This document shows positions 1 through 64,000 of a stretch of DNA of 64,000 bases, in pieces (position 1 is the stretch's first letter; each line of letters begins with the position of its first letter). The translations under genes were made by a program, and so were the position numbers. This DNA comes from Naegleria gruberi (lineage: Eukaryota). The stretch lies in NCBI GenBank assembly GCA_000004985.1, contig GG738909.1. The stretch is one strand, 5' to 3'. Below the pieces are notes generated by a model, which ran no database searches, was not told the origin of the DNA, and worked only from the letters and a program-made list of their open reading frames with translations.

Positions 1-1318
1 AAATCCACAAATTAGACTCACATCCACACTCTCCACATTTCAATTCTGTTGTTATTTGTTCGGTATATCTACACACTGGACAATTACCATCTCCCCACTT
101 GGTCAGACAATTGCAGTGGAATTGATGGTTACAAACTGTTGTAATAATTCCACTAGCACCTGAATCTAATCTATCCAAACAAACTGGGCATGTTGGTAAT
201 TCATATCTCTTTTCATCTTCAGAATGTCCATGATCTTTGCATTCTGGCTCTGTACATTGGGTTTCAGTGTTGGTATTTGGAGAAGTAGCATTGGATCCAG
301 TATGAAGTTGAGGATCATTGCAACTTCCAACAATGAACATATCCTTGGAAGATTGGATATCCAAGTGACTGCCCATCATATCAGGTCTACTTGTAAATTC
401 AACACTCTTTACAAATACAATCTTGCAATGCTCAGGATCGAGAGAATTGAAAGGTCTTCCATTATATTGCACAAAGAAAGAATCTGCATTCCTTTGTTCA
501 TCAAATTGCAATAATACCATATACTTGTTTGGTGATTCGTCCCTTAAAATTCTCGTCTTTTCAATATTACACTCAAAGCAAGCAATAAATTCAAAAAAGT
601 CCGCAATAGAGATGAAGGAAGGAACTGCCAAGATGGATACCAATCTACTTCTCTCCTCTGGTAGCTCATCTTGCTCCATTCCACTCATTAATCCAAAGAG
701 TTCATCCTCACTTGGGCCTTCTTCTGAAATTGCTGAATTATTTACAGAATCCACAACATTAAGCAAATTGCTTGCCATTGGTCTCTTCTCTGCTGATCTT
801 GGCACTGTATTAAAGTCATCTCCTTGAATATTTTCATTAACTGCATTGGTAAAACTTCTTGGTGTTCCATGTTTGTACAATTTAATAATACCAGTAATCA
901 ATTCAACATTCGGATTACCTGATGAGAAGAAAATGTGTTTCGGTTCATAATAATTTTCTATTAATTCTTCCTTTGTTGATTGACTCAGTGCATTAATATC
1001 TAGAGTTTGTGTTGTTGTTGTTGATGATGATGAAGAAGCTGATGCTGAAGAAGATTGCACTGCTTCCTTCTTCTTATTCTTCTTCTTTTTCTTATCCGAT
1101 GATGATGAAGAGGATGATGAATTTGTCTTGTTGGTGCTTAGCATGTTAATTTGATGATGAGAAATACAATTCAATATTGTGCTCTTATGTTCCTTCAACA
1201 ATTCTACTTGTTGATTTGCTCTTTTAGAGTAGGGTAGTAATTGATGATTTAAATGTTTTTCTCTGAGTCGTTTCTCTACCAATTCCGAATCAGAAGTGAA
1301 TACCTCTATTGAAAACAT
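1..1318 (-). CDS. BRAP2/IMP-like E3 ligase. Partial: ATG at 1318, C-terminus runs off the window start. Contains a BRAP2 domain, a RING finger and the start of a ZnF-UBP.
   Basis: Minus-strand translation is continuous from the ATG at 1318 to position 1. It was probably left off the ORF track because it has no stop inside the window. Motifs match human BRAP: FFSSGNPNVELITGIIKLYK; NKYMVLLQFDEQRNADSFFVQYNGRPFNS; RING CPVCLDRL...CNHQFHCNCLTKW..CPVCRY; then ELKCGECGCESNLWI (ZnF-UBP start). Confidence 0.85.
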   Translation of the reverse strand, partial: MFSIEVFTSDSELVEKRLREKHLNHQLLPYSKRANQQVELLKEHKSTILNCISHHQINMLSTNKTNSSSSSSSSDKKKKKNKKKEAVQSSSASASSSSSTTTTQTLDINALSQSTKEELIENYYEPKHIFFSSGNPNVELITGIIKLYKHGTPRSFTNAVNENIQGDDFNTVPRSAEKRPMASNLLNVVDSVNNSAISEEGPSEDELFGLMSGMEQDELPEERSRLVSILAVPSFISIADFFEFIACFECNIEKTRILRDESPNKYMVLLQFDEQRNADSFFVQYNGRPFNSLDPEHCKIVFVKSVEFTSRPDMMGSHLDIQSSKDMFIVGSCNDPQLHTGSNATSPNTNTETQCTEPECKDHGHSEDEKRYELPTCPVCLDRLDSGASGIITTVCNHQFHCNCLTKWGDGNCPVCRYTEQITTELKCGECGCESNLWI

Positions 1319-1603
1319 ACAATAATATATTTACGGTATGTAAATACTAATTTCAAGGTATTTAATATTACTATTTTAAATAACGAATATTATATAAATT
1401 CTTCTCTAAATCCGAACCGATGAAAAGCAGTGAGGTCGGCCTTTCAATTCCGCGCTTTTTTTTTTGAATTTTTATTTTTAATTTTTCTCTCAATCTTGGA
1501 ACTTGCAATTTCTCACTTCTCATTGAAAACAGCAATAAGGAGAAAACAGTTTAGTTTTAAAGACTTGATGCTACCAAGGAATAGAATAAACAGTTAAAAA
1601 ACT

Positions 1604-4600
1604 TTATTGAGAAGAGTGAATAATGAAAACAATTAAGATTATCAACCAAAATAAAGAAATTGCGAATGAAGAATTGGCAGACGAAACTCTATCACTATTC
1701 TTTGGTACGACAATACTTGAATTTTGAACCTTGACAGATTGTCCAGGAGTTGGTTTAGTTGAAGATGTCACTGGTTTCACAGTGGAAGTCATAGCAGAAG
1801 GTTGTGGTTTTGGTGATGGATACAAGGATGGTTGTGGCTTTGGTGATGGATACAGAGATGGTTGTGGTTTTGGTATAATTGAAGAACAATTGAGTCCTGT
1901 GAAACCATTCAAACAAGTGCACTGATCTGGTTTCGTACAGTTTCCATTACCTGAACAAACTGATGAGGAGTTGGTACTTGAAATTCCAAAGCAATTGAAC
2001 ATGTCGCACTCAACACCACTGTATCCACTCGTTGGACATGAAACTGGAGTTGGAGCTATGGCTTGATAGATTATTGAAGAGGTTGCAGTGGATTGAGTAA
2101 TTTCAATTCTTCTCTTATCTTGAATATCCTTTCTTTGTAAATAACTCAAATTGATTTGAGTTGTAATTAATCCGCCAATAGTTTGTAAAGTAATCTTATA
2201 AGATGAATCCTTTACAATTTCTTCAACTTGGGTTATATTGACATTTTCACCAGTTTTCAATGGAATTAACAATGTGACCATTAAGGCATCTTTCACATTT
2301 TCCACATAATGAACAAGTGAAGTGGCAGGTGTTGGGTCGACTCCTCTTTGAATATCAAATCCAAGAATAAATGGAGTAGTTTGAGCAATTGCATGATAAG
2401 CTAATGTTGAGGTAGAAAGTGGAATAATCATCAAATTTGGAACTCCTGTATCGTTGGTGACGAGAGAATTGAATTTTGAATCAAATTTGACATTGGTAGT
2501 TCTCAAATGCCAACGAGCTTGATAATGATGAGGATTTCCATCGGCAGACTTCAATGTATCAATAGCAACATACATATTAATACCCAAATTGTGAGTTGGC
2601 TTGACAAATAGGAATTCTCTTGTGTGATTGGCAGGAAAATAAGAAGTATTTCTATAAGCATCAATATAGACACCTCTGGCATAGTCAATCAATTGAGTTG
2701 TTTCAAAAACTGGAAGTGGTGTTTCCTTTTTTCCATATCCTGTCAAATCATTTGCAACTCTATTGACACGTTTCTGGGAGAAACCATCCACCATGACAGT
2801 ATTGTGAGATTCTGTTGATGTTGCAAAGGTTCTGTAAATAGATTGCTCATATTCACCACCACCATTATCAAACAATAATCTTCTTCTTCCATAAGGGTCA
2901 ATAATTACATTCAATTTGTCCTGATGTTCGTGTCCATAACCAAGTGGAGAAATATCCATCAAGGCATAGTTATCTGAGCTAGACCATCCGCTTCTCATGA
3001 CCATAAACCCACAATCTTTGAGGAGAGTGCTGTTGAATGATGGAGCTGGATTGACATTTCTGTTCATGAGCCATTTGATGAGAGCAGAATCTGGGAAATA
3101 TGAAGCATAGGTAGTGATATAATTGTAAACCTGATAATCCCATCCATCGTTCAAAGGACCTGGCATGTAGAGTGAAGGTGTCATGATTGAAATGTCAAAT
3201 TCCAATGCCTTTTGAAGTCTGTTCACATAATCTACAGGAAATTCATTCACAATACCAACAGTTTTGGCTGTCAAATATAATCCAATAATATTGTCAATTG
3301 AAACATGATGATAACCAGTTGATAATTCATATTGAGCACCATCTGAAAGGAATTGAGCAACTGACTCATTGTACATGGTTGAGATTGCGATAGATCTCCA
3401 AGTGGAAGATAATTTAAACTCGGGAAAAACAGCACCTGCCGTAAACAAACCATTACATTCCATAGTCAACCAATTTCCAGTAGTTCTGTAAGTATGCAAA
3501 TAGATTGCTTGTTCATAAATACTCTTGACAAGTGTATGTAAATCATCGCATGGTAAAACTGTCAAGAATCTATGATAAATTTCAGCCCATGAAGTTGACA
3601 AACGAATACCAGCTTCAATTGTTCTCCAAGCGCTATAACCAGCTTGATTGGCAAACGTTGGTCTTGGTTGACTAATCACCCATGAATTCAATTGAGCAGC
3701 AAACAAGTTAGTAATATTCTGAGCTAGCTCCATTTGAGAAGTTCCATTTGCATACCACAAGGCACGTCCCAAATCAGTCCAAAATGACATTCTATTCAAT
3801 TGCCATGTCCATTCAGCATCATATGGATCTGGAGATCCTGGTTGAGCTGTTGGATTGTAATTCCAATTGATATTCTCAGGATCTGCAAACGTGTATGGAA
3901 TGCTTACAACGGTGATTTTTCCAGACAAAGTTTCCTTTGCCTTTGTAATATATGAACTGGCAATTCCTGCTGAGGAAATCTTTCGAGGATTGAAACTCCA
4001 TGGTACGTTATTTCTTTCAAATTTCAAATAGGTACAAAAAGCACTCTTAGCTTTCGAATAATCCTTATCCTGAACTGCTTGTTTCACAGAAGAAAGTTGT
4101 GGAATACTAAAATTCAAAGCATTGAAAAATTCCACATCACCTACTACTGGTCCAACCACATCAAACATACTGAAATCTGACATTTTTACCTCAAGTGAAG
4201 TATTTGTCTTGGAAGTTCCCCAATTTGTGTAAAAAACCAACTGGTCAATCTTATCCCAACCAAGTGGTGTTCTTACAGTACTGAAATCTGATCTTTTCAA
4301 TGTGAATTTCTTCCATCCTGTGAAATCTAACACGACATTATACATGTAGTAATCAGCTCCTGTTTGTGCAGAGTCCTCACTTCCCATATATAGATAAATA
4401 GTGTTGCAGGAACATGGAGAGTTGACTTTGAGATAAAATTGAATGTAAGTGGCAGTGGAAAAATCCATAATTGAAGAAGAAAGGTTTAGATTATTTCTTG
4501 CTATTTGGAAAGTACCAGAAAGGGACATATTCCAAACTACAGAACTTGCCACACTATTAATTGACAAGTCATCAACATCCGGATAATCCAAACTGTCAAC

Positions 4601-4789
4601 CTTTACGAAATTTCCCTTCCAATCTTGCGTATTATTACAATTTGAAATAAATTTCTGATTCACAATTGTCGAATTGACCTTATGTGAAAATATTGTGAAA
4701 AGAAACACAACACCCACGACAAGCAATAGAAATTTCAACTTGTTGGTGTGAAAATTGTGAACAAAAATGGCGGTTTGTTGTTTTTTCAT
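1604..4789 (-). CDS. Secreted heparinase II/III-like (polysaccharide lyase family) protein. Has a signal peptide, a C-terminal EGF-like module, PKPQPSLYPS repeats and a hydrophobic tail (possible GPI/TM anchor).
   Basis: 1061-aa ORF. N-terminal hydrophobic signal (LLLVVGVVFLFTIFS). The motif GYGHEHQDKLNVIIDPYGRRRLLFDNGGG...STESHNTVMVDG matches the heparinase II/III C-terminal signature GHxHxD...vDpG...HNTvxvDG. EGF-like Cys pattern CPTSGYSGVECDMFNCFG...CSGNGNCTKPDQCTCLNGFTGLNC near the C-terminus. Confidence 0.65.
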   Translation of the reverse strand: MKKQQTAIFVHNFHTNKLKFLLLVVGVVFLFTIFSHKVNSTIVNQKFISNCNNTQDWKGNFVKVDSLDYPDVDDLSINSVASSVVWNMSLSGTFQIARNNLNLSSSIMDFSTATYIQFYLKVNSPCSCNTIYLYMGSEDSAQTGADYYMYNVVLDFTGWKKFTLKRSDFSTVRTPLGWDKIDQLVFYTNWGTSKTNTSLEVKMSDFSMFDVVGPVVGDVEFFNALNFSIPQLSSVKQAVQDKDYSKAKSAFCTYLKFERNNVPWSFNPRKISSAGIASSYITKAKETLSGKITVVSIPYTFADPENINWNYNPTAQPGSPDPYDAEWTWQLNRMSFWTDLGRALWYANGTSQMELAQNITNLFAAQLNSWVISQPRPTFANQAGYSAWRTIEAGIRLSTSWAEIYHRFLTVLPCDDLHTLVKSIYEQAIYLHTYRTTGNWLTMECNGLFTAGAVFPEFKLSSTWRSIAISTMYNESVAQFLSDGAQYELSTGYHHVSIDNIIGLYLTAKTVGIVNEFPVDYVNRLQKALEFDISIMTPSLYMPGPLNDGWDYQVYNYITTYASYFPDSALIKWLMNRNVNPAPSFNSTLLKDCGFMVMRSGWSSSDNYALMDISPLGYGHEHQDKLNVIIDPYGRRRLLFDNGGGEYEQSIYRTFATSTESHNTVMVDGFSQKRVNRVANDLTGYGKKETPLPVFETTQLIDYARGVYIDAYRNTSYFPANHTREFLFVKPTHNLGINMYVAIDTLKSADGNPHHYQARWHLRTTNVKFDSKFNSLVTNDTGVPNLMIIPLSTSTLAYHAIAQTTPFILGFDIQRGVDPTPATSLVHYVENVKDALMVTLLIPLKTGENVNITQVEEIVKDSSYKITLQTIGGLITTQINLSYLQRKDIQDKRRIEITQSTATSSIIYQAIAPTPVSCPTSGYSGVECDMFNCFGISSTNSSSVCSGNGNCTKPDQCTCLNGFTGLNCSSIIPKPQPSLYPSPKPQPSLYPSPKPQPSAMTSTVKPVTSSTKPTPGQSVKVQNSSIVVPKNSDRVSSANSSFAISLFWLIILIVFIIHSSQ
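1800..1877. repeat. 30-bp tandem repeat, about 2.6 copies, encoding PKPQPSLYPS linker repeats inside the heparinase-like gene
   Basis: ggttgtggttttggtgatggatacaaggat repeated with 1-2 substitutions. The minus-strand translation is SPKPQPSLYPSPKPQPSLYPSPKPQPS. Confidence 0.9.
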
Positions 4790-4931
4790 TTTTTTTCTGA
4801 TTTTTCATCTTTTAAAAAATTACTACTCGAACATTGTTGTAATCAATCAACAATCAACACAGAAGATTGTGTAGAACGATCCTGACCTTGTTATGTCATA
4901 TTTACTAATACTGCAATCATTACAAAAACAT

Positions 4932-5639
4932 TTAATTCAATCTTCCATAATTAGGTTGTCTCGAATTTCTTCTCGTAATGCAAACGATACAACAAATGCA
5001 ACAACACAAAATCAATAAACAGAACAAAACAACACCAATAATCAAACCAGCAGTCACTCCACCAGAGATTGTACCTGGTGATTTGTAAACAATTGCAATA
5101 TTGTAGACATTTCCATTTGAAGCTTGACAAGTTGGTGTGAAATTGTCAACTGAGGAACACAACAAAAAATCAGAAGTGAAAGCTAGTTGACCTCCCTTAA
5201 TATTAAAACAGATTGGAATGCTGTCGCCGTCATATGACAAAATTGCATTGTAAAGATTACTGAGAGGTCTTGGAATTATGGTGCTAATTGTCATTTTAAA
5301 ACTGCCAATGACATGTGAAATTGTAATGCCATTACTAGTTGACACCATTTGAGTGAATGGAAGAATAGTTTGATCACATTGATCGTTAAATAATGTCATA
5401 TCACCTAATAACCAAGAACCAGATTCGATATCTGAAGTGGCAAGAGCAGAACGTTGTTGTTTAGTTTCGGAAAGTTTCTTCATGTATTCGGAAAGGTCAG
5501 ATTCAGGATAATGTTGATGAGAATGATCAATCATTTGTTTGATGGATTGGGCTAATGGCAAAGATGAAATTTGTTGAGTGGAGAGATGAGTCAACACACC
5601 AACAATGATGACAAGAATTAATAAAACGACTGTTGACAT
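4932..5639 (-). CDS. Small type-I membrane protein with signal peptide and a Cys-rich transmembrane/juxtamembrane C-terminus; function unknown
   Basis: 235-aa ORF. N-terminal signal (VVLLILVIIVGVLTHLS). C-terminal LIIGVVLFCLLILCCCICCIVCITRRN is a TM segment followed by a poly-Cys palmitoylation-like patch. Located between two secreted/membrane protein genes. Confidence 0.5.
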   Translation of the reverse strand: MSTVVLLILVIIVGVLTHLSTQQISSLPLAQSIKQMIDHSHQHYPESDLSEYMKKLSETKQQRSALATSDIESGSWLLGDMTLFNDQCDQTILPFTQMVSTSNGITISHVIGSFKMTISTIIPRPLSNLYNAILSYDGDSIPICFNIKGGQLAFTSDFLLCSSVDNFTPTCQASNGNVYNIAIVYKSPGTISGGVTAGLIIGVVLFCLLILCCCICCIVCITRRNSRQPNYGRLN

Positions 5640-5750
5640 TTTTTTGTTTTCGAATTGCCTTTGAAAAGGTCAAAGTTCTTTTACAATGGACATTAGCTTC
5701 TAATTAGAATGAGAGTACCAGCTGGCAATTTATTATCAATTAGAATTTAT

Positions 5751-8676
5751 TTAGATTTTAGTTGCAGCACCCTTATTCTTCAATTTCAAAACACAACAAG
5801 TTGTGATAATGATTGCAGAAACGACACCAATGACCAAGACAGAACCAACAATGGAAACTACAATGGCAATGATGGCTTCATTGCTCAATCCAGCTGATGA
5901 TCTTGGTTTGTTTTCCTTGATTAAATTGAGGTCGATAACTGAGAAGGATGTCAAGTGACTAGTTTTACATGTCATGGTAAAGACAAGTGTGTTTGAGTCA
6001 ACGTTTGATTTGACTAAAACTGTTTCAACACCATCATTCTTCCATTCGTTGAATTCAGTATTGAAATACATGCAAGTGTAATTAAATGGTTCCTTGCTGT
6101 CATAATTTGAGACAAGTACATCTTTAAAGTAAATGTCAATTGGTGTTGATAGTTCTTTAACTTTGAATGGAGAACCATCTGATTGAAGAATGGAAACAGT
6201 AACAATTGGACTGCTGATTGCTTTCTCAACTTGGGATGGATTCTCCTTTTCTTTATCTACTTCGTAGACAGAACTTACTAGGGTTAAATCGGTAGTTGGG
6301 GTATTTTGATTGGAATTGTTGAGTTGAGTATTAAAATTTGGAGGGAAGGTTACGGTAATAGTATCTGTCTTTTCAAAGACAACAACCTTGGCATCTAATT
6401 GTTCCAAATTTTTAACTGGTTCAGTTTTGAGTTCTCCACCAGAGGTAAGATTGTAATTGAATGATTCAATAAAGAATGGATCCAACTTTCTAACTCTTCT
6501 ATTTTCATAATCAGCAATAAATATCTGACCAGTGGTTGGTGAGATTGAGATTGTAGTTGGAGTGTTGATTGAGGCAAAGGTAGAAATTTGTCCATCTCCA
6601 TTCAAAGATGCAACTCCAGTACCAGCAATTGTTACAAGTTTACCATCAGAATTGATTTTTCTAATTCTATGATTATTAGTATCAACAATGAAGATTTCAC
6701 TACTGATTGGAGAAACTTCAACATCTATTGGCAAGTTCAATTGAGAGTTAGTGGCCAAAATGTTTTCCCCGGAATATCCTGCAACGCCAGTACCACAAAT
6801 AGTTTGAATGATACCATCAATGTTGATCTTTCTAATTCTATGGTTACTGGTGTCTGCAATGACAACCTCACCGTTTGGTAAAACAGAGACACCAGAAACG
6901 TTGAACAATTGAGCTTGAGTAGCCAATTGACCATCTCCTGAATAACCAGCAACGCCAGTTCCAGCAATAACAGTAGAAGAACCATCTTGTGAAATACGAA
7001 TGACTCTGTGAGTTTTTGGATCAGCAACATAAATCATTCCATTAAAGATAGCAATACCATGTGGTCTATCTGATGTTTTGGAACCAGTTACTGTAGAGAT
7101 GAGATTGTCCTTGATCTTTCTAATTCTGTTCATGTCAGAAATGAATAATTCACCTGATGAGAATTCGAGAGCTTTAGGATTGTTGAGGTAAGTACTCAGA
7201 GCAAGAACATTATCTTGATTGACTACATTTTCATAGGAACCACCAGCAAATGGTGTAATAATACCATCACTACCAATTCTTCTAACTGTATCTTCAGCAA
7301 TATCACTGATAAAAACTTCACCACTTGGTGAAACAGCAACACCTCTTGGTTGGAACAATTGACTCTCAGTGGCCAACTTGTTATTACCCAAATATTTAGG
7401 TTGTCCATTACCAGCAACACGTCTAATAAATCCACCAACGTCAACCTTGGAAACTGTGTAAAGATCAGCAAAGTAGACCTCACCATCAAAAGATGAAACA
7501 CCACCAGCAATAACAGGAGAATCAACACCTTGAACGCCAGCAGTACTTCCTCCCATAACACCATTACCAGCAATAGTATTAATGAAACCATTAGTACCAA
7601 CAACTCTGATTCTATTATTATTGGTGTCAGCAATGTAAAGTGTAGTAGTTTCAGCAAATTCAATATCAGTTGCTGAGATACCAGCCAAGATTGCCAAACC
7701 ACCATCTCCACTGAATTTGTCAGTGCTACCACCAACAACCAATTCAACAGTACCATTTTGATTAATCTTTTTAACACCAATACTGTCAACAAAGTAAAGT
7801 TCCTTTGTTTCAGGATTGATTGAAAGACCCATTGGAGATTCAACACCTACTGTTGTTGTTTCATTGTTGACTGGTACGCGATAGAGGGAACCAGCAATAA
7901 TAGAAACTAATCCAGTTTCGAATGAGTATGATTTGATCATGTGAGCAGCAGTGTCAGTAATGTACAATTGTTTTTCATCGTGAGAAAGTTTGACAGCTTT
8001 TGGAAAGTTAATTTTGGCTTCACTGGCAGGAACAGGAGAAACTTCATTCAAGTCAAAACCAAATTTACCACAACCAGCAATTGTTATAATAGTGCCGTTA
8101 GCAAAGATTTTTCTAATTCTGTGATTTTCAGTATCCTAGGTTGAAAATAGATGAAATTAAGAGATCTCACAATTAGAAAAAACTTACAGCAAAGTAAATA
8201 TCGTTAGTGGAAGAGAGTTCAACTTTTCCAGGATTGTTAATGTTAGCTTGAGTTGCCAATTGACCATCTCCAGAATATCCAATGATACCATTACCAGCAA
8301 TAGTGGTTGCTTTTCCTGTATTGATATCAATTTTTCTAATTCTGCTATTAATTCTGTCTGTTATTATTTTAATCAGTTATAGAGAATTCACATGAATTGT
8401 AAAACATGCAAAGGAATTTAAATATTCTAAATATTGAAAGATAAACTCACCTGAAACATAAACGTTTCCAGTTTTACGATCAACTTTAACTTTGGTTGGT
8501 GAGATTGAAACTTGTCCTGCATTCACATTATCATCAAATCCACCTCCTGCAATTGTACTAATCCTATAGAGAGGATCCAATTTTTGTTGTTGTGCATACA
8601 CTATTGATGAAGTTAACAGGGCAATTAGCAACAAGCTAATAATCAGCCACGAGGAATGAGATTGAGAGGCCATCAT
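5751..8676 (-). CDS. NHL-repeat (six-bladed beta-propeller) cell-surface protein with signal peptide and C-terminal TM anchor. Three exons: 8676..8451, 8357..8188, 8135..5751.
   Basis: Exon 1 ORF begins at the ATG at 8676 (MMASQSHSSWLIISLLLIALL, a signal peptide). Introns are GTGAGT...ACAG (8450..8358) and GTAAGT...CTAG (8187..8136). Phases check out: 226 + 170 nt = 396, then in frame into the 766-aa ORF. Repeated NHL-type units: ...YFAD/IADT.NHRIRKI..DG.I.TIAG.G..GY.GDGG.AT.A.L..P.GV. C-terminal TM: AIIAIVVSIVGSVLVIGVVSAIIITTCCV. Confidence 0.8.
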
Positions 8677-10653
8677 TATAAAGTACAGACAGCTTTTTTT
8701 TCAAATCAGACGAATCACCCGTCTTGTGTGTGCTATTGAAAAACCAAATCCACAATTATAATTATGAAGAACCTAAGCCTTGTCTTAGACAAAATTAACC
8801 CCCTCTTTGAGAAAGCACTTCCATAAATAATGACTTGGTTGACCAATAATTTTTAAAAATGTTAATTTCCAAGGTTTTGTAAAGTATTGATTGACTGTTG
8901 ACTCTCATAACGTCCTTCCTTCTCGCGTTGTATATATTGATGATGAATGGAGGCAAAGTAAAATCATCACAGGACACAGGCAAATATATATATTAAAATT
9001 CGGAGAAACACATAGGAAAACAATCATGGAAACTCCACAATTTGCCCATTAATCAATGCCACTCACTTCACAATTAGCCTTCCATAAACAAACAACTAAA
9101 TTTCTTTACGGAAGTGATTGTTGTCCCTTTTAGATGATGAAGAATAGGAGGACAATGTCTTCGTATAATTTATATAGTCTAGTAATTCATTTTAGAAGAA
9201 GAAGAAGTAGTGATAATATTATCCTTTAAATATTCATTAATTTAACCATGATGATGAATGTTGTTTCGCATCATGTGTGTATAGTAACGTGTTGATGATT
9301 TTTTTTTCTTTGCTTTTGTGGAACTTGTTTCGAAGATTTTATTTTTAGATTTTGGGTATCAAGCAGTAATTTAAACTCCTAATTCGGAGCTCTATTTCTA
9401 ATTGTTGTTACTGCAACACAATATTCATGAAAATAGAGAATTAATTTTTAAATTATTTAAAAAAAATGTGATTATCGAAAGATATGATGTAAAACACGAT
9501 GAATAATTATTTTCAGAGTTGGATTTCAAAATTGAATGCAATTTAAACAACATTAATTTTAATTCTTTATTGATATGCACTCACACATGGATTGAAGGAG
9601 AACAATTTGATATATTATTATTTAATGGAATTATTTCCGAATTTTCGATCATTAACAAAAACAACCACCCGATTTAAAATGTTGAAGAAAAAGGATGCAA
9701 ATGGCTCCATAATTATTTCAGTAATAATGGATATTGCAATATCATATCATTTTGATTCCAATGCAAGAAATGTAATCAAGTATGCCAAGTTGAAATGCTA
9801 ATGCATCATCAAGATCATCAAATATTAAGGACTCACTTTTGGAATAATATTGAAAGATTGGTCAAATCTCTGTCTACATAATATAGAAAACGAAGAATAT
9901 TCCAATTGAAATATATTCCACTGATTAAGCACCAGACGGTTTTATAGATGGTCGGAATAGTTTATCAATTCTCGATTAATCCTTGATCTTATCTCGGCAT
10001 GAGAACACATTGGATGATTATTAATATTGTGGAATTTTTATAATGAAGTGAAATGATTGCATTGGAATAAGTTTTTGAAAACTGATCTTTGAAAAGATTC
10101 AAACAGGTAGCATTTATTTCCAAAACCATTAAAAAATTCCATCTAAGAAACCATCTCTGCATGCACATCAGTCGGAGAAAGTCTTCACTACAATTTTGTG
10201 CTTGGTAGCTTTTTTAGGGTCGGAGCAACCCTCACTTATCTACAAAAGTCATTGAGGAAAAATAACTACTTTCCTTAATAGCATTAAAGGTGCTGACCTC
10301 TATCTTAAATAGTGAGGTAAAACACCCATTGGATTTATCTCTCACATAGACAAGATACATCATAACCAATCATCAGTACCCCTTTCTTCATCTTGCTTCA
10401 CTTTTTCATGCGAGTCTAAGGTGGACAAACCCCAAACTTGCTGCATCTTTTGAATCAAGACAGATCTGTCATTAATTTGCCCTCTGACCTTTTTAGAACA
10501 TTGAAGCAATGATTGTGAACACAACGCAACTATGCTTCTAGTATTCCAAAAATCAAAAAAAGCGTCTCAACCTTGTTGGTGTTGTTGATACTGAGTACTA
10601 CTTGTTCATCAAAGTAAAACACAAACGGCAAACAACAACGATCGAGAAGACAG

Positions 10654-12378
10654 ATGTTGCCTTCCTTGTCCGATTTATTTGGGCAAGATGATGGCAAAGA
10701 TGCCAACAAGATGCCTAAACAACAACAGCTTACTATTAGTAATCCATCATCAACCAACAACAACAGCATCAACAACAACATGATGTTTGTGGGGCAACAA
10801 CACCATCATGCAATATTGGCCAATTCCAATAATGGGCTGCAACAAGATATTGCTATGCATCATGTACATGGATCATCTAATGTGAATGCCTTTGATGAAG
10901 CATCTACATCTAAATTTCAGAATTCTGTTGCCAATTATCATCATCAGTTTGTTCCATCGACAAGAACGACATTGGATAGTGTGGGGAGAAGTAGTCAATC
11001 TTTCACTGCTGGTAGTAATAACAATAGTTCAAACTTAAAATCTAATCTTACACCAGCTTTGATACATGCAACATCATGTACTCCAAACATGATGTTTTCA
11101 AAAATAGTGAATAATAGTGGCATGCCAACATCTACATCATTGAGCATGCATGGATCGATGCATTCAACTCATCAACAACAAGTACATGAAATGTCTAAAA
11201 ACAACGATGCATGTTTGCATGTATTTGATACAAAAACAACACCACTACCTAACTTTAGTACTACAACTACCACCACAGCGAGCAATATAAATGGTAGTAA
11301 TCATAGCAATACTAATGGCAATCCACCACCCTCTTCATCTTTGAATTACAAAACACAAGATGCAATACTGCCCAACAATTTATCACCTCCAACAACAAAC
11401 TCTTCCCAACAAATGTACTTTTCTAATCCTATACAATATTCCCCTCAAGCTAACCAATTGCATGCATCCAATAATAATTTAAACAATAGAGGGCAAAATA
11501 ATGGAAATAATAATGATCAAACGGCAATGCATGATTATCAACCTTCTTCCTCTGCTTATATATATGAACGAAATTCACCAATATTGCTTCAAAACGAAGT
11601 TTATAATAATGGAAATGTATCTTCTTCATCATCTACTAATAATACTGCTAGGAACTCATCCACAAAATCAAATGTAAATGATACATCTACTAATGTGGTA
11701 AATACTTCTCAAAATGGATCATTTCCAAGTCGGTTTGAAAATTATCAACATCATGATTTACAATCATCCACACATCCGGTTATTAAGGAAAATCACCTTA
11801 ATACCATTTTTAATGGAATATTTTATGAGGATGCAGAAAATTCGAAACGGAAAATTGAGGATGCAAGTAATTCATCAAGAAAAAAGAGAAAGAATGAAAA
11901 CGAAACGAAACATTCAATTAACAATTCGGAATCATTCATTAATCCACCTTCAATAATTACCACACCTAAATCATTGAATCGCCAATCCAATACCACCAAT
12001 AGCTCTTCTAAGAAAACTAAATCAGAAATTAATAATACGAAACAGCCTCTCAAATCGCCCTCAGGTTTATCAGATAGTTCTACAAATTACGCGACACATA
12101 ATTCACTCTCGACAGTACCACAAAACTCGATTCAATTCATGAACTTCTCGATATCAGACAAATCGAAAATTAAATTTGTGAATGCTAGACATCAACAGAT
12201 AGGAATTAATGACGGTGCATGGACTGAAAAAGAGCATGCAGATTTTATGCGAGGACTAAACGAGTGTGGAAGAGGCAGATGGCGAGAGATTGCCGAAAAC
12301 TATGTTCTCACTAGAACGAGAACTCAGGTAGCCAGCCATGCCCGTAAATATCTAGAAACCCCACCCAATAAAAAGTAG
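10654..12378 (+). CDS. SHAQKYF-class Myb-domain transcription factor with a long Q/N/S-rich low-complexity N-terminal region
   Basis: 574-aa ORF. C-terminal WTEKEHADFMRGLNECGRGRWREIAENYVLTRTRTQVASHARKY matches the SHAQKYF/MYB-related single-repeat domain. The remainder is poly-N/Q/S. Confidence 0.8.
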   Translation: MLPSLSDLFGQDDGKDANKMPKQQQLTISNPSSTNNNSINNNMMFVGQQHHHAILANSNNGLQQDIAMHHVHGSSNVNAFDEASTSKFQNSVANYHHQFVPSTRTTLDSVGRSSQSFTAGSNNNSSNLKSNLTPALIHATSCTPNMMFSKIVNNSGMPTSTSLSMHGSMHSTHQQQVHEMSKNNDACLHVFDTKTTPLPNFSTTTTTTASNINGSNHSNTNGNPPPSSSLNYKTQDAILPNNLSPPTTNSSQQMYFSNPIQYSPQANQLHASNNNLNNRGQNNGNNNDQTAMHDYQPSSSAYIYERNSPILLQNEVYNNGNVSSSSSTNNTARNSSTKSNVNDTSTNVVNTSQNGSFPSRFENYQHHDLQSSTHPVIKENHLNTIFNGIFYEDAENSKRKIEDASNSSRKKRKNENETKHSINNSESFINPPSIITTPKSLNRQSNTTNSSSKKTKSEINNTKQPLKSPSGLSDSSTNYATHNSLSTVPQNSIQFMNFSISDKSKIKFVNARHQQIGINDGAWTEKEHADFMRGLNECGRGRWREIAENYVLTRTRTQVASHARKYLETPPNKK

Positions 12379-12572
12379 TTCCATAGTTGGAAATCATCCA
12401 ATTTGAGGAGGGTAACCAAACTTGCTTCATTACTATTAAGTTTCGTCTCATTTTCATGGATTTATGAATAGTATTCAATAGATTTTAGAAAAGATGTCGT
12501 TTACATGCACATTCTTTTTTAATTCAATTTATGCTTAACAAATTTGAACTCAATTTTTTAACTAAAAAAAAA

Positions 12573-13384
12573 ATGAGTTTTTCTTATGGACCTTACTATG
12601 CCGTTCACAGAGGAAGAAATCCTGGAGTCTATCTCAAATGGGATGACTGCAAGGAACAAGTACAGGGCTTCTCTGGTAATTGTTACAAGAAATTTTCATC
12701 CATAATATTTGCCGATTGGTTTGTTGAAGAAGGACCAAAGAAATTCAAAAAGAGAATTCGTTTCCATTCCAAAGATTGGGTTTCAAGTGGGAGTGAAGTT
12801 GAGGATTGTTACTATGATGATGATTTATCGGATGCTAATGATGATAGAGAAGTTTATGTTTGTGGAAAACAATTCCGAAAGAGAAGAAAGAATATTGGTG
12901 ATGAAGCGAATGATTGTAGTCATGCTCCTGTTTGTAGATATCATCTGGAGGGAAATTGTCGATTTGGAAGGAATTGCAGATTTTACCATCCTCCAAGAAG
13001 TGTTATCACAAGAATGAAAAGTAATAGTGAAGGAAATAGACATCATCCTAATGATGATCAATAAGCAATAATGAGAATCAAAAACAAAGTAGTAATAGTG
13101 TCGTTAATATTAACGTTAATAATTCTGCAACTTCAAATTCTACTACCACTTGTCCAGGAGCTAATCAAAATGCAAGTAGAAAAGTATGTAGATATTGGTC
13201 ACAAGGAAATTGCAGATTTGGAACGAATTGCTGGTTCTATCATCCAGCACCAGCAGCAATTTCATCATCATTACAAAATAATGTTACTGCTACTAATCCA
13301 TCGAATCAGCAGTCTAGTAATTCAGTAATTGTGAATTCTTCTGTGCCTGCTGAGCAAATTTATTATGATAGTAGTGATAGATGA
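12573..13384 (+). CDS. Protein with an RNase H1 N-terminal-like (caulimovirus ORF VI-like, dsRNA/hybrid-binding) domain followed by two CCCH zinc fingers. Two exons: 12573..13020 and 13158..13384.
   Basis: MSFSYGPYYAVHRGRNPGVYLKWDDCKEQVQGFSGNCYKKF matches the RNase H1 N-terminal domain consensus (YYAV..GR.pGIy..W.ec..qv.g...a.yKkF). First CCCH: CRYHLEGNCRFGRNCRFYH. The second CCCH (CRYWSQGNCRFGTNCWFYH) is in frame 2 with no start codon. A 137-nt intron joins them in phase, with donor AAAA|GTAATA at 13021 and acceptor CCACTTGTCCAG| at 13157. The stop TGA is at 13382-13384. Confidence 0.55.
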
Positions 13385-14358
13385 TGGAGATGATTACTAT
13401 GGTGGAAGCTCGTTTAATTATGGAATGAGTTTTAATGATCTAAATATGTTGTTGTCTTATGGAGTGAAACCGTGGGATGATGATGCTGATGATTTGCTTG
13501 ATTTTCTTCATGAAATGTAATTGAATCTTTGGAATTCCTTAAAGAAATTGGTGTAAAATCTCAACATTAAGATTTTGTTCTTTACATTTACAACTGTCAA
13601 AAATAATATTCAAATATCATTCTAATGATAATTAATTCTAGAATTGGCAACAAACAAATTTAGAGCGATATCAAATTCTTGCCAAAATTGGACGTATAAA
13701 GAAAGAATTATTAATTGAAGAAGAAATTTAAATGATTAATCTCTAATCTTGTCAATTTTCTGACCACAGTTTGTAAATTGTAAATAATTCGTGCTCACGT
13801 TTCGAATAACAATTTATCAAAACAAAATGGGTCAACGAAACACCAAGAAACCAGACACTCAAGAACCTGAAAATGAAACTGTATCCACTGACCTCATTGA
13901 TTGTGTAAATCTCATCATTAATGGTCAAGAATATGTCCTTATTGAAAACCATTGGGAAAACATTGAATTGAAACAAGATCCTTTATCTTATCTTTCACAG
14001 GAAGTGGAAAAATGCAAGCTATCCTCTTGGTAACACACAACGATGATTACTATTTCAAAAGCTTTAAGGCATTACTGCCATTTTGATTATCCTTTCAATT
14101 ATAGAGAACTCTCATTCGTATATTATCATTGAACAAAGAGGTCTCATCGAAGATTAATGTTGAAATCAAATTCCACACCTTAATATATCAATTATATCAA
14201 GAGAATCATCATCAGTACGGGTTGCGGTCATTTCGTCGAACAATTCACAGAGGAAGCACTTTCACACTTTCTCTTCTGCTGAACCAAATATAAAAAACTT
14301 CAAAATATTTGAATAATTTTTTAAAAATTTTAAGATTGAAAAAAAATTCATCATCACA

Positions 14359-15801
14359 ATGACCAAGAAGAACACATCATCATCAGCAAGCTCATCCGCA
14401 TCAAAGAAGAAATCAGGAGGTGGTGGTGACGATGATATGAAATTCCTCATGGAAATGCAAAAGAAGAATGAAAAGGAAACAGTCAAACAACAACAACAAT
14501 CGAATGGATCATCGAAAAAACAAACCACCAAACAACCAAAAGATTGGCCTTCCGAACAAACTCAACCAGAACCTACAGTCCCAATCAAGTATTTATTCAA
14601 GGATGAGAAATTCCCACAGGGTGAAATTTGTGAATTAGGAACCTATGATTATAAAACCAAGAGATTTCATCCTTCCGAATTGAAGGAAGGAGCACAAGAA
14701 AAGGATGAAAAATTACAAGAACGTCTCCAGGAGGCTAGACATGCTGCTGAAGTTCACAGAACTGCTAGAAAATGGTTCAAGACTATTGTTAAACCTGGAA
14801 TGAAAGTTATTGATGCTGCTGAAACTTATGAAAATAAGGTTAGAGAATTATTGGAAGCTGATAAGAAAAAGTCTGGACTTGCTTTCCCATTGGGTTGTTC
14901 ATTGAATCATGTTGCTGCTCACTATACACCAAATAGTGGAGATGAAACTGTTATTGGAAAGGATGATGTGATTAAATTCGATTTGGGAACTCATGTTAAT
15001 GGTACAATTATTGATTCTGCATTCACAATGTGTTGGAATGATCAATATCAACCATTATTGGATGCTGTCAAAGATGCCACTAATATGGGTGTTAAGGCTG
15101 CTGGTATTGATGTCAGATTAGGTGATGTTGGTGCTGCCATTCAAGAAGTTATGGAATCTTATGAAGTTGTATGTGTTATTTTGAATACTTTGATTTATTA
15201 ATATTTTTGGATTTCAATTATTTCAATTATTTCAATTATTTGAAATTCACAAATATTCAATTAATTTATTGAACAAATTAATAATGGAATATAATAGACA
15301 ATTAATGGAAAGACTCACAAGGTTAGAAGTATTGAAAATTTGTGTGGTCACTCTGTTGAAAGATATCGTGTCCATGCTGGTAAATCAGTTCCAATTGTTG
15401 CTACTGAAGAAAATACCAAGATGGAAGAAAATGAATTTTTCGCTATTGAAACTTTCGGTTCTACTGGTAAGGGTTACATCAATGAAGAAGGTGTCTGTTC
15501 ACATTATGGCAGAGAATACACATACAATGGTGATGGTTCTGAATTGAGAAATAAGGATTCTAAAGATTTACTCAAAGTTATCAATGAAAACTTTGGATCC
15601 ATTCCTTTCTGTCGTAGATACTTGGACAGAATTGGCCAAAAGAAATATCTTACTGCTCTTCGTGATTTGGTAAACAATGGTATTGTCAATGAATATCCAC
15701 CATTGGTTGATGTTAGAGGTTGTTACACTGCTCAATTCGAGCATACTATTTTCTTGAGACCAACCTGCAAGGAAGTTTTGAGTAGAGGATCCGACTATTA
15801 A
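14359..15801 (+). CDS. metap2: Methionine aminopeptidase 2 (MetAP2, peptidase M24 family). Two exons: 14359..15168 and 15298..15801.
   Basis: Lys/Ser-rich N-terminus followed by [28 protein letters not shown]...[13 protein letters not shown]...[17 protein letters not shown]. After a GTATGT...ATAG intron (15169..15297), the sequence continues [34 protein letters not shown]...[17 protein letters not shown]. It is collinear with human METAP2 ([39 protein letters not shown]). Confidence 0.9.
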
Positions 15802-16924
15802 ATGCATTTTACAAAAATCTCCTTTAAGAATATAATACAACAACACGACAACTGTAGTCGACATTTTTGACATGTCATGTAGTTCTGTAGTGGAACTATA
15901 TGATGGACTGTACGACTCATCAACTCTAGTTTCTAACACGAATCTGATGGATGCAAAAATGTCATTCAAAATAAATAATCCCAATTCCTTCCTCTAATTT
16001 CAACGATTCTACTTGCATTTCCTCCAATTCACTTGGAACTAAGGTGTAAACTCTCTAATTCCTAGGTTTAAATCCTTAAAGAAACTCTCAAAGTGAACAA
16101 CCTTTGGACATCCTTGGACATTTTTCGTTCTCTTTCCATCTTCACAACAATAACCACCACAATCCAATGGACATCCTCATGATATCCTCGTGCCATCAAG
16201 ATCGATCTCAGTAGTAGCACCAACGACGAATGAATCAATTAAAGAGATCAACTACGACACTTTAAAGCGATTTGTACGACCATTCAATGCGCTCAAAAAG
16301 CGTTGTTCTATGTTTTTTTTAATATGCAATAATCTGCTTAACAACGAACGTCCATTAATAAAGCGTTCTATTCATGCTTGGGGAATTTTCGCGCCCAGCG
16401 GCCCATAAATGAAAAAACTTTTCAAGTTTGAAATCTTTTCAAATATTATTGAAAAAAAACACACAACATTGATCACCTTCAAGTTCAAAGCACGTGAATT
16501 GCTGCTTACGAGAAGATTTTGAATCAAGTTTGAGATTCAATTAAAGATATCGAATTTTTTGAGTTTTGGATTGACTAATTTCAATTCATATACAAAATAG
16601 GTGAATTAACAATTCAGATTGTACAGCATAGAATCGAGTTTCAAATCCTAATATATAAAAAGAGCAATTTAATCATAGACTAATAACAATGATACCAACA
16701 TCCTCCTCCTCATTGCCGTCATCATCATTACTCTCAAAGATTACTCCACAACAGGAACAACAAATTGAGGATGGAGAAGAAGAATTAACTGAATACAATG
16801 CATTATCAATAACAAAACCTCATGATCATCATCAGCAGCAGCACACCAGCAGCATTCAGTTTCACCCTCAACTACCTCCACTTCTTCATCAGCATCAATA
16901 GATGAAAGTTATAAGTGCTACGAA

Positions 16925-18184
16925 ATGTCCACCACTATTCACGATAATACAACACATGGAGAGCACTTAGAAGTTAAATCTCCACTGTTCATACAGCAGA
17001 ACACTTCAAAATCATCATCATCAACAACCTATTATAGTAGTTACGACCATGTACAAATACAAACAGTAGAAATGACCAAGGCAGAGAATGCGAAATTGTT
17101 TGGAAATGCAGTGGATTGGATATTGAATGCGATTGTGTTGCCAGTGCTCAATTGGACTAGTATTCCAATATTGATATTTTTCATATTGATGAGCAACTTT
17201 CAATTGATTGCTTTTGAATGGTTATTCGAATCTGAGGGAGATTTTTTCAATACTGTAGATTTTGATATCATTGCAACAATTGACAAGTATTTAATGTTTG
17301 GATTGGCAATGCCACACGAATTGTTGGCCAATTTGTATCATCCATTCTTGGATGTCTTCTTTGCCATTCCATATCTGGCTCACTTTGTCTATCCACTTGC
17401 AGTTTATCCAGTCATTGTTTGCATTTTCCTGTGGAAACCTAACAGAGAATCATTGAAAGAAACAGTCATCATACCAACCTATCAAATGCTTCGACGATTC
17501 ATCCCTGGAAAGAGTTCGACCAATGAATCTTCACTCAATGATGATATTGTTTCGTCCTACACTGGAAATTCAACCGATTCCTCCATCTCTCCAAAATATC
17601 AAGTTTCTAACTACAAACTCAAATGCTACTTACTCTCATTGGGTGTCATTTCAATCATTCAGGTTACATTATGTTTCTTCTTCCCAACAGCGCCACCTTG
17701 GTTCAGAGATAACACCATTAAATATGAAGAATACTATGAGATGATTGGTGATGCAACACTCGATATGCCACTTCCAGTCTTTCCACTCTATGCACCAGAG
17801 GCAAGATTTGAAATGGTTGATCGTTTAATTGGTTATGAATTATTTGCAGGAATTTATGGAAAGGGAACTATCAAGTTTGGAAGTTTCTACTCCCTTCATG
17901 TTGGTTGGACTGCCATTATTACCTTTATTGAACTATTTGTTGTTTATAAGCAAGAATCAAATGTTGATGAAGAAAGTTTGACAAGAAGTGAAAAGAGTGG
18001 AAAATCTTGGACTTTTTATCAAATATTCATGATTCAATATTTGGTTTGGATTTTCCTGGCGAGTATGTACTCTGCTCATCACTTTATGATTGATGGACTT
18101 GTGGCAGTCGTGCTGGCAGTTATTATTACAAAATTGTCAACCATGATTATTAAGAATGATTCAAAACCAAAAAAAGAAAATTAA
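16925..18184 (+). CDS. Multipass membrane protein of the PAP2 superfamily (Aur1/IPC-synthase or sphingomyelin-synthase-like)
   Basis: 419 aa with about 6 hydrophobic helices. Candidate PAP2 C2 and C3 motifs are SLHVGWT (S-x-H) and YSAHHFMIDGLVAVVLAV (H-x3-D). The exact family assignment is uncertain. The upstream small ORF 16689..16901 could be a 5' exon. Confidence 0.5.
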   Translation: MSTTIHDNTTHGEHLEVKSPLFIQQNTSKSSSSTTYYSSYDHVQIQTVEMTKAENAKLFGNAVDWILNAIVLPVLNWTSIPILIFFILMSNFQLIAFEWLFESEGDFFNTVDFDIIATIDKYLMFGLAMPHELLANLYHPFLDVFFAIPYLAHFVYPLAVYPVIVCIFLWKPNRESLKETVIIPTYQMLRRFIPGKSSTNESSLNDDIVSSYTGNSTDSSISPKYQVSNYKLKCYLLSLGVISIIQVTLCFFFPTAPPWFRDNTIKYEEYYEMIGDATLDMPLPVFPLYAPEARFEMVDRLIGYELFAGIYGKGTIKFGSFYSLHVGWTAIITFIELFVVYKQESNVDEESLTRSEKSGKSWTFYQIFMIQYLVWIFLASMYSAHHFMIDGLVAVVLAVIITKLSTMIIKNDSKPKKEN

Positions 18185-18499
18185 AAAAAAGAAATAAAAA
18201 AGTAAAAAAGAAATTTAACATAAAAATTGACAACTTTTTGGAGAGAATCCAAATTAAAAGTAATATTTTAATTGTAATAGTTGATTGTGCCAGTTACTCT
18301 ATTATTTGAAAATTGTATCATAAATGTTTTCGTCTGAAATGATTAATAGTTGGCAAGTAGCAACAGTCATGATGGACCAGTTCAATCAGAATCCAACGGT
18401 TTGGAATATTGGAAAGAATGTGAGAAGCAAACTAACAATTAAGGTGGTTGCATTGAAAAGTAAAACTTGAACTAGTGAAAAGAACTGGTGAAAAAACAA

Positions 18500-18511
18500 A
18501 TAAACAAAAAA
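18500..18511 (-). terminator. RNA polymerase III oligo-T terminator immediately 3' of 5S copy 1
   Basis: Minus strand reads ...GUAGUC-TTTTTGTTTATTTGTTTTTT (plus-strand A-runs at 18491-18511). Confidence 0.7.
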
Positions 18512-18629
18512 GACTACAGCACCACAGGTTCCCAAGTTGTCTCCAACCTCAGTACTGATGTGGCTCGACGATGCTTAACTTCTCAAATCGGACGGGATGA
18601 GGTGCATTCATCGTGATATGGCCGTAGCC
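18512..18629 (-). rRNA. 5S ribosomal RNA gene, copy 1 (about 118 nt)
   Basis: Reverse complement reads GGCUACGGCCAUAUCACGAUGAAUGCACCUCAUCCCGUCCGAUUUGAGAAGUUAAGCAUCGUCGAGCCACAUCAGUACUGAGGUUGGAGACAACUUGGGAACCUGUGGUGCUGUAGUC. It carries the universal 5S blocks ACGGCCAUA, CAUCCCGUxCGAU, AAGUUAAGC, AGUACU and GGUGCUGUA. Helix I closes between the 5' GGCUACGGC and the 3' GCUGUAGUC. The GGUUGGAGACAAC...GGGAAC block resembles dictyostelid 5S. Confidence 0.85.
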
Positions 18630-18738
18630 ATTCATAAACCTAAAATATGAAATATAAATGTATTATGATTATAAAAAGATTGAAAAAAATCAATTTCAGT
18701 GAATTACAACATTAGGGTAGTTCAATAACTTGAATTTA

Positions 18739-21285
18739 TTATTCAAGTACAATAACCATTGATTTCTGATCGTGATATTTCCACTTGATTGGATCTGTTT
18801 CGAGTGGAGGAAACATGATTCCAGTCTTATTGTAATTATATCCTCTTGAAATGGCAAGAAGGAAAAAGTCTCTGTTTTGCTTCAAGTGTTTCGGCAGCTC
18901 ATTCAAGTTGTTAGCATTGGCTCTCACTGCCAATTCAGCAATTTCCAAGTCCTCCTTCAAATGATCTGGGAAATGAACGTAACTGTTTGGATATTTAAGT
19001 AAGGTAGCTTTGGCAAGTTTGCTATTTAACTTGAATCTTGGTGGTAAATTGTTAATATCAACAAATGTTGGTGTTTCCATAATTGCCCTTTCTACAATTT
19101 CCTCATCAATGATACTCTGATCAATATTTTCAAAGCAAAGATATTTTGGACTCTCGTTTCTTAAATATTTACAGCATTCGATTGTGTATAAAACCATTTC
19201 TCTATCTTTTTGGAACTTTTCACTCATAACTAAAATTTTAGGGAAATTCCTGACTGCAATCTTGAACAATTCTGGATTGTTGTAGACCTTCTCGTCAAAC
19301 ATGAAAATATTAGTTCCAAACTCTATGGATTTCTTTATCCACTCAATATTTTTCATTACCTTATTATAAAACATTGGTATTACAGTCATGTCACATCCAG
19401 ATTCCACAATAATATTACAAATTTCGTTATTATCTTGAATTTCCTTTGAAAATCTCTGCAATTGATAAGGGAAAGCTTTCAAAGTCCTCTTGGCGAATTC
19501 AAGATTAGTAGTTAAAAAATCAGGTGTGCATTTTTTTCTCTCGATTTGCTTATTTTTTACAGTGTTGATTTCATCGTGTTTAATTTCCCAAGTGGTTTCA
19601 GATCTGAAATTTTTTCTGCAACTGTAAATAAATAATTGATCCAATACTGGAAAATATGGCGCAGCTTCGAGTATCAGTTCCATTTCGTTTTCCAACCATG
19701 TATTTCTGAAATTTTTACAAATTGTTGGATAAATTGGCACAATTTGCTTCATTAATTCGGTATCTTCTCTCAATTCTGTGTGAAGATGCTTGTACAGAGT
19801 AGGTTGATAAACTTCCTTATTCTTCAAATTTTGACATGCCAATTTGAATAAATTTGCCTGGACTTCAAGGGGAACAGTATTATCACATATTACACTTGTA
19901 AAGTTTTCACCAAGGAGTGATATTGCCGATTTACACAATTCAGGATGTTTTTCAAAGTGTCTCCATTCTATTGGAATATTTCCAAATGTTGATGGAGCTA
20001 ATTTGATAATTTCTGAAAAATCATTTTCAGTATAAGTATACTTTTGAGCTGATTTGATATTGTACTCTGCCATGAATTTCAAACCATCAGGAATAGTTTT
20101 AAAAACCCTTCCTAAAAATTCGTAATCTCTCTTATCTAGTACCTTATTTTCAATCACTCCATAACATGAAGTTTCGAATACTGGACCGTAAACTCTATCA
20201 TCGTTCGTAAGGAAAGCCTCCATAATCACATCCTTGTCTTGAATTAGAGATGGATGCAGAGTAATCTTTTCAAAATTTTGCAATTTCTTGTGCGTAGGCA
20301 TTTTGGATCCGTGATAGAAAATCTCTCTGAAATGGTTCAGGAAAAATATAACAAAATCCTTGTTTGATTTCAGATCTTCTGGTAAATTCTGGAAGGGGAT
20401 CAATGATAAACGAGCTAACAGGTAATAAATTGAATTATTCTTGATGGATGACAAGAATTTGGAAAGCCATTGATCCTTTGTCTTATCTACATATAATTTT
20501 TTCTTGACATTGTCAAATTCTGGATAATCGGTTGGACCATATTGATCTATTTCCTTTGGTCCCCGAGGGAATGTAATAGATTCCTCAATTCTTTCATAAA
20601 GTTGTGGAATAATCTCTCCTTGTGAAACTGACAATTCTAAAAGGTCTATTAACTCGTTCCAAATTCCATATTCTTTCTGAAAGAGATGGTACTCCGAATG
20701 GGATTGACGAAGGTGTGCTTTTTTCAAACTACGAGTATCGTACACTTTGAAATTTTGAATCACAATCGCAAGACACTTGTCAATATTCTTCAACAGCGAT
20801 TCTGGACAATCTTCCAAATTTTTCAAGTGAATTCTGCAATAATAATTCAAACAATCAGCCTTCAAGAATTTGAATTTTCCCAACAAGTAATGCACAACCG
20901 ACCTCATCAACTTGTCATCCGATGGCAACTCATTAAAATCATTCATTTCACGAATAGTTGAACTGTACTGTAATAGGTTAATCACCCTAAAGGCTTTATA
21001 CAAATTACTATTCACCACTCGGAAGTAAAATTGCTGATCGACAAGCATTGCCTCGAGCATTGTTTTTGGATCAAGAAAATCACTCACATAATCTTGAATT
21101 TCGGGTAACAAATTTCGGAATGGAAAAAAAAAGGATGATGAGGATGATGAATCGACAAGCATTGCCTCGTCCTGACTTGTTTCCTGATGATGATTCTTTG
21201 GTTCATCATGGAGTGTACCTGTTGTTGATGGTTCTTGCATTTTTTTTTGATGTTCTTTAGTGGTAGATTCATTGTAAAAGTTCAT
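18739..21285 (-). CDS. Hypothetical 848-aa protein with weak repeated DUF4116-like (F..D.E.VL.AV..N) motifs; no confident family
   Basis: Long uninterrupted ORF with typical coding composition. Recurring units include KDFVIFFLNHFREIFYH, ELFKIAVRNFPKILVMSEKFQKDREMVLYTIE and LKQNRDFFLLAISRGYN. The last about 17 codons (IKWKYHDQKSMVIVLE*) lie inside the duplicated 5S block. Confidence 0.6.
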   Translation of the reverse strand: MNFYNESTTKEHQKKMQEPSTTGTLHDEPKNHHQETSQDEAMLVDSSSSSSFFFPFRNLLPEIQDYVSDFLDPKTMLEAMLVDQQFYFRVVNSNLYKAFRVINLLQYSSTIREMNDFNELPSDDKLMRSVVHYLLGKFKFLKADCLNYYCRIHLKNLEDCPESLLKNIDKCLAIVIQNFKVYDTRSLKKAHLRQSHSEYHLFQKEYGIWNELIDLLELSVSQGEIIPQLYERIEESITFPRGPKEIDQYGPTDYPEFDNVKKKLYVDKTKDQWLSKFLSSIKNNSIYYLLARLSLIPFQNLPEDLKSNKDFVIFFLNHFREIFYHGSKMPTHKKLQNFEKITLHPSLIQDKDVIMEAFLTNDDRVYGPVFETSCYGVIENKVLDKRDYEFLGRVFKTIPDGLKFMAEYNIKSAQKYTYTENDFSEIIKLAPSTFGNIPIEWRHFEKHPELCKSAISLLGENFTSVICDNTVPLEVQANLFKLACQNLKNKEVYQPTLYKHLHTELREDTELMKQIVPIYPTICKNFRNTWLENEMELILEAAPYFPVLDQLFIYSCRKNFRSETTWEIKHDEINTVKNKQIERKKCTPDFLTTNLEFAKRTLKAFPYQLQRFSKEIQDNNEICNIIVESGCDMTVIPMFYNKVMKNIEWIKKSIEFGTNIFMFDEKVYNNPELFKIAVRNFPKILVMSEKFQKDREMVLYTIECCKYLRNESPKYLCFENIDQSIIDEEIVERAIMETPTFVDINNLPPRFKLNSKLAKATLLKYPNSYVHFPDHLKEDLEIAELAVRANANNLNELPKHLKQNRDFFLLAISRGYNYNKTGIMFPPLETDPIKWKYHDQKSMVIVLE

Positions 21286-21522
21286 ACTTCATTGAATTTG
21301 CATTACCTGACACATTACAGTGTTGCCTAGAGTGATATCTCTACAGCAGGAATACTCTCAAATTTAAAATTCCTTAGATCTCTCTATGAATCCACTGGTG
21401 GCAATAATCTCTAACAGAATCAAAAAAATGATAAATTTATCAAGATTGATTTCTTTTTATTTTACAACAATAAATATTACAAAATATGATACAAAAACTC
21501 TTCTGAAAAACAAGCAGAAAAA

Positions 21523-21765
21523 TTAATCACGCTTTGGCTTTTCTGGAAGAATTGGTGCCCAATCGAATGACATTGGATCACGAACATCAATTGGTCTATG
21601 GAATGTAACCATTTCTGCTTCATTATTTGGAGTTGTACTTGGAATTCCAAAGTAGGTTTTGCACATTTGAGTGAAAATATAGGATCCAGCAGCAACGGTA
21701 GTGAAAATAGTCAATTGCTTGAAAGGTTTCTTGGCTTGAAGGTAGTGGAAGTTAATGGTGGACAT
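21523..21765 (-). CDS. NDUFA4/COXFA4-like small respiratory-chain subunit (80 aa)
   Basis: MSTINFHYLQAKKPFKQLTIFTTVAAGSYIFTQMCKTYFGIPSTTP... resembles NDUFA4 (..[36 protein letters not shown]..): QAKK, one TM helix, short basic tail. Confidence 0.55.
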   Translation of the reverse strand: MSTINFHYLQAKKPFKQLTIFTTVAAGSYIFTQMCKTYFGIPSTTPNNEAEMVTFHRPIDVRDPMSFDWAPILPEKPKRD

Positions 21766-22136
21766 GATGTTAGAGATTAATTCGGTTAGTTGATTTTTTT
21801 CTGTTTGGTTTTATTCGAAATGCTGGTTTTTGAGGTTTTCATGATCAAGAACCTTGTTATCGACATGAACTGTTTGGAGAAATGATTCTTCTTTCATGGT
21901 TTTTTTGATTTTTTGAGTGACGTTTGTTTGTGATCTCTGTTTTACAATGAAAAGATTCTTAATACAAAATATGATTCTTTTGAATGTTGAAAAACCTATT
22001 GCATGACAATTTTATTCTTCAGATTAAATACCATTCTTAAATGATCCTTTTCAATAACAATAATTTCTTCTATTTATTGAAAAAAACTAAATTTTGGAGT
22101 TCGCTCCAGAAATAAAGGATTTTATTGTTTCATGGT

Positions 22137-22392
22137 AAAAAAGACTACAGCACCACAGGTTCCCAAGTTGTCTCCAACCTCAGTACTGATGTGGCTCGAC
22201 GATGCTTAACTTCTCAAATCGGACGGGATGAGGTGCATTCATCGTGATATGGCCGTAGCCATTCATAAACCTAAAATATGAAATATATATGTATTCACCT
22301 CATCAAAGACGCAAGAATTGTTCGTGTAGTTCAATAACTTAAATTTATTCAAGCACAATAATCATTGATTTCTGATAGTGATATTGCCACTT
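22137..22392. repeat. Copy 2 of a roughly 290-bp duplicated block (copy 1 at 18505..18790). It holds the 5S gene plus about 160 bp of 5' flank, including a fragment homologous to the last 16 codons of gene 18739..21285.
   Basis: Near-identity over 18505-18645 versus 22137-22277 and 18721-18790 versus 22328-22392. The segment between them has diverged. Copy 2 retains the frame IKWQYHYQKSMIIVLE* versus IKWKYHDQKSMVIVLE* in copy 1. Confidence 0.8.
22143..22260 (-). rRNA. 5S ribosomal RNA gene, copy 2; sequence identical or near-identical to copy 1
   Basis: Same 118-nt sequence as 18512..18629 on the minus strand. Followed on the minus strand by a T6 run (plus 22137-22142 AAAAAA). Confidence 0.85.
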
Positions 22393-22804
22393 GATTGTTA
22401 GAACCATATCTCCCTTGATAGACAACATGAGCTGATTATTTACAACAATGGATGGGACACATTCCTATTCAATCACATCAAATGTTATATGTTCAAAACC
22501 ATCCATCAATCCAATTTTCCATCTCTTCATCTCTCTTAAAACCAACTCATCAAAATATTTTTTTAAATTTCGTATCACCACGGAATTCCCGCCTTCTTGT
22601 TCAGTTAAGGTTGCTATTGTCTGCTTATTCGCACCAACAAAAGAAAATAAAACAACAACAATAATAGTGTATCATCTATTAATATAACAATAAAAACACG
22701 GGAGGCATCCATCGTGTAATAATACATTGAGTATAGGTCTTTGGAAAAATTCAGTGAGAGGTTGAGAAAAAACAAATTCGTAAATAATAACGACTAGAAA
22801 AAAA

Positions 22805-25800
22805 ATGCAAAGTCTTAGCCCTACGGGAGGTTCAAGTGTAGATATTAAAAAGTTAGCCTCTGTAGGATCATCGGCCTCTTTGATATCTGCGAGAGGACAT
22901 CAGGAGAGTGCCATGTCTTCGGTTTCTGGAAGTAAGGACTGGTCTAATTTGTCAGTCTTTTCATCATTTATCAATAATTCGACTTTTCCAATTGAGGATT
23001 TACATAATGTTGCACAAGCTTTAAAGCCTCCGGAAAAGACGATTCCATCCTCTTCGCAAAAGGGACCAACAATATTTCCTAAATATCAAAAGAAGATTTT
23101 GATTAAATTTAAGGGAAGAACTTTCATCGATATTCCTTACTATCCTTACGTGAATGATGATGCGGAAACAGAATCAACAACATCAAAATCACCAGGACCA
23201 AACCAAAAGAAGAAACCTTCATCAGCATCAGGAAAACGACCTGGATCTTCTAATAGTACTAAAAAGGGAGCAAATAATTCTGCCATTTCTACAGAGAGTA
23301 ATACAACTACCAATGATGATGGTTCAATTCAAAAATTGTGGGAACACAGAGTGGTTTATTTTGTAGCAAGTAATTATGGAGGAAGTACAGGTTTTGTGGA
23401 ACTACATCAAACACTAATTGACTCACAAGAGTATAACATCGAGAAGGAACATACCATCTACATGGAAACCTTACAAGATTTAGTTTATTTCGAATCTTGC
23501 CCATTTGTATCATTTGTAATTAGAAGAGAATTTGATCCTGCCACACCTCCAACAACTGTAGAAAAGAAAAAGTCTTCTAAAAAGGAAGCAACTCCATCAA
23601 ATGCTGGAAATAAGAAAGATAATACACCTCCTGCACCAGGTCTTCCAGCAACAAATACCACAAAAAAGGTACAGAATAATATTGGTTCAGCAAATCAAAT
23701 ACCTTTGGAAGAACTACAGGAAGGAATGATTGCTGATATTAAGGCAGCTTTTGGAAGTCATTGCGAGATTCTCCATTCTTACAGAGCTTCGACAATTCCA
23801 CTATTTGTAAATGACAAGTTTGGCTATACAAAATGCAAATATGAATTTGTTTATAGTCCAAAGTACAAATATTGGTCTTCATTGTTAGACACTAAGAGCG
23901 AAACAGCCTCGAATGGTTTTGATGAGTCATTTAAATCAGAAGGTATTTCATCTGCAAGATTCAGTGTCAATGCCTTGTCATTTACGCCACCACAAGATTA
24001 TAGTGAATTTATGCACAATATTAATATTAGGTTTGAGGTAGCTGAAGGAGCAAGCATTCTCTCGGAAGATGTTCAAAACAAACTCAATCCAATGATGGTT
24101 TCAATTTCTTCACTGAAGGATCTCCCAAATGAAAGCTACCTATCTGATAGATGTAAGCCTGTTTCTGTATCGTATTCCATCAGAGGTAAAACTTTCAAAA
24201 CAAAGGGCTATCACCATGATTCACTGATTAATCTTGGCTATCAAAGGATTATTTATCTGGGAAATTCAAATGAGATGGAAATGTACAGAGATTATTTTAT
24301 CAGAATGCCAATAGTTTTCGAGACACACGACAGAGACCCTAAGGATGGTATCGCCAAGTTCTTTGGTAAATCAGAGGTAGCTCTTAAAACGTTAATTTTA
24401 AACTCTAGGGGAAGAGATATTTCAGACAATTTCCAAATTCAAGGCTACACAATACTACCAGACGAATACGAGAAGGCTGTAAAAAGAATTGAAGAGGAAA
24501 AGAAAAAGGCTCAAACTCAAGAAGAGGAAAAGAAGGCCAAACCGAACACAAAATCTCCAAAGAATTTGAATATGAAGAGTCCGTCTGTTGAATCTCCAAA
24601 GAATTCTCTCAATGATTCTGTATTTACTGTAGAGTATTCCATATTTGAGGGAAAATATGTCGAAAAGAAGAGTTCGATAAAGATTCAACTCAGATTTAAT
24701 ACACCATTCCCACAATTTACAGAGACTGAGAAGAGTACATATCCAATCATTTTAACCTTTGATTGGGAGAATGCCAATCTAATTCAAAAAACAGAACAAA
24801 TATTTAATCAATTTTTCATTAAGCCAATGCCAGCAAAGAGTCGATCAGATTTGTTTGGTGGCATGCCAAATTCAGGAACTATGAATGGTGGAGGAGCAAA
24901 TCTTTCTCCAGTCAATCAATTTAATACTCTGTCATTATCTCCAGAATCGGCTTCCTCAGACATGACTCCAGGAGGAAAGAATTCAGGAAAGGATGTTTTC
25001 AAACACTTTTGTGGATTTGAAATTTGCGATGGTAAGAAACGTTTAATGGTTATTGAGGCCACCTCAAAAGATGCCTTCAGGTACCTTACAGGGCATTTAG
25101 AAAAATACATATCCAAAGAAAATCAACCTGTAAATATAATGTATGACCCAACCTATTTCTATTCGAATAGACTCTATGAACAGCTTGTGCTTGGACCTAA
25201 ATCAGATAGGGCAGAAGATAAAAAGCCAGCTGGAAGGAGATCATCTGTTCAAATTGAGATTGATCAAAAGAAGCCAATCATTAGATTGAGACTCCAAGAT
25301 ACATTTGAAAATATCCTCTCCACAAAAGATATGTACATTAAGAACAAAAAGTCAGAGGATGTCAAGATACTATCAGCATTATCCAAATTGAATCACATCT
25401 TTATGGTGGACACTATTAATCAAGTGATTGAAAACAGTCTCCTTCCAGATTCCTCCCTCTTGATGAATATTAAGGAGAGACATTGTGATGACGGCCTAAT
25501 TGAAATTGATTCAATTATTGCTAATAACCAAAAGAAGAGACAAGAAGAAGAACAAATGCACACCAAACATATGAAGGACAAGGCAACAGAGGAGTTGTAC
25601 AAATCACCTCAAACTGTTGAAGATTTGGCTCTTCACTTGGGAGAGGAAATTGGTTTCGAGGGTATTCCACTCATTGAAACACCTCAACATTTACCTCCTC
25701 CAGAGAAGGTCTTATTTGAAGGGGAAGAGAAGAGAAAGAAGAATAGAATCAAGAACTGGAAGACAAATCCTTCAGGATTCTCTCTGGATGAAGTATCTGC

Positions 25801-26557
25801 ACCAGAGAAGAAATACTGGCTTTATATTCCTCATTTGAAAGGACATCTCATTGCCTCCTTCCCACCAATGGCAAAAGAACTTCCACCATACAATTTGCAC
25901 AGCTATATGACTGGTGTGTTGGTTCGTTCTGATAGAAAACATCCACCTCCAAAAATCAGAGCCTACACAGCTTTTGGAAGTCCTGGAACAAAGAATAGAA
26001 AACCTGAAATTACCATATCTCCGGATACAATATATTGCATTTTAGTTTCATCATGGACTCAAAGAGCTAGCACTCGAGTTGATAATCAACTTGATTCAAA
26101 GATTAGACAATCTCTCAAGAGAGCAGTTGGTTCACCAGGAAAGAACTACATTAGAGGAAATTTTTCCACAGTTAGAGAGCTATCCCAACAATCCTCCATG
26201 TATAAACAGCAAGAAGAAGTGGAAAGATCAAGCAAAAAATTCATTACAGTTCCAACCTATCCAGACCAGCGAAAGCAAACAGAAAAGTCAATCGAATACA
26301 GAAATACAGCACCTCCAACCAACAAGCCAACCTGGGTTAAAAGAGGTAAAACCTCTTCCGTGGAGGACAATAGACATCCAAAGAAACCAGATCAAGCCAG
26401 AATTGATGAACTCAACATGATTGACCTCTTTGACAAAACCCTAGAATCACACCGAGAAAACAAGAGCACACTCTTCTCCCCAAGAGGAGTAGCTCAAGAA
26501 GTAGTACCACCACCCAATCCACCAAACCTCTCCATCAAACTCCCTAAGCTTAAATAA
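22805..26557 (+). CDS. Hypothetical large protein (1250 aa), S/N/K-rich, no recognisable domain
   Basis: Single long ORF with coding-like composition. Mixed low-complexity and globular segments. No motif I can place. Confidence 0.6.
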   Translation: MQSLSPTGGSSVDIKKLASVGSSASLISARGHQESAMSSVSGSKDWSNLSVFSSFINNSTFPIEDLHNVAQALKPPEKTIPSSSQKGPTIFPKYQKKILIKFKGRTFIDIPYYPYVNDDAETESTTSKSPGPNQKKKPSSASGKRPGSSNSTKKGANNSAISTESNTTTNDDGSIQKLWEHRVVYFVASNYGGSTGFVELHQTLIDSQEYNIEKEHTIYMETLQDLVYFESCPFVSFVIRREFDPATPPTTVEKKKSSKKEATPSNAGNKKDNTPPAPGLPATNTTKKVQNNIGSANQIPLEELQEGMIADIKAAFGSHCEILHSYRASTIPLFVNDKFGYTKCKYEFVYSPKYKYWSSLLDTKSETASNGFDESFKSEGISSARFSVNALSFTPPQDYSEFMHNINIRFEVAEGASILSEDVQNKLNPMMVSISSLKDLPNESYLSDRCKPVSVSYSIRGKTFKTKGYHHDSLINLGYQRIIYLGNSNEMEMYRDYFIRMPIVFETHDRDPKDGIAKFFGKSEVALKTLILNSRGRDISDNFQIQGYTILPDEYEKAVKRIEEEKKKAQTQEEEKKAKPNTKSPKNLNMKSPSVESPKNSLNDSVFTVEYSIFEGKYVEKKSSIKIQLRFNTPFPQFTETEKSTYPIILTFDWENANLIQKTEQIFNQFFIKPMPAKSRSDLFGGMPNSGTMNGGGANLSPVNQFNTLSLSPESASSDMTPGGKNSGKDVFKHFCGFEICDGKKRLMVIEATSKDAFRYLTGHLEKYISKENQPVNIMYDPTYFYSNRLYEQLVLGPKSDRAEDKKPAGRRSSVQIEIDQKKPIIRLRLQDTFENILSTKDMYIKNKKSEDVKILSALSKLNHIFMVDTINQVIENSLLPDSSLLMNIKERHCDDGLIEIDSIIANNQKKRQEEEQMHTKHMKDKATEELYKSPQTVEDLALHLGEEIGFEGIPLIETPQHLPPPEKVLFEGEEKRKKNRIKNWKTNPSGFSLDEVSAPEKKYWLYIPHLKGHLIASFPPMAKELPPYNLHSYMTGVLVRSDRKHPPPKIRAYTAFGSPGTKNRKPEITISPDTIYCILVSSWTQRASTRVDNQLDSKIRQSLKRAVGSPGKNYIRGNFSTVRELSQQSSMYKQQEEVERSSKKFITVPTYPDQRKQTEKSIEYRNTAPPTNKPTWVKRGKTSSVEDNRHPKKPDQARIDELNMIDLFDKTLESHRENKSTLFSPRGVAQEVVPPPNPPNLSIKLPKLK

Positions 26558-26612
26558 AAAACAATTTTTAAATTAAATTTTGTGATTTCAAATATTTTTT
26601 TAAAATTAAAAA

Positions 26613-28309
26613 ATGAACGACAAGACACTTGTGGGCAAACTCGACAAGTTAACCAACACACAACAATCTATTCAAGGTTTGTATTGGTGATGATAGCATG
26701 ATGATTCGAGCAAGAACGGAATGATTTATATATTTATAAAATGTATCAACAACAATATGTTTTTATGATAAATGATCAAATTGGTTGAAAATATAATGAT
26801 GAATAATGATGACAATAACAATAATTTGTGTTGGAATTTTGTACGGAATGTATTCATGTGATTACACTTGATCCAAAATATCATGTAATGAACACTTGTT
26901 TGAACAACAACAAATTAGCCTTGTCACTTTGGGTTATTTACCACGTCAAGAAGGCTCAAGAAATTGTTTCCATTTGGGCTAGAGAAGCTAAGAAGGCAGC
27001 ACCAAATAGAAAATTATGCTATTACTACTTGGCCAATGATGTTATTCAAAATTCGAGAAAAAAGACCAATGCTTTTGTTGAACAATTTCAAGCAGTGCTA
27101 CCAGGATCACTCCGAGATAACATCTCACTCATGACAGAGAAGGATCGTAAGTCCTTGCAACGTATTTTCAGTATTTTGGAGGAGAGAAAGATTTTCACAG
27201 CTGATTTTTCGAGTGAGTGCAAGAGTGTTATTGATGGATCGCTTGGAGGTTCATCATCTAATACTTCCTCTGATAATTCTCGTAGTAGTGGTAGTGGTAA
27301 AGAAAGATCATCCGAGTCAAATCCTCTTAAGAGAGAAAGACCAAGCAGTAGTAATACTTCGTCATCTTCCAATGATGCCTTGACATTACTTGCCAACACA
27401 AATTCTGTTGTTAAAAGTCTTGTACAATTCAATGAAATTGTTCAAGCTAATCGTGTCGATCAAAAAAATTTCACAGATAATGATAAACTTGTTCAAGAAT
27501 GTAAACAACGAGTATTGGATAGACATGAATTGAGAGAAGATCAATTGGGTAAGTACATTTGTGGAAATGTGGATATATTTCTGTACTTTGAAAAATCAAA
27601 AACTAACTCGATAATTTTCAAATTAAATTTTCATTCATCCATTAATATATTTTCATTATTTAATCACATTCATTAATAATTTAGCTCATTCAACACCTTT
27701 CACATTAAAACAATTACAAGGTGATGTTGAAGGAGTGCTCACAAAATGCTCTGATTATAAATTTGCGCTTGCAAAGGAAAATAACAAACGAAAGGAATAT
27801 ATGACAGCACTAGAACAAGAATTGAACGAACAGAGAAACTTGTTTAATCAGTATAATGACTTGATTAAAGTATGTAGAACATGCAATGTTTTTAAAACTA
27901 ATCTCTTAAAACCTTACTTAAGGAATGGAATGATAATTACCTTGTCGATTTGCAAAAAATCTCAACCTCTCTCGAAATTCATCTCAATAGCAAACAATTC
28001 AATGGTAATGATGACGATGTATTGACGGGAGGTAATCAAGATGATGGCGATATTGTTGTTCCAACTTATTCTGATGACTTTTTCAAAGTGGATGAAGATG
28101 AGGTAGAGCCATCAAATAAAAAGTTGAAAACAGAACCAAGTTATGACGAAGATAATGAAGATTTATTCACTGAAACTAAGCCTATTTCTACAACCAATAC
28201 ACTCAATTTGGTTAACTCTATATTGAGTGCATTAGGAAACAAGAATACCAGTGGTTCTCACCAACCATCAGAGGAGTATGAACCTAATGAATATCCACCA
28301 TTCGATTAA
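26613..28309 (+). CDS. Rtt103/RPRD1-like CID (RPR) domain protein, C-terminal-domain-interacting type. Four exons: 26613..26676, 26919..27548, 27721..27869, 27923..28309.
   Basis: Exon 1 is MNDKTLVGKLDKLTNTQQSIQ, then a GTTTGT...TTAG intron. Exon 2 begins ALSLWVIYHVKKAQEIVSIWAREAKKAAPNRKLCYYYLANDVIQNSRKKTNAFVEQFQ. It is collinear with human RPRD1B (QSVQTLSLWIIHH...LNLLYLANDVIQNSKRKGPEF). Introns GTAAGT...ACAAG and GTATGT...TTAAG join the downstream ORFs in phase. Total length is 1230 nt, 410 codons. Confidence 0.8.
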
Positions 28310-28368
28310 CTTGTGTTAGTTGATCTAAGTTTACTTGTAAATTTATCGAATAAACCTTAAATTATTCT

Positions 28369-31300
28369 TTATTTCTTTTTGGAAGGATTTGTGTGAACTG
28401 AACGTTCATGTCTTCTCAAGTTGGAACAAGTAGTAAATGTCTTTCCACAACCTTCAACATTGCAAACGTATGGTCGTTCTCCTGTGTGAATTCTCATGTG
28501 AGTTTGTAAATCAGAACGACGAACAAACTTCTTGTTACATCCCTCAAATGTGCAAGTGTAAGGTTTGTTGCCAGAGTGAAGTCTCAAGTGGCGTTTAAGA
28601 TTGGCAAATTGGGCAAACTCCTTTCCACAAGCATCACATACATATTCACCTTTTGAGTTTTTGGTAGCATTCTCCTTTGTAACTCCTTTAGACAATCCTA
28701 CTTCATCATCATCGTCATCATCCAACTCAGCCAACTCGTCTTCAAGTGTTGAAGAGCTATTGACAAAGTGATTAATAGACATGGTCTCATTACTACTAGA
28801 ATCAATATTCAACCTTAACAGGTGAGTTCTTGTTGTTGTGGTTGCTGTACTTGGTGTTGATTGACCTTGTGAAGATATGGATGGTGAGTAATTTGGTGGA
28901 TTAAGCAAACTAGTATTCATGGCATTGGTAATGTTAGTAGCCAACAATTGTCTTGGACTTGTTGGTGCATTATATTGTGGCTGTTGTTGTTGCTGTTGTT
29001 CGAGCAATGCATTAGAGTGATAGGATAAATCCAATTGTTGTTGTGGTTGTTGATTGAACTGCATGTTTTGTGGAATATTTTGTTGAAGATTTTGCATGTT
29101 TTGCATCTTGAATCCATTGTTGTTAATGACATTATAGTTCATATTACCATTTTGAATATAGTTTGGTGTTTGCAAAATATTTTGTTGTTGAGGGTAGAAA
29201 TTAAGCTGCATTTGTTGGAGAGTATTATTATTGACATATTGGTTATTGAACTGTTGATTATTAAATTGATTTGTGACTGGATTTTGAAATTGATTAAAAT
29301 TGATGAATTGTTGTTGATTGTTTTGATTGTTTTGATTGTTTTGACTGTTTTGATTTACAAAAATGGTATGAGATTGAGGAATTTGGACATTAGTATTGTT
29401 AATTATTGGCTGTTGTTGAACTTGTTGGAGTTGTTGTGGATTGGTGAGGAGTTGAGTATAGCTTTCATCTTCGTTGGTAAGAGAAAGATTGCTCAAACTT
29501 CTATCAATATTCATAGTGTAATCATCTTGTTGATTGGAAACGATTGGAACGTTGGCAGGTTGAGAAAATTGTTGTTGGACTGTTGGCTGCTGTGTAAATT
29601 GTTGGAATTGCATTTGATTAAACAGAGCATTTTGCTGATAAAGATTTTGCTCTTGTTGTGATACTTGACTGTTTTGACCATTATTCGAAATGACAGAATT
29701 CCTCTTGAATACTTTTCCAAAAAATCCAAAAAGTTTGTTCTTGCCATTCGACTTTTCATCTTCACCTTGTTGAACTGGTGACTGTCTATTGTTTTGTTGG
29801 GAAAATTGTTGAAGATTATGGAAAGTTTGTAAATGTGGATTGTTCATATTGTTAGCTACATTCATAGATCTCTGTAACTGGTTATTGTTATATGGTACAT
29901 TTGTGGTGGAATTGATAAGATCATGAGAATTGAATTGTTCAAGGTTAGGTTGTTGCTGAGCTGCTTGATTGTGTTGTTGTTGAATAATTTGATTCATGTA
30001 AAGATGAGGACTCATTGGATAATCTTTCTGTTTCTTTTCTACGACATAATTGTCTCTTGGTTTTCTCTTTCTTTTGGTACCATGATCTTCCTCTTGTTCT
30101 ACCTCACGTGCTGAATATTCCGAATAACTAGATGATGTAATTTCAGATTCTTCAAATGAGCGAGAATAAGAGTTGTTGTTCTCTCTCAATAATTGTTGAA
30201 GTTGAGAAATTTGTTGGGCATTAACAGCATGTGGATCAGTGAGAGGGCTTGGTGATATTAAACTTCCAGTTGAAAATCTTCTTGAATCATTGGAATACTT
30301 GGTACCAAAATTTTCCTCTCTTGGTAAACTAGGTTCAATAATATCTAGCCCACCTCCTTCTTCAATATTATTCAAAATTGATCCACCAAATGAGGGAGTT
30401 ATCATCGATCCAAGAGAGAAGCGATGTCTTAAATTTGGAGTGAAACAATCGTTTTGTGTATCATCTGCACTGCTACCGTATGTGTATGCCATTGAGTTTT
30501 TCATTGGAGTGTGACTACTATTATTATTTTCCAAACTATTATTAATATTTAAGAATTTAGATTCTTTTCCAATTGGTTTTCCTTTTTCAGATGTATTATC
30601 TTGTTCGGTTGGAGGTGGTTTAACAATATTAATCAAAGGTTCAGGTTGTACTGTTTTTTGCTCTTTAGTTATCATTATTGGAATTGTTGGTTTTTCCTGA
30701 ACAGGAAGAGGTGGCTGATCATAGGAATCAATTCCTGGAAGCTTTTGATCATCTGCATTCATGTCCTCTTTGATTCTCTGGTATAGAGAAATACTATTAT
30801 TAAAGAGTAATTCACTAGAGTCGCCTGCTGTGAGGAGACATTTTGAGGTTCCAGACAATCTCAACTCTTGATTTTCTCCAAAACTATAACTCGAAGCATG
30901 CAACAATGATCCAAAGTTTGATAAATTTCCACTACTAGCATCCATACGATTGTAACTACTTCCTGGTTTGAGATTGGAGTCACCACTCTCACCAAAATGA
31001 TTTGGAATTAAAATATTACTCAATGATGGTGTATTCATGCTGCTCACTACTTCATCATCGTCATCATCTATGGTCGAACCACTTGGCACTGAAGTTGACA
31101 ACTTTTTTTGACGGTTAATATTGAGATAAATATTGTCAGAATCAGAAAATTCCATTGGTGAAGGTAAATTTGCTCCAATAGTCATTAACTGTAAAAAAGA
31201 TTGTCAAAATGATAGACGAAAGATCAATACTTACTGGTGTGCTCAGAAATTTTCTAGTCAATGCAAAAATTCCAGTTGCAATTAATGATGACCTAACATC

Positions 31301-32530
31301 ATCAATTCTCAACTTGGAAGTAATAACTGGACCTTTAGGGAACGGAGAACTGGAAAATATTGCACTCGGATTAATATTGTCACCAATTGGAGGAGATGAA
31401 GAAAATGATGACCAAACAGTTGAATTTGTTGATGTTCCCAAACTATTATTCACATTCTTTCTATTATCTATTCCAATAGGTGAATTTTTGATAAAATGTG
31501 GACTCTTCTTTGGAATAACAACATTCTCTTTCGCAATCGGTTGAGTAGAAGTACTTTGGTTGATCTGTTGTTGTGGCTGCTGATTTCTAGGAGATAAATT
31601 AAATGTAGTCGATGATGGTGAAGTCACCTGATGAGGCATTGAAGGAATTGGTTGTTGAGTATTTCGAGGAGAAACTCCACTATTCTTCTTTGAATGGGAT
31701 CGATGTCTCTCATAGGCAATCATTTGATTATTTGGAGAAACTCCAGCCGATGATGATTGATTCAGTGATGATAAACCTCCTTGTGATGTACCTCCACCTG
31801 AACCAGCAGGTGAAACAGGTGATGTAGAATTTGATGAGTTATTATTACTATTATTATTCATAAATAATTGAAATGAAGGCAATCCTCTATAGGATGAGGG
31901 TGCAATATGATCATGATGACTCTGACTACTCTCATCATCAATTAATTTTGATTTACTTTGAGTGGGTGGCAATCCCGATTGAACCAAATTAGTTCCTTGA
32001 TTATTATTATTAACATTACCAACATTATTAATTGTTAAATTATTAGCACTATTAGCTCTTGAAATATTATAAGGACCACTCGTGCTTGATGTTGTTACAT
32101 ATTGTTGAAGTTGTGGTGATGATATTGGGTTGTTTTTGTTGTAATTTTGATTGGCGGGAAAAGTTGTCGAAGAAACAAGAGAAAAATTGTGATGATGATT
32201 AACACCGACTCGCATGAAGGTTTCTTCCGTTGTGGTTGCCGTGTTGTTGTTATTAGTATTATTATTTGATGCAACAACAGAGGTGTTACTTGATGATGAC
32301 GTCGGATATTGGTGATGGTAATTGGGAGGCTGGTAATTATAATGATGATGATTATTGTGATGGTGATGATTATCTAGAGTTGTTGATTGTTGTTGCTCTA
32401 ACAACAGGTTGCCTTTATTGTTGGTTGTCGTCATTGGACAAAAACCACAGGCGAGTAGAGGTTTGTTGGTGAGTTGATCTGGTAATGGTGATGGAAACAA
32501 GATTAAAGGAGTTTTTTTCTTGAATGTCAA
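28369..32530 (-). CDS. Large C2H2 zinc-finger protein of about 1370 aa: three C-terminal C2H2 fingers, and the remainder N/Q/S-rich low complexity. Two exons: 32530..31235 and 31188..28369.
   Basis: C-terminus: YVCDACGKEFAQFANLKRHLRLHSGNKPYTCTFEGCNKKFVRRSDLQTHMRIHTGERPYVCNVEGCGKTFTTCSNLRRHERSVH. The 462-aa and 938-aa track ORFs are joined in phase 0 by a 46-nt intron (GTAAGTATTGATC...TTTTTTACAG, 31234..31189). The upstream ORF's read-through stop lies inside the intron. Confidence 0.7.
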
Positions 32531-32748
32531 ATGTCCTCAGGTCAATTTGGTGATGGTTGAGCAATGACCAACCACACTTAATTGCAAACAGAAAGATAAT
32601 AATCCACTCTTTGTCTTTTAAAATATGGCTCCTTATTTCTTCTTTTTATTTCAAGTTTACAATTCACAAGCTATTCCAATAATTAGAAACCCCAAACACA
32701 ACAATCACAGAGTGTCACTGAAATTTTAAATTTTTAAATTTAAAAAAA

Positions 32749-34619
32749 ATGCAAAACTTGTCTTTGGATGATATCTTTTGTGTGATGGAATTTTTGCCCA
32801 GTCATGATTTGGCGAATGCTCTGATGACTTGCAAGGAGTGGTATTCCTTGGATCAATTTGAACCATTCTGGAAGACAATTCTACAACACTATCTTACTTC
32901 AAATATTATTTTACTATACGGAAAGATTGTCGGAGTTCATAAAGTCTCCATGACGATCAAAAATTATTGGGATCTGCCAAAGGTGAAGAAAACACTTAAA
33001 ACAGGTAATACAAAGGAAAAGAAGGCATTAATTTCATCTTTGAGATCTCTCAAGACGAAAAAAAACTCTAAACTCTTTACTATAGATAGATCAATATTGA
33101 ATATGTTTCTTACCTCATATGATATTCACATATTGCAGGATAAGACAGCTTCTAGAGAGTCTTTGAAAAAATTTATTATTCATGATGAAGAAGTTGGACC
33201 AACAGATGAAGAAATGGATGAATTTGATAATGGAGAAACGTCATCAGAGAGCAAGAGACCAGCAGTGATTGGCAAAAGATTCAAATACTTGATGGAAAAG
33301 CAATTATACTCTAAGAGAACTGTTATTATTTCTACATTCTTAATATCAACAAGAGTAATTATTATCATCGTGCAGATGAGGCTTTCATACTTTCATTATT
33401 AAGTACATGTTTAGGAAAGGAATATAGAAGTGAGACGTGTTCCGTAGAGGATTACCAACTTGGAAAGGAAGCCTTTTCATTATTTTTCAAATTTCATGAA
33501 CAGTTAGATTATGCTGACAAATGTTGGGCCTCAATATTAGATTTGTGCGTTATGAGCTTGAACGAGTTTGTAAAAGTAGAGGATTATGAGGAGGTTTTGA
33601 AAAAGATTTTGGAGGTCAAATATACTTTCAGTATTGATCTCTCATTGGTTGAATATATATTTTTCCAAACTGATTGCTGTACGAACGGTCTTCTGCCATT
33701 AATAACACAAATACTTGAAAAAAATAGAATGGAGGGCTCCTTTACAAATTACATGATGTATCAGAGTATATATGATATGACTGATGAGCTGAAACTTGCT
33801 AAACAAGTTGCTGACTATTTTACATATTTGGAAAAGTTCAGAACTCGTGAACAAATAATGCAAAGTCACCTTAATGATTTTATTATTTCATCAATGGGAA
33901 GATTGCCAGATACTTATATTGATGAGCTCTTGAAGCTATATCCTATTGATCTTAATTCAGTTTCATTCTCCGATTGTGCACGATTTCAAGTTACTGAAAA
34001 GATCCTAGAGATTGCCAATAGAAGAGGAATTTATTATCCTCTAGAGACTGTAGAGAAAGCCATTGTCGACATATATTACACTCGCTCTTCCTATAATACC
34101 ATCAAATACATTATGGAGCACTATAATTTGGATATTTACGAGATTGAGAAAAGAACCAAATTTTTCTCTAGATTTTTAGGATCGCTCTTAAGATATGATA
34201 TCAATACTGAACAATTGAAATCAAATATTGAAACAATATTCCCAAACTCACCAATAGAATGGAAAAAATTGGCAAGCATACATGATGGAATTAATGAAAT
34301 TACTGAAAGAATCATTAGTCTTGTTCAAACTTGTTGTGAGAGACCGTCAGGTGAAGAGTTACTTTATTTAAGGGAGTGTTTTACACCAAATATTTTTGAT
34401 CTGAATGTCATGGTACGATCACTGTCCAATGCAACACCTGCATGTTCCCTCACTCTCTATAATCTTACCATGTATTCTGAAGATGAGAAACTCTCTGACC
34501 ATATGGATAGAATGCTTAATGAGCAAGATTTTTCACATTTTACAGGTATTGATTTTGCAAATTACGGTCCATCAGATCCTAGATATTTAGTAGCAGTTTA
34601 TCGATTTGTCCACCAATAA
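32749..34619 (+). CDS. F-box domain protein; likely two exons (32749..33354 and 33435..34619) with a C-terminal domain of unknown function
   Basis: N-terminal LSLDDIFCVMEFLPSHDLANALMTCKEWYSL is an F-box. An 80-nt candidate intron (GTAATT...GTGAG, unusual GAG acceptor) joins it in phase to the 358-aa ORF. The two may instead be separate genes. Confidence 0.45.
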
Positions 34620-35266
34620 ATCATATTTAATAACAATAGATTCAATCAGGAACATTATGTCTAAAGATTAAATGCAAGAGAATTGTCAATATTGACAAAT
34701 TCTATCGGACTGATTTCAAATGAGGGAATGAGCCTATATCTATTACAACTCGTACGAATGGAATCTTTGGAATTAATAATAATTGGCATCCGAGTTTTTC
34801 CGAAAGGGCTCACTTTCTCTCAATTTCTTCCTCCCGCAATCGCAAGTTTAATCCGGTTGTAAAATAGTGGGATAACAATAAGGAAGAGAGTCGTTATCTT
34901 TGTGAGGTATTGGCACATGCCAATAATCCTTTTCTCCTTCTCACTACAGACCAATTCAAAGAAGTATCAATTCCATGATGATGTTGCTCCATTGGAGGAT
35001 CATCAAAATTTCAATCAATTTCCCATTAACATTTGAACTCTCTCTTGAAAATACGTGTTTTCTTCTCTTTCTCTTTACAACATTAAGATATTTTCTTCAA
35101 CTTTCAATATTTCCCGAATCGACCTATTTAAAGAGTAACAAACTTCGCTCAAGTGTTGGATAAATCAAACTTAAAAAAAACTCCTCATCTCTTTTCCGCG
35201 TTTTTTCAGAGCCTTGTTGAAAAGAGAAGTTTTAAATAGATTCAAAAAGAGAGATTTATATAAAGA

Positions 35267-36952
35267 ATGACTGAGACAAGTGGTAGGGTTGTTGCTTCTG
35301 CTGATTTGAAAGAGGTGGTTGATGATCAAGTACAACAACATGCTGATGTTGTCGATAATCATCATCAACAACAATATCAGGCTAGTGCCGAGAAGGCTAT
35401 TGCTAATGGTCAATCGGATGTTGTAGTTAATGATGCTCAAGTTTTGGACAAGATGGGAGAAATTACAAAGAATGAAATGAATCAAACAGAGAGGTTTTAT
35501 TTGAGGAAGATTGTTGCCAAGACATGTAGTGATCCACCTAATTTGATAATTTATTCATTGATTATTTTATTTGGGCTATCTTCGTGGATTGCAGTGAATG
35601 GCATCTATTCAGAGATACCTCTATTGGGTTATGTCATGCCAGAAGGGTATGCTATTGCTGTGGATATGAATTTGAGTTTACAATTGGCTAATATTGTCCC
35701 CTTCATGTATTTTGTGTTTATGATTTTCAAAAAGATGATTCAAAGAAAGCTCAAACCAACTACGACAAGGAAGTCAACATTTGACATTGTGGATACAGTA
35801 TCTATTTTGAGCTTATTTGTGATTGGTATTGGAGCATTGATTGGCATGTCGTTTTTGTGGAATATTCCAATTAATGGAAGGTCATGGCCATTTTTAATAA
35901 TGATGTTCTTGGTTGGAGTTAGTGATTGTACCTCAACATTGTTGTTTTATCCATTTGTATTACATTTCAAACATGCTTATTCAAGTGCTCTATTAATTGG
36001 AGAATCCTTAACTGGTTTGATAGCTTCCATTATTTCCATTATTCAAAATTCAACTCCAACACCATTGTTCCCATTTTGGGTATTTTGCATCATTATTGCA
36101 GGTATCACTGCCATTAGTTTGGTTTCTTATTGTTTATTAAGATTTTTACCATACTCTAAAAAGGAATTGAGAAGAGATGTTGATGCTTTGGATGAGGAAA
36201 CAAGAGAATTAATAGTGAAAAAACGACCACTCATGACATGGTCTACCGTAAGGTTGATTTTTTTCCAATTCTTGATAAGCTGTTCTGAAAACGGAGTTGT
36301 TGTTTCAATCATGCCATATGTCTTTGCTCACTACAAACATCATGCCACATTGTTGCAGTATGCTATCACCATAGGTATGATTATCAGCCCAATAGCTAGT
36401 GGCGTTGCTTACCTCGTTCCATTTTACAACTTTTTCATTGCCATGTTCTGCCACTTGATTTGGATTGTTGGTGCTTGCTTTTTAACAGTTATTGCATTCA
36501 ATAATCCAAATCCTCCATTGAAATACTCGACAGCTTTCGGAGGATTCCTAGTGGTCGTGGCCATTCTCACAAAGGGATTCATGTCATTCTGTAAAACAAA
36601 AGAATTTTTACACAGCCATCAAGTCATTGAAAAGCAGGACGAAATGATTTATAAGAAATTATTATTGGAATCTAGAAAAAAGACTGAACAAACTCAACAT
36701 GTGGAAGAAAAACTCGAGCAAATTGAACCAATTAGTACTGAACAACAAGAAGCAACAATCGTTCCTAATGGAGAGGAAATTATTGACCTACCAATCAATC
36801 AAAAGAAATTAACCTTTGGAGAACGTTTAAGAGATGCTCTAACTCAAATGGATTTGAATCCTTTCCGATGTGCTGGTTTTGGAATTCAAATTGGAGCTCT
36901 TGTAGCTACAGTTACAGTGAAATTATTCTCAGACGCTCATTATTTTTCATAA
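35267..36952 (+). CDS. Riboflavin transporter of the SLC52/RFVT family (DUF1011), 10-11 TM helices, with a cytosolic loop and C-terminal tail
   Basis: LIILFGLSSWIAVNGIYSEIPLL, ...DCTSTLLFYPFV..., GESLTGLIASIIS mirror human SLC52A3 ([47 protein letters not shown]). Confidence 0.75.
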   Translation: MTETSGRVVASADLKEVVDDQVQQHADVVDNHHQQQYQASAEKAIANGQSDVVVNDAQVLDKMGEITKNEMNQTERFYLRKIVAKTCSDPPNLIIYSLIILFGLSSWIAVNGIYSEIPLLGYVMPEGYAIAVDMNLSLQLANIVPFMYFVFMIFKKMIQRKLKPTTTRKSTFDIVDTVSILSLFVIGIGALIGMSFLWNIPINGRSWPFLIMMFLVGVSDCTSTLLFYPFVLHFKHAYSSALLIGESLTGLIASIISIIQNSTPTPLFPFWVFCIIIAGITAISLVSYCLLRFLPYSKKELRRDVDALDEETRELIVKKRPLMTWSTVRLIFFQFLISCSENGVVVSIMPYVFAHYKHHATLLQYAITIGMIISPIASGVAYLVPFYNFFIAMFCHLIWIVGACFLTVIAFNNPNPPLKYSTAFGGFLVVVAILTKGFMSFCKTKEFLHSHQVIEKQDEMIYKKLLLESRKKTEQTQHVEEKLEQIEPISTEQQEATIVPNGEEIIDLPINQKKLTFGERLRDALTQMDLNPFRCAGFGIQIGALVATVTVKLFSDAHYFS

Positions 36953-37089
36953 TCAGATATAAAGTAAAATATCTGATTAATTTTCAAAATTTCCAAAAAT
37001 AGCAAAACGTGACCATCACGTTTATGCTACAGACTTATTATCATTCAAGCATTGCGAGCACGTTTTGTTTTCAATAATTAAAAAATAAG

Positions 37090-39816
37090 ATGCAAATGCT
37101 TCACATTTTGATAATAAGCGTTTTCCTCACGTTGTTGACACCAGCCATATGTCAATTTATTCCACCTGATATTGAAGTCAAACCTATTATTACTGGCCTA
37201 AAGGGACCCTCTTCACTCTTTTACCAACACGACAGTCTCTTCATCCTAGCAACTAATCAACAAATTCTACTCAAGACAGACTTTCAATCAAAGCCAAACA
37301 TTATTCTTGGCATTAACAACACTTTTGGATACAATGGAGATGGAAAACTTGCAAAGGACACCACTTTAAGTAATCCTCACGGTTTACATGTGAATGGCTC
37401 GTTCATTTATATTCCAGATAAATGGAGTCAGCGCTTGAGAATGGTCAACAAGGAAACAATGATTGTTCAAACAATTGCTGGAAATGGAATCTGTGGTTTC
37501 AGTGGTGATGGACAAAAAGTTGGAGTGCCAAATACACAATTGTGTAATCCACAAGGAGTTTTTGTGGAGAAAAATGAGATTTATATTGCAGATACTTTCA
37601 ACAATAGAATTAGAAAGATAGATTCGAATAATTTTCTTTCGACTGTTGTAGGGTCTAGCTCAATTGGTGGGTTTTCAGGGGATGGAGGTCTAGCAACAAA
37701 CGCCAAACTCTTTAGACCTGAATCTGTATTTGTGTATATGAATCAAGGCCAAACTGATATATTGATTGCCGACACTTTTAATAATAGAATCAGATTAGTC
37801 AAGAATGGTATAACCTCAACAATAGCAGGCGGAAATACCCAAGGATACAATGGAGATGGTATTCTTGCTAAAGATGCGTATCTATGTCAACCTAGCTCTG
37901 TATTTGTTACAACAGTTGGTGAAAGTCTTATTGCTGATTATTGTAATCACAAAATTAGAAGAATTTTCACAAATGGAACGATAACTAGTTTACCAATACA
38001 GGTCAGATATCCAAAATCCATTTTTCTTGATCAAACAAATGGCAATCTTTACATCTCTGAATTGGTTGATGGGACAGTTCAACAAGTGACATTTTACTGT
38101 AAAGAAGGATACAAATTGAATGATTTTCTTGTATGTGAACCTGTTTGCCAACAATCATGCAATACGAAAGGTAAATGTTTGGCTCCTGATGTTTGTGAAT
38201 GTCAGGACAGATACTATGGTGAGTTCTGTGAGGAGTTTACATGTTTTGGAATCTCAAAGGATCATCCAATGGTTTGTTCTGGACATGGATCTTGTATTTC
38301 TCCTGATTCATGTGAATGTGAAGTTAATTACTTTAACAGTAACTGCTCAGCAACTTCTTGCTTTGGAAAGAACTCAACCGAGCCATCTGTTTGCAATTCA
38401 CATGGTAAATGCACTTTATTCAACACATGTAAATGTGAATTCAACAAATATGGTGGCAATGAGTGTGAAATTCCTCTATGCAATGGAAAAAACTCTTCAG
38501 ATCCCAATGCATGCTCTGGTAATGGATTCTGTAGCACTGTCGTTTCTCCCGCTTCATGCATTTGCACTCGAGATATGAGTGGAGCATATGTAGGATCTGA
38601 TTGTCAATACCCAACCTGTATTTCAATCCCCTCTTACGAACCGAGAGTTTGCAGTGGAAATGGTCGTTGCTATGGATTTAATTTGTGTGAATGCAAAGAA
38701 GGATACGAAGGACTGTTTTGTGAATCAGTTACATGTGGAACTGGTTGCAAGATAGCTGCTTCAATTCCTGCGAGCGTTGTAGTCGGAGTTTGTGGTGTTA
38801 TTAGTTTGGTTTTGTTTCTGACGAGAACGAAACTGAAAGAATTTGCTAAAAAGCTCACATATACTGAACTTAAAGATATAGAGATAGTACCTTATCAACA
38901 TTTCTACATTGCTACAGAAGATGAAAAATACGAATACAAACTCAAAAGAATATTAGGAAAGGGAGGATTTGGTAAAATTTATGTTTTTGATGAGATTAGT
39001 GATGGGCAAACCATTGAAGTTGCAGTGAAAATCGTTGAGTCAGTTGATATGTCTGTTCTTAATGAGCCTACAACTATGAGTAGGTTACAACATACCCATA
39101 TTGTACCTATTCGTCGTTTTACAATTGTTGGTGATGGAAAGTATACTTGTTTAATTATGCCACTGTATCTCTGTGATTTGAGAAAGTGGTCTCAAAGCTC
39201 ATTGATGACCATTGAACTGATTATTGAAATTGTTAAGCAAACTGCCTTCAATATCTGCACAATATGAATATGGTCCATAGAGATCTGAAACCAGAAAACA
39301 TACTAGTTGAATCTCCAAATCCTTCACAGGATACGATCATTGATATATCCTCATTCCACTTGCGTGTTGGCGATTGGGGATCAGCCAGATTCGAATCTGT
39401 TGAGACAAGCAATGGTTTCACAGCACAGTACTGCTCACCAGAACATTTTCAAGAAGGAATAACTTCCTGCAACAAGAGTGATATTTGGAGTCTTGGATGT
39501 ATTCTCTATCAATTACTCTCATCAGATTACGAATCGAAACTAAATGTAGTGAAACAAAAAACTCAAAGTGATGAAGACGATAAGGAAATTAGGGAAACAG
39601 TAAGGGGAATGACCAAACTGGATGATTCATTCAAGCTTAATTCCATGTGTGATTTAATGCTAAATATGATCAAGTTCAACCCAGAGGAAAGGTAAGTTTG
39701 CTTTGAATCTAATAATCTTAATCATAATGGATAGAATATCTGCTGATGAAATATTGCACAGATTGAGTACCATTAATAATCAGTCAATGGATATAGCTCA
39801 GAATTCTGGCAATTAA
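37090..39816 (+). CDS. Receptor-like Ser/Thr protein kinase. Layout: signal peptide, NHL beta-propeller, 7-8 EGF/tenascin-type Cys repeats, TM, kinase. The catalytic domain is interrupted by a -1 frameshift near 39250. The final small exon 39735..39816 follows a 43-nt intron.
   Basis: Signal MQMLHILIISVFLTLLTPAIC. NHL units (FNNRIRKIDS..., ADTFNNRIRLV..., YCNHKIRRI). EGF-like CxxxGxCxxxxxCxC repeats. TM VVGVCGVISLVLFLT. Kinase motifs LGKGGFGKIY..VAVKIV. The frame then changes between ...LIIEIVKQTA and LQYLHNMNMVHRDLKPENILV..DWGSA..., which are two overlapping track ORFs (37090..39267 and 39264..39695). Then ...FNPEER|GTAAGT..ATAG|ISADEILHRL. Confidence 0.75.
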
Positions 39817-39939
39817 GTATTCACTCTTTTAACACAATACAATATGAATTATTCAGAGGCATTTTCCATACATTTTTGTTAGTATCCTGTCAACCTTAAA
39901 ATTCCAATTTCGAATAATCATTTTAAAAAAATTCTCATC

Positions 39940-41161
39940 ATGTCCTTCGATCTTCTTCCATACGACGTTCAAGGTCACATCCTAAGTTTTCTTTCCTTCC
40001 GAAATGGAGTCAAATGGATGTTCATCTCCAAAGTTTGGTACCAATTATTGAGAGAACATTTATTTTCTCAATATTATTATTGTATTACACTTTATGGAGA
40101 TAACTATTTGCAAAGGCAGGGTCATGCTGCTGTTCCGTATGGTGAGGATAAGTTGATTTTGTTTGCAGGATATGATGGTCATGTAACTGATGAACAGGTA
40201 AGTTGATTGTAAAGTTTTTAATAATATTAAAATGTTTATTGTATATTTTTTCATTACATAGACCAACGAATTGATGGTTTATGATTTGAAAAAAGATTAT
40301 CTTAAACACTTACAAAGATTATCAAAAAACTCCAAAAAAGTTCCAATAGGAAGATCTTTCTTTCCAATGTGTTCTATTGGAAACAATGAATTTGTTTTGA
40401 ATGGAGGATATTGTGACTTCATAACTGATAAGCAGTTGAACGATACTTGGACAATCTCCATTCAAAATAACAATCAACTCGAATGGAAACAAGTCAATCA
40501 AAGTGGTGAAATTCCACCCATTATGGACACCCATTCACTGGTTCACTACAATGGATATTTAGTTTTATTTGGAGGAAGTCAATCAGTTTCTGATGAATTT
40601 CAAAGTGTTTATCATGATATCTATGTTATGAAATTAGAAACTGGAGTTTGGTATAAATTGATATTGGATAGAAATAGTATTTCACCTGGGAATATCACTG
40701 GTCATACAGCACATTTAATTGAAGGAACAAATCAAATGATTTTATTTGGAGGACGAACAAATCAAGGAATTCAAAATCAAATTTGGATTCTTCACATTGT
40801 TTTACCAGATAATTCCAAATATTTCCAAGAATATTCAAAATGGGAATTAGTTAAACCAGTTTCCAAATTAATTCCACAACCAACACTTTATCATGCCTCT
40901 GTTTTGGTTGGTGATGAATTATTTATTTTCGGTGGATGGTCCACCTATAGCTCAACTAATCAATTTCTTGCATTCAATTACAAAACAAGAAACTGGAGAG
41001 ACCTTTCAAAATTAGTAATTGGTCGGACAATCAAAGAAGAATTGCCTTATTCATATGGACATACTTTGACTCTGGTGGGAAATAAGATTGTTTTGATTGG
41101 AGGATGTGGAATTAATGGTTATCAAAAGAATGTTTTAGTTTTTCTTTCATTGAAAAACTAA
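39940..41161 (+). CDS. F-box/Kelch-repeat protein. Two exons: 39940..40197 and 40262..41161.
   Basis: N-terminal LLPYDVQGHILSFLSFRNGVKWMFISKVWYQLL is F-box-like. Intron CAG|GTAAGT...ACATAG| in phase 0. Downstream repeated Kelch-type units (GGY..., W....GE.P..., H..V.Y.G.L.LFGG). Confidence 0.75.
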
Positions 41162-41193
41162 ATAATCTAGAAGAAAGTTCCTAAGGATGAAAT

Positions 41194-42176
41194 TTAATGT
41201 TTATGATCCAATTCGAATATGTAAAAGTCATAAACTGGTTTGAAACCAAACTTTTCATAAATTCCAATTCCCATTTCAGTTGCTTCTAAAACCATTTTCG
41301 TGTAACCTAATTGTTTGGCCATGTCTATCATTGAAACCATGAGAATGGTTGCAAATCCTTGGTTTCTGTGTCCATCACGAGTTGCCAAATGATTAATAGA
41401 AGCAACATGTTTTCCCATCACTAATTTTCCACAAGCAACTATTTCCACTTGTCCATTCGAAAGTTTTTGCTTAATTCCAACAGTGAAACTTTTCACAGAC
41501 GAATCTGGAGCAACTGTCGAAGTATCATTTCTAATAATTTCCTTCAAATTATCAGAAATTTGTGGAACACCACTAAATGCATCGGATTGACAAGTCCAAA
41601 ACTGAACCATTTCCTCTGGACTTTTCATTTCTACCAATTCGAATGATTTCTTCTCATTTTCACAAATCTTTCGTCCAGAAAATATTGGAATTGACGAGTA
41701 TTCCATATTTTCCACCATCCATCTTCTCTTTTCCTGATAATATTCAGTCAAATCTTGAATTTGTAAAAGCATGACAGTTTGCATTGTCAAGCTAGAAAAG
41801 CATTCTTTCAAATTCATCTTTTCAAGCTAGAAAAGCATTCTTTCAAATTCATCTTTTTGTAAATGTAAGTGGAGCCAAATTTCAATCGTTCTTGAACTTT
41901 TTCACTCCACAGCAATTGGTATTCTTGTAAGAGAGTCAAATTTTCACTTGTGGCCATATTAATCTTGCAATAATAAAACTGTGGAGTGCCATTGAGTCCT
42001 AAATTTGAAATCCTCGTGGCTGTGTCCATCACATCCTTGGTGTATCCACCAAAAACCTCCAGATACTCCAATCCTACCAATTCAAAGTGACTCATCGTGG
42101 CGTGAGAAGTCGTAAACTCTGCAAAACTATCCTGCACCATACTCATGAGTGCATTCTCTCCTTCCAAACTTGCCAT
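41194..42176 (-). pseudogene. GNAT-family N-acetyltransferase gene split into two ORFs by a frameshifting 35-bp perfect tandem duplication
   Basis: Downstream ORF (41194..41817) carries the GNAT acetyl-CoA motif RNQGFATILMVSMIDMAKQLGYTKMVLEATEMGIGIYEKFGF. The upstream ORF (41814..42176) ends ...YIYKKMNLKECFSSLKR*. The downstream ORF begins MNLKECFSSLTMQTV, because the segment is duplicated. Deleting one copy restores a single ORF of about 315 aa. Confidence 0.6.
41787..41856. repeat. Perfect 2 x 35-bp tandem duplication (tcaagctagaaaagcattctttcaaattcatcttt) inside the GNAT gene
   Basis: Direct reading of 41787-41821 versus 41822-41856. 35 is not a multiple of 3, so the duplication frameshifts the reading frame. 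Confidence 0.85.
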
Positions 42177-43436
42177 TTTCGTGTTTTAAATTTTCAAACT
42201 ATTGTGAGCGGTATTATTAATATTTGTTACATAAAAAAACAATATTTTGCAAATCTTATATGTTGTGGGCTATGAAGCAGTTTCTAGCACAGTGCAAGTT
42301 ACTCGTTTTTTTTGAATCAAAAAAAGAATGCACTAGACGGAGTATTTAATGTACAAATAAGGATGTGATATGAGAAAGAGGAATGGACTAATAAGGACGT
42401 CAGGCAAAGAGAGGTTTTGGTTCAAGATTGGTTGAGGCACTGACAATATAAATTGAAATTTGGTTATTAATGTCTCTTGCATCGTAAAGACCTGAGAGAC
42501 GATGTCAGTCTACAACCATTAAGTTTAGGGTGGATGTTAAGTGGTTGGTTGGACTGAGTCTGTCTGTGGTATTTCCTGGTTAACAGTGAAGCTTGTAACA
42601 AATTGAGTTCCACTACAAATTAACAGCAAGCTTGTGACTTGGCTTGAAATTGAAATTCCCAAGTTGAGAGGAATCTTAGTTATCAAAACATGGAAACGAA
42701 TCTTGTTAAGGTTAAATTAACTGTCGCATGCGGCATACATTTCATCCCTACACTTGCACTGAAAAGATTTTTTTGTCAATACCTTAAGTTGACCAATTTT
42801 GTTTTTTTCAACATCTTTGTAAAAGACCTTTCGTCTACAGTTTAGGTGAACCTTGGACTACGGTTCCTACTACTGTTTTTTGACCATATTGGCAGAACTA
42901 ACACCATACTTGTTAAGCCACAAGATATAGTTGTGCGGTGCCAAATATTGAAATTTGTCAAAAGTCACAAAATTCTTCTTATTGAAATAGTGCTGAACAC
43001 CACAAATATTTTGGAAAACACCATTTCCACGTAAATATTAATTACCTTTTCAATTTTTATGTATCCATATTTCTTTCCATGTCAACATCCCTATTTATAA
43101 AATATTAAAATATTGAAGAGTGACAGTTCACATAGCCATGTAAATTGTAAATTGAAACTATTTTAAATTCTGTAGTTGTACTGTAGAAATACTGTAGTGT
43201 TAGTAGTTGGCTTACAATTAACTACATTATTACTATGCTTATTAATATTTTTTTCAAGTTGACCAAATTTTGACAAGTATTATATTAGTTTCTCAACACT
43301 ATTACAAGATAAACAAATAGTTTACTAATAGTTTCTTATAAAACTATTCTAAACATTTCATTCCATAAAATTGCAAGTCAACCAAGTGTTAAAAATTTCA
43401 ATTTAACAATTTTATTGTACAAGTTTTTTGTTGAAT

Positions 43437-44189
43437 TTAATTCAACCAAGATTGACAGGTAGTTACATCACCTCTCTTTGCAGTTCCAACAGGTGGGAAT
43501 CTCAACCATTCTCTCATTGACACTTGACTTTTACCTAATGTGGAATCATGCATTGGCATGGTGACAACACCTTGAGAAGCACCAACTCCCCATTCAGGGG
43601 AATACAAATCAAAGATAATATTACGTGAGTGATCGAGATTTTGTTGAGCATCTCTCCAACCTTCTTGGAAAGTTTGACTGGTGACTTTGATTGGTTCAGT
43701 AAACTTGGTATTGTTAGCTCTGTAATAGAATGAATAGTAACCAAATTGTGCAATGGCATCCTTTGGAATTGGATATTGAGTCAATGGATCAACGTTAGTG
43801 GAATTCAAACTGACAACTGTCAACATGTCAGCATAAACTCTAATCAATGGACTGCCAAAGAATCTAGATTTGTTAGTAACAGCACCAACTACTGAATATC
43901 CCTCAAAACTTCCCTTTTCCAATCTGAAATATTTTGGTTGACTGTTGGCATTTGTAAAATCAATTCCAAATCTGGTTTTAAAAAATTGCAAACCTTCATT
44001 CAACTTGGCATTTGTAAAACGTTGAGTATTCAATGGATATTCCATTCTCTTTGGAATCAAATCGAATGGTAAAGCATCATCAAATAATAAACTCAATTCT
44101 GCATCTAAAAGTTTACTTGGATCGCAAGCTGCTGATGTGAAATTTACAATACAGCTTAGCAATAATAATGTTACAAGGAGTTTGTACAT
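43437..44189 (-). CDS. Secreted hypothetical protein (250 aa) with signal peptide; N-terminal region resembles the pre-domain of the divergent neighbour gene
   Basis: MYKLLVTLLLLSCIVNFTSAACDP is a signal peptide. DPxxLLDA...YP...FxxxFGIDFT pattern shared with 44687..46624 (DPQEFDAQ...YP...FYRNQYGLDIS). Confidence 0.55.
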   Translation of the reverse strand: MYKLLVTLLLLSCIVNFTSAACDPSKLLDAELSLLFDDALPFDLIPKRMEYPLNTQRFTNAKLNEGLQFFKTRFGIDFTNANSQPKYFRLEKGSFEGYSVVGAVTNKSRFFGSPLIRVYADMLTVVSLNSTNVDPLTQYPIPKDAIAQFGYYSFYYRANNTKFTEPIKVTSQTFQEGWRDAQQNLDHSRNIIFDLYSPEWGVGASQGVVTMPMHDSTLGKSQVSMREWLRFPPVGTAKRGDVTTCQSWLN

Positions 44190-44686
44190 GATGTGGAGTG
44201 TGTGTTTGGTTGTTTTTTTTTGGATTTTGTTTATTGAAATGAAGATTGATTGGCGTTTTGTTGAAATTGAGTGACTTGTGGCAGGCTGAATTGATTGAGG
44301 ATCTAATTATACGACAGGAAGGCGCTGTTCTCTGTTACATTATGAAATCGCCCACTATTTATTATTGAACATGTTTGTAAATCTAAGAGTTTTGCTTCCT
44401 TTTTAAAAAACATGTCACTTGCCAATAAAATATAAAAAGTAATGTTTTAATAAACAAAGAAGGAAACAGCCATGTAAGTAAACTAAATAACCTGCTCCTA
44501 TTTAAAATACCGACCTGAAATGTTGATGTGTTCAAGAACGCCAGCTGTCACTTCAACTCATTTCACACACAACCTGCCTCAATAACCAGAGAACTCGATT
44601 CTTTAAATACCTACACCAAACAACTCCAAATACCTTTCACAACACAAAAAAACAAAACAACTTGTATAATAATTAAACTGTATAAT

Positions 44687-46624
44687 ATGTCAGCAAAACA
44701 ACTGACACGATTCCTCGTGTTTACAATGCTGCTGATGATTTCAACACTCATCATGATGGTAAGCTCCTACTCACCTACCACAGAAACTGATCCACAAGAA
44801 TTCGATGCTCAATTCCACTTGTCATACTTGGCAGATGGCATCCAAGCAGGTGACATTGCTCCAATCACTCGTTATCCAGATGCCTATGAAAAAGCCACTT
44901 CTTTCTATAGAAATCAATATGGTTTAGATATCTCTGATAATGGTTCTCGTCTCCCACCTGGCACTCAATTTTTCACATCAGTCGGTGATAAATATGTCGT
45001 TGAATATGCAAAGGTTCGTGGTTATCCAACTTTGGCTGGTTCTCAAGATTTGGGAGTGTATGATGATGCCTTTGCTATCATGCTCACTCAACCACTTGTT
45101 GTTCATGGTGCTTATGGAGGTAAGAATGGTACTTGGGTTGATAGTGGCTCAGTATTGCCATTTGGGTTTTATACCTATTTTTGGAAGGTTAATGGAACGA
45201 CTGCCTTTCCAAGAATTACTTGGTCTAGTCCAATGCCAATGAGAATTTCAGCTGATGGTTCATTGGTTGTCGATTGTGAATTGACTTCAAATATTTGGGG
45301 TAAAGGAATGGCTAGAGGTTTGAATTTGATTAGAATTAATCCTGCCACTGGTCAATATTATGTCTCTGTTGTCAGTTCTCATACTTTCCCAGTTAGTCAA
45401 ACTGATATTAGTCCAAAATGTGCTGCCATTACCACTGAAAAGGATATTTTCAATGAAGATTTCATTATCAAGTGGAATAATGTCTTGTTGGCAACTGTCA
45501 GAGATTTCAAAGTTGCTCCACCTGTTGCTTCCAGAGCTATGGCTATTGTTCACTCTGCTGTTGATGATGCTTTGGGTTTCTGTAGAAGATTGAGATATAC
45601 TGGTAGACCATGTGATTATGCCACCATTGCTACAACTGTTTCCTATGCTGCTCATAGAGTTCTTGGTCAATTGTTCCCAAATAATATTGATTGTTATACT
45701 GCTGCTTTAAAGAGCGCTTTGAAATGTAATGGTTGTCAAGAATATGAAAGCTCAGAATTAACTAGAATTGGTAAGGTTGCAATCTTGGCTGCCGATAGAG
45801 TTTTGAGATCGAGAGATAATGATGGTAGTTCTGATTTTGTTGATTATCAATTCAGAGATGGTCCAATGGATTATCAAAGTCATGCTCCAAACTATGTCAG
45901 AATTCCATTGTTGCCTCAATGGTCAGCTGTTGAACCATTTGGAATTCAAGATGTTGAAAGTTTCAGACAAGGTCCTCCACCACAAATTGGAACTCCTGCA
46001 TTCGAAACTGCCTATGATGAAGTTTTCTTGTACGGTAGAAATGATTCGAGCGTTAGAACCTTCGATCAAAGAAGAATTTCTTGGTTCTGGGATGATGGTG
46101 CAGGTACTGCCACTCCACCAGGTCACTGGAATGTCATCCTTCAATCAATTATTAGAAGTCAAGGAATTACTGACACTTTCAAGATTTCAGCCATGTTCAA
46201 ACTCTTGGGTTGTTCAGTTGCTGATGCTGGTATCGTCTCTTGGGATCACAAATATTTCTATAATGCCCTTCGTCCAGTAACTGCTGTCAATAACAGAAAT
46301 AGAAATCTCAATTGGTTCCCTCTCTTGGCCACTCCACCATTCCCAGAATATACAAGTGGACACTCAACATTCTCTGGAGCTGCTGCCAGAATTTTGAGTT
46401 TATTGTTGGGTAGTGATGATATAACCTTTGATGTGACAAGTGATGGTTACAAGTATCACACCAGAACTTTTAACAGATTGTCAGATGCTGCTAAGGAAGC
46501 TGGTAAATCAAGAATTTATGGTGGTATTCATTTTGAATATGCCAATCAAGCTGGTTGGAATTCTGGTGTTGCTGTTGCCAATGCTGTTTACAATCAATTG
46601 TGTAGAAATGGAAATTGTCTTTAA
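44687..46624 (+). CDS. Secreted/membrane-anchored PAP2-superfamily protein with vanadium-haloperoxidase/acid-phosphatase-like C-terminal catalytic motifs
   Basis: First ATG of the track ORF is at 44687 (MSAKQLTRFLVFTMLLMISTLIMMV, a signal/anchor). C-terminal KYFYNALRP (KxxxxxxRP), YTSGHSTFSGAAA (SGH) and SRIYGGIHFEYA (SRxxxGxH, with A where the canonical D sits). Confidence 0.6.
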   Translation: MSAKQLTRFLVFTMLLMISTLIMMVSSYSPTTETDPQEFDAQFHLSYLADGIQAGDIAPITRYPDAYEKATSFYRNQYGLDISDNGSRLPPGTQFFTSVGDKYVVEYAKVRGYPTLAGSQDLGVYDDAFAIMLTQPLVVHGAYGGKNGTWVDSGSVLPFGFYTYFWKVNGTTAFPRITWSSPMPMRISADGSLVVDCELTSNIWGKGMARGLNLIRINPATGQYYVSVVSSHTFPVSQTDISPKCAAITTEKDIFNEDFIIKWNNVLLATVRDFKVAPPVASRAMAIVHSAVDDALGFCRRLRYTGRPCDYATIATTVSYAAHRVLGQLFPNNIDCYTAALKSALKCNGCQEYESSELTRIGKVAILAADRVLRSRDNDGSSDFVDYQFRDGPMDYQSHAPNYVRIPLLPQWSAVEPFGIQDVESFRQGPPPQIGTPAFETAYDEVFLYGRNDSSVRTFDQRRISWFWDDGAGTATPPGHWNVILQSIIRSQGITDTFKISAMFKLLGCSVADAGIVSWDHKYFYNALRPVTAVNNRNRNLNWFPLLATPPFPEYTSGHSTFSGAAARILSLLLGSDDITFDVTSDGYKYHTRTFNRLSDAAKEAGKSRIYGGIHFEYANQAGWNSGVAVANAVYNQLCRNGNCL

Positions 46625-47019
46625 ATAAAATGTAAAATTTCCAAAACAAGGACTTGCTTTTATTGAAATTATTCTCGATTATATTATCATTAATGATATC
46701 TTGTTGCAACATGTTGATGATTATTTAAGTGTGTGCCAAATGTTAATCAAATGTTCTTGTTGAAAGGTGTGAGGAAAATTGTAAAGTGAAATGCAAAAAC
46801 AATTAAAATAATTTATTGTGTTGATGAGATTCATTAAATAAATAATATTTGAGGGGTTTCTATACAAAAGGAAAAGGCACTCGAGTTATAAATTACAGTT
46901 AGTTCTTATTCTTCACAATCATTCTCATGTTTGCGAAAGAATGTTTTGAAAAAGATCAAAAATCTTCAAAGAGTTTTCGACCCTTGATCAAAGATTAGCG
47001 CACATTAAAGATAATCTGA

Positions 47020-47196
47020 TTAACAATTCTTGTGACTTCTTTCTTCCTTGGTAGCCTTTTCTTCTCTTTGGAAATGATCTTCACCATAGGCCATCTTGTA
47101 TGCATCAGAGATGGTTTTAACTTGTCCTCTCATCTTATCGTAGACTTGTTCAATGCTTTCTTGATTCTTGTTGGTTTGAGCAGCTGAGGAGTTCAT
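47020..47196 (-). CDS. Small hydrophilic 58-aa protein with highly biased (C/G-ending) codon usage, consistent with a highly expressed or stress-type gene; identity unknown
   Basis: Minus-strand ORF MNSSAAQTNKNQESIEQVYDKMRGQVKTISDAYKMAYGEDHFQREEKATKEERSHKNC*. It falls below the 60-aa track cut-off. Preferred codons are tac/gac/acc/aag/atc/tcc, unlike the surrounding genes. An AT-rich 5' flank with a distinctive CGCG palindrome lies about 100 bp upstream. Confidence 0.45.
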   Translation of the reverse strand: MNSSAAQTNKNQESIEQVYDKMRGQVKTISDAYKMAYGEDHFQREEKATKEERSHKNC

Positions 47197-47294
47197 TCTT
47201 AATGTTGTAGTTTGTTGTTGTAGTTTTTTTTTGTGTTTTGTAGTGGCTTGTATTCGTGCATTTCTCGCTTTTATACCATCTCGGTAATTTTCCT

Positions 47295-47318
47295 AACGCG
47301 AATTAGGATTTTCGCGTT
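47295..47318. promoter_or_regulatory. Perfect palindrome AACGCGAA-N8-TTCGCGTT upstream of the small 58-aa gene; candidate transcription-factor site
   Basis: 8-bp inverted arms with an 8-bp spacer (aacgcgaattaggattttcgcgtt), about 100-120 bp 5' of the minus-strand ATG at 47196. CG dinucleotides are rare in this sequence. Confidence 0.35.
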
Positions 47319-47952
47319 TTTTAATTATTTGCTGCGGCCACAAGGATCATAAGGTCCCTCCTTTCATAATGTATAGAGAGTTTACAATGTTTCGTACAGT
47401 TTGTGAAGTATATTGAATAGATAGATGCAGTTGTTATATTAATAGTAAGGAGAATGAAGGAAAATTTTGAGGTATTTTTAATGATAATGTGGTGATGAGA
47501 GTAATGTCATTGCAATCAATAAGAAGAAACAAAAATCTTATTTAATCAAAATTTGTTTCTTCCAGCTCAAATAATATTCGAATATTTCACGTGAACCAAC
47601 CCCGTACAATAATTCATCAGCACCCCATGACCTCAGAAGTATTGGCGCCAAAAAAGCTACAACTTTTAGAATGTTTATCGCGCAGCTTGTAAAGTTAATC
47701 TCATTCAATTCTATAAGGCTCGATCAAGCACAAGCCCTTAAAAAGAACTGTTTCTTGTTGAAAAACATCCCGCGCTCATTTTCTACAGTCATCATTAAAT
47801 TAAATTAAAAAAATAATATCATGATGAAGCTCATCAGATAAAAAAGTACTCACGCGTAGCATTGGACGTCCTGAAAAAAGGTATTCTTAATGAGTTTGCT
47901 CAATAACTAATATTAAACAACATATGAACCTTTATTAACAATAATAAACAAA

Positions 47953-49066
47953 ATGCGCACGCAATATCTCATCTTGTTTTCAATCCTCTCACTTTTCCTT
48001 GCCTTGTTCTTCTATCAACAAGTACAAGAATCAAAAAAAACAACATCATCACTCGATTTTAAACAAGGAATGTCTTCAGCAACAACTTCTGGAAGAGGAT
48101 TAAAAGCCATTGTAGTAGGATCAACAGGTTTGGTCGGAAAGAACGTTGTCAGAGTCTTGTCTCAACAAAATCCTCAAGAATATGCCAAGATTGTGGCCAT
48201 TTCGAGAAGAAAGGACAATCCATTCAATTATGAAACAAGTGTTCCTATTGAACATATTACATTGGATAGTTTGGATAATTTGGATCAAATTTCTGATGTT
48301 TTTAATGAAGTAGAGTAAGTTTTTAGACGAATCATCATGAAATTAATATTTAAATAATCAATTTATTATAATTAATCAATTGATTGCTATTATCATGTAA
48401 TATTCGGAAATTATATTTATTTGGAATATAAACAGTGAAGCATATTGTTGCTTGGGAACAACTATCAAAAGAGTTGGAAATGATAAGCAAAAGTTTAGAC
48501 ACGTTGATTTTGATTATCCAGATTCATTTGCTAATTTGGTTTACAAATCATTCACCAATGCTGCTCAGAACACTTCCGAGAATTTGAAACAATTCTTCCT
48601 TGTCACTTCTACAGGAGCTGATAGCAGTTCAATGTTTTTCTACAATCAAGTGAAGGGAGATATTGAAAAGTCGGTTGCTCAAAAGCAATTGGATTATCAA
48701 CAATTTACTCAAGGAAAATCACTCAATCAATCTTCTTACTGTCACATTATCAAACCAGGTTTATTAATTGGAGAACGTGAAAATGATGAAAGATTTGGAG
48801 AAAAGGTTGCTCAAAATTTGAATAATTTATTATCGTGGGCACTTCCAAGAAGTGTGAGTGGAATTAAGGGAGAGGAAGTTGCCAAAGCAATGCTTCAAAT
48901 TGCTGCCACAACAAGACAACAAAAATTGGATCTTTTGAAGGAAAGAGATTCTCATTCATCTGTTGGAGGAGTGGATCAAGCAACTCGTTTCACAAATCGA
49001 ATCTTTGCTCATGGAAATGCAAATCTCAAAGATTATTCAGATGAGTATGATCTTACTCGTAAATAA
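47953..49066 (+). CDS. HTATIP2/TIP30-like NAD(P)-binding oxidoreductase. Two exons: 47953..48314 and 48436..49066.
   Basis: Rossmann motif AIVVGSTGLVGKNVVRVL. After the GTAAGT...AACAG intron: (D)EAYCCLGTTIKRVGNDKQKFRHVDFDY...FFLVTSTGADSSSMFFYNQVKGDIEKSV, collinear with human TIP30 ([23 protein letters not shown]...[28 protein letters not shown]). Confidence 0.75.
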
Positions 49067-49173
49067 TTGATCTATATATTTCTATATATATTTATTTTCA
49101 AAATATCAAGTTGTTATTATGTACATTAAAGTTTGTGTGTAAATATTACAAGTAGAGAGAGTTTTCAAAAATT

Positions 49174-50301
49174 CTACTTTTTCTTTTCTTTTTGGGATTC
49201 AAAGAACTTTTGAGCATGTGAAGCGACTTGAGTTCTTGTTCTATATCAAGTAGTAGTATTGGAAATTATTATAGAAATTAGAATAAAACATTCGAATTAA
49301 ACTTACCTGGTTTTGACATACTTTTCAGCAATTTCTCTCCATCTCCCTTTTCCACATTCGTTCAATCCTCTGACGAAATCTTCATGTTCCTGATCTGTCC
49401 AAGATCCATCATTGATTCCAATTTGTTGATGTTCAGAATTTACAAATTTGATTTTCGAACTGTCAGACGAAATTGAAAAATTCATAAATTGGAATGAAGA
49501 TGCAGAACTAGAAGTGGAATTTGGTGATTTCCTTGAAGTGCCACTATTTCTTTTCACCAATTTTGGACTATTCGTTATTGGTGAGCTAGATTCTGAACTT
49601 TCGTCATGTTTCCTCTTTTTCTTTCCATTATTTTCAGATGCATTTGAAGAATTTGAAGCTGTCGTTGCCACACTTGGAGTGAAACTCAATGGCGATGTTC
49701 TATTTGGACTAATTATTGGTTTAAAAGTTGCTGGTGATGTTGCAGAAAGATTACTTGTCGTAGTTGACCATTTGTTTTGAAATATTGGAATAGGTTGAGT
49801 AATTGTATTTGGACTATTAGGTTGGATTTTCAAATTAGATTCGTCCCATTTCCTTGTATTGGAATAATTATCAGAGGCAATGTCAGTTGACTTCCACATC
49901 CCATTTATGTATGCATGTTGCTGTTGTAAGAAAGTGGACGAATGATTAAATCGCTGCTCCTCTATGAGAGGACTTGTTGAAATGTTATGGTTGTTGTTAC
50001 TGGAAGGTAATGTTGTAGAAGAAGTGCATGTGTATGAAGTAACTTGTTGGTTATTCGAATGTTGTTGACTATTCGAAAGTAGATGGTGATGAGTATTATT
50101 ATTGAGAGAAGTATTATTGTTGTTATTGTATGATTTGAACCCTACAACAGTAGAATTTTGAACAGTATTTTGATTATTAGAAACATCAGTATTGACTTTT
50201 AACTGTTCCAATTCCTTGACAGATGGCAGAATCACTTTCTCTGGACTATCATTTAAAAGCGAGGCTATCGAAGGTAATTGCATTCTTTGAATTGAGATCA
50301 T
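49174..50301 (-). CDS. SHAQKYF-class Myb-domain transcription factor, paralogue of 10654..12378. Two exons (50301..49307 and 49240..49174), with the intron inside the Myb domain.
   Basis: ...FMNFSISSDSSKIKFVNSEHQQIGINDGSWTDQEHEDFVRGLNECGKGRWREIAEKYVKT-R|GTAAGT (donor at 49306). A 66-nt intron, then acceptor ATATAG| followed by TRTQVASHAQKFFESQKEKKK*. The C-terminal block is about 80% identical to the paralogue. Confidence 0.8.
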
Positions 50302-53104
50302 GAATTATCTTTTCAATGTCAAAAGTCAACAGGCAAAATGTTGTTTGTTATTAATTGTGTAATTCAAGATTATCCACTTACATTGAGAATGATATTATGT
50401 TTCTTTTTTTTGAGTTTTTAATCCTATTATTCACCTTTTCACTCCCTTCAATTTAGTCGCATGGTATTGCGACAGGTGGCAGTTGTGGAAAACAAACCCA
50501 AAAAGTTGAAGAGAAATATCCTCTGCCTCATGTGTTGGTGATAAGGAAATTTGGAAATTTAAAAATGTTTGACCACAAATGATGCAAAAACACAACACAA
50601 AAAATGAAGAATCCAAACGAAACTGGAGGAAACCAAATGAAACAGATGGACAATTTATCTTGATGTGTTTATGGAACATGTGTCCAAATAAATCTGAGGA
50701 TTATACACCTATTATCATTGTAAACATTCGTAACCCTCAAATTTGCGCTATGACGCAACGATTGATATTGAACGAATTCTTGCGACTCTTCCATGAATGT
50801 AAAAGGATAGGTAAATTGAGCAGTGATTAACAGATTGAATTAACACTGTGCTGGAATCCTGTAAAATACTTATTAGATTTGTAATTAGGATAACAATTAT
50901 TCGAAAGGTGTTGACCTTCATAAATAGGCATTGACTGCGAGAAGGATAGTGTTGAATCTCTGCAGTAACACAGCTAATTACAGATCTACTGTGTTTCTTA
51001 TGCGTTTGTTGATGGTTTTATTCGAAAGTAAACTAAACAACATTTATTTCGAATAGATAATAACCAATTAATTGTAATAAATGCAATTTTCATGCAAGAG
51101 ATTCTAATCGCCTAATTGTCTCTTTGAATTCCAAATGTTTCTAATACCCTCTTTAAAATCTCAAATTAGTAATCCAACGTTCATCCATAAAAGTGCTCAT
51201 CCACCAATATAGTAACTGTATCTAATAAAAATGGCCTGAAAATGAGAATCGTACATTAAATGCACAATATTTGATATTATTCAATGTAAAATCTTCCTAC
51301 ATTTTGAATGTGCATGATTTTAACGTATTAACTCTTTCAGATTTTTTAGTTTCTTCCAGTAATCCGAATCTTTGTAATACAGATGTGAGTAATTCAATCA
51401 TTCCCATCATACTGATACAGCACGTTTACTTCAAGTTTGACAAGATTTGGGGGAAATGAAATTTTTTTTTTTAAAATTTAAAGTATTTCATCTTTCAATT
51501 TTGATTTGGCAAGTAAACTCAACTCCATTTGAAAAGAATCTGTAACGATAATATTTTATTCAACAAAATGCTAATTTCTCGATGGAATTAAGGTAGTTTT
51601 GAAATCTGACTTCAAATTATGAATCCTCGCATTGACATACCCCTTGGGGTGGCAGCATTCTCAAAAATATGTAGAAATGAGTAAGAACGAGTGGTTAGGT
51701 GTTGTTCTATTGAAATGCTTATTTTGGATTTGACAGCAGAAGAACAACAAAATTTTTTCTAAATAATTTATTTTCTTTCAAAAAACGCGTCAAATTTGAA
51801 GTAAACGTGCTGTACTGTTTATTAATTTATACCGAGTGTATTGTTATCACATCATTTAAATATTCGAAAGGTTTACAGTTTTTTGAGTATGAGGTTGTAC
51901 CAGGACGAAAGCGCACCTTCTAATACCTCATTTGAAATAAGCTTGTGAGGATTTCTGAGATTAGTAACCAAGATGGAAAGAGCAAGCATCAGGGGAAACT
52001 AATTATCAGAAAGGTTTCACATTACATTCTTGATTAACGTGAACTTCTTACACACAAAAAGGATAAAACTTTCATTTGGAAAGTGTTTATCTTCCTTTAA
52101 GACATGGGTAATTTCCATATTATTTTAAAGTTTACAGTTAATTGAATTTGAGATTTTCATCAATATGCATCGACATGCCAAAGTTAAACAAACAACATTG
52201 GTAAATGTTCTTAATGAAATTGAGTTTTGTCAATTCAACACATTGTTGATGGTTCTAATGATTGTAAAATAACAAAATTAAATAGCAGTAGCACCTTGAT
52301 ACCAATATTTTAATTCTAAATGTTGTGTATGTCAAGTTAACGCTGTTTGGAGCTTGGTATTTGACAGGAGTCAATTTACCATCATGAAAATCTAGGTGGA
52401 TTGGAACAGATTGCTGACAGAAGTTACTGAGCCATATTCGAAAGAAAGGGATTTGATGTTTATTACTGCAGAGGCTACAAATAATGTTGATTCTTACTTT
52501 CCAACATTTAACTTTCAAGAGGGATATATTAGATGATAAAAGTCAATAGAACAGTATCCAAATTATGATGAGACTTTCCATCTGGTGGGAGTAATCCATG
52601 AAATTGGAGAACTTTGCAAGACTTTAGAAGATTGTACTTCAAGCCAATCTTTAAGACCAAAATGTGGATAAATACGATTCTTGCTTGGCTGTCTGGTTAT
52701 TGTTGGTTGTTCATTCAACAACTAGCCTTTAAAGATTGAAAATTTCCCACTGGAAAACTATTAAAATAAAATTAAATTCAAACAATTAATTCACCATCCC
52801 GAAAATTTGATGACCCTTGACGTCTCATTTTTTTGATAATGTAATTTGCCTTACTCTATTAAACTTTGATGAAATCACATCCAAGAAAAACCGTTAGCTT
52901 AGCTCTTAGTTTCAGACTCGTAACATGAGCGAGCCAAATAAGTACCACCTACCAAGAAAAAAAATTTTGTAAATTTTTTTTTAAATTTCTTCAACGCTAA
53001 AAAATACATCAAAACTCTACGCGGCTCGTTGTATTGCTGTTTTGTGGTAAAAGAAAGATCATCTCTGTGTTGTTACACTCTTTACATATAAAATACACAC
53101 GAAA

Positions 53105-56100
53105 ATGGATATGCGTGGATTGTCAGTGTTCATTTCCGACATTAGAAAATGTTAGTATATTGTTTTTTTGTTGGTTTTTTAACTGGCTTTTGGATATGAT
53201 GTTTTTGTTGTTGTTGTTTAAATATTCTTGTCATTATTAATTATAATCGATCCTGATCGTATTGTTGTATTATAATTACTTCCTTTTCAACAATACCAAT
53301 ACGATATTTAACAATGATTTAACTTGTGGATTATACACTCAACAATAATAATACAATAACAAAATAATAACAACAACAAATACTTGCGCGATGATACAAT
53401 AATTGCTCGCTGCTCTATCCAACACCTCTATTGTTGGTCGTCATCGATAATAACAACAACAAAATTTTTATTAATATTACACAATAATTAACAGCAACTA
53501 CAAAGGAAGAAGAACAATCTAAAGTAGAAAAAGAATTAGCCAAGATCAGAGGTAAATTCAAGAATGGTGGAGCTCTTAAAGGATATGATCGTAAGAAGTA
53601 TATCTGTAAATTGCTCTATATTTACATGCTTGGTTATGAAATTGAATTTGGTCACATTGAAGCCGTCAATTTGTTGGCTTCACCAAATTACTCTGAAAAA
53701 CATATGGGTTATCTTGCTTGTTCATTGTTGTTGAACGAAAATCACGAAATGGTTACACTTATTACCCAATGTATGAAGAATGATTTGAATAGCAAAAATC
53801 CAAATGATCAATGTTTGGCACTTACAGCTATTGCCAACATTGGTGGTAAGGAACAAGCTGAAGCTCTTGCTCACGACGTACAAAAATTGCTCATCTCCAA
53901 CGAAACCAAATTGACTGTCAGAAAAAAGGCTGCTCTTACTCTCTTGAATTTGCATAGAAAATACCCAGAAAGTTTGCCTCCAGATTCTTGGTCCGAAAAG
54001 GTTATTGCTCTTATCAATGGTAGAGATCTTGGTGTTATTACCAGTGTTATGAGTTTAATTTTGGGACTTGCCGAAAAGAATCCAGAAGCTTATCAAGATG
54101 CAGTTTCAAAGACTGCTCGTTTATTGATGAAGTTGGTTTTGAACAGAGAATATTCTACATCATATTTGTACTACAAGATTGCTGCCCCATGGTTGCAAGT
54201 TAAAGCTTTCCAATTACTCCAATACTACCCAGTTCCAGAAGATAAGGCCATCTATGACTCTATCATCCAAGCTATTGAAAAAGTTATTCAAATTGCTAAG
54301 AAATCAAAGGAAACTACATCAAAGAGTGTGAGTCAAATTAATGCTGCTCACAGTGTTCTCTTCGAAGCAATGAATCTTGCTATTCACTACGATTCATCAA
54401 AGACAATCTTGGTGACAGCTTGTTCCATGTTAACTAAATATTTGAAGGATAGAGAAACTAACTTGCGTTATCTTGCTCTTGATACTCTCTCACGTATGGC
54501 TTACTCTCAATTCGATGAAGTTTTGGCTACTATCAGAAAGGAACAAGATACCATTTTACTTGCTTTGAAGGATCCTGATATCAGTATTAGAAGAAGAGCT
54601 CTCGATTTGTTGTACAGTATGTGTAACAGAGATAATGCTGGTGAAATTGTTGGTGAATTGCTCAACTATTTGCCACTTTCCGACTATGCTATCAGAGAAG
54701 AATTGGTTTTGAAGATTGCCATTCTTGCTGAAAAGTTCTCTGTTGATCTCACTTGGTATGTCGATGTTGTTCTCAATTTGATTTCCCAAGCTGGTGACTT
54801 TGTTGCTGATGATATTTGGCACAGAGTTATCCAAATCGTCACAAACAAGGGTGAAGAATTACAAAAGTACACTGCTCAAACTGTTTTCAGTGCTGTTTCT
54901 TCTCCAGCTGCTCATGAAACTTGTGTCAAGATTTCTGGTTACATTTTCGGTGAATTTGGTGACTTGATTGCTGATAATCCTCAAACTGATGCTTTTTCTC
55001 AATATGAATTGATCTTGTCCAAGTTCAACTTGTGTTCAACCACTACTAAGTGTCATTTGTTCAACTCTTTGATGAAGTTGTACAATTTGTATCCTGATAA
55101 CCAAGGACTCCGTGATAATATTAAGGATGTTTTCGAAAAGCACACCAATTCTTTCGATGCTGAATTGCAACAAAGATCTGCTGAATATTTGGCTCTCATC
55201 AATACTGGTGATGAAGATCTTATTCAAGCTGTCATGGATAACATGCCAATGTATCCAGAACGTGACTCTCAAGTCATTAAGAGATTGATGGAAAAAGAAG
55301 CTGCCAAGAAGCGTGGTGCTACTGGTACAGGAAGAGAAAACAACGAAGACGAAGAAGAAGAAAATCCAGATTTGGATGTTCAAGTACCTGAAACCAAACA
55401 AGGTGGAAATGATTTGTTGGATATGCTCGATATGGGTGGTTCTTCAAATAACAATAATGCTGGAGGATATAGTATGGATGACATTTTGGGAGGATTTGGT
55501 GGACCAGTTTCTCAACCACAACCAACTAATAATGGAGGAGGTTTGAGCATGGACGATATTTTGGGAGGATTTGGTGGACCAGTTACTCAACCACCTGTTC
55601 AACAACCACCACAAAACAATGTTGGTGATTTCTTTGGAGGAGGTGTTAACATTGCTGCTCAAGCTGCCAACATGGGTAAGCAAAAGAAGGAACAAAGAGA
55701 TACTACCGGATTCAACTTTGATGATGTTGTAGTTGCTAACAGAGATAATGCTCTTGAACAAAACGAACAAGTCCATCAAGACGCTGCTGTTAAGCATCAA
55801 GTTTTGCTCAAGTCTAACGAAGGTGTTGCCATTGAAGACGAACATTTGCAAGTCAAGATTAAGACTGAATATCACGGATGTAAGGGTAGACTTATTCTCC
55901 TCTATGGTAACAAGACTACTAATCCATTGACTCAATTCAAGGTTCACATTCTCGTTCCAAAGGAATTGGAAGCTCAAATTTCCAAGGTTCCACCAATGAT
56001 TTCACCAAAGACTCAAGTCCAACAATACGTTGACTTGGTTGCTAAGGGCCCATTCAGCCAATTGACTGATTTGGATTTGTACTTTGAAGCTAATCGTAGA

Positions 56101-56502
56101 TATTACAGATTCAACATCAAGTTGCCAATCGTTCCACACAAGTTTGTTGAACCATTGGTCATCCAAGGTGCTGAAAACTTCTTTAAACAATGGCACGCAA
56201 TTGGAAAGGAACAAGAAGTCCAAAAGATTTTCCCATGCACTCCTGTATATTCTGATGTAAATGCCTGTGCTAAGGTTTTGTCTGAAGGTTTCCGTTTGGC
56301 CATTTTGACTGGTATTGACAATCCAAGTAATATTGTTGCTGCTGGTTCTTTCTTCTATGATCCTGTTGGTAAGGTTAACGTTTTATTACGTCTTGAATAC
56401 AATGCTCCAAAGCAAGCTTACAGATTAACTGTCAAGGCTCAAGATGCCACTATTGCTCAACAAGTTTTCAATTACATCTTACAAGAACTCACCTCCCAAT
56501 AA
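53105..56502 (+). CDS. ap2a1: AP-2 complex subunit alpha (alpha-adaptin). Two exons: 53105..53150 and 53495..56502.
   Basis: Exon 1 is MDMRGLSVFISDIRK, followed by donor GTTAGT, a 344-nt intron and acceptor TTAACAG|. Exon 2 begins STTKEEEQSKVEKELAKIRGKFKNGGALKGYDRKKYICKLLYIYMLGYEIEFGHIEAVNLL, collinear with human AP2A ([55 protein letters not shown]). HEAT/ARM trunk, G/Q/P-rich hinge, C-terminal appendage. Confidence 0.85.
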
Positions 56503-56677
56503 TTTAAATAAACCTAATTTATTTACTTCGTGTAAAAATGATTAATCTATTATTTGAGCTAGCTCCAATTAGACATTTGCAGCCTATTTATTGGAGAGAT
56601 TCTCAACTTTGTTCATAACATTTACTCCAAAGTATTATTTGGAGATAGGTAGGCTTCATAACAGAGCTCAAAATAAA

Positions 56678-59181
56678 TTACTCCAAAGTATTATTTGGAG
56701 ATAGGTAGGCTTCTTGATTGATTGTCAAGGTAATATTATCATTGTTTCTTGTTGGTGTTTTGGGTTCATTCAATGTTTCAAGATTTGCAGAATTTTTCTT
56801 TTGTAAAATGTTTAAACTTGTTCTCAACATGTCAGTGAAGGATGGAACAAGAGCTGGAGTGTGATGTTTCTCATGCAACATGTAAGCAATACATTCACCT
56901 TTTCCTTTCACATTTAAATGTCTTTCTTCAAAAGTGAAACCCAAATCATAAACTCTTTCGTAGGTTGATCTGGAAATTTGAATTCTTCCTGGAATTGAAT
57001 TAGATTCCATTCTTGAAGCTGTATTAATTGTATCTCCCCATAAATCCTATTTAATTAAATATTAAGATGAAGTATTGAAAATGTACATGTTAAAATGTTA
57101 AAATGTTGAAATTAAAAACATACATATGCAAATTTCTTCCTCCCAATAACACCTGCAATAACACTTCCAGTATTAATACCAACACGAATATTAATTTGTT
57201 CAGATGGATGTTTTCCTGATTTTGAATTAAATCTTTGTAAAACATCAAATGTATCAATGGAAAATCTCAAAATTCTTTCAGGATGATCTGATTGTGCATT
57301 CAATCCATGTAATCCACCCACACAAAAATATGAATCTCCAATCGTTTTAATCTTTTCCAAATTATACTTGTCTGTCAAATCATCAAATCCAATTACAATT
57401 TCATTCAACATTTGAACCAATTCAGATGCTTGAATTCCAGTACTCAATTTTGTAAATCCCACCATGTCACTAAAAAAACATGAAACATCATTGAATTTCT
57501 CTGCAATATAAGTTTCTCCTGATTTCAATTTACTTGCTACTGCACTTGGTAAAATATTCAATAATAATTCTTCAGAATGTTTCTTTTCTTCTGTCAATAA
57601 TGAATTATGTTTCTTCTCTGTTGTAATATCCTTAATGAAACAAGTTACAACACTTTGAGAATTGTGAAGAGTGGCAAAAATATTGACACGTGATGGGAAG
57701 CTTGTTTGATTCTTTCTGATACATTCCAATTCAATAGAATCTCCTTTCGAATCACCTCTTGCTGCATTCACCAACATTTCATCAATGAGGTTTTTAATTT
57801 TCGATTGCTCATTCTTTTCAAATAATTGATACAATGATCTTCCAATCGTTTCTGTTTGATTGTATCCAAATATCTTTTGAGCTGCTGGATTGAATATTTC
57901 AATATCAACCTTCTCTCCACTGCACATCACTGCTCCATCTACAGATGCATTCAAAATGCTTCGAACTTTTGAGTCACCTTCCCCTAAATTTGACTTCTTT
58001 TTGAGGAGGGAAGACAATGTATTTGGAATATGGTGATGTACAATGTAATTCTTGATATTTTCATTAGAATCCATTAACTCAATTGATAAATAGTTAAAAA
58101 GAAGACGAAGTTGTTGGACAGAGTTGGCATGTTGATGTAAGGACCAACGAATGGCAAGTGAAATGGAGATAATTGCAATAAATCCAACGAAACTGAATGC
58201 GTAGACAAGTTCTTCATCAGTTATGGCAGCATCTTTTGAAAAAACAGTAGAAAAATCAATCAATTGATCTGAAATGGCTCTGGAAAGATGGAAATGTTTA
58301 ACAAACGTTTCGAACAGCTTCAAGTTATTAATTTTTCCGTTTTCATCCATTAGCTCCATTATTTCATTGGAAATTGTGACGAAATTTGTAATCATATCAT
58401 CAATTCCCATAACGCACGAATGATTACCATCTTCTTTAAACATGTCAGTCAATGTACAATTTTCCTGACCTGCCACGAGTAAATTTACATCATCAAATTT
58501 TCCAAGTATGGTATTTTCTGGATTCTCTCCAATGGATGTTCCATAAATACATAAATTCCAATGGTTTTTCAAGTCACTTGATTTTTCAGTAACATAATGC
58601 TTTGGATTGGATGTAAAATTGTATAAATTAGAAACTCTGAAGAAAGCATCATTGTTGGAGCGAAATCCAGATATAATATACTTCTCAGTGATAAAATTAC
58701 TCAAATATTGAATATCTTCAAAAGTTTGGAATGATTCTTTCATAATAACATAGGATCCGTAACATTGATTCACATTTTGTAAAGTTTCCAATAAGAATAG
58801 CCCACAACAAACTGAAACAATTAGAGAGAGAATAAGAGCCAATACAACTACAACACTCCTTGGATATTTCCAAACACTCTTGACTGGATGAGTTGATGTA
58901 TCATCATTGACTACCTTACTCAATTCATGGAATAATCTTCCTGCATCATTTTTTGAAACATTCTTCTCAATGAGAAGAACTATCTTTGTTATAACAGATA
59001 GATCTAACTTAGAGTAGAATACATAAAGAGATGTATAGAGGAAGTAGACTGTCACAATGATGGAAAAGTAAATGATAAAAGTATTAGTAATTAGTTGAGT
59101 TTCATCCTTTGAACTGGAAACAAAATTCACACAAAAATCAGAATAGGCAGTAACCATTCTCTCGGAATTAAAGTACTGCAC
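56678..59181 (-). CDS. ACG-like sensor nucleotidyl cyclase. Layout: TM, extracellular domain of about 230 aa (CHASE-like), TM, PAS-like region, class III adenylyl/guanylyl cyclase catalytic domain. Last intron 57123..57047. Probably continuous with the 59208..62087 ORF through a 41-nt intron.
   Basis: Cyclase motifs FSDMVGFTKLS, KIKTIGDSYFCVGGL, INIRVGINTGSVIAGVIGRKKFAY|GTATGT..AAATAG|DLWGDTINTASRMES. PAS-like IFNPAAQKIFGYNQTETIGRSLYQLF. Two TM helices flank a Cys-containing extracellular segment of about 230 aa. Confidence 0.75.
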
Positions 59182-59207
59182 ATGATTAGAATAAAACTCT
59201 AGAACAA

Positions 59208-62087
59208 CTAACTTACCAATAACATAAAGGGATAACTTGACAGAAAACTCTCTAGGTCTGCTAGTCCAAATTTAGAAATAGTTTCAGAGTGTGTATAGAA
59301 TAAATTTGTAATATCTGCAATAGTGGTATTAGTAGTGGTCGAAATGTTATAAACCTTATCGATTTCTGTTGCTGGCCATGAAGTTGGTAAATTGAAAGTG
59401 TAATAAATTTCATGATATTCAGAGTACATTTCCTGTGTGAATTTTCCGTCATGAACCAATTCTCGCACTGATTTCAAAATGTCCCTGTAAGTATTAATGT
59501 GTTCTAACATTTCTTCATGATAATGTTCCAAAGAAGTATATCCATACTTGGACATGACATTCATCCATTCAACCATTGAGTGATTGTACAAATATGTGAT
59601 TGGTTGAAAAGCTCTCATACTAGACATGATCTGAACAGAGGCGCCAACTGGAGCACAAGCTGTTTCCACTATTTTAACAGTGCCTGAAATATAGGATGAG
59701 AATGAAACACTCAAAGCCAAACTAACACTCAAAAACAAGATGGAAAATAAGACAAATAGAGAGAAGAGGAAAACTTGGAGAGTGTGTCTGTGTGGAAGGC
59801 TCAGTGAAGTTCTGAATACGTTTTCCTTTCTAAATTCTGGATTATTCTCAATTCCATTGAATTCTGGATTGGTTTCTGCCTCTTTCTGATCGCCATAGAA
59901 TGAACTGCTCTCACTTCTAATGTCGTGTTCCTGGAGATGGATACCAATATTTGGGCCTTCTTGTGTTGGAACTATTCTGTTTTTAAACTTGGACTTTTGA
60001 TTCCTCTTCTTTCTTAATTGAGCATTTCTTTTGGTTTCTTCCTCTTCCAAACTTGATGCTTCAGCATACAGCTCTTGAGCAGCATCCTTATTAAACTTGA
60101 ATTCTTCAATGTATTTGGCAAAATTTCGTAATAAATTCTTGTCATTCTTATAAATTGCCAACATGTTCAAAAACTTGGTTTCACATTCATTGGAAATAAT
60201 TCCCATTCTTACAATGATTGATTCAATCTTATCCCTCAAGACACATTCCTGGAGCATTTCCTTCCAGAACATTCTGTGAAGGGCTTTCAATTCATTTTGT
60301 CTCCTTTCGAGAATGAACATTACTTCACTCATTTCTTCAGTATTTTTGGCATTTGGATTAATTTGATGAACTATAATGTCAACTTCCTTCTGTTTCAAAT
60401 AGATGAGGAATCTATACCATGTATTTGGTCTCTTTTTTATGGCTCTCCTTAAAATTCCTTTGGAAAATGTTGTGGCATTGACATCATTTACGAGACAATT
60501 TGATGCTATAGAACTTGATAAGAGAAGAATATCATTATCGAGTTGTGAGTTGAGTGATGATATACCTCTAACAAGAGAAAGAGACATTTTCAGATTGCTC
60601 AACATATTTGGATTGCTGGAAAGAGTTGGATCTTCTTCATCTGTTGGAATCTTTTCCTTAATGGAGAATTTCAAAAAAAGTTTCAGATAATTCAACTTTT
60701 TGGATTCTAGAAAGTATTGGTAAATATTAATGGAATCCTTCTCGATTGCCTTTTCCAGTAAATCAGGGAAACCATTATTAGATTCATTTCTAATACCTTC
60801 AATTACAATAAATCGAACACTTCTAATCAAAATTCTTGTAATCGCCTCCATTACCATCATTCCAACAAAAAAAGAGATGATAATCATTGCCAAAGTCATT
60901 CCAGCTAGACCAATTCCCAGCACATTATCAACTGACTTGTAAATTGCCGAAAGATTTGGATTATTTACAACGCCACTAATTAGAGAACCAAAACTTGAGA
61001 AGATCCTTGCAGATAACACTCCAACCATAATGGAATTCTCAAATCTCTTAAAATATGGAACGTTTTTCGAAAAACCAATCATTAAACCAATCGAAACTAT
61101 CAAATGCACAATCGATCTGATAAATGCATACTGAGGAGGAATCACATAATGTGAAAGAATTTGGAATTGAGTACAAATCATTGTTCCAATAAGGAAAATT
61201 GGATGATCAGAAGTGAATGGAGAAAAGTGTTGGGGATGACAATTCGTCACAATTAATAGAGAAAAACATGATAATATCATTTGAATGATTATTCCAATAA
61301 TCATGATGGCCATGAAGGCAATATTAATAGTTGAATAACATTCAATGTTCTGGTTTGAATATTGTAAAAAACGGTTGAGAACTGAGACAGAACCAAGATT
61401 ACAATCAAGTGGTGTTGTCAATAGGTAAACAGCTGGAAGAGAAACGAGTAGAAAAAGTTTCGAACCAAGGGCCAAACCTTTCTTTGTCCATTTCAAATAT
61501 TGAGAAGTTGTTTTGTAAGCATACACACTCCAAACCAAGTAAACAATAAATAACAGCTCTACAGCTATAACCACAAACGCTAGAGCCAACGAACCTATAT
61601 AAGGTAACCTTTCGAATGATAAAGTCAAAGGATAGTTCAATACAGAAAAAACCCATGTTCCCCACTCTCCGTATTTCATTTCCATTCCAAGATTTGGCAA
61701 GAATATACCAATCCAAAATACATAAGTATGAAATAGTAAACTAATCAAATAGGAATATAGACCTTCTCTTAATTGTGCCTCTTGCATGAAGAATATAAAA
61801 TCCATAAGTTGATTTCTGAGCTTGATTCCAATCGAAATCTCAGAGCCAGTAATATCTGTTGTTGAATATTTGGAATGTTGGGACGAGAAGGATACATTTG
61901 ATGAGCTAGAGGTATGTTGTCCATGAACTGAGGGAATATTCAGATAACTTGTTGGAGTCGTCTGGTTTCTAGCAACGGTTGACCCACGACGTGAAGTACT
62001 AGCAATAGAGATTGAATCCTCTTCTATGGCAATATTGTTGTTGTTAGTATTATTCAATTGATTTATACTAGCATTGGGATGCAACAT
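59208..62087 (-). CDS. Large multipass membrane protein: about 9 N-terminal TM helices, a cytosolic region of about 330 aa, then further TM and an extracellular segment. The C-terminal end is most likely spliced (59216..59176 intron) onto the ACG-like cyclase ORF downstream.
   Basis: The ORF ends ...SYPFMLL followed by GTAAGTTAG (the stop is inside a consensus donor). A CAG acceptor sits 41 nt later, in frame with YFNSERMVTAYSDF... of the next ORF. Hydrophobic helix clusters at residues about 100-440 and about 750-775. No family recognised. Confidence 0.55.
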   Translation of the reverse strand: MLHPNASINQLNNTNNNNIAIEEDSISIASTSRRGSTVARNQTTPTSYLNIPSVHGQHTSSSSNVSFSSQHSKYSTTDITGSEISIGIKLRNQLMDFIFFMQEAQLREGLYSYLISLLFHTYVFWIGIFLPNLGMEMKYGEWGTWVFSVLNYPLTLSFERLPYIGSLALAFVVIAVELLFIVYLVWSVYAYKTTSQYLKWTKKGLALGSKLFLLVSLPAVYLLTTPLDCNLGSVSVLNRFLQYSNQNIECYSTINIAFMAIMIIGIIIQMILSCFSLLIVTNCHPQHFSPFTSDHPIFLIGTMICTQFQILSHYVIPPQYAFIRSIVHLIVSIGLMIGFSKNVPYFKRFENSIMVGVLSARIFSSFGSLISGVVNNPNLSAIYKSVDNVLGIGLAGMTLAMIIISFFVGMMVMEAITRILIRSVRFIVIEGIRNESNNGFPDLLEKAIEKDSINIYQYFLESKKLNYLKLFLKFSIKEKIPTDEEDPTLSSNPNMLSNLKMSLSLVRGISSLNSQLDNDILLLSSSIASNCLVNDVNATTFSKGILRRAIKKRPNTWYRFLIYLKQKEVDIIVHQINPNAKNTEEMSEVMFILERRQNELKALHRMFWKEMLQECVLRDKIESIIVRMGIISNECETKFLNMLAIYKNDKNLLRNFAKYIEEFKFNKDAAQELYAEASSLEEEETKRNAQLRKKRNQKSKFKNRIVPTQEGPNIGIHLQEHDIRSESSSFYGDQKEAETNPEFNGIENNPEFRKENVFRTSLSLPHRHTLQVFLFSLFVLFSILFLSVSLALSVSFSSYISGTVKIVETACAPVGASVQIMSSMRAFQPITYLYNHSMVEWMNVMSKYGYTSLEHYHEEMLEHINTYRDILKSVRELVHDGKFTQEMYSEYHEIYYTFNLPTSWPATEIDKVYNISTTTNTTIADITNLFYTHSETISKFGLADLESFLSSYPFMLLVS

Positions 62088-62563
62088 GTTTTTTTGTAGT
62101 TGTTTTGTTGTAGACTTTCGTTTGGAATGAATCTAAGAATTATTTTCTAATCCATTGTTTGAAACTTTCTGATTTAAACTTGATAGAGAATTTGGATATA
62201 AATAGAAATATTAAGCAGTGTACCGTTAGAATTTAAAATACAATAATGAGCTAGATGTGTTTTCAGGTAATGCACATATACAGATTATGTAATTCTTGAA
62301 GAAGTATTAAATAACTTCATTTAACTTCATTTAGCTAGAATGCTAGCACCATACAATTATACATCAGATTGATTCATTATGAAAACATGTCTGTGTCCAT
62401 TTAAATACAGTTCCCTGTTTGCATTCCGTGCTTGTAATATAATAATAATTACTATCATCATTAGTGATAATTATCACTACATATTCGAAAAATCAGCTGC
62501 CAAGTATCATCTGTAGTTTTTTTTACGTTATTTTTGGTGGGAAATTTTTAGGGAAAGTTTTCT

Positions 62564-63926
62564 GTGGAGGAGTGTGATAAAATTTTCAAAGCAATAGATA
62601 AACCAAATTTATATCTTCTAACAACGTTTCTTAAAAAACCAATAGATATGCAAAGGAAAAGGGACTTGTGGAAGCAATTTGATAACATGATTCAGAAAAT
62701 GTCAATTCAACAAAAGAAAAAAACATCAATTCATATTTGTGGAATTTCATCATTAGGGAAATGTGCCAATACAATTTCCAATCGGCAATGGATTATTTCT
62801 ACTTGGTGAAGAGAAAATCTAGCTTTATTGGAGAAGTACACTTTGAATAATTTATTAAATTCGTGCAGTACTTTTGGAACGTGGGAGGCTGAGTTTATAT
62901 TTCGAAACATTGAGGCACGTGACAAGTTTCATTATTCCTGCTACATCAAAGCTGGATGCACCACAAAAGAATCTGCTTTAAAGCTGGAAGAATTAATTAT
63001 TAATAGTGGATTTTTCAATGATATAATTGTCCAAACAAGCCTCATTTCTATGTTCTCCAAGTGTGGGTTATTAGAAAGGTCTATTGAACTGTTCAACAGC
63101 ATGGAGAAGAAACCAACAGCAAGATGGAATGCAATGCTTTCCGCATACGCACATCACTCTCTTTACAATGAAGTACTACTGTTATTCAGCGAGATGGAGG
63201 AATCTTCAATTGAGACGGACAAGCAAACTTTTAGCTATGCTATTCTAGCCCTATCGAGTCTTGGAAAATCTCACTATCATGCACTAATCAAGGGATGTAT
63301 TAACAGTTCGAATTTCTCAAGCTTTGAATGTTTTAGAGCTGATGAAAAGAAAGCGAATTCCACTAAGCTCTCGAATATTTATATCACTCATGAATGAATG
63401 CATCAAAAGTGGTATTTTGTATGATGCAAAAGTTTTACATCAAGAAATTGTTGAAAATCTACCTTCTTTTTTGTCTGATCCCTTTCTGGTAGTGTCATTA
63501 ATTAATATGCTTGGTTGTTTCAATCAGTCCCAGGCAGTATTGGATGTTTTTGGTGGGTACAATGGACAAGATGTGGCCGTGTTAAATGTTACATTGTCAG
63601 CTCTTTACAAGGATGGTTTAATTCATAATGCTCTCAATCTATTCTATGAAAATACGAAAAATTACAAGTTTGATGAAAAAACATTTACAATTATTTTAAC
63701 AATGTGCAAAGACATGCAAAACGACGATAGTGTAAAGGGTCAACAATATTTTGAAATGATGAAACAATATGAAGTTGAACCAAATATCTTCCATTATACA
63801 TGTCTTATCAAGTGTTTTCTCTCAGAAAAGCAATTTGAAAGGGCTCTGGATATTCTCTTTGATATTCATTTGAAAGGAATTCTAATTGATGATGCTTGCT
63901 TTAACTCTTCCGGGGGGTCTCTTTAA
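62564..63926 (+). pseudogene. Plant-type PLS-class pentatricopeptide-repeat (PPR) protein gene, with an in-frame TGA (62807-62809) and a +1 frame change near 63300. Either disrupted or mis-assembled. The 3' end may continue past the last stop.
   Basis: PPR/PLS-like units: SLISMFSKCGLLERSIELFNSMEKKPTARWNAMLSAYAHHS, EVLLLFSEMEESSIETDKQTFSYAILALSSLG, ALNVLELMKRKRIPLSSRIFISLMNECIKSGILYDAKVLHQEIVEN, DVAVLNVTLSALYKDGLIHNALNLFYENTKNYKFDEKTFTIILTMCKD. Three track ORFs (62564..62809, 62828..63397 and 63324..63926) are separated by one stop and one frame change. Confidence 0.6.
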
Positions 63927-64000
63927 ATCATGATCATTATGAAAATTACAATGGAATTGCATCAAATAATCATCACGATGAAGGAAACTTTTCATTCTTC

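What the first reader, a model, noticed from the sequence alone, without database searches (positions are those of the whole stretch)
62564..63926. Plant-type (PLS-class) PPR gene in an amoebozoan-like genome, carrying an in-frame TGA and a +1 frame change
The repeats have the KCG...A..VFD.M....V.SWNAMI..Y and TFS..L.AC..LG flavour typical of land-plant PLS/DYW-type PPR editing factors. That family is patchily present in a few protist lineages, including some amoebozoa, plausibly by horizontal transfer. Here the gene is punctuated by one TGA (W*RENLALLEK...) and a frame jump between HYHALIKGC and ALNVLELMKRK. Neither can be explained by introns, because the gaps are under 20 nt. So it is either a decaying copy or something needing translational recoding or RNA-level correction. 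The C-terminus, where a DYW deaminase would sit, may extend beyond the 63926 stop into a further exon.
Basis: partly seen in the sequence, partly recalled or inferred. Interest (0 to 1): 0.6.

Follow-up and report, generated by a model that had tools for sequence, protein, structure and literature searches.

The report
Decaying plant-type PPR pseudogene in Naegleria
This is a broken, unannotated copy of a plant-style (PLS-class) RNA-binding repeat gene in the amoeboflagellate Naegleria gruberi; the species has been known since 2010 to carry this gene family, so the copy is most likely an ordinary young pseudogene rather than a case of recoding.

Summary
The sequence features are real. PPR repeats run from 62834 to 63893. 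A TGA sits at 62807-62809, and the reading frame moves +1 between 63299 and 63320, inside a PPR motif that Pfam recognises once the frame is repaired.

The genome is Naegleria gruberi (Heterolobosea, Discoba), not an amoebozoan. Eleven DYW-type PLS PPR proteins are already published for this species.

The repeats are PLS-type. The motif order is L-L-S-P-(half L)-P-L-S-P-L2-S2, and the second block has the canonical lengths 36/31/35/36. All best database hits are land-plant PLS proteins at 33% identity or less. No E or DYW motif lies within the window; the ORF ends at TAA 63924-63926, and nothing past 64000 could be read.

Introns do not explain the lesions. The window's real introns are 41-136 nt with GTAAGT or GTATGT donors.

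The key evidence is an independent metagenome contig from a sister strain, 98.8% identical across the neighbouring gene. It lacks window 62552-63532, the 5' two thirds of the PPR gene. All 9 differences in the 291 shared nucleotides change an amino acid, whereas the neighbouring cyclase gene has omega about 0.16.

Verdict: a decaying, dispensable PLS-PPR pseudogene. This is a new member of a known kind and of low interest.

The parts
62564..62806 (+). Upstream frame-2 open stretch of 81 codons, with its first ATG at 62648. It may be the degenerate N-terminal or presequence region of the former gene.
   Evidence: ORF list. Only weak Pfam hits (TPR_At1g68980, E = 0.042). No PPR motif in any frame. 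Frame 2 is the best of the three frames by codon usage but falls below the gene range.
62807..62809 (+). TGA stop in frame with the downstream PPR repeats (W*RENLALLEK). It is either a premature stop or the upstream boundary of the ORF.
   Evidence: No in-frame ATG follows until about 63047. The only frame-keeping intron candidate that removes it (62806-62868, donor GTGAAG) would also delete a recognisable L motif.
62834..63022 (+). Two L-like PPR motifs in frame 2: KYTLNNLLNSCSTFG... and YSCYIKAGC...INSGFFNDI.
   Evidence: The plant-trained L1 matrix hit at 62840 lies above the 99.99th percentile of the window null. tblastn alignments to plant PLS proteins cover the region. The second motif is assigned from those alignments and by eye; it was not detected by the matrices.
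63023..63115 (+). S-type PPR motif of 31 aa: IIVQTSLISMFSKCGLLERSIELFNSMEKKP.
   Evidence: S1 matrix 46.3 bits against 16.3 for P1. hmmsearch S1 gives 29.8 bits. Pfam PPR/PPR_2 hits.
63116..63220 (+). P-type PPR motif of 35 aa: TARWNAMLSAYAHHSLYNEVLLLFSEMEESSIETD.
   Evidence: P1 matrix 46.7 bits against 5.2 for S1. hmmsearch P1 gives 35.7 bits. This is the best Pfam PPR_2 stretch.
63221..63271 (+). Half motif (KQTFSYAILALSSLGKS) that looks like the first helix of an L motif.
   Evidence: L1 matrix hit at 63227 above the 99.99th percentile of the null. Plant L2 motifs align here only with a gap.
63272..63371 (+). PPR motif split by the frame change: HYHALIKGCINSSNFS in frame 2, then (Q)ALNVLELMKRKRIPLSS in frame 0.
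   Evidence: The repaired peptide scores 26.6 bits, E = 6e-6, against Pfam PPR model positions 2-31.
63299..63320 (+). The 22-nt interval in which the +1 frame change must occur. It equals a 1-nt insertion or a 2-nt deletion and lies next to a TTT run.
   Evidence: Frame translations. Frame 0 opens only at 63288, and the motif halves fix the interval. The only GT..AG options here are 16 or 25 nt with donors GTTCGA or GTATTA, whereas real introns are 41-136 nt with GTAAGT/GTATGT donors.
63372..63893 (+). Frame-0 block of five motifs with canonical PLS lengths: L (36 aa, 63372-63479), S (31, 63480-63572), P (35, 63573-63677), L2-like (36, 63678-63785) and S2-like (36, 63786-63893).
   Evidence: Matrix hits: L1 at 63375, S1 at 63486, P1 at 63573, P1 at 63681 (assigned L2 from the gapped L2 hit at 63732-63782), and S2/P1 at 63786-63789. 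Pfam PPR_2, PPR, PPR_3 and PPR_long hits.
63894..63926 (+). Short tail ACFNSSGGSL followed by a TAA stop. No E1, E2 or DYW follows within the window.
   Evidence: No E_motif or DYW Pfam hit. No E1/E2 matrix or HMM hit. No GTAAGT/GTATGT donor in the PPR region (my reading).
62552..63532 (.). A 981-nt segment, holding the TGA, the frameshift and the 5' two thirds of the repeats. It is absent from the sister-strain metagenome contig L002, where 32 unrelated nucleotides take its place.
   Evidence: blastn of L002 against the window. The 3' breakpoint cuts an S motif that is continuous in the window, so the window holds the ancestral state.

Best explanation
The locus is a young, unannotated pseudogene of a plant-type PLS-class pentatricopeptide-repeat gene in the nuclear genome of Naegleria gruberi.

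Its ancestor most likely encoded a mitochondrial RNA-binding protein of the family that specifies C-to-U editing sites. Each P, L or S motif contacts one RNA base (inferred from the plant family, not tested here).

In the strain of the window, the gene carries a 1-nt insertion or 2-nt deletion inside a repeat, at 63299-63320. It probably also carries a premature TGA at 62807. In a sister strain the 5' two thirds of the gene have been deleted outright. The copy is therefore dispensable and is drifting without selection. No recoding, tiny intron or RNA repair needs to be invoked.
For: Shown:
- Organism: the AP-2 alpha ORF in the window is 100% identical to the NCBI N. gruberi protein (over 59% of the query), 87% to N. 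lovaniensis and 76% to Willaertia. Other window genes carry DUF4116 and PAS-cyclase domains.
- PPR and PLS identity: Pfam PPR/PPR_2 at 1e-11 to 1e-13. The S, P and L motifs are discriminated by plant-trained models, and the second block has lengths 36/31/35/36. Most of the 46 word-index hits carry E or DYW domains. Exhaustive HMMER finds lycophyte, fern and conifer PLS proteins at 33% identity or less.
- The frameshift lies inside a real motif.
- Introns are excluded: nine plausible introns in the window are 41-136 nt, all with GTAAGT or GTATGT donors, and no such donor lies near either lesion.
- The assembly is not indel-prone. Across about 4.9 kb of adjacent cyclase coding sequence there is no indel against the independent contig L002; the indels that exist fall in an intron and in the spacer.
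- L002 lacks 62552-63532.
- In the 291 shared nucleotides there are 9 nonsynonymous and 0 synonymous differences (pN = 0.038). The cyclase next door has 16 nonsynonymous and 27 synonymous differences (pS = 0.026, omega about 0.16). Fisher p = 0.00056.
- No annotated protein from any source covers the locus.
- Codon-usage signal is below the range of neighbouring genes.

Background from the literature: N. gruberi has 11 DYW-type PPR proteins but only two confirmed editing sites, so factors are in surplus (PMC4202320).
Against: - The two main ORFs, 189 and 200 codons, are still open in AT-rich DNA, so any inactivation is recent. A functional gene with two sequence errors cannot be formally excluded.
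- The nine substitutions cannot be polarised. At least two of them (G to S in KDG, Y to C in QYEVEP) hit consensus positions in L002, so the relaxed constraint is shown for the L002 lineage more securely than for the window's own allele.
- L002 is a short-read metagenome assembly. Its deletion junction, with 32 nt of filler, was not verified with reads.
- The status of the TGA depends on the unproven coding nature of 62564-62806.
Confidence: 0.8

Rival explanations
1. The gene is functional, and the TGA and the frameshift are sequencing or assembly errors, or belong to one defective haplotype that was merged into the assembly.
For: Only two lesions occur in about 1.3 kb. Both sit next to short homopolymers: AAAA at 62814-62817 and TTT at 63312-63314. 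The flanking ORFs of 189 and 200 codons are still open. Two other genes in the window also have frame disruptions.
Against: There are no indel differences in about 4.9 kb of adjacent coding sequence against an independent Illumina-type contig. A sister strain has lost the region altogether, and the retained part shows 9 of 9 nonsynonymous changes. One of the other disruptions is a perfect 35-nt tandem duplication, which is not a typical base-calling error.
Confidence: 0.1
2. The gene is expressed through recoding. The TGA would be read through or decoded as selenocysteine or tryptophan, a programmed +1 ribosomal frameshift would restore the frame, or the mRNA would be corrected by editing.
For: Both lesions are single events that preserve long ORFs on either side. 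I recall from my own knowledge, not checked here, that Naegleria has selenocysteine machinery.
Against: No SECIS or frameshift element was found in 61500-64000. By my reading there is no slippery or stop-stimulated motif in 63299-63320, and frame 2 stays open to 63397. All 9 other ORFs of 700 aa or more in the window are intact under the standard code, so TGA is not reassigned. The kinase frameshift elsewhere in the window goes the opposite way (-1), as expected of random indels. The region is deleted in a sister strain.
Confidence: 0.02
3. Unconventional introns remove the lesions. Candidates are a 16- or 25-nt intron at 63297/63306-63321 and a 63-nt GTGAAG...GTGCAG intron at 62806-62868.
For: GT..AG pairs with the right phase exist. 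The acceptor TCGTGCAG resembles that of the cyclase intron, CATGTGCAG.
Against: The nine plausible introns in the window are 41-136 nt and all use GTAAGT or GTATGT. The 63-nt candidate would delete a statistically supported L motif. The 16- and 25-nt candidates would shorten a motif that scores as a complete PPR repeat only when the 'intron' is kept.
Confidence: 0.03
4. The locus still makes a shorter PLS protein from the downstream ORF alone, for example from ATG 63342 (MKRKRIPLSS...), as a truncated but functional RNA binder.
For: The ORF 63342-63926 is open. It starts with a basic, presequence-like peptide and holds five motifs with canonical PLS lengths.
Against: The sister strain has removed its start and first two motifs, and the remainder shows 9 of 9 nonsynonymous changes. 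Its motifs score weakly, 16 bits or less, against 46-47 bits for the central S and P motifs. No gene model exists.
Confidence: 0.05

Closest known systems
Naegleria gruberi DYW-type PLS PPR proteins (11 genes; Knoop & Ruedinger 2010, as cited in PMC4202320) with plant-type mitochondrial C-to-U editing
   Same: Same organism. Same repeat class, with P, L and S motifs of plant type. The database affinity is also plant-like, to early land plants, with one rotifer hit.
   Different: No E1, E2 or DYW domain lies within the window. The reading frame is broken. The locus is not annotated, and no protein in the collections exceeds 33% identity to it, so it is not a recent duplicate of a listed paralogue. 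I could not obtain the 11 published sequences for a direct comparison.
Land-plant PLS-class PPR RNA-editing factors (E and DYW subclasses)
   Same: The motif order runs ...L-S-P-L2-S2 with lengths 36/31/35/36. The signatures SKCG...A..LF..M and WNAML.AY are present. The best hits are Diphasiastrum, Ceratopteris and Cryptomeria PLS proteins.
   Different: Identity is only 22-33%. One internal triplet is irregular, with a half L motif followed by a P/S2-like motif. The copy lacks the C-terminal E/DYW module, sits in a heterolobosean nucleus, and is non-functional as it stands.
Acrasis kona DYW-type PPR genes (12; PMC4202320)
   Same: A second heterolobosean with a lineage-specific expansion of plant-like PLS-DYW genes that far outnumber its known editing sites.
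   Different: Those genes are intact ORFs with a recognisable E/E+/DYW terminus and PG box. None of these features is seen here.
Ordinary unitary or polymorphic pseudogenes of expanded gene families
   Same: A premature stop plus a frameshift in one strain and a large deletion in another, nonsynonymous changes at or above the neighbour's synonymous rate, and weak codon bias.
   Different: Nothing substantive. The only distinguishing point is the horizontal-transfer pedigree proposed for the family.

Membership tests
PPR repeat family (Pfam PF01535 / PF13041) | Tandem ~35-aa helix-turn-helix repeats that score above the curated Pfam thresholds | tested here: met
   PPR_2 scores 49.8 and 42.8 bits (cutoff 30), and PPR scores 47.0 and 30.7 bits (cutoff 25), on the two ORFs.
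PLS subclass of PPR proteins | Alternation of P (35 aa), L (35-36 aa) and S (31-32 aa) motif variants | tested here: met
   Motif models trained on plant PLS proteins separate S (46.3 against 16.3 bits) from P (46.7 against 5.2 bits) and place L motifs between them. The second block has lengths 36/31/35/36. The models were seeded with consensus strings I recalled from memory and then rebuilt on 212 retrieved plant proteins, so this is a home-made test, not the published PPRfinder.
PLS subclass of PPR proteins | Nearest relatives are PLS rather than P-class proteins | tested here: met
   Most of the 46 hits carry PF20431, PF20430 or PF14432. The top hits of the exhaustive search are lycophyte, fern and conifer PLS proteins.
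E/E+ subgroup | E1 and E2 motifs directly after the S2 motif | tested here: not met
   There is no PF20431 or PF20430 hit and no E1/E2 matrix or HMM hit after 63893 in any frame. Only 106 nt remain after S2 before the window ends.
DYW-type editing factors | C-terminal DYW cytidine-deaminase domain (PF14432, HxE...CxxC zinc site) | tested here: not met
   No PF14432 hit within the window. The ORF stops at TAA 63924-63926. Sequence beyond 64000 could not be fetched, so a downstream exon is not testable with these tools.
Functional protein-coding gene | Uninterrupted ORF after removal of bona fide introns, evolving under purifying selection | tested here: not met
   There is a frameshift at 63299-63320 and a TGA at 62807, with no consensus intron. 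Differences from the sister strain are 9 nonsynonymous to 0 synonymous, against 16 to 27 in the neighbouring gene.
Programmed +1 frameshift or selenocysteine recoding | Slippery or stall site at the shift, a SECIS element for UGA, and conservation of the arrangement in relatives | tested here: not met
   No Rfam SECIS or frameshift element. No stop or recognised slippery heptamer in the shift interval (my reading). The arrangement is not conserved, because the segment is deleted in L002.
   The AP-2 alpha ORF is 100% identical to N. gruberi, 87% to N. lovaniensis, 76% to Willaertia and 54% to Acrasis, but only 40-48% to the amoebozoans listed (Planoprotostelium, Cavenderia, Dictyostelium). The lineage is Discoba; Heterolobosea.

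The most novel reading that the evidence does not exclude
The window's allele may not be dead. It could be rescued at the RNA or translation level, by +1 frameshifting plus UGA decoding, or it could yield a truncated PLS protein from ATG 63342 that works in trans with a separate DYW protein. The sister-strain deletion would then be a strain-specific loss. A milder version is that this is a natural snapshot of a horizontally acquired editing-factor family being pruned because only two editing sites remain.
Probability: 0.04. Interest if true: 0.6.

Novelty: new member of a known kind. Interest (0 to 1): 0.2.

Why it matters
Plant-type PLS/DYW PPR genes in Naegleria are a textbook example of a patchy, probably horizontally transferred family. 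N. gruberi carries 11 such genes for only two known editing sites.

A copy caught in decay, with different lesions in two strains, fits the idea that the surplus is being lost. It could also be added to inventories of the family. Beyond that it is an annotation detail and opens no new mechanism.

Tried and rejected
1. Heterotrich-ciliate idea (UGA read as Trp plus 15-16-nt introns, as in Blepharisma or Stentor), which would have explained both lesions. Rejected: the window's introns are 41-136 nt with GTAAGT/GTATGT donors, and the organism is Naegleria.

2. My own idea that frame 1 (SYLWNFIIREMCQYNFQSAMDYFYLVKRK, 62731-62820) is the true frame upstream, which would make the TGA off-frame. Rejected: there is no Pfam hit, no HMM or matrix hit, no tblastn hit in that frame, and worse codon usage than frame 2.

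3. Internal-deletion idea for the frameshift, in which an S motif and half a P motif were lost between two L motifs. It is less well supported than a simple indel, because the repaired junction scores as one complete Pfam PPR repeat.

4. Fetching N. gruberi DNA beyond 64000. Exact-product look-ups failed for two window ORFs and for the NCBI AP-2 alpha model.

5. Synteny in N. lovaniensis around AP-2 alpha. No shared neighbours and no PPR were found.

6. JGI metagenome scans, by protein (no relatives) and by a 20-mer (two contigs). The two contigs proved to be unrelated chance matches.

7. The primary papers could not be read: the one DOI I tried was not held and a title search did not list the 2011 RNA-editing paper. 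PRJEB11402 appears in no held paper.

8. The Rfam scan found nothing relevant.

Full report
**Observation.** The window holds three adjacent + strand ORFs: 62564-62809 (frame 2, ending in TGA), 62828-63397 (frame 2) and 63324-63926 (frame 0). Pfam confirms PPR repeats, with PPR_2 and PPR at E = 3.7e-13 and 1.8e-12 on the frame-2 piece, and 5.6e-11 and 3e-07 on the frame-0 piece. The literal observation is therefore confirmed.

**Organism.** GC content is 31-38% throughout. Genes are dense and mostly single long ORFs. Other ORFs carry DUF4116 and PAS-adenylate/guanylate cyclase domains. The AP-2 alpha ORF (53611-56499) is 100% identical to the NCBI Naegleria gruberi protein over 59% of the query. 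It is 87% identical to N. lovaniensis, 76% to Willaertia, 54% to Acrasis, and only 40-48% to the amoebozoans listed. N. gruberi belongs to Discoba; Heterolobosea, so the 'amoebozoan-like' attribution is wrong. This matters for novelty. [quoted passage not shown] That paper reports 11 such genes and two verified mitochondrial C-to-U editing sites, and it interprets the family as horizontally acquired from early land plants.

**Repeat class.**
- The word-index search returned 46 proteins. Nearly all were land-plant PPRs carrying E (PF20431), E+ (PF20430) or DYW (PF14432) domains, plus one rotifer protein, at about 22% identity.
- The exhaustive HMMER search of 1.84 billion representatives gave 11,607 hits. 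None of the best 150 exceeded 33% identity. The named top hits I looked up were Diphasiastrum, Ceratopteris and Cryptomeria PLS proteins.
- I built P1, L1, S1, L2, S2, E1 and E2 motif models. They were seeded with consensus strings from memory and rebuilt on the 212 retrieved plant proteins. I scanned all frames with them, using the rest of the window as the null.
- In frame 2 the hits are L at 62840, S at 63029 (46.3 bits, against 16.3 for P), P at 63116 (46.7 bits, against 5.2 for S) and L at 63227.
- In frame 0 the hits are L at 63375, S at 63486, P at 63573, a P1 matrix hit at 63681 assigned L2 from the gapped L2 hit at 63732-63782, and S2/P at 63786.
- Motif lengths in the second block are 36/31/35/36, the canonical PLS pattern.
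- Nothing scored at or above 3 bits in frame 1 or on the reverse strand.

The PLS reading is supported.

**The frame change.** Frame 0 opens only at 63288. The half motifs HYHALIKGC (frame 2) and ALNVLELMKRK (frame 0) confine the shift to 63299-63320. The repaired peptide YHALIKGCINSSNFSQALNVLELMKRKRIP matches Pfam PPR positions 2-31 at 26.6 bits, E = 6e-6, above the curated cutoff. A 1-nt insertion or 2-nt deletion therefore sits inside an otherwise complete repeat.

**Introns.** A search for strong donors flanked by long open frames found nine plausible introns in the window. They are 41-136 nt long and all begin with GTAAGT or GTATGT (junctions). The GT..AG pairs that could bridge the PPR frames are 16 or 25 nt, or have donors such as GTCTTG or GTTCGA. 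The only frame-keeping candidate that removes the TGA and little else is 62806-62868, with donor GTGAAG. It would delete the statistically supported L motif at 62840.

**The TGA.** It is in frame with the repeats. However, no PPR motif is detectable in the 81 codons upstream in any frame. Pfam gives only E = 0.04 to a TPR/PPR-like family. Codon usage upstream is best in frame 2 but intermediate: -0.03 per codon, against 0.36 +/- 0.18 for genes and -0.72 for off-frames. No in-frame ATG lies between the TGA and about 63047, so a working gene would have needed the upstream part. The TGA is probably a premature stop, but it could simply be the upstream edge of a remnant. I first suspected that frame 1 was the true upstream frame; every test rejected that.

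**Independent strain.**
- A chimeric query built from three other window genes retrieved one protein, P0333 (ENA, 959 aa, 99% identical to the cyclase N-terminal ORF). Its 6104-nt metagenome contig is L002.
- L002 matches window 56852-62400 at 98.8% identity and 62396-62551 at 93%. After 32 unrelated nucleotides it resumes at window 63533-63824 at 96.9%. The sister strain thus lacks 62552-63532, which holds the TGA, the frameshift and two thirds of the repeats.
- The 3' breakpoint cuts an S motif that is continuous in the window, so the window holds the ancestral state and L002 a derived deletion.
- In the shared 291 nt there are nine differences, and all of them change an amino acid (S = 55, N = 236 sites; pN = 0.038). 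The adjacent cyclase exons show 27 synonymous and 16 nonsynonymous differences (pS = 0.026, pN = 0.004, omega about 0.16). Fisher p = 0.00056. The PPR remnant is changing at about the neutral rate.
- The two assemblies show no indel in about 4.9 kb of cyclase coding sequence. Their indels fall in an intron and in the spacer. This argues against a generally indel-prone assembly as the cause of the PPR frameshift.
- Caveats: the substitutions cannot be polarised, and at least two hit consensus positions on the L002 side. The L002 junction has not been checked with reads.

**C-terminus.** After the S2-like motif comes ACFNSSGGSL and then TAA at 63924-63926. There is no E or DYW Pfam hit, no E1/E2 model hit and no consensus donor in the PPR region. 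I could not obtain sequence beyond 64000, so a further exon remains untested. Nothing in the window suggests one.

**Explanation.** The best-supported account (confidence about 0.8) is a young pseudogene of a PLS-class PPR gene. Its ancestor would have been a sequence-specific organellar RNA binder of the editing-factor family; this function is inferred, not tested. The copy is now interrupted in this strain and largely deleted in a sister strain. The reported surplus of DYW/PLS genes over editing sites in N. gruberi makes such loss unsurprising. The rivals are sequence error in a live gene (0.10), a truncated protein from the downstream ORF (0.05), unconventional introns (0.03) and recoding or RNA repair (0.02). 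For the last, there is no SECIS or frameshift element, I saw no slippery site, and TGA is not reassigned, because all 9 other ORFs of 700 aa or more in the window are intact under the standard code.

**Comparison and novelty.** The locus meets the tests for the PPR family and the PLS subclass. It fails the tests for E, DYW and intact-gene status within the window. It is not a recent copy of any protein in the collections, since none exceeds 33% identity. I rate it a new, defective member of a known kind. It is of interest mainly for family inventories and as an example of turnover in a horizontally acquired family. Interest 0.2.

Noticed in passing
window 37090-39695 (+), junction 39235-39267: A receptor-like gene with NHL and EGF repeats and a kinase domain has that domain split by a -1 frame change within about 30 nt (IVKQTA | LQYLHNMNMVHRDLKPEN). 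Pfam Pkinase positions 1-107 fall in one ORF and positions 118-251 in the next. There is no room for an intron, so this is a second disrupted gene in the window.
   Followed up: partly
window 41787-41857 (gene on the - strand, 42176-41194): A perfect 35-nt tandem duplication (2.0 copies, 100% match) shifts the frame of a gene whose C-terminal part is a GNAT acetyltransferase. The peptide KMNLKECFSSL is read twice in different frames.
   Followed up: partly
window 37090-39695, 41194-42176, 56678-62087: A query joining the kinase, the GNAT gene and the first 400 aa of the PAS-cyclase gene found no NCBI N. gruberi protein at E <= 1e-40; it found only an ENA metagenome ORF. These three genes therefore seem to lack models in the public N. 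gruberi proteome, although AP-2 alpha in the same window has one.
   Followed up: no
L002 (ENA ERZ929261, contig k127_477457) against window 62294-62551: The sister-strain contig carries a 76-nt insertion at window ~62400 and several small indels in the divergent promoter region between the cyclase and the PPR remnant. Identity there is 91-93%, against 98.8% across the cyclase gene.
   Followed up: partly
L001 (N. lovaniensis PYSW02000010.1) against window 43000-64000: Apart from AP-2 alpha itself (87% amino-acid identity), no neighbouring gene is shared between N. lovaniensis and the N. gruberi window. Gene order around this locus is not conserved between the two species.
   Followed up: partly
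window 56678-62087 (- strand): A large multi-exon gene with a 959-aa membrane/TPR_TmcB-like N-terminal exon, PAS domains and a guanylate/adenylate cyclase domain. Its introns are 41 nt (59216-59176) and 77 nt (57123-57047). It diverges head-to-head from the PPR remnant across a spacer of about 480 nt.
   Followed up: partly
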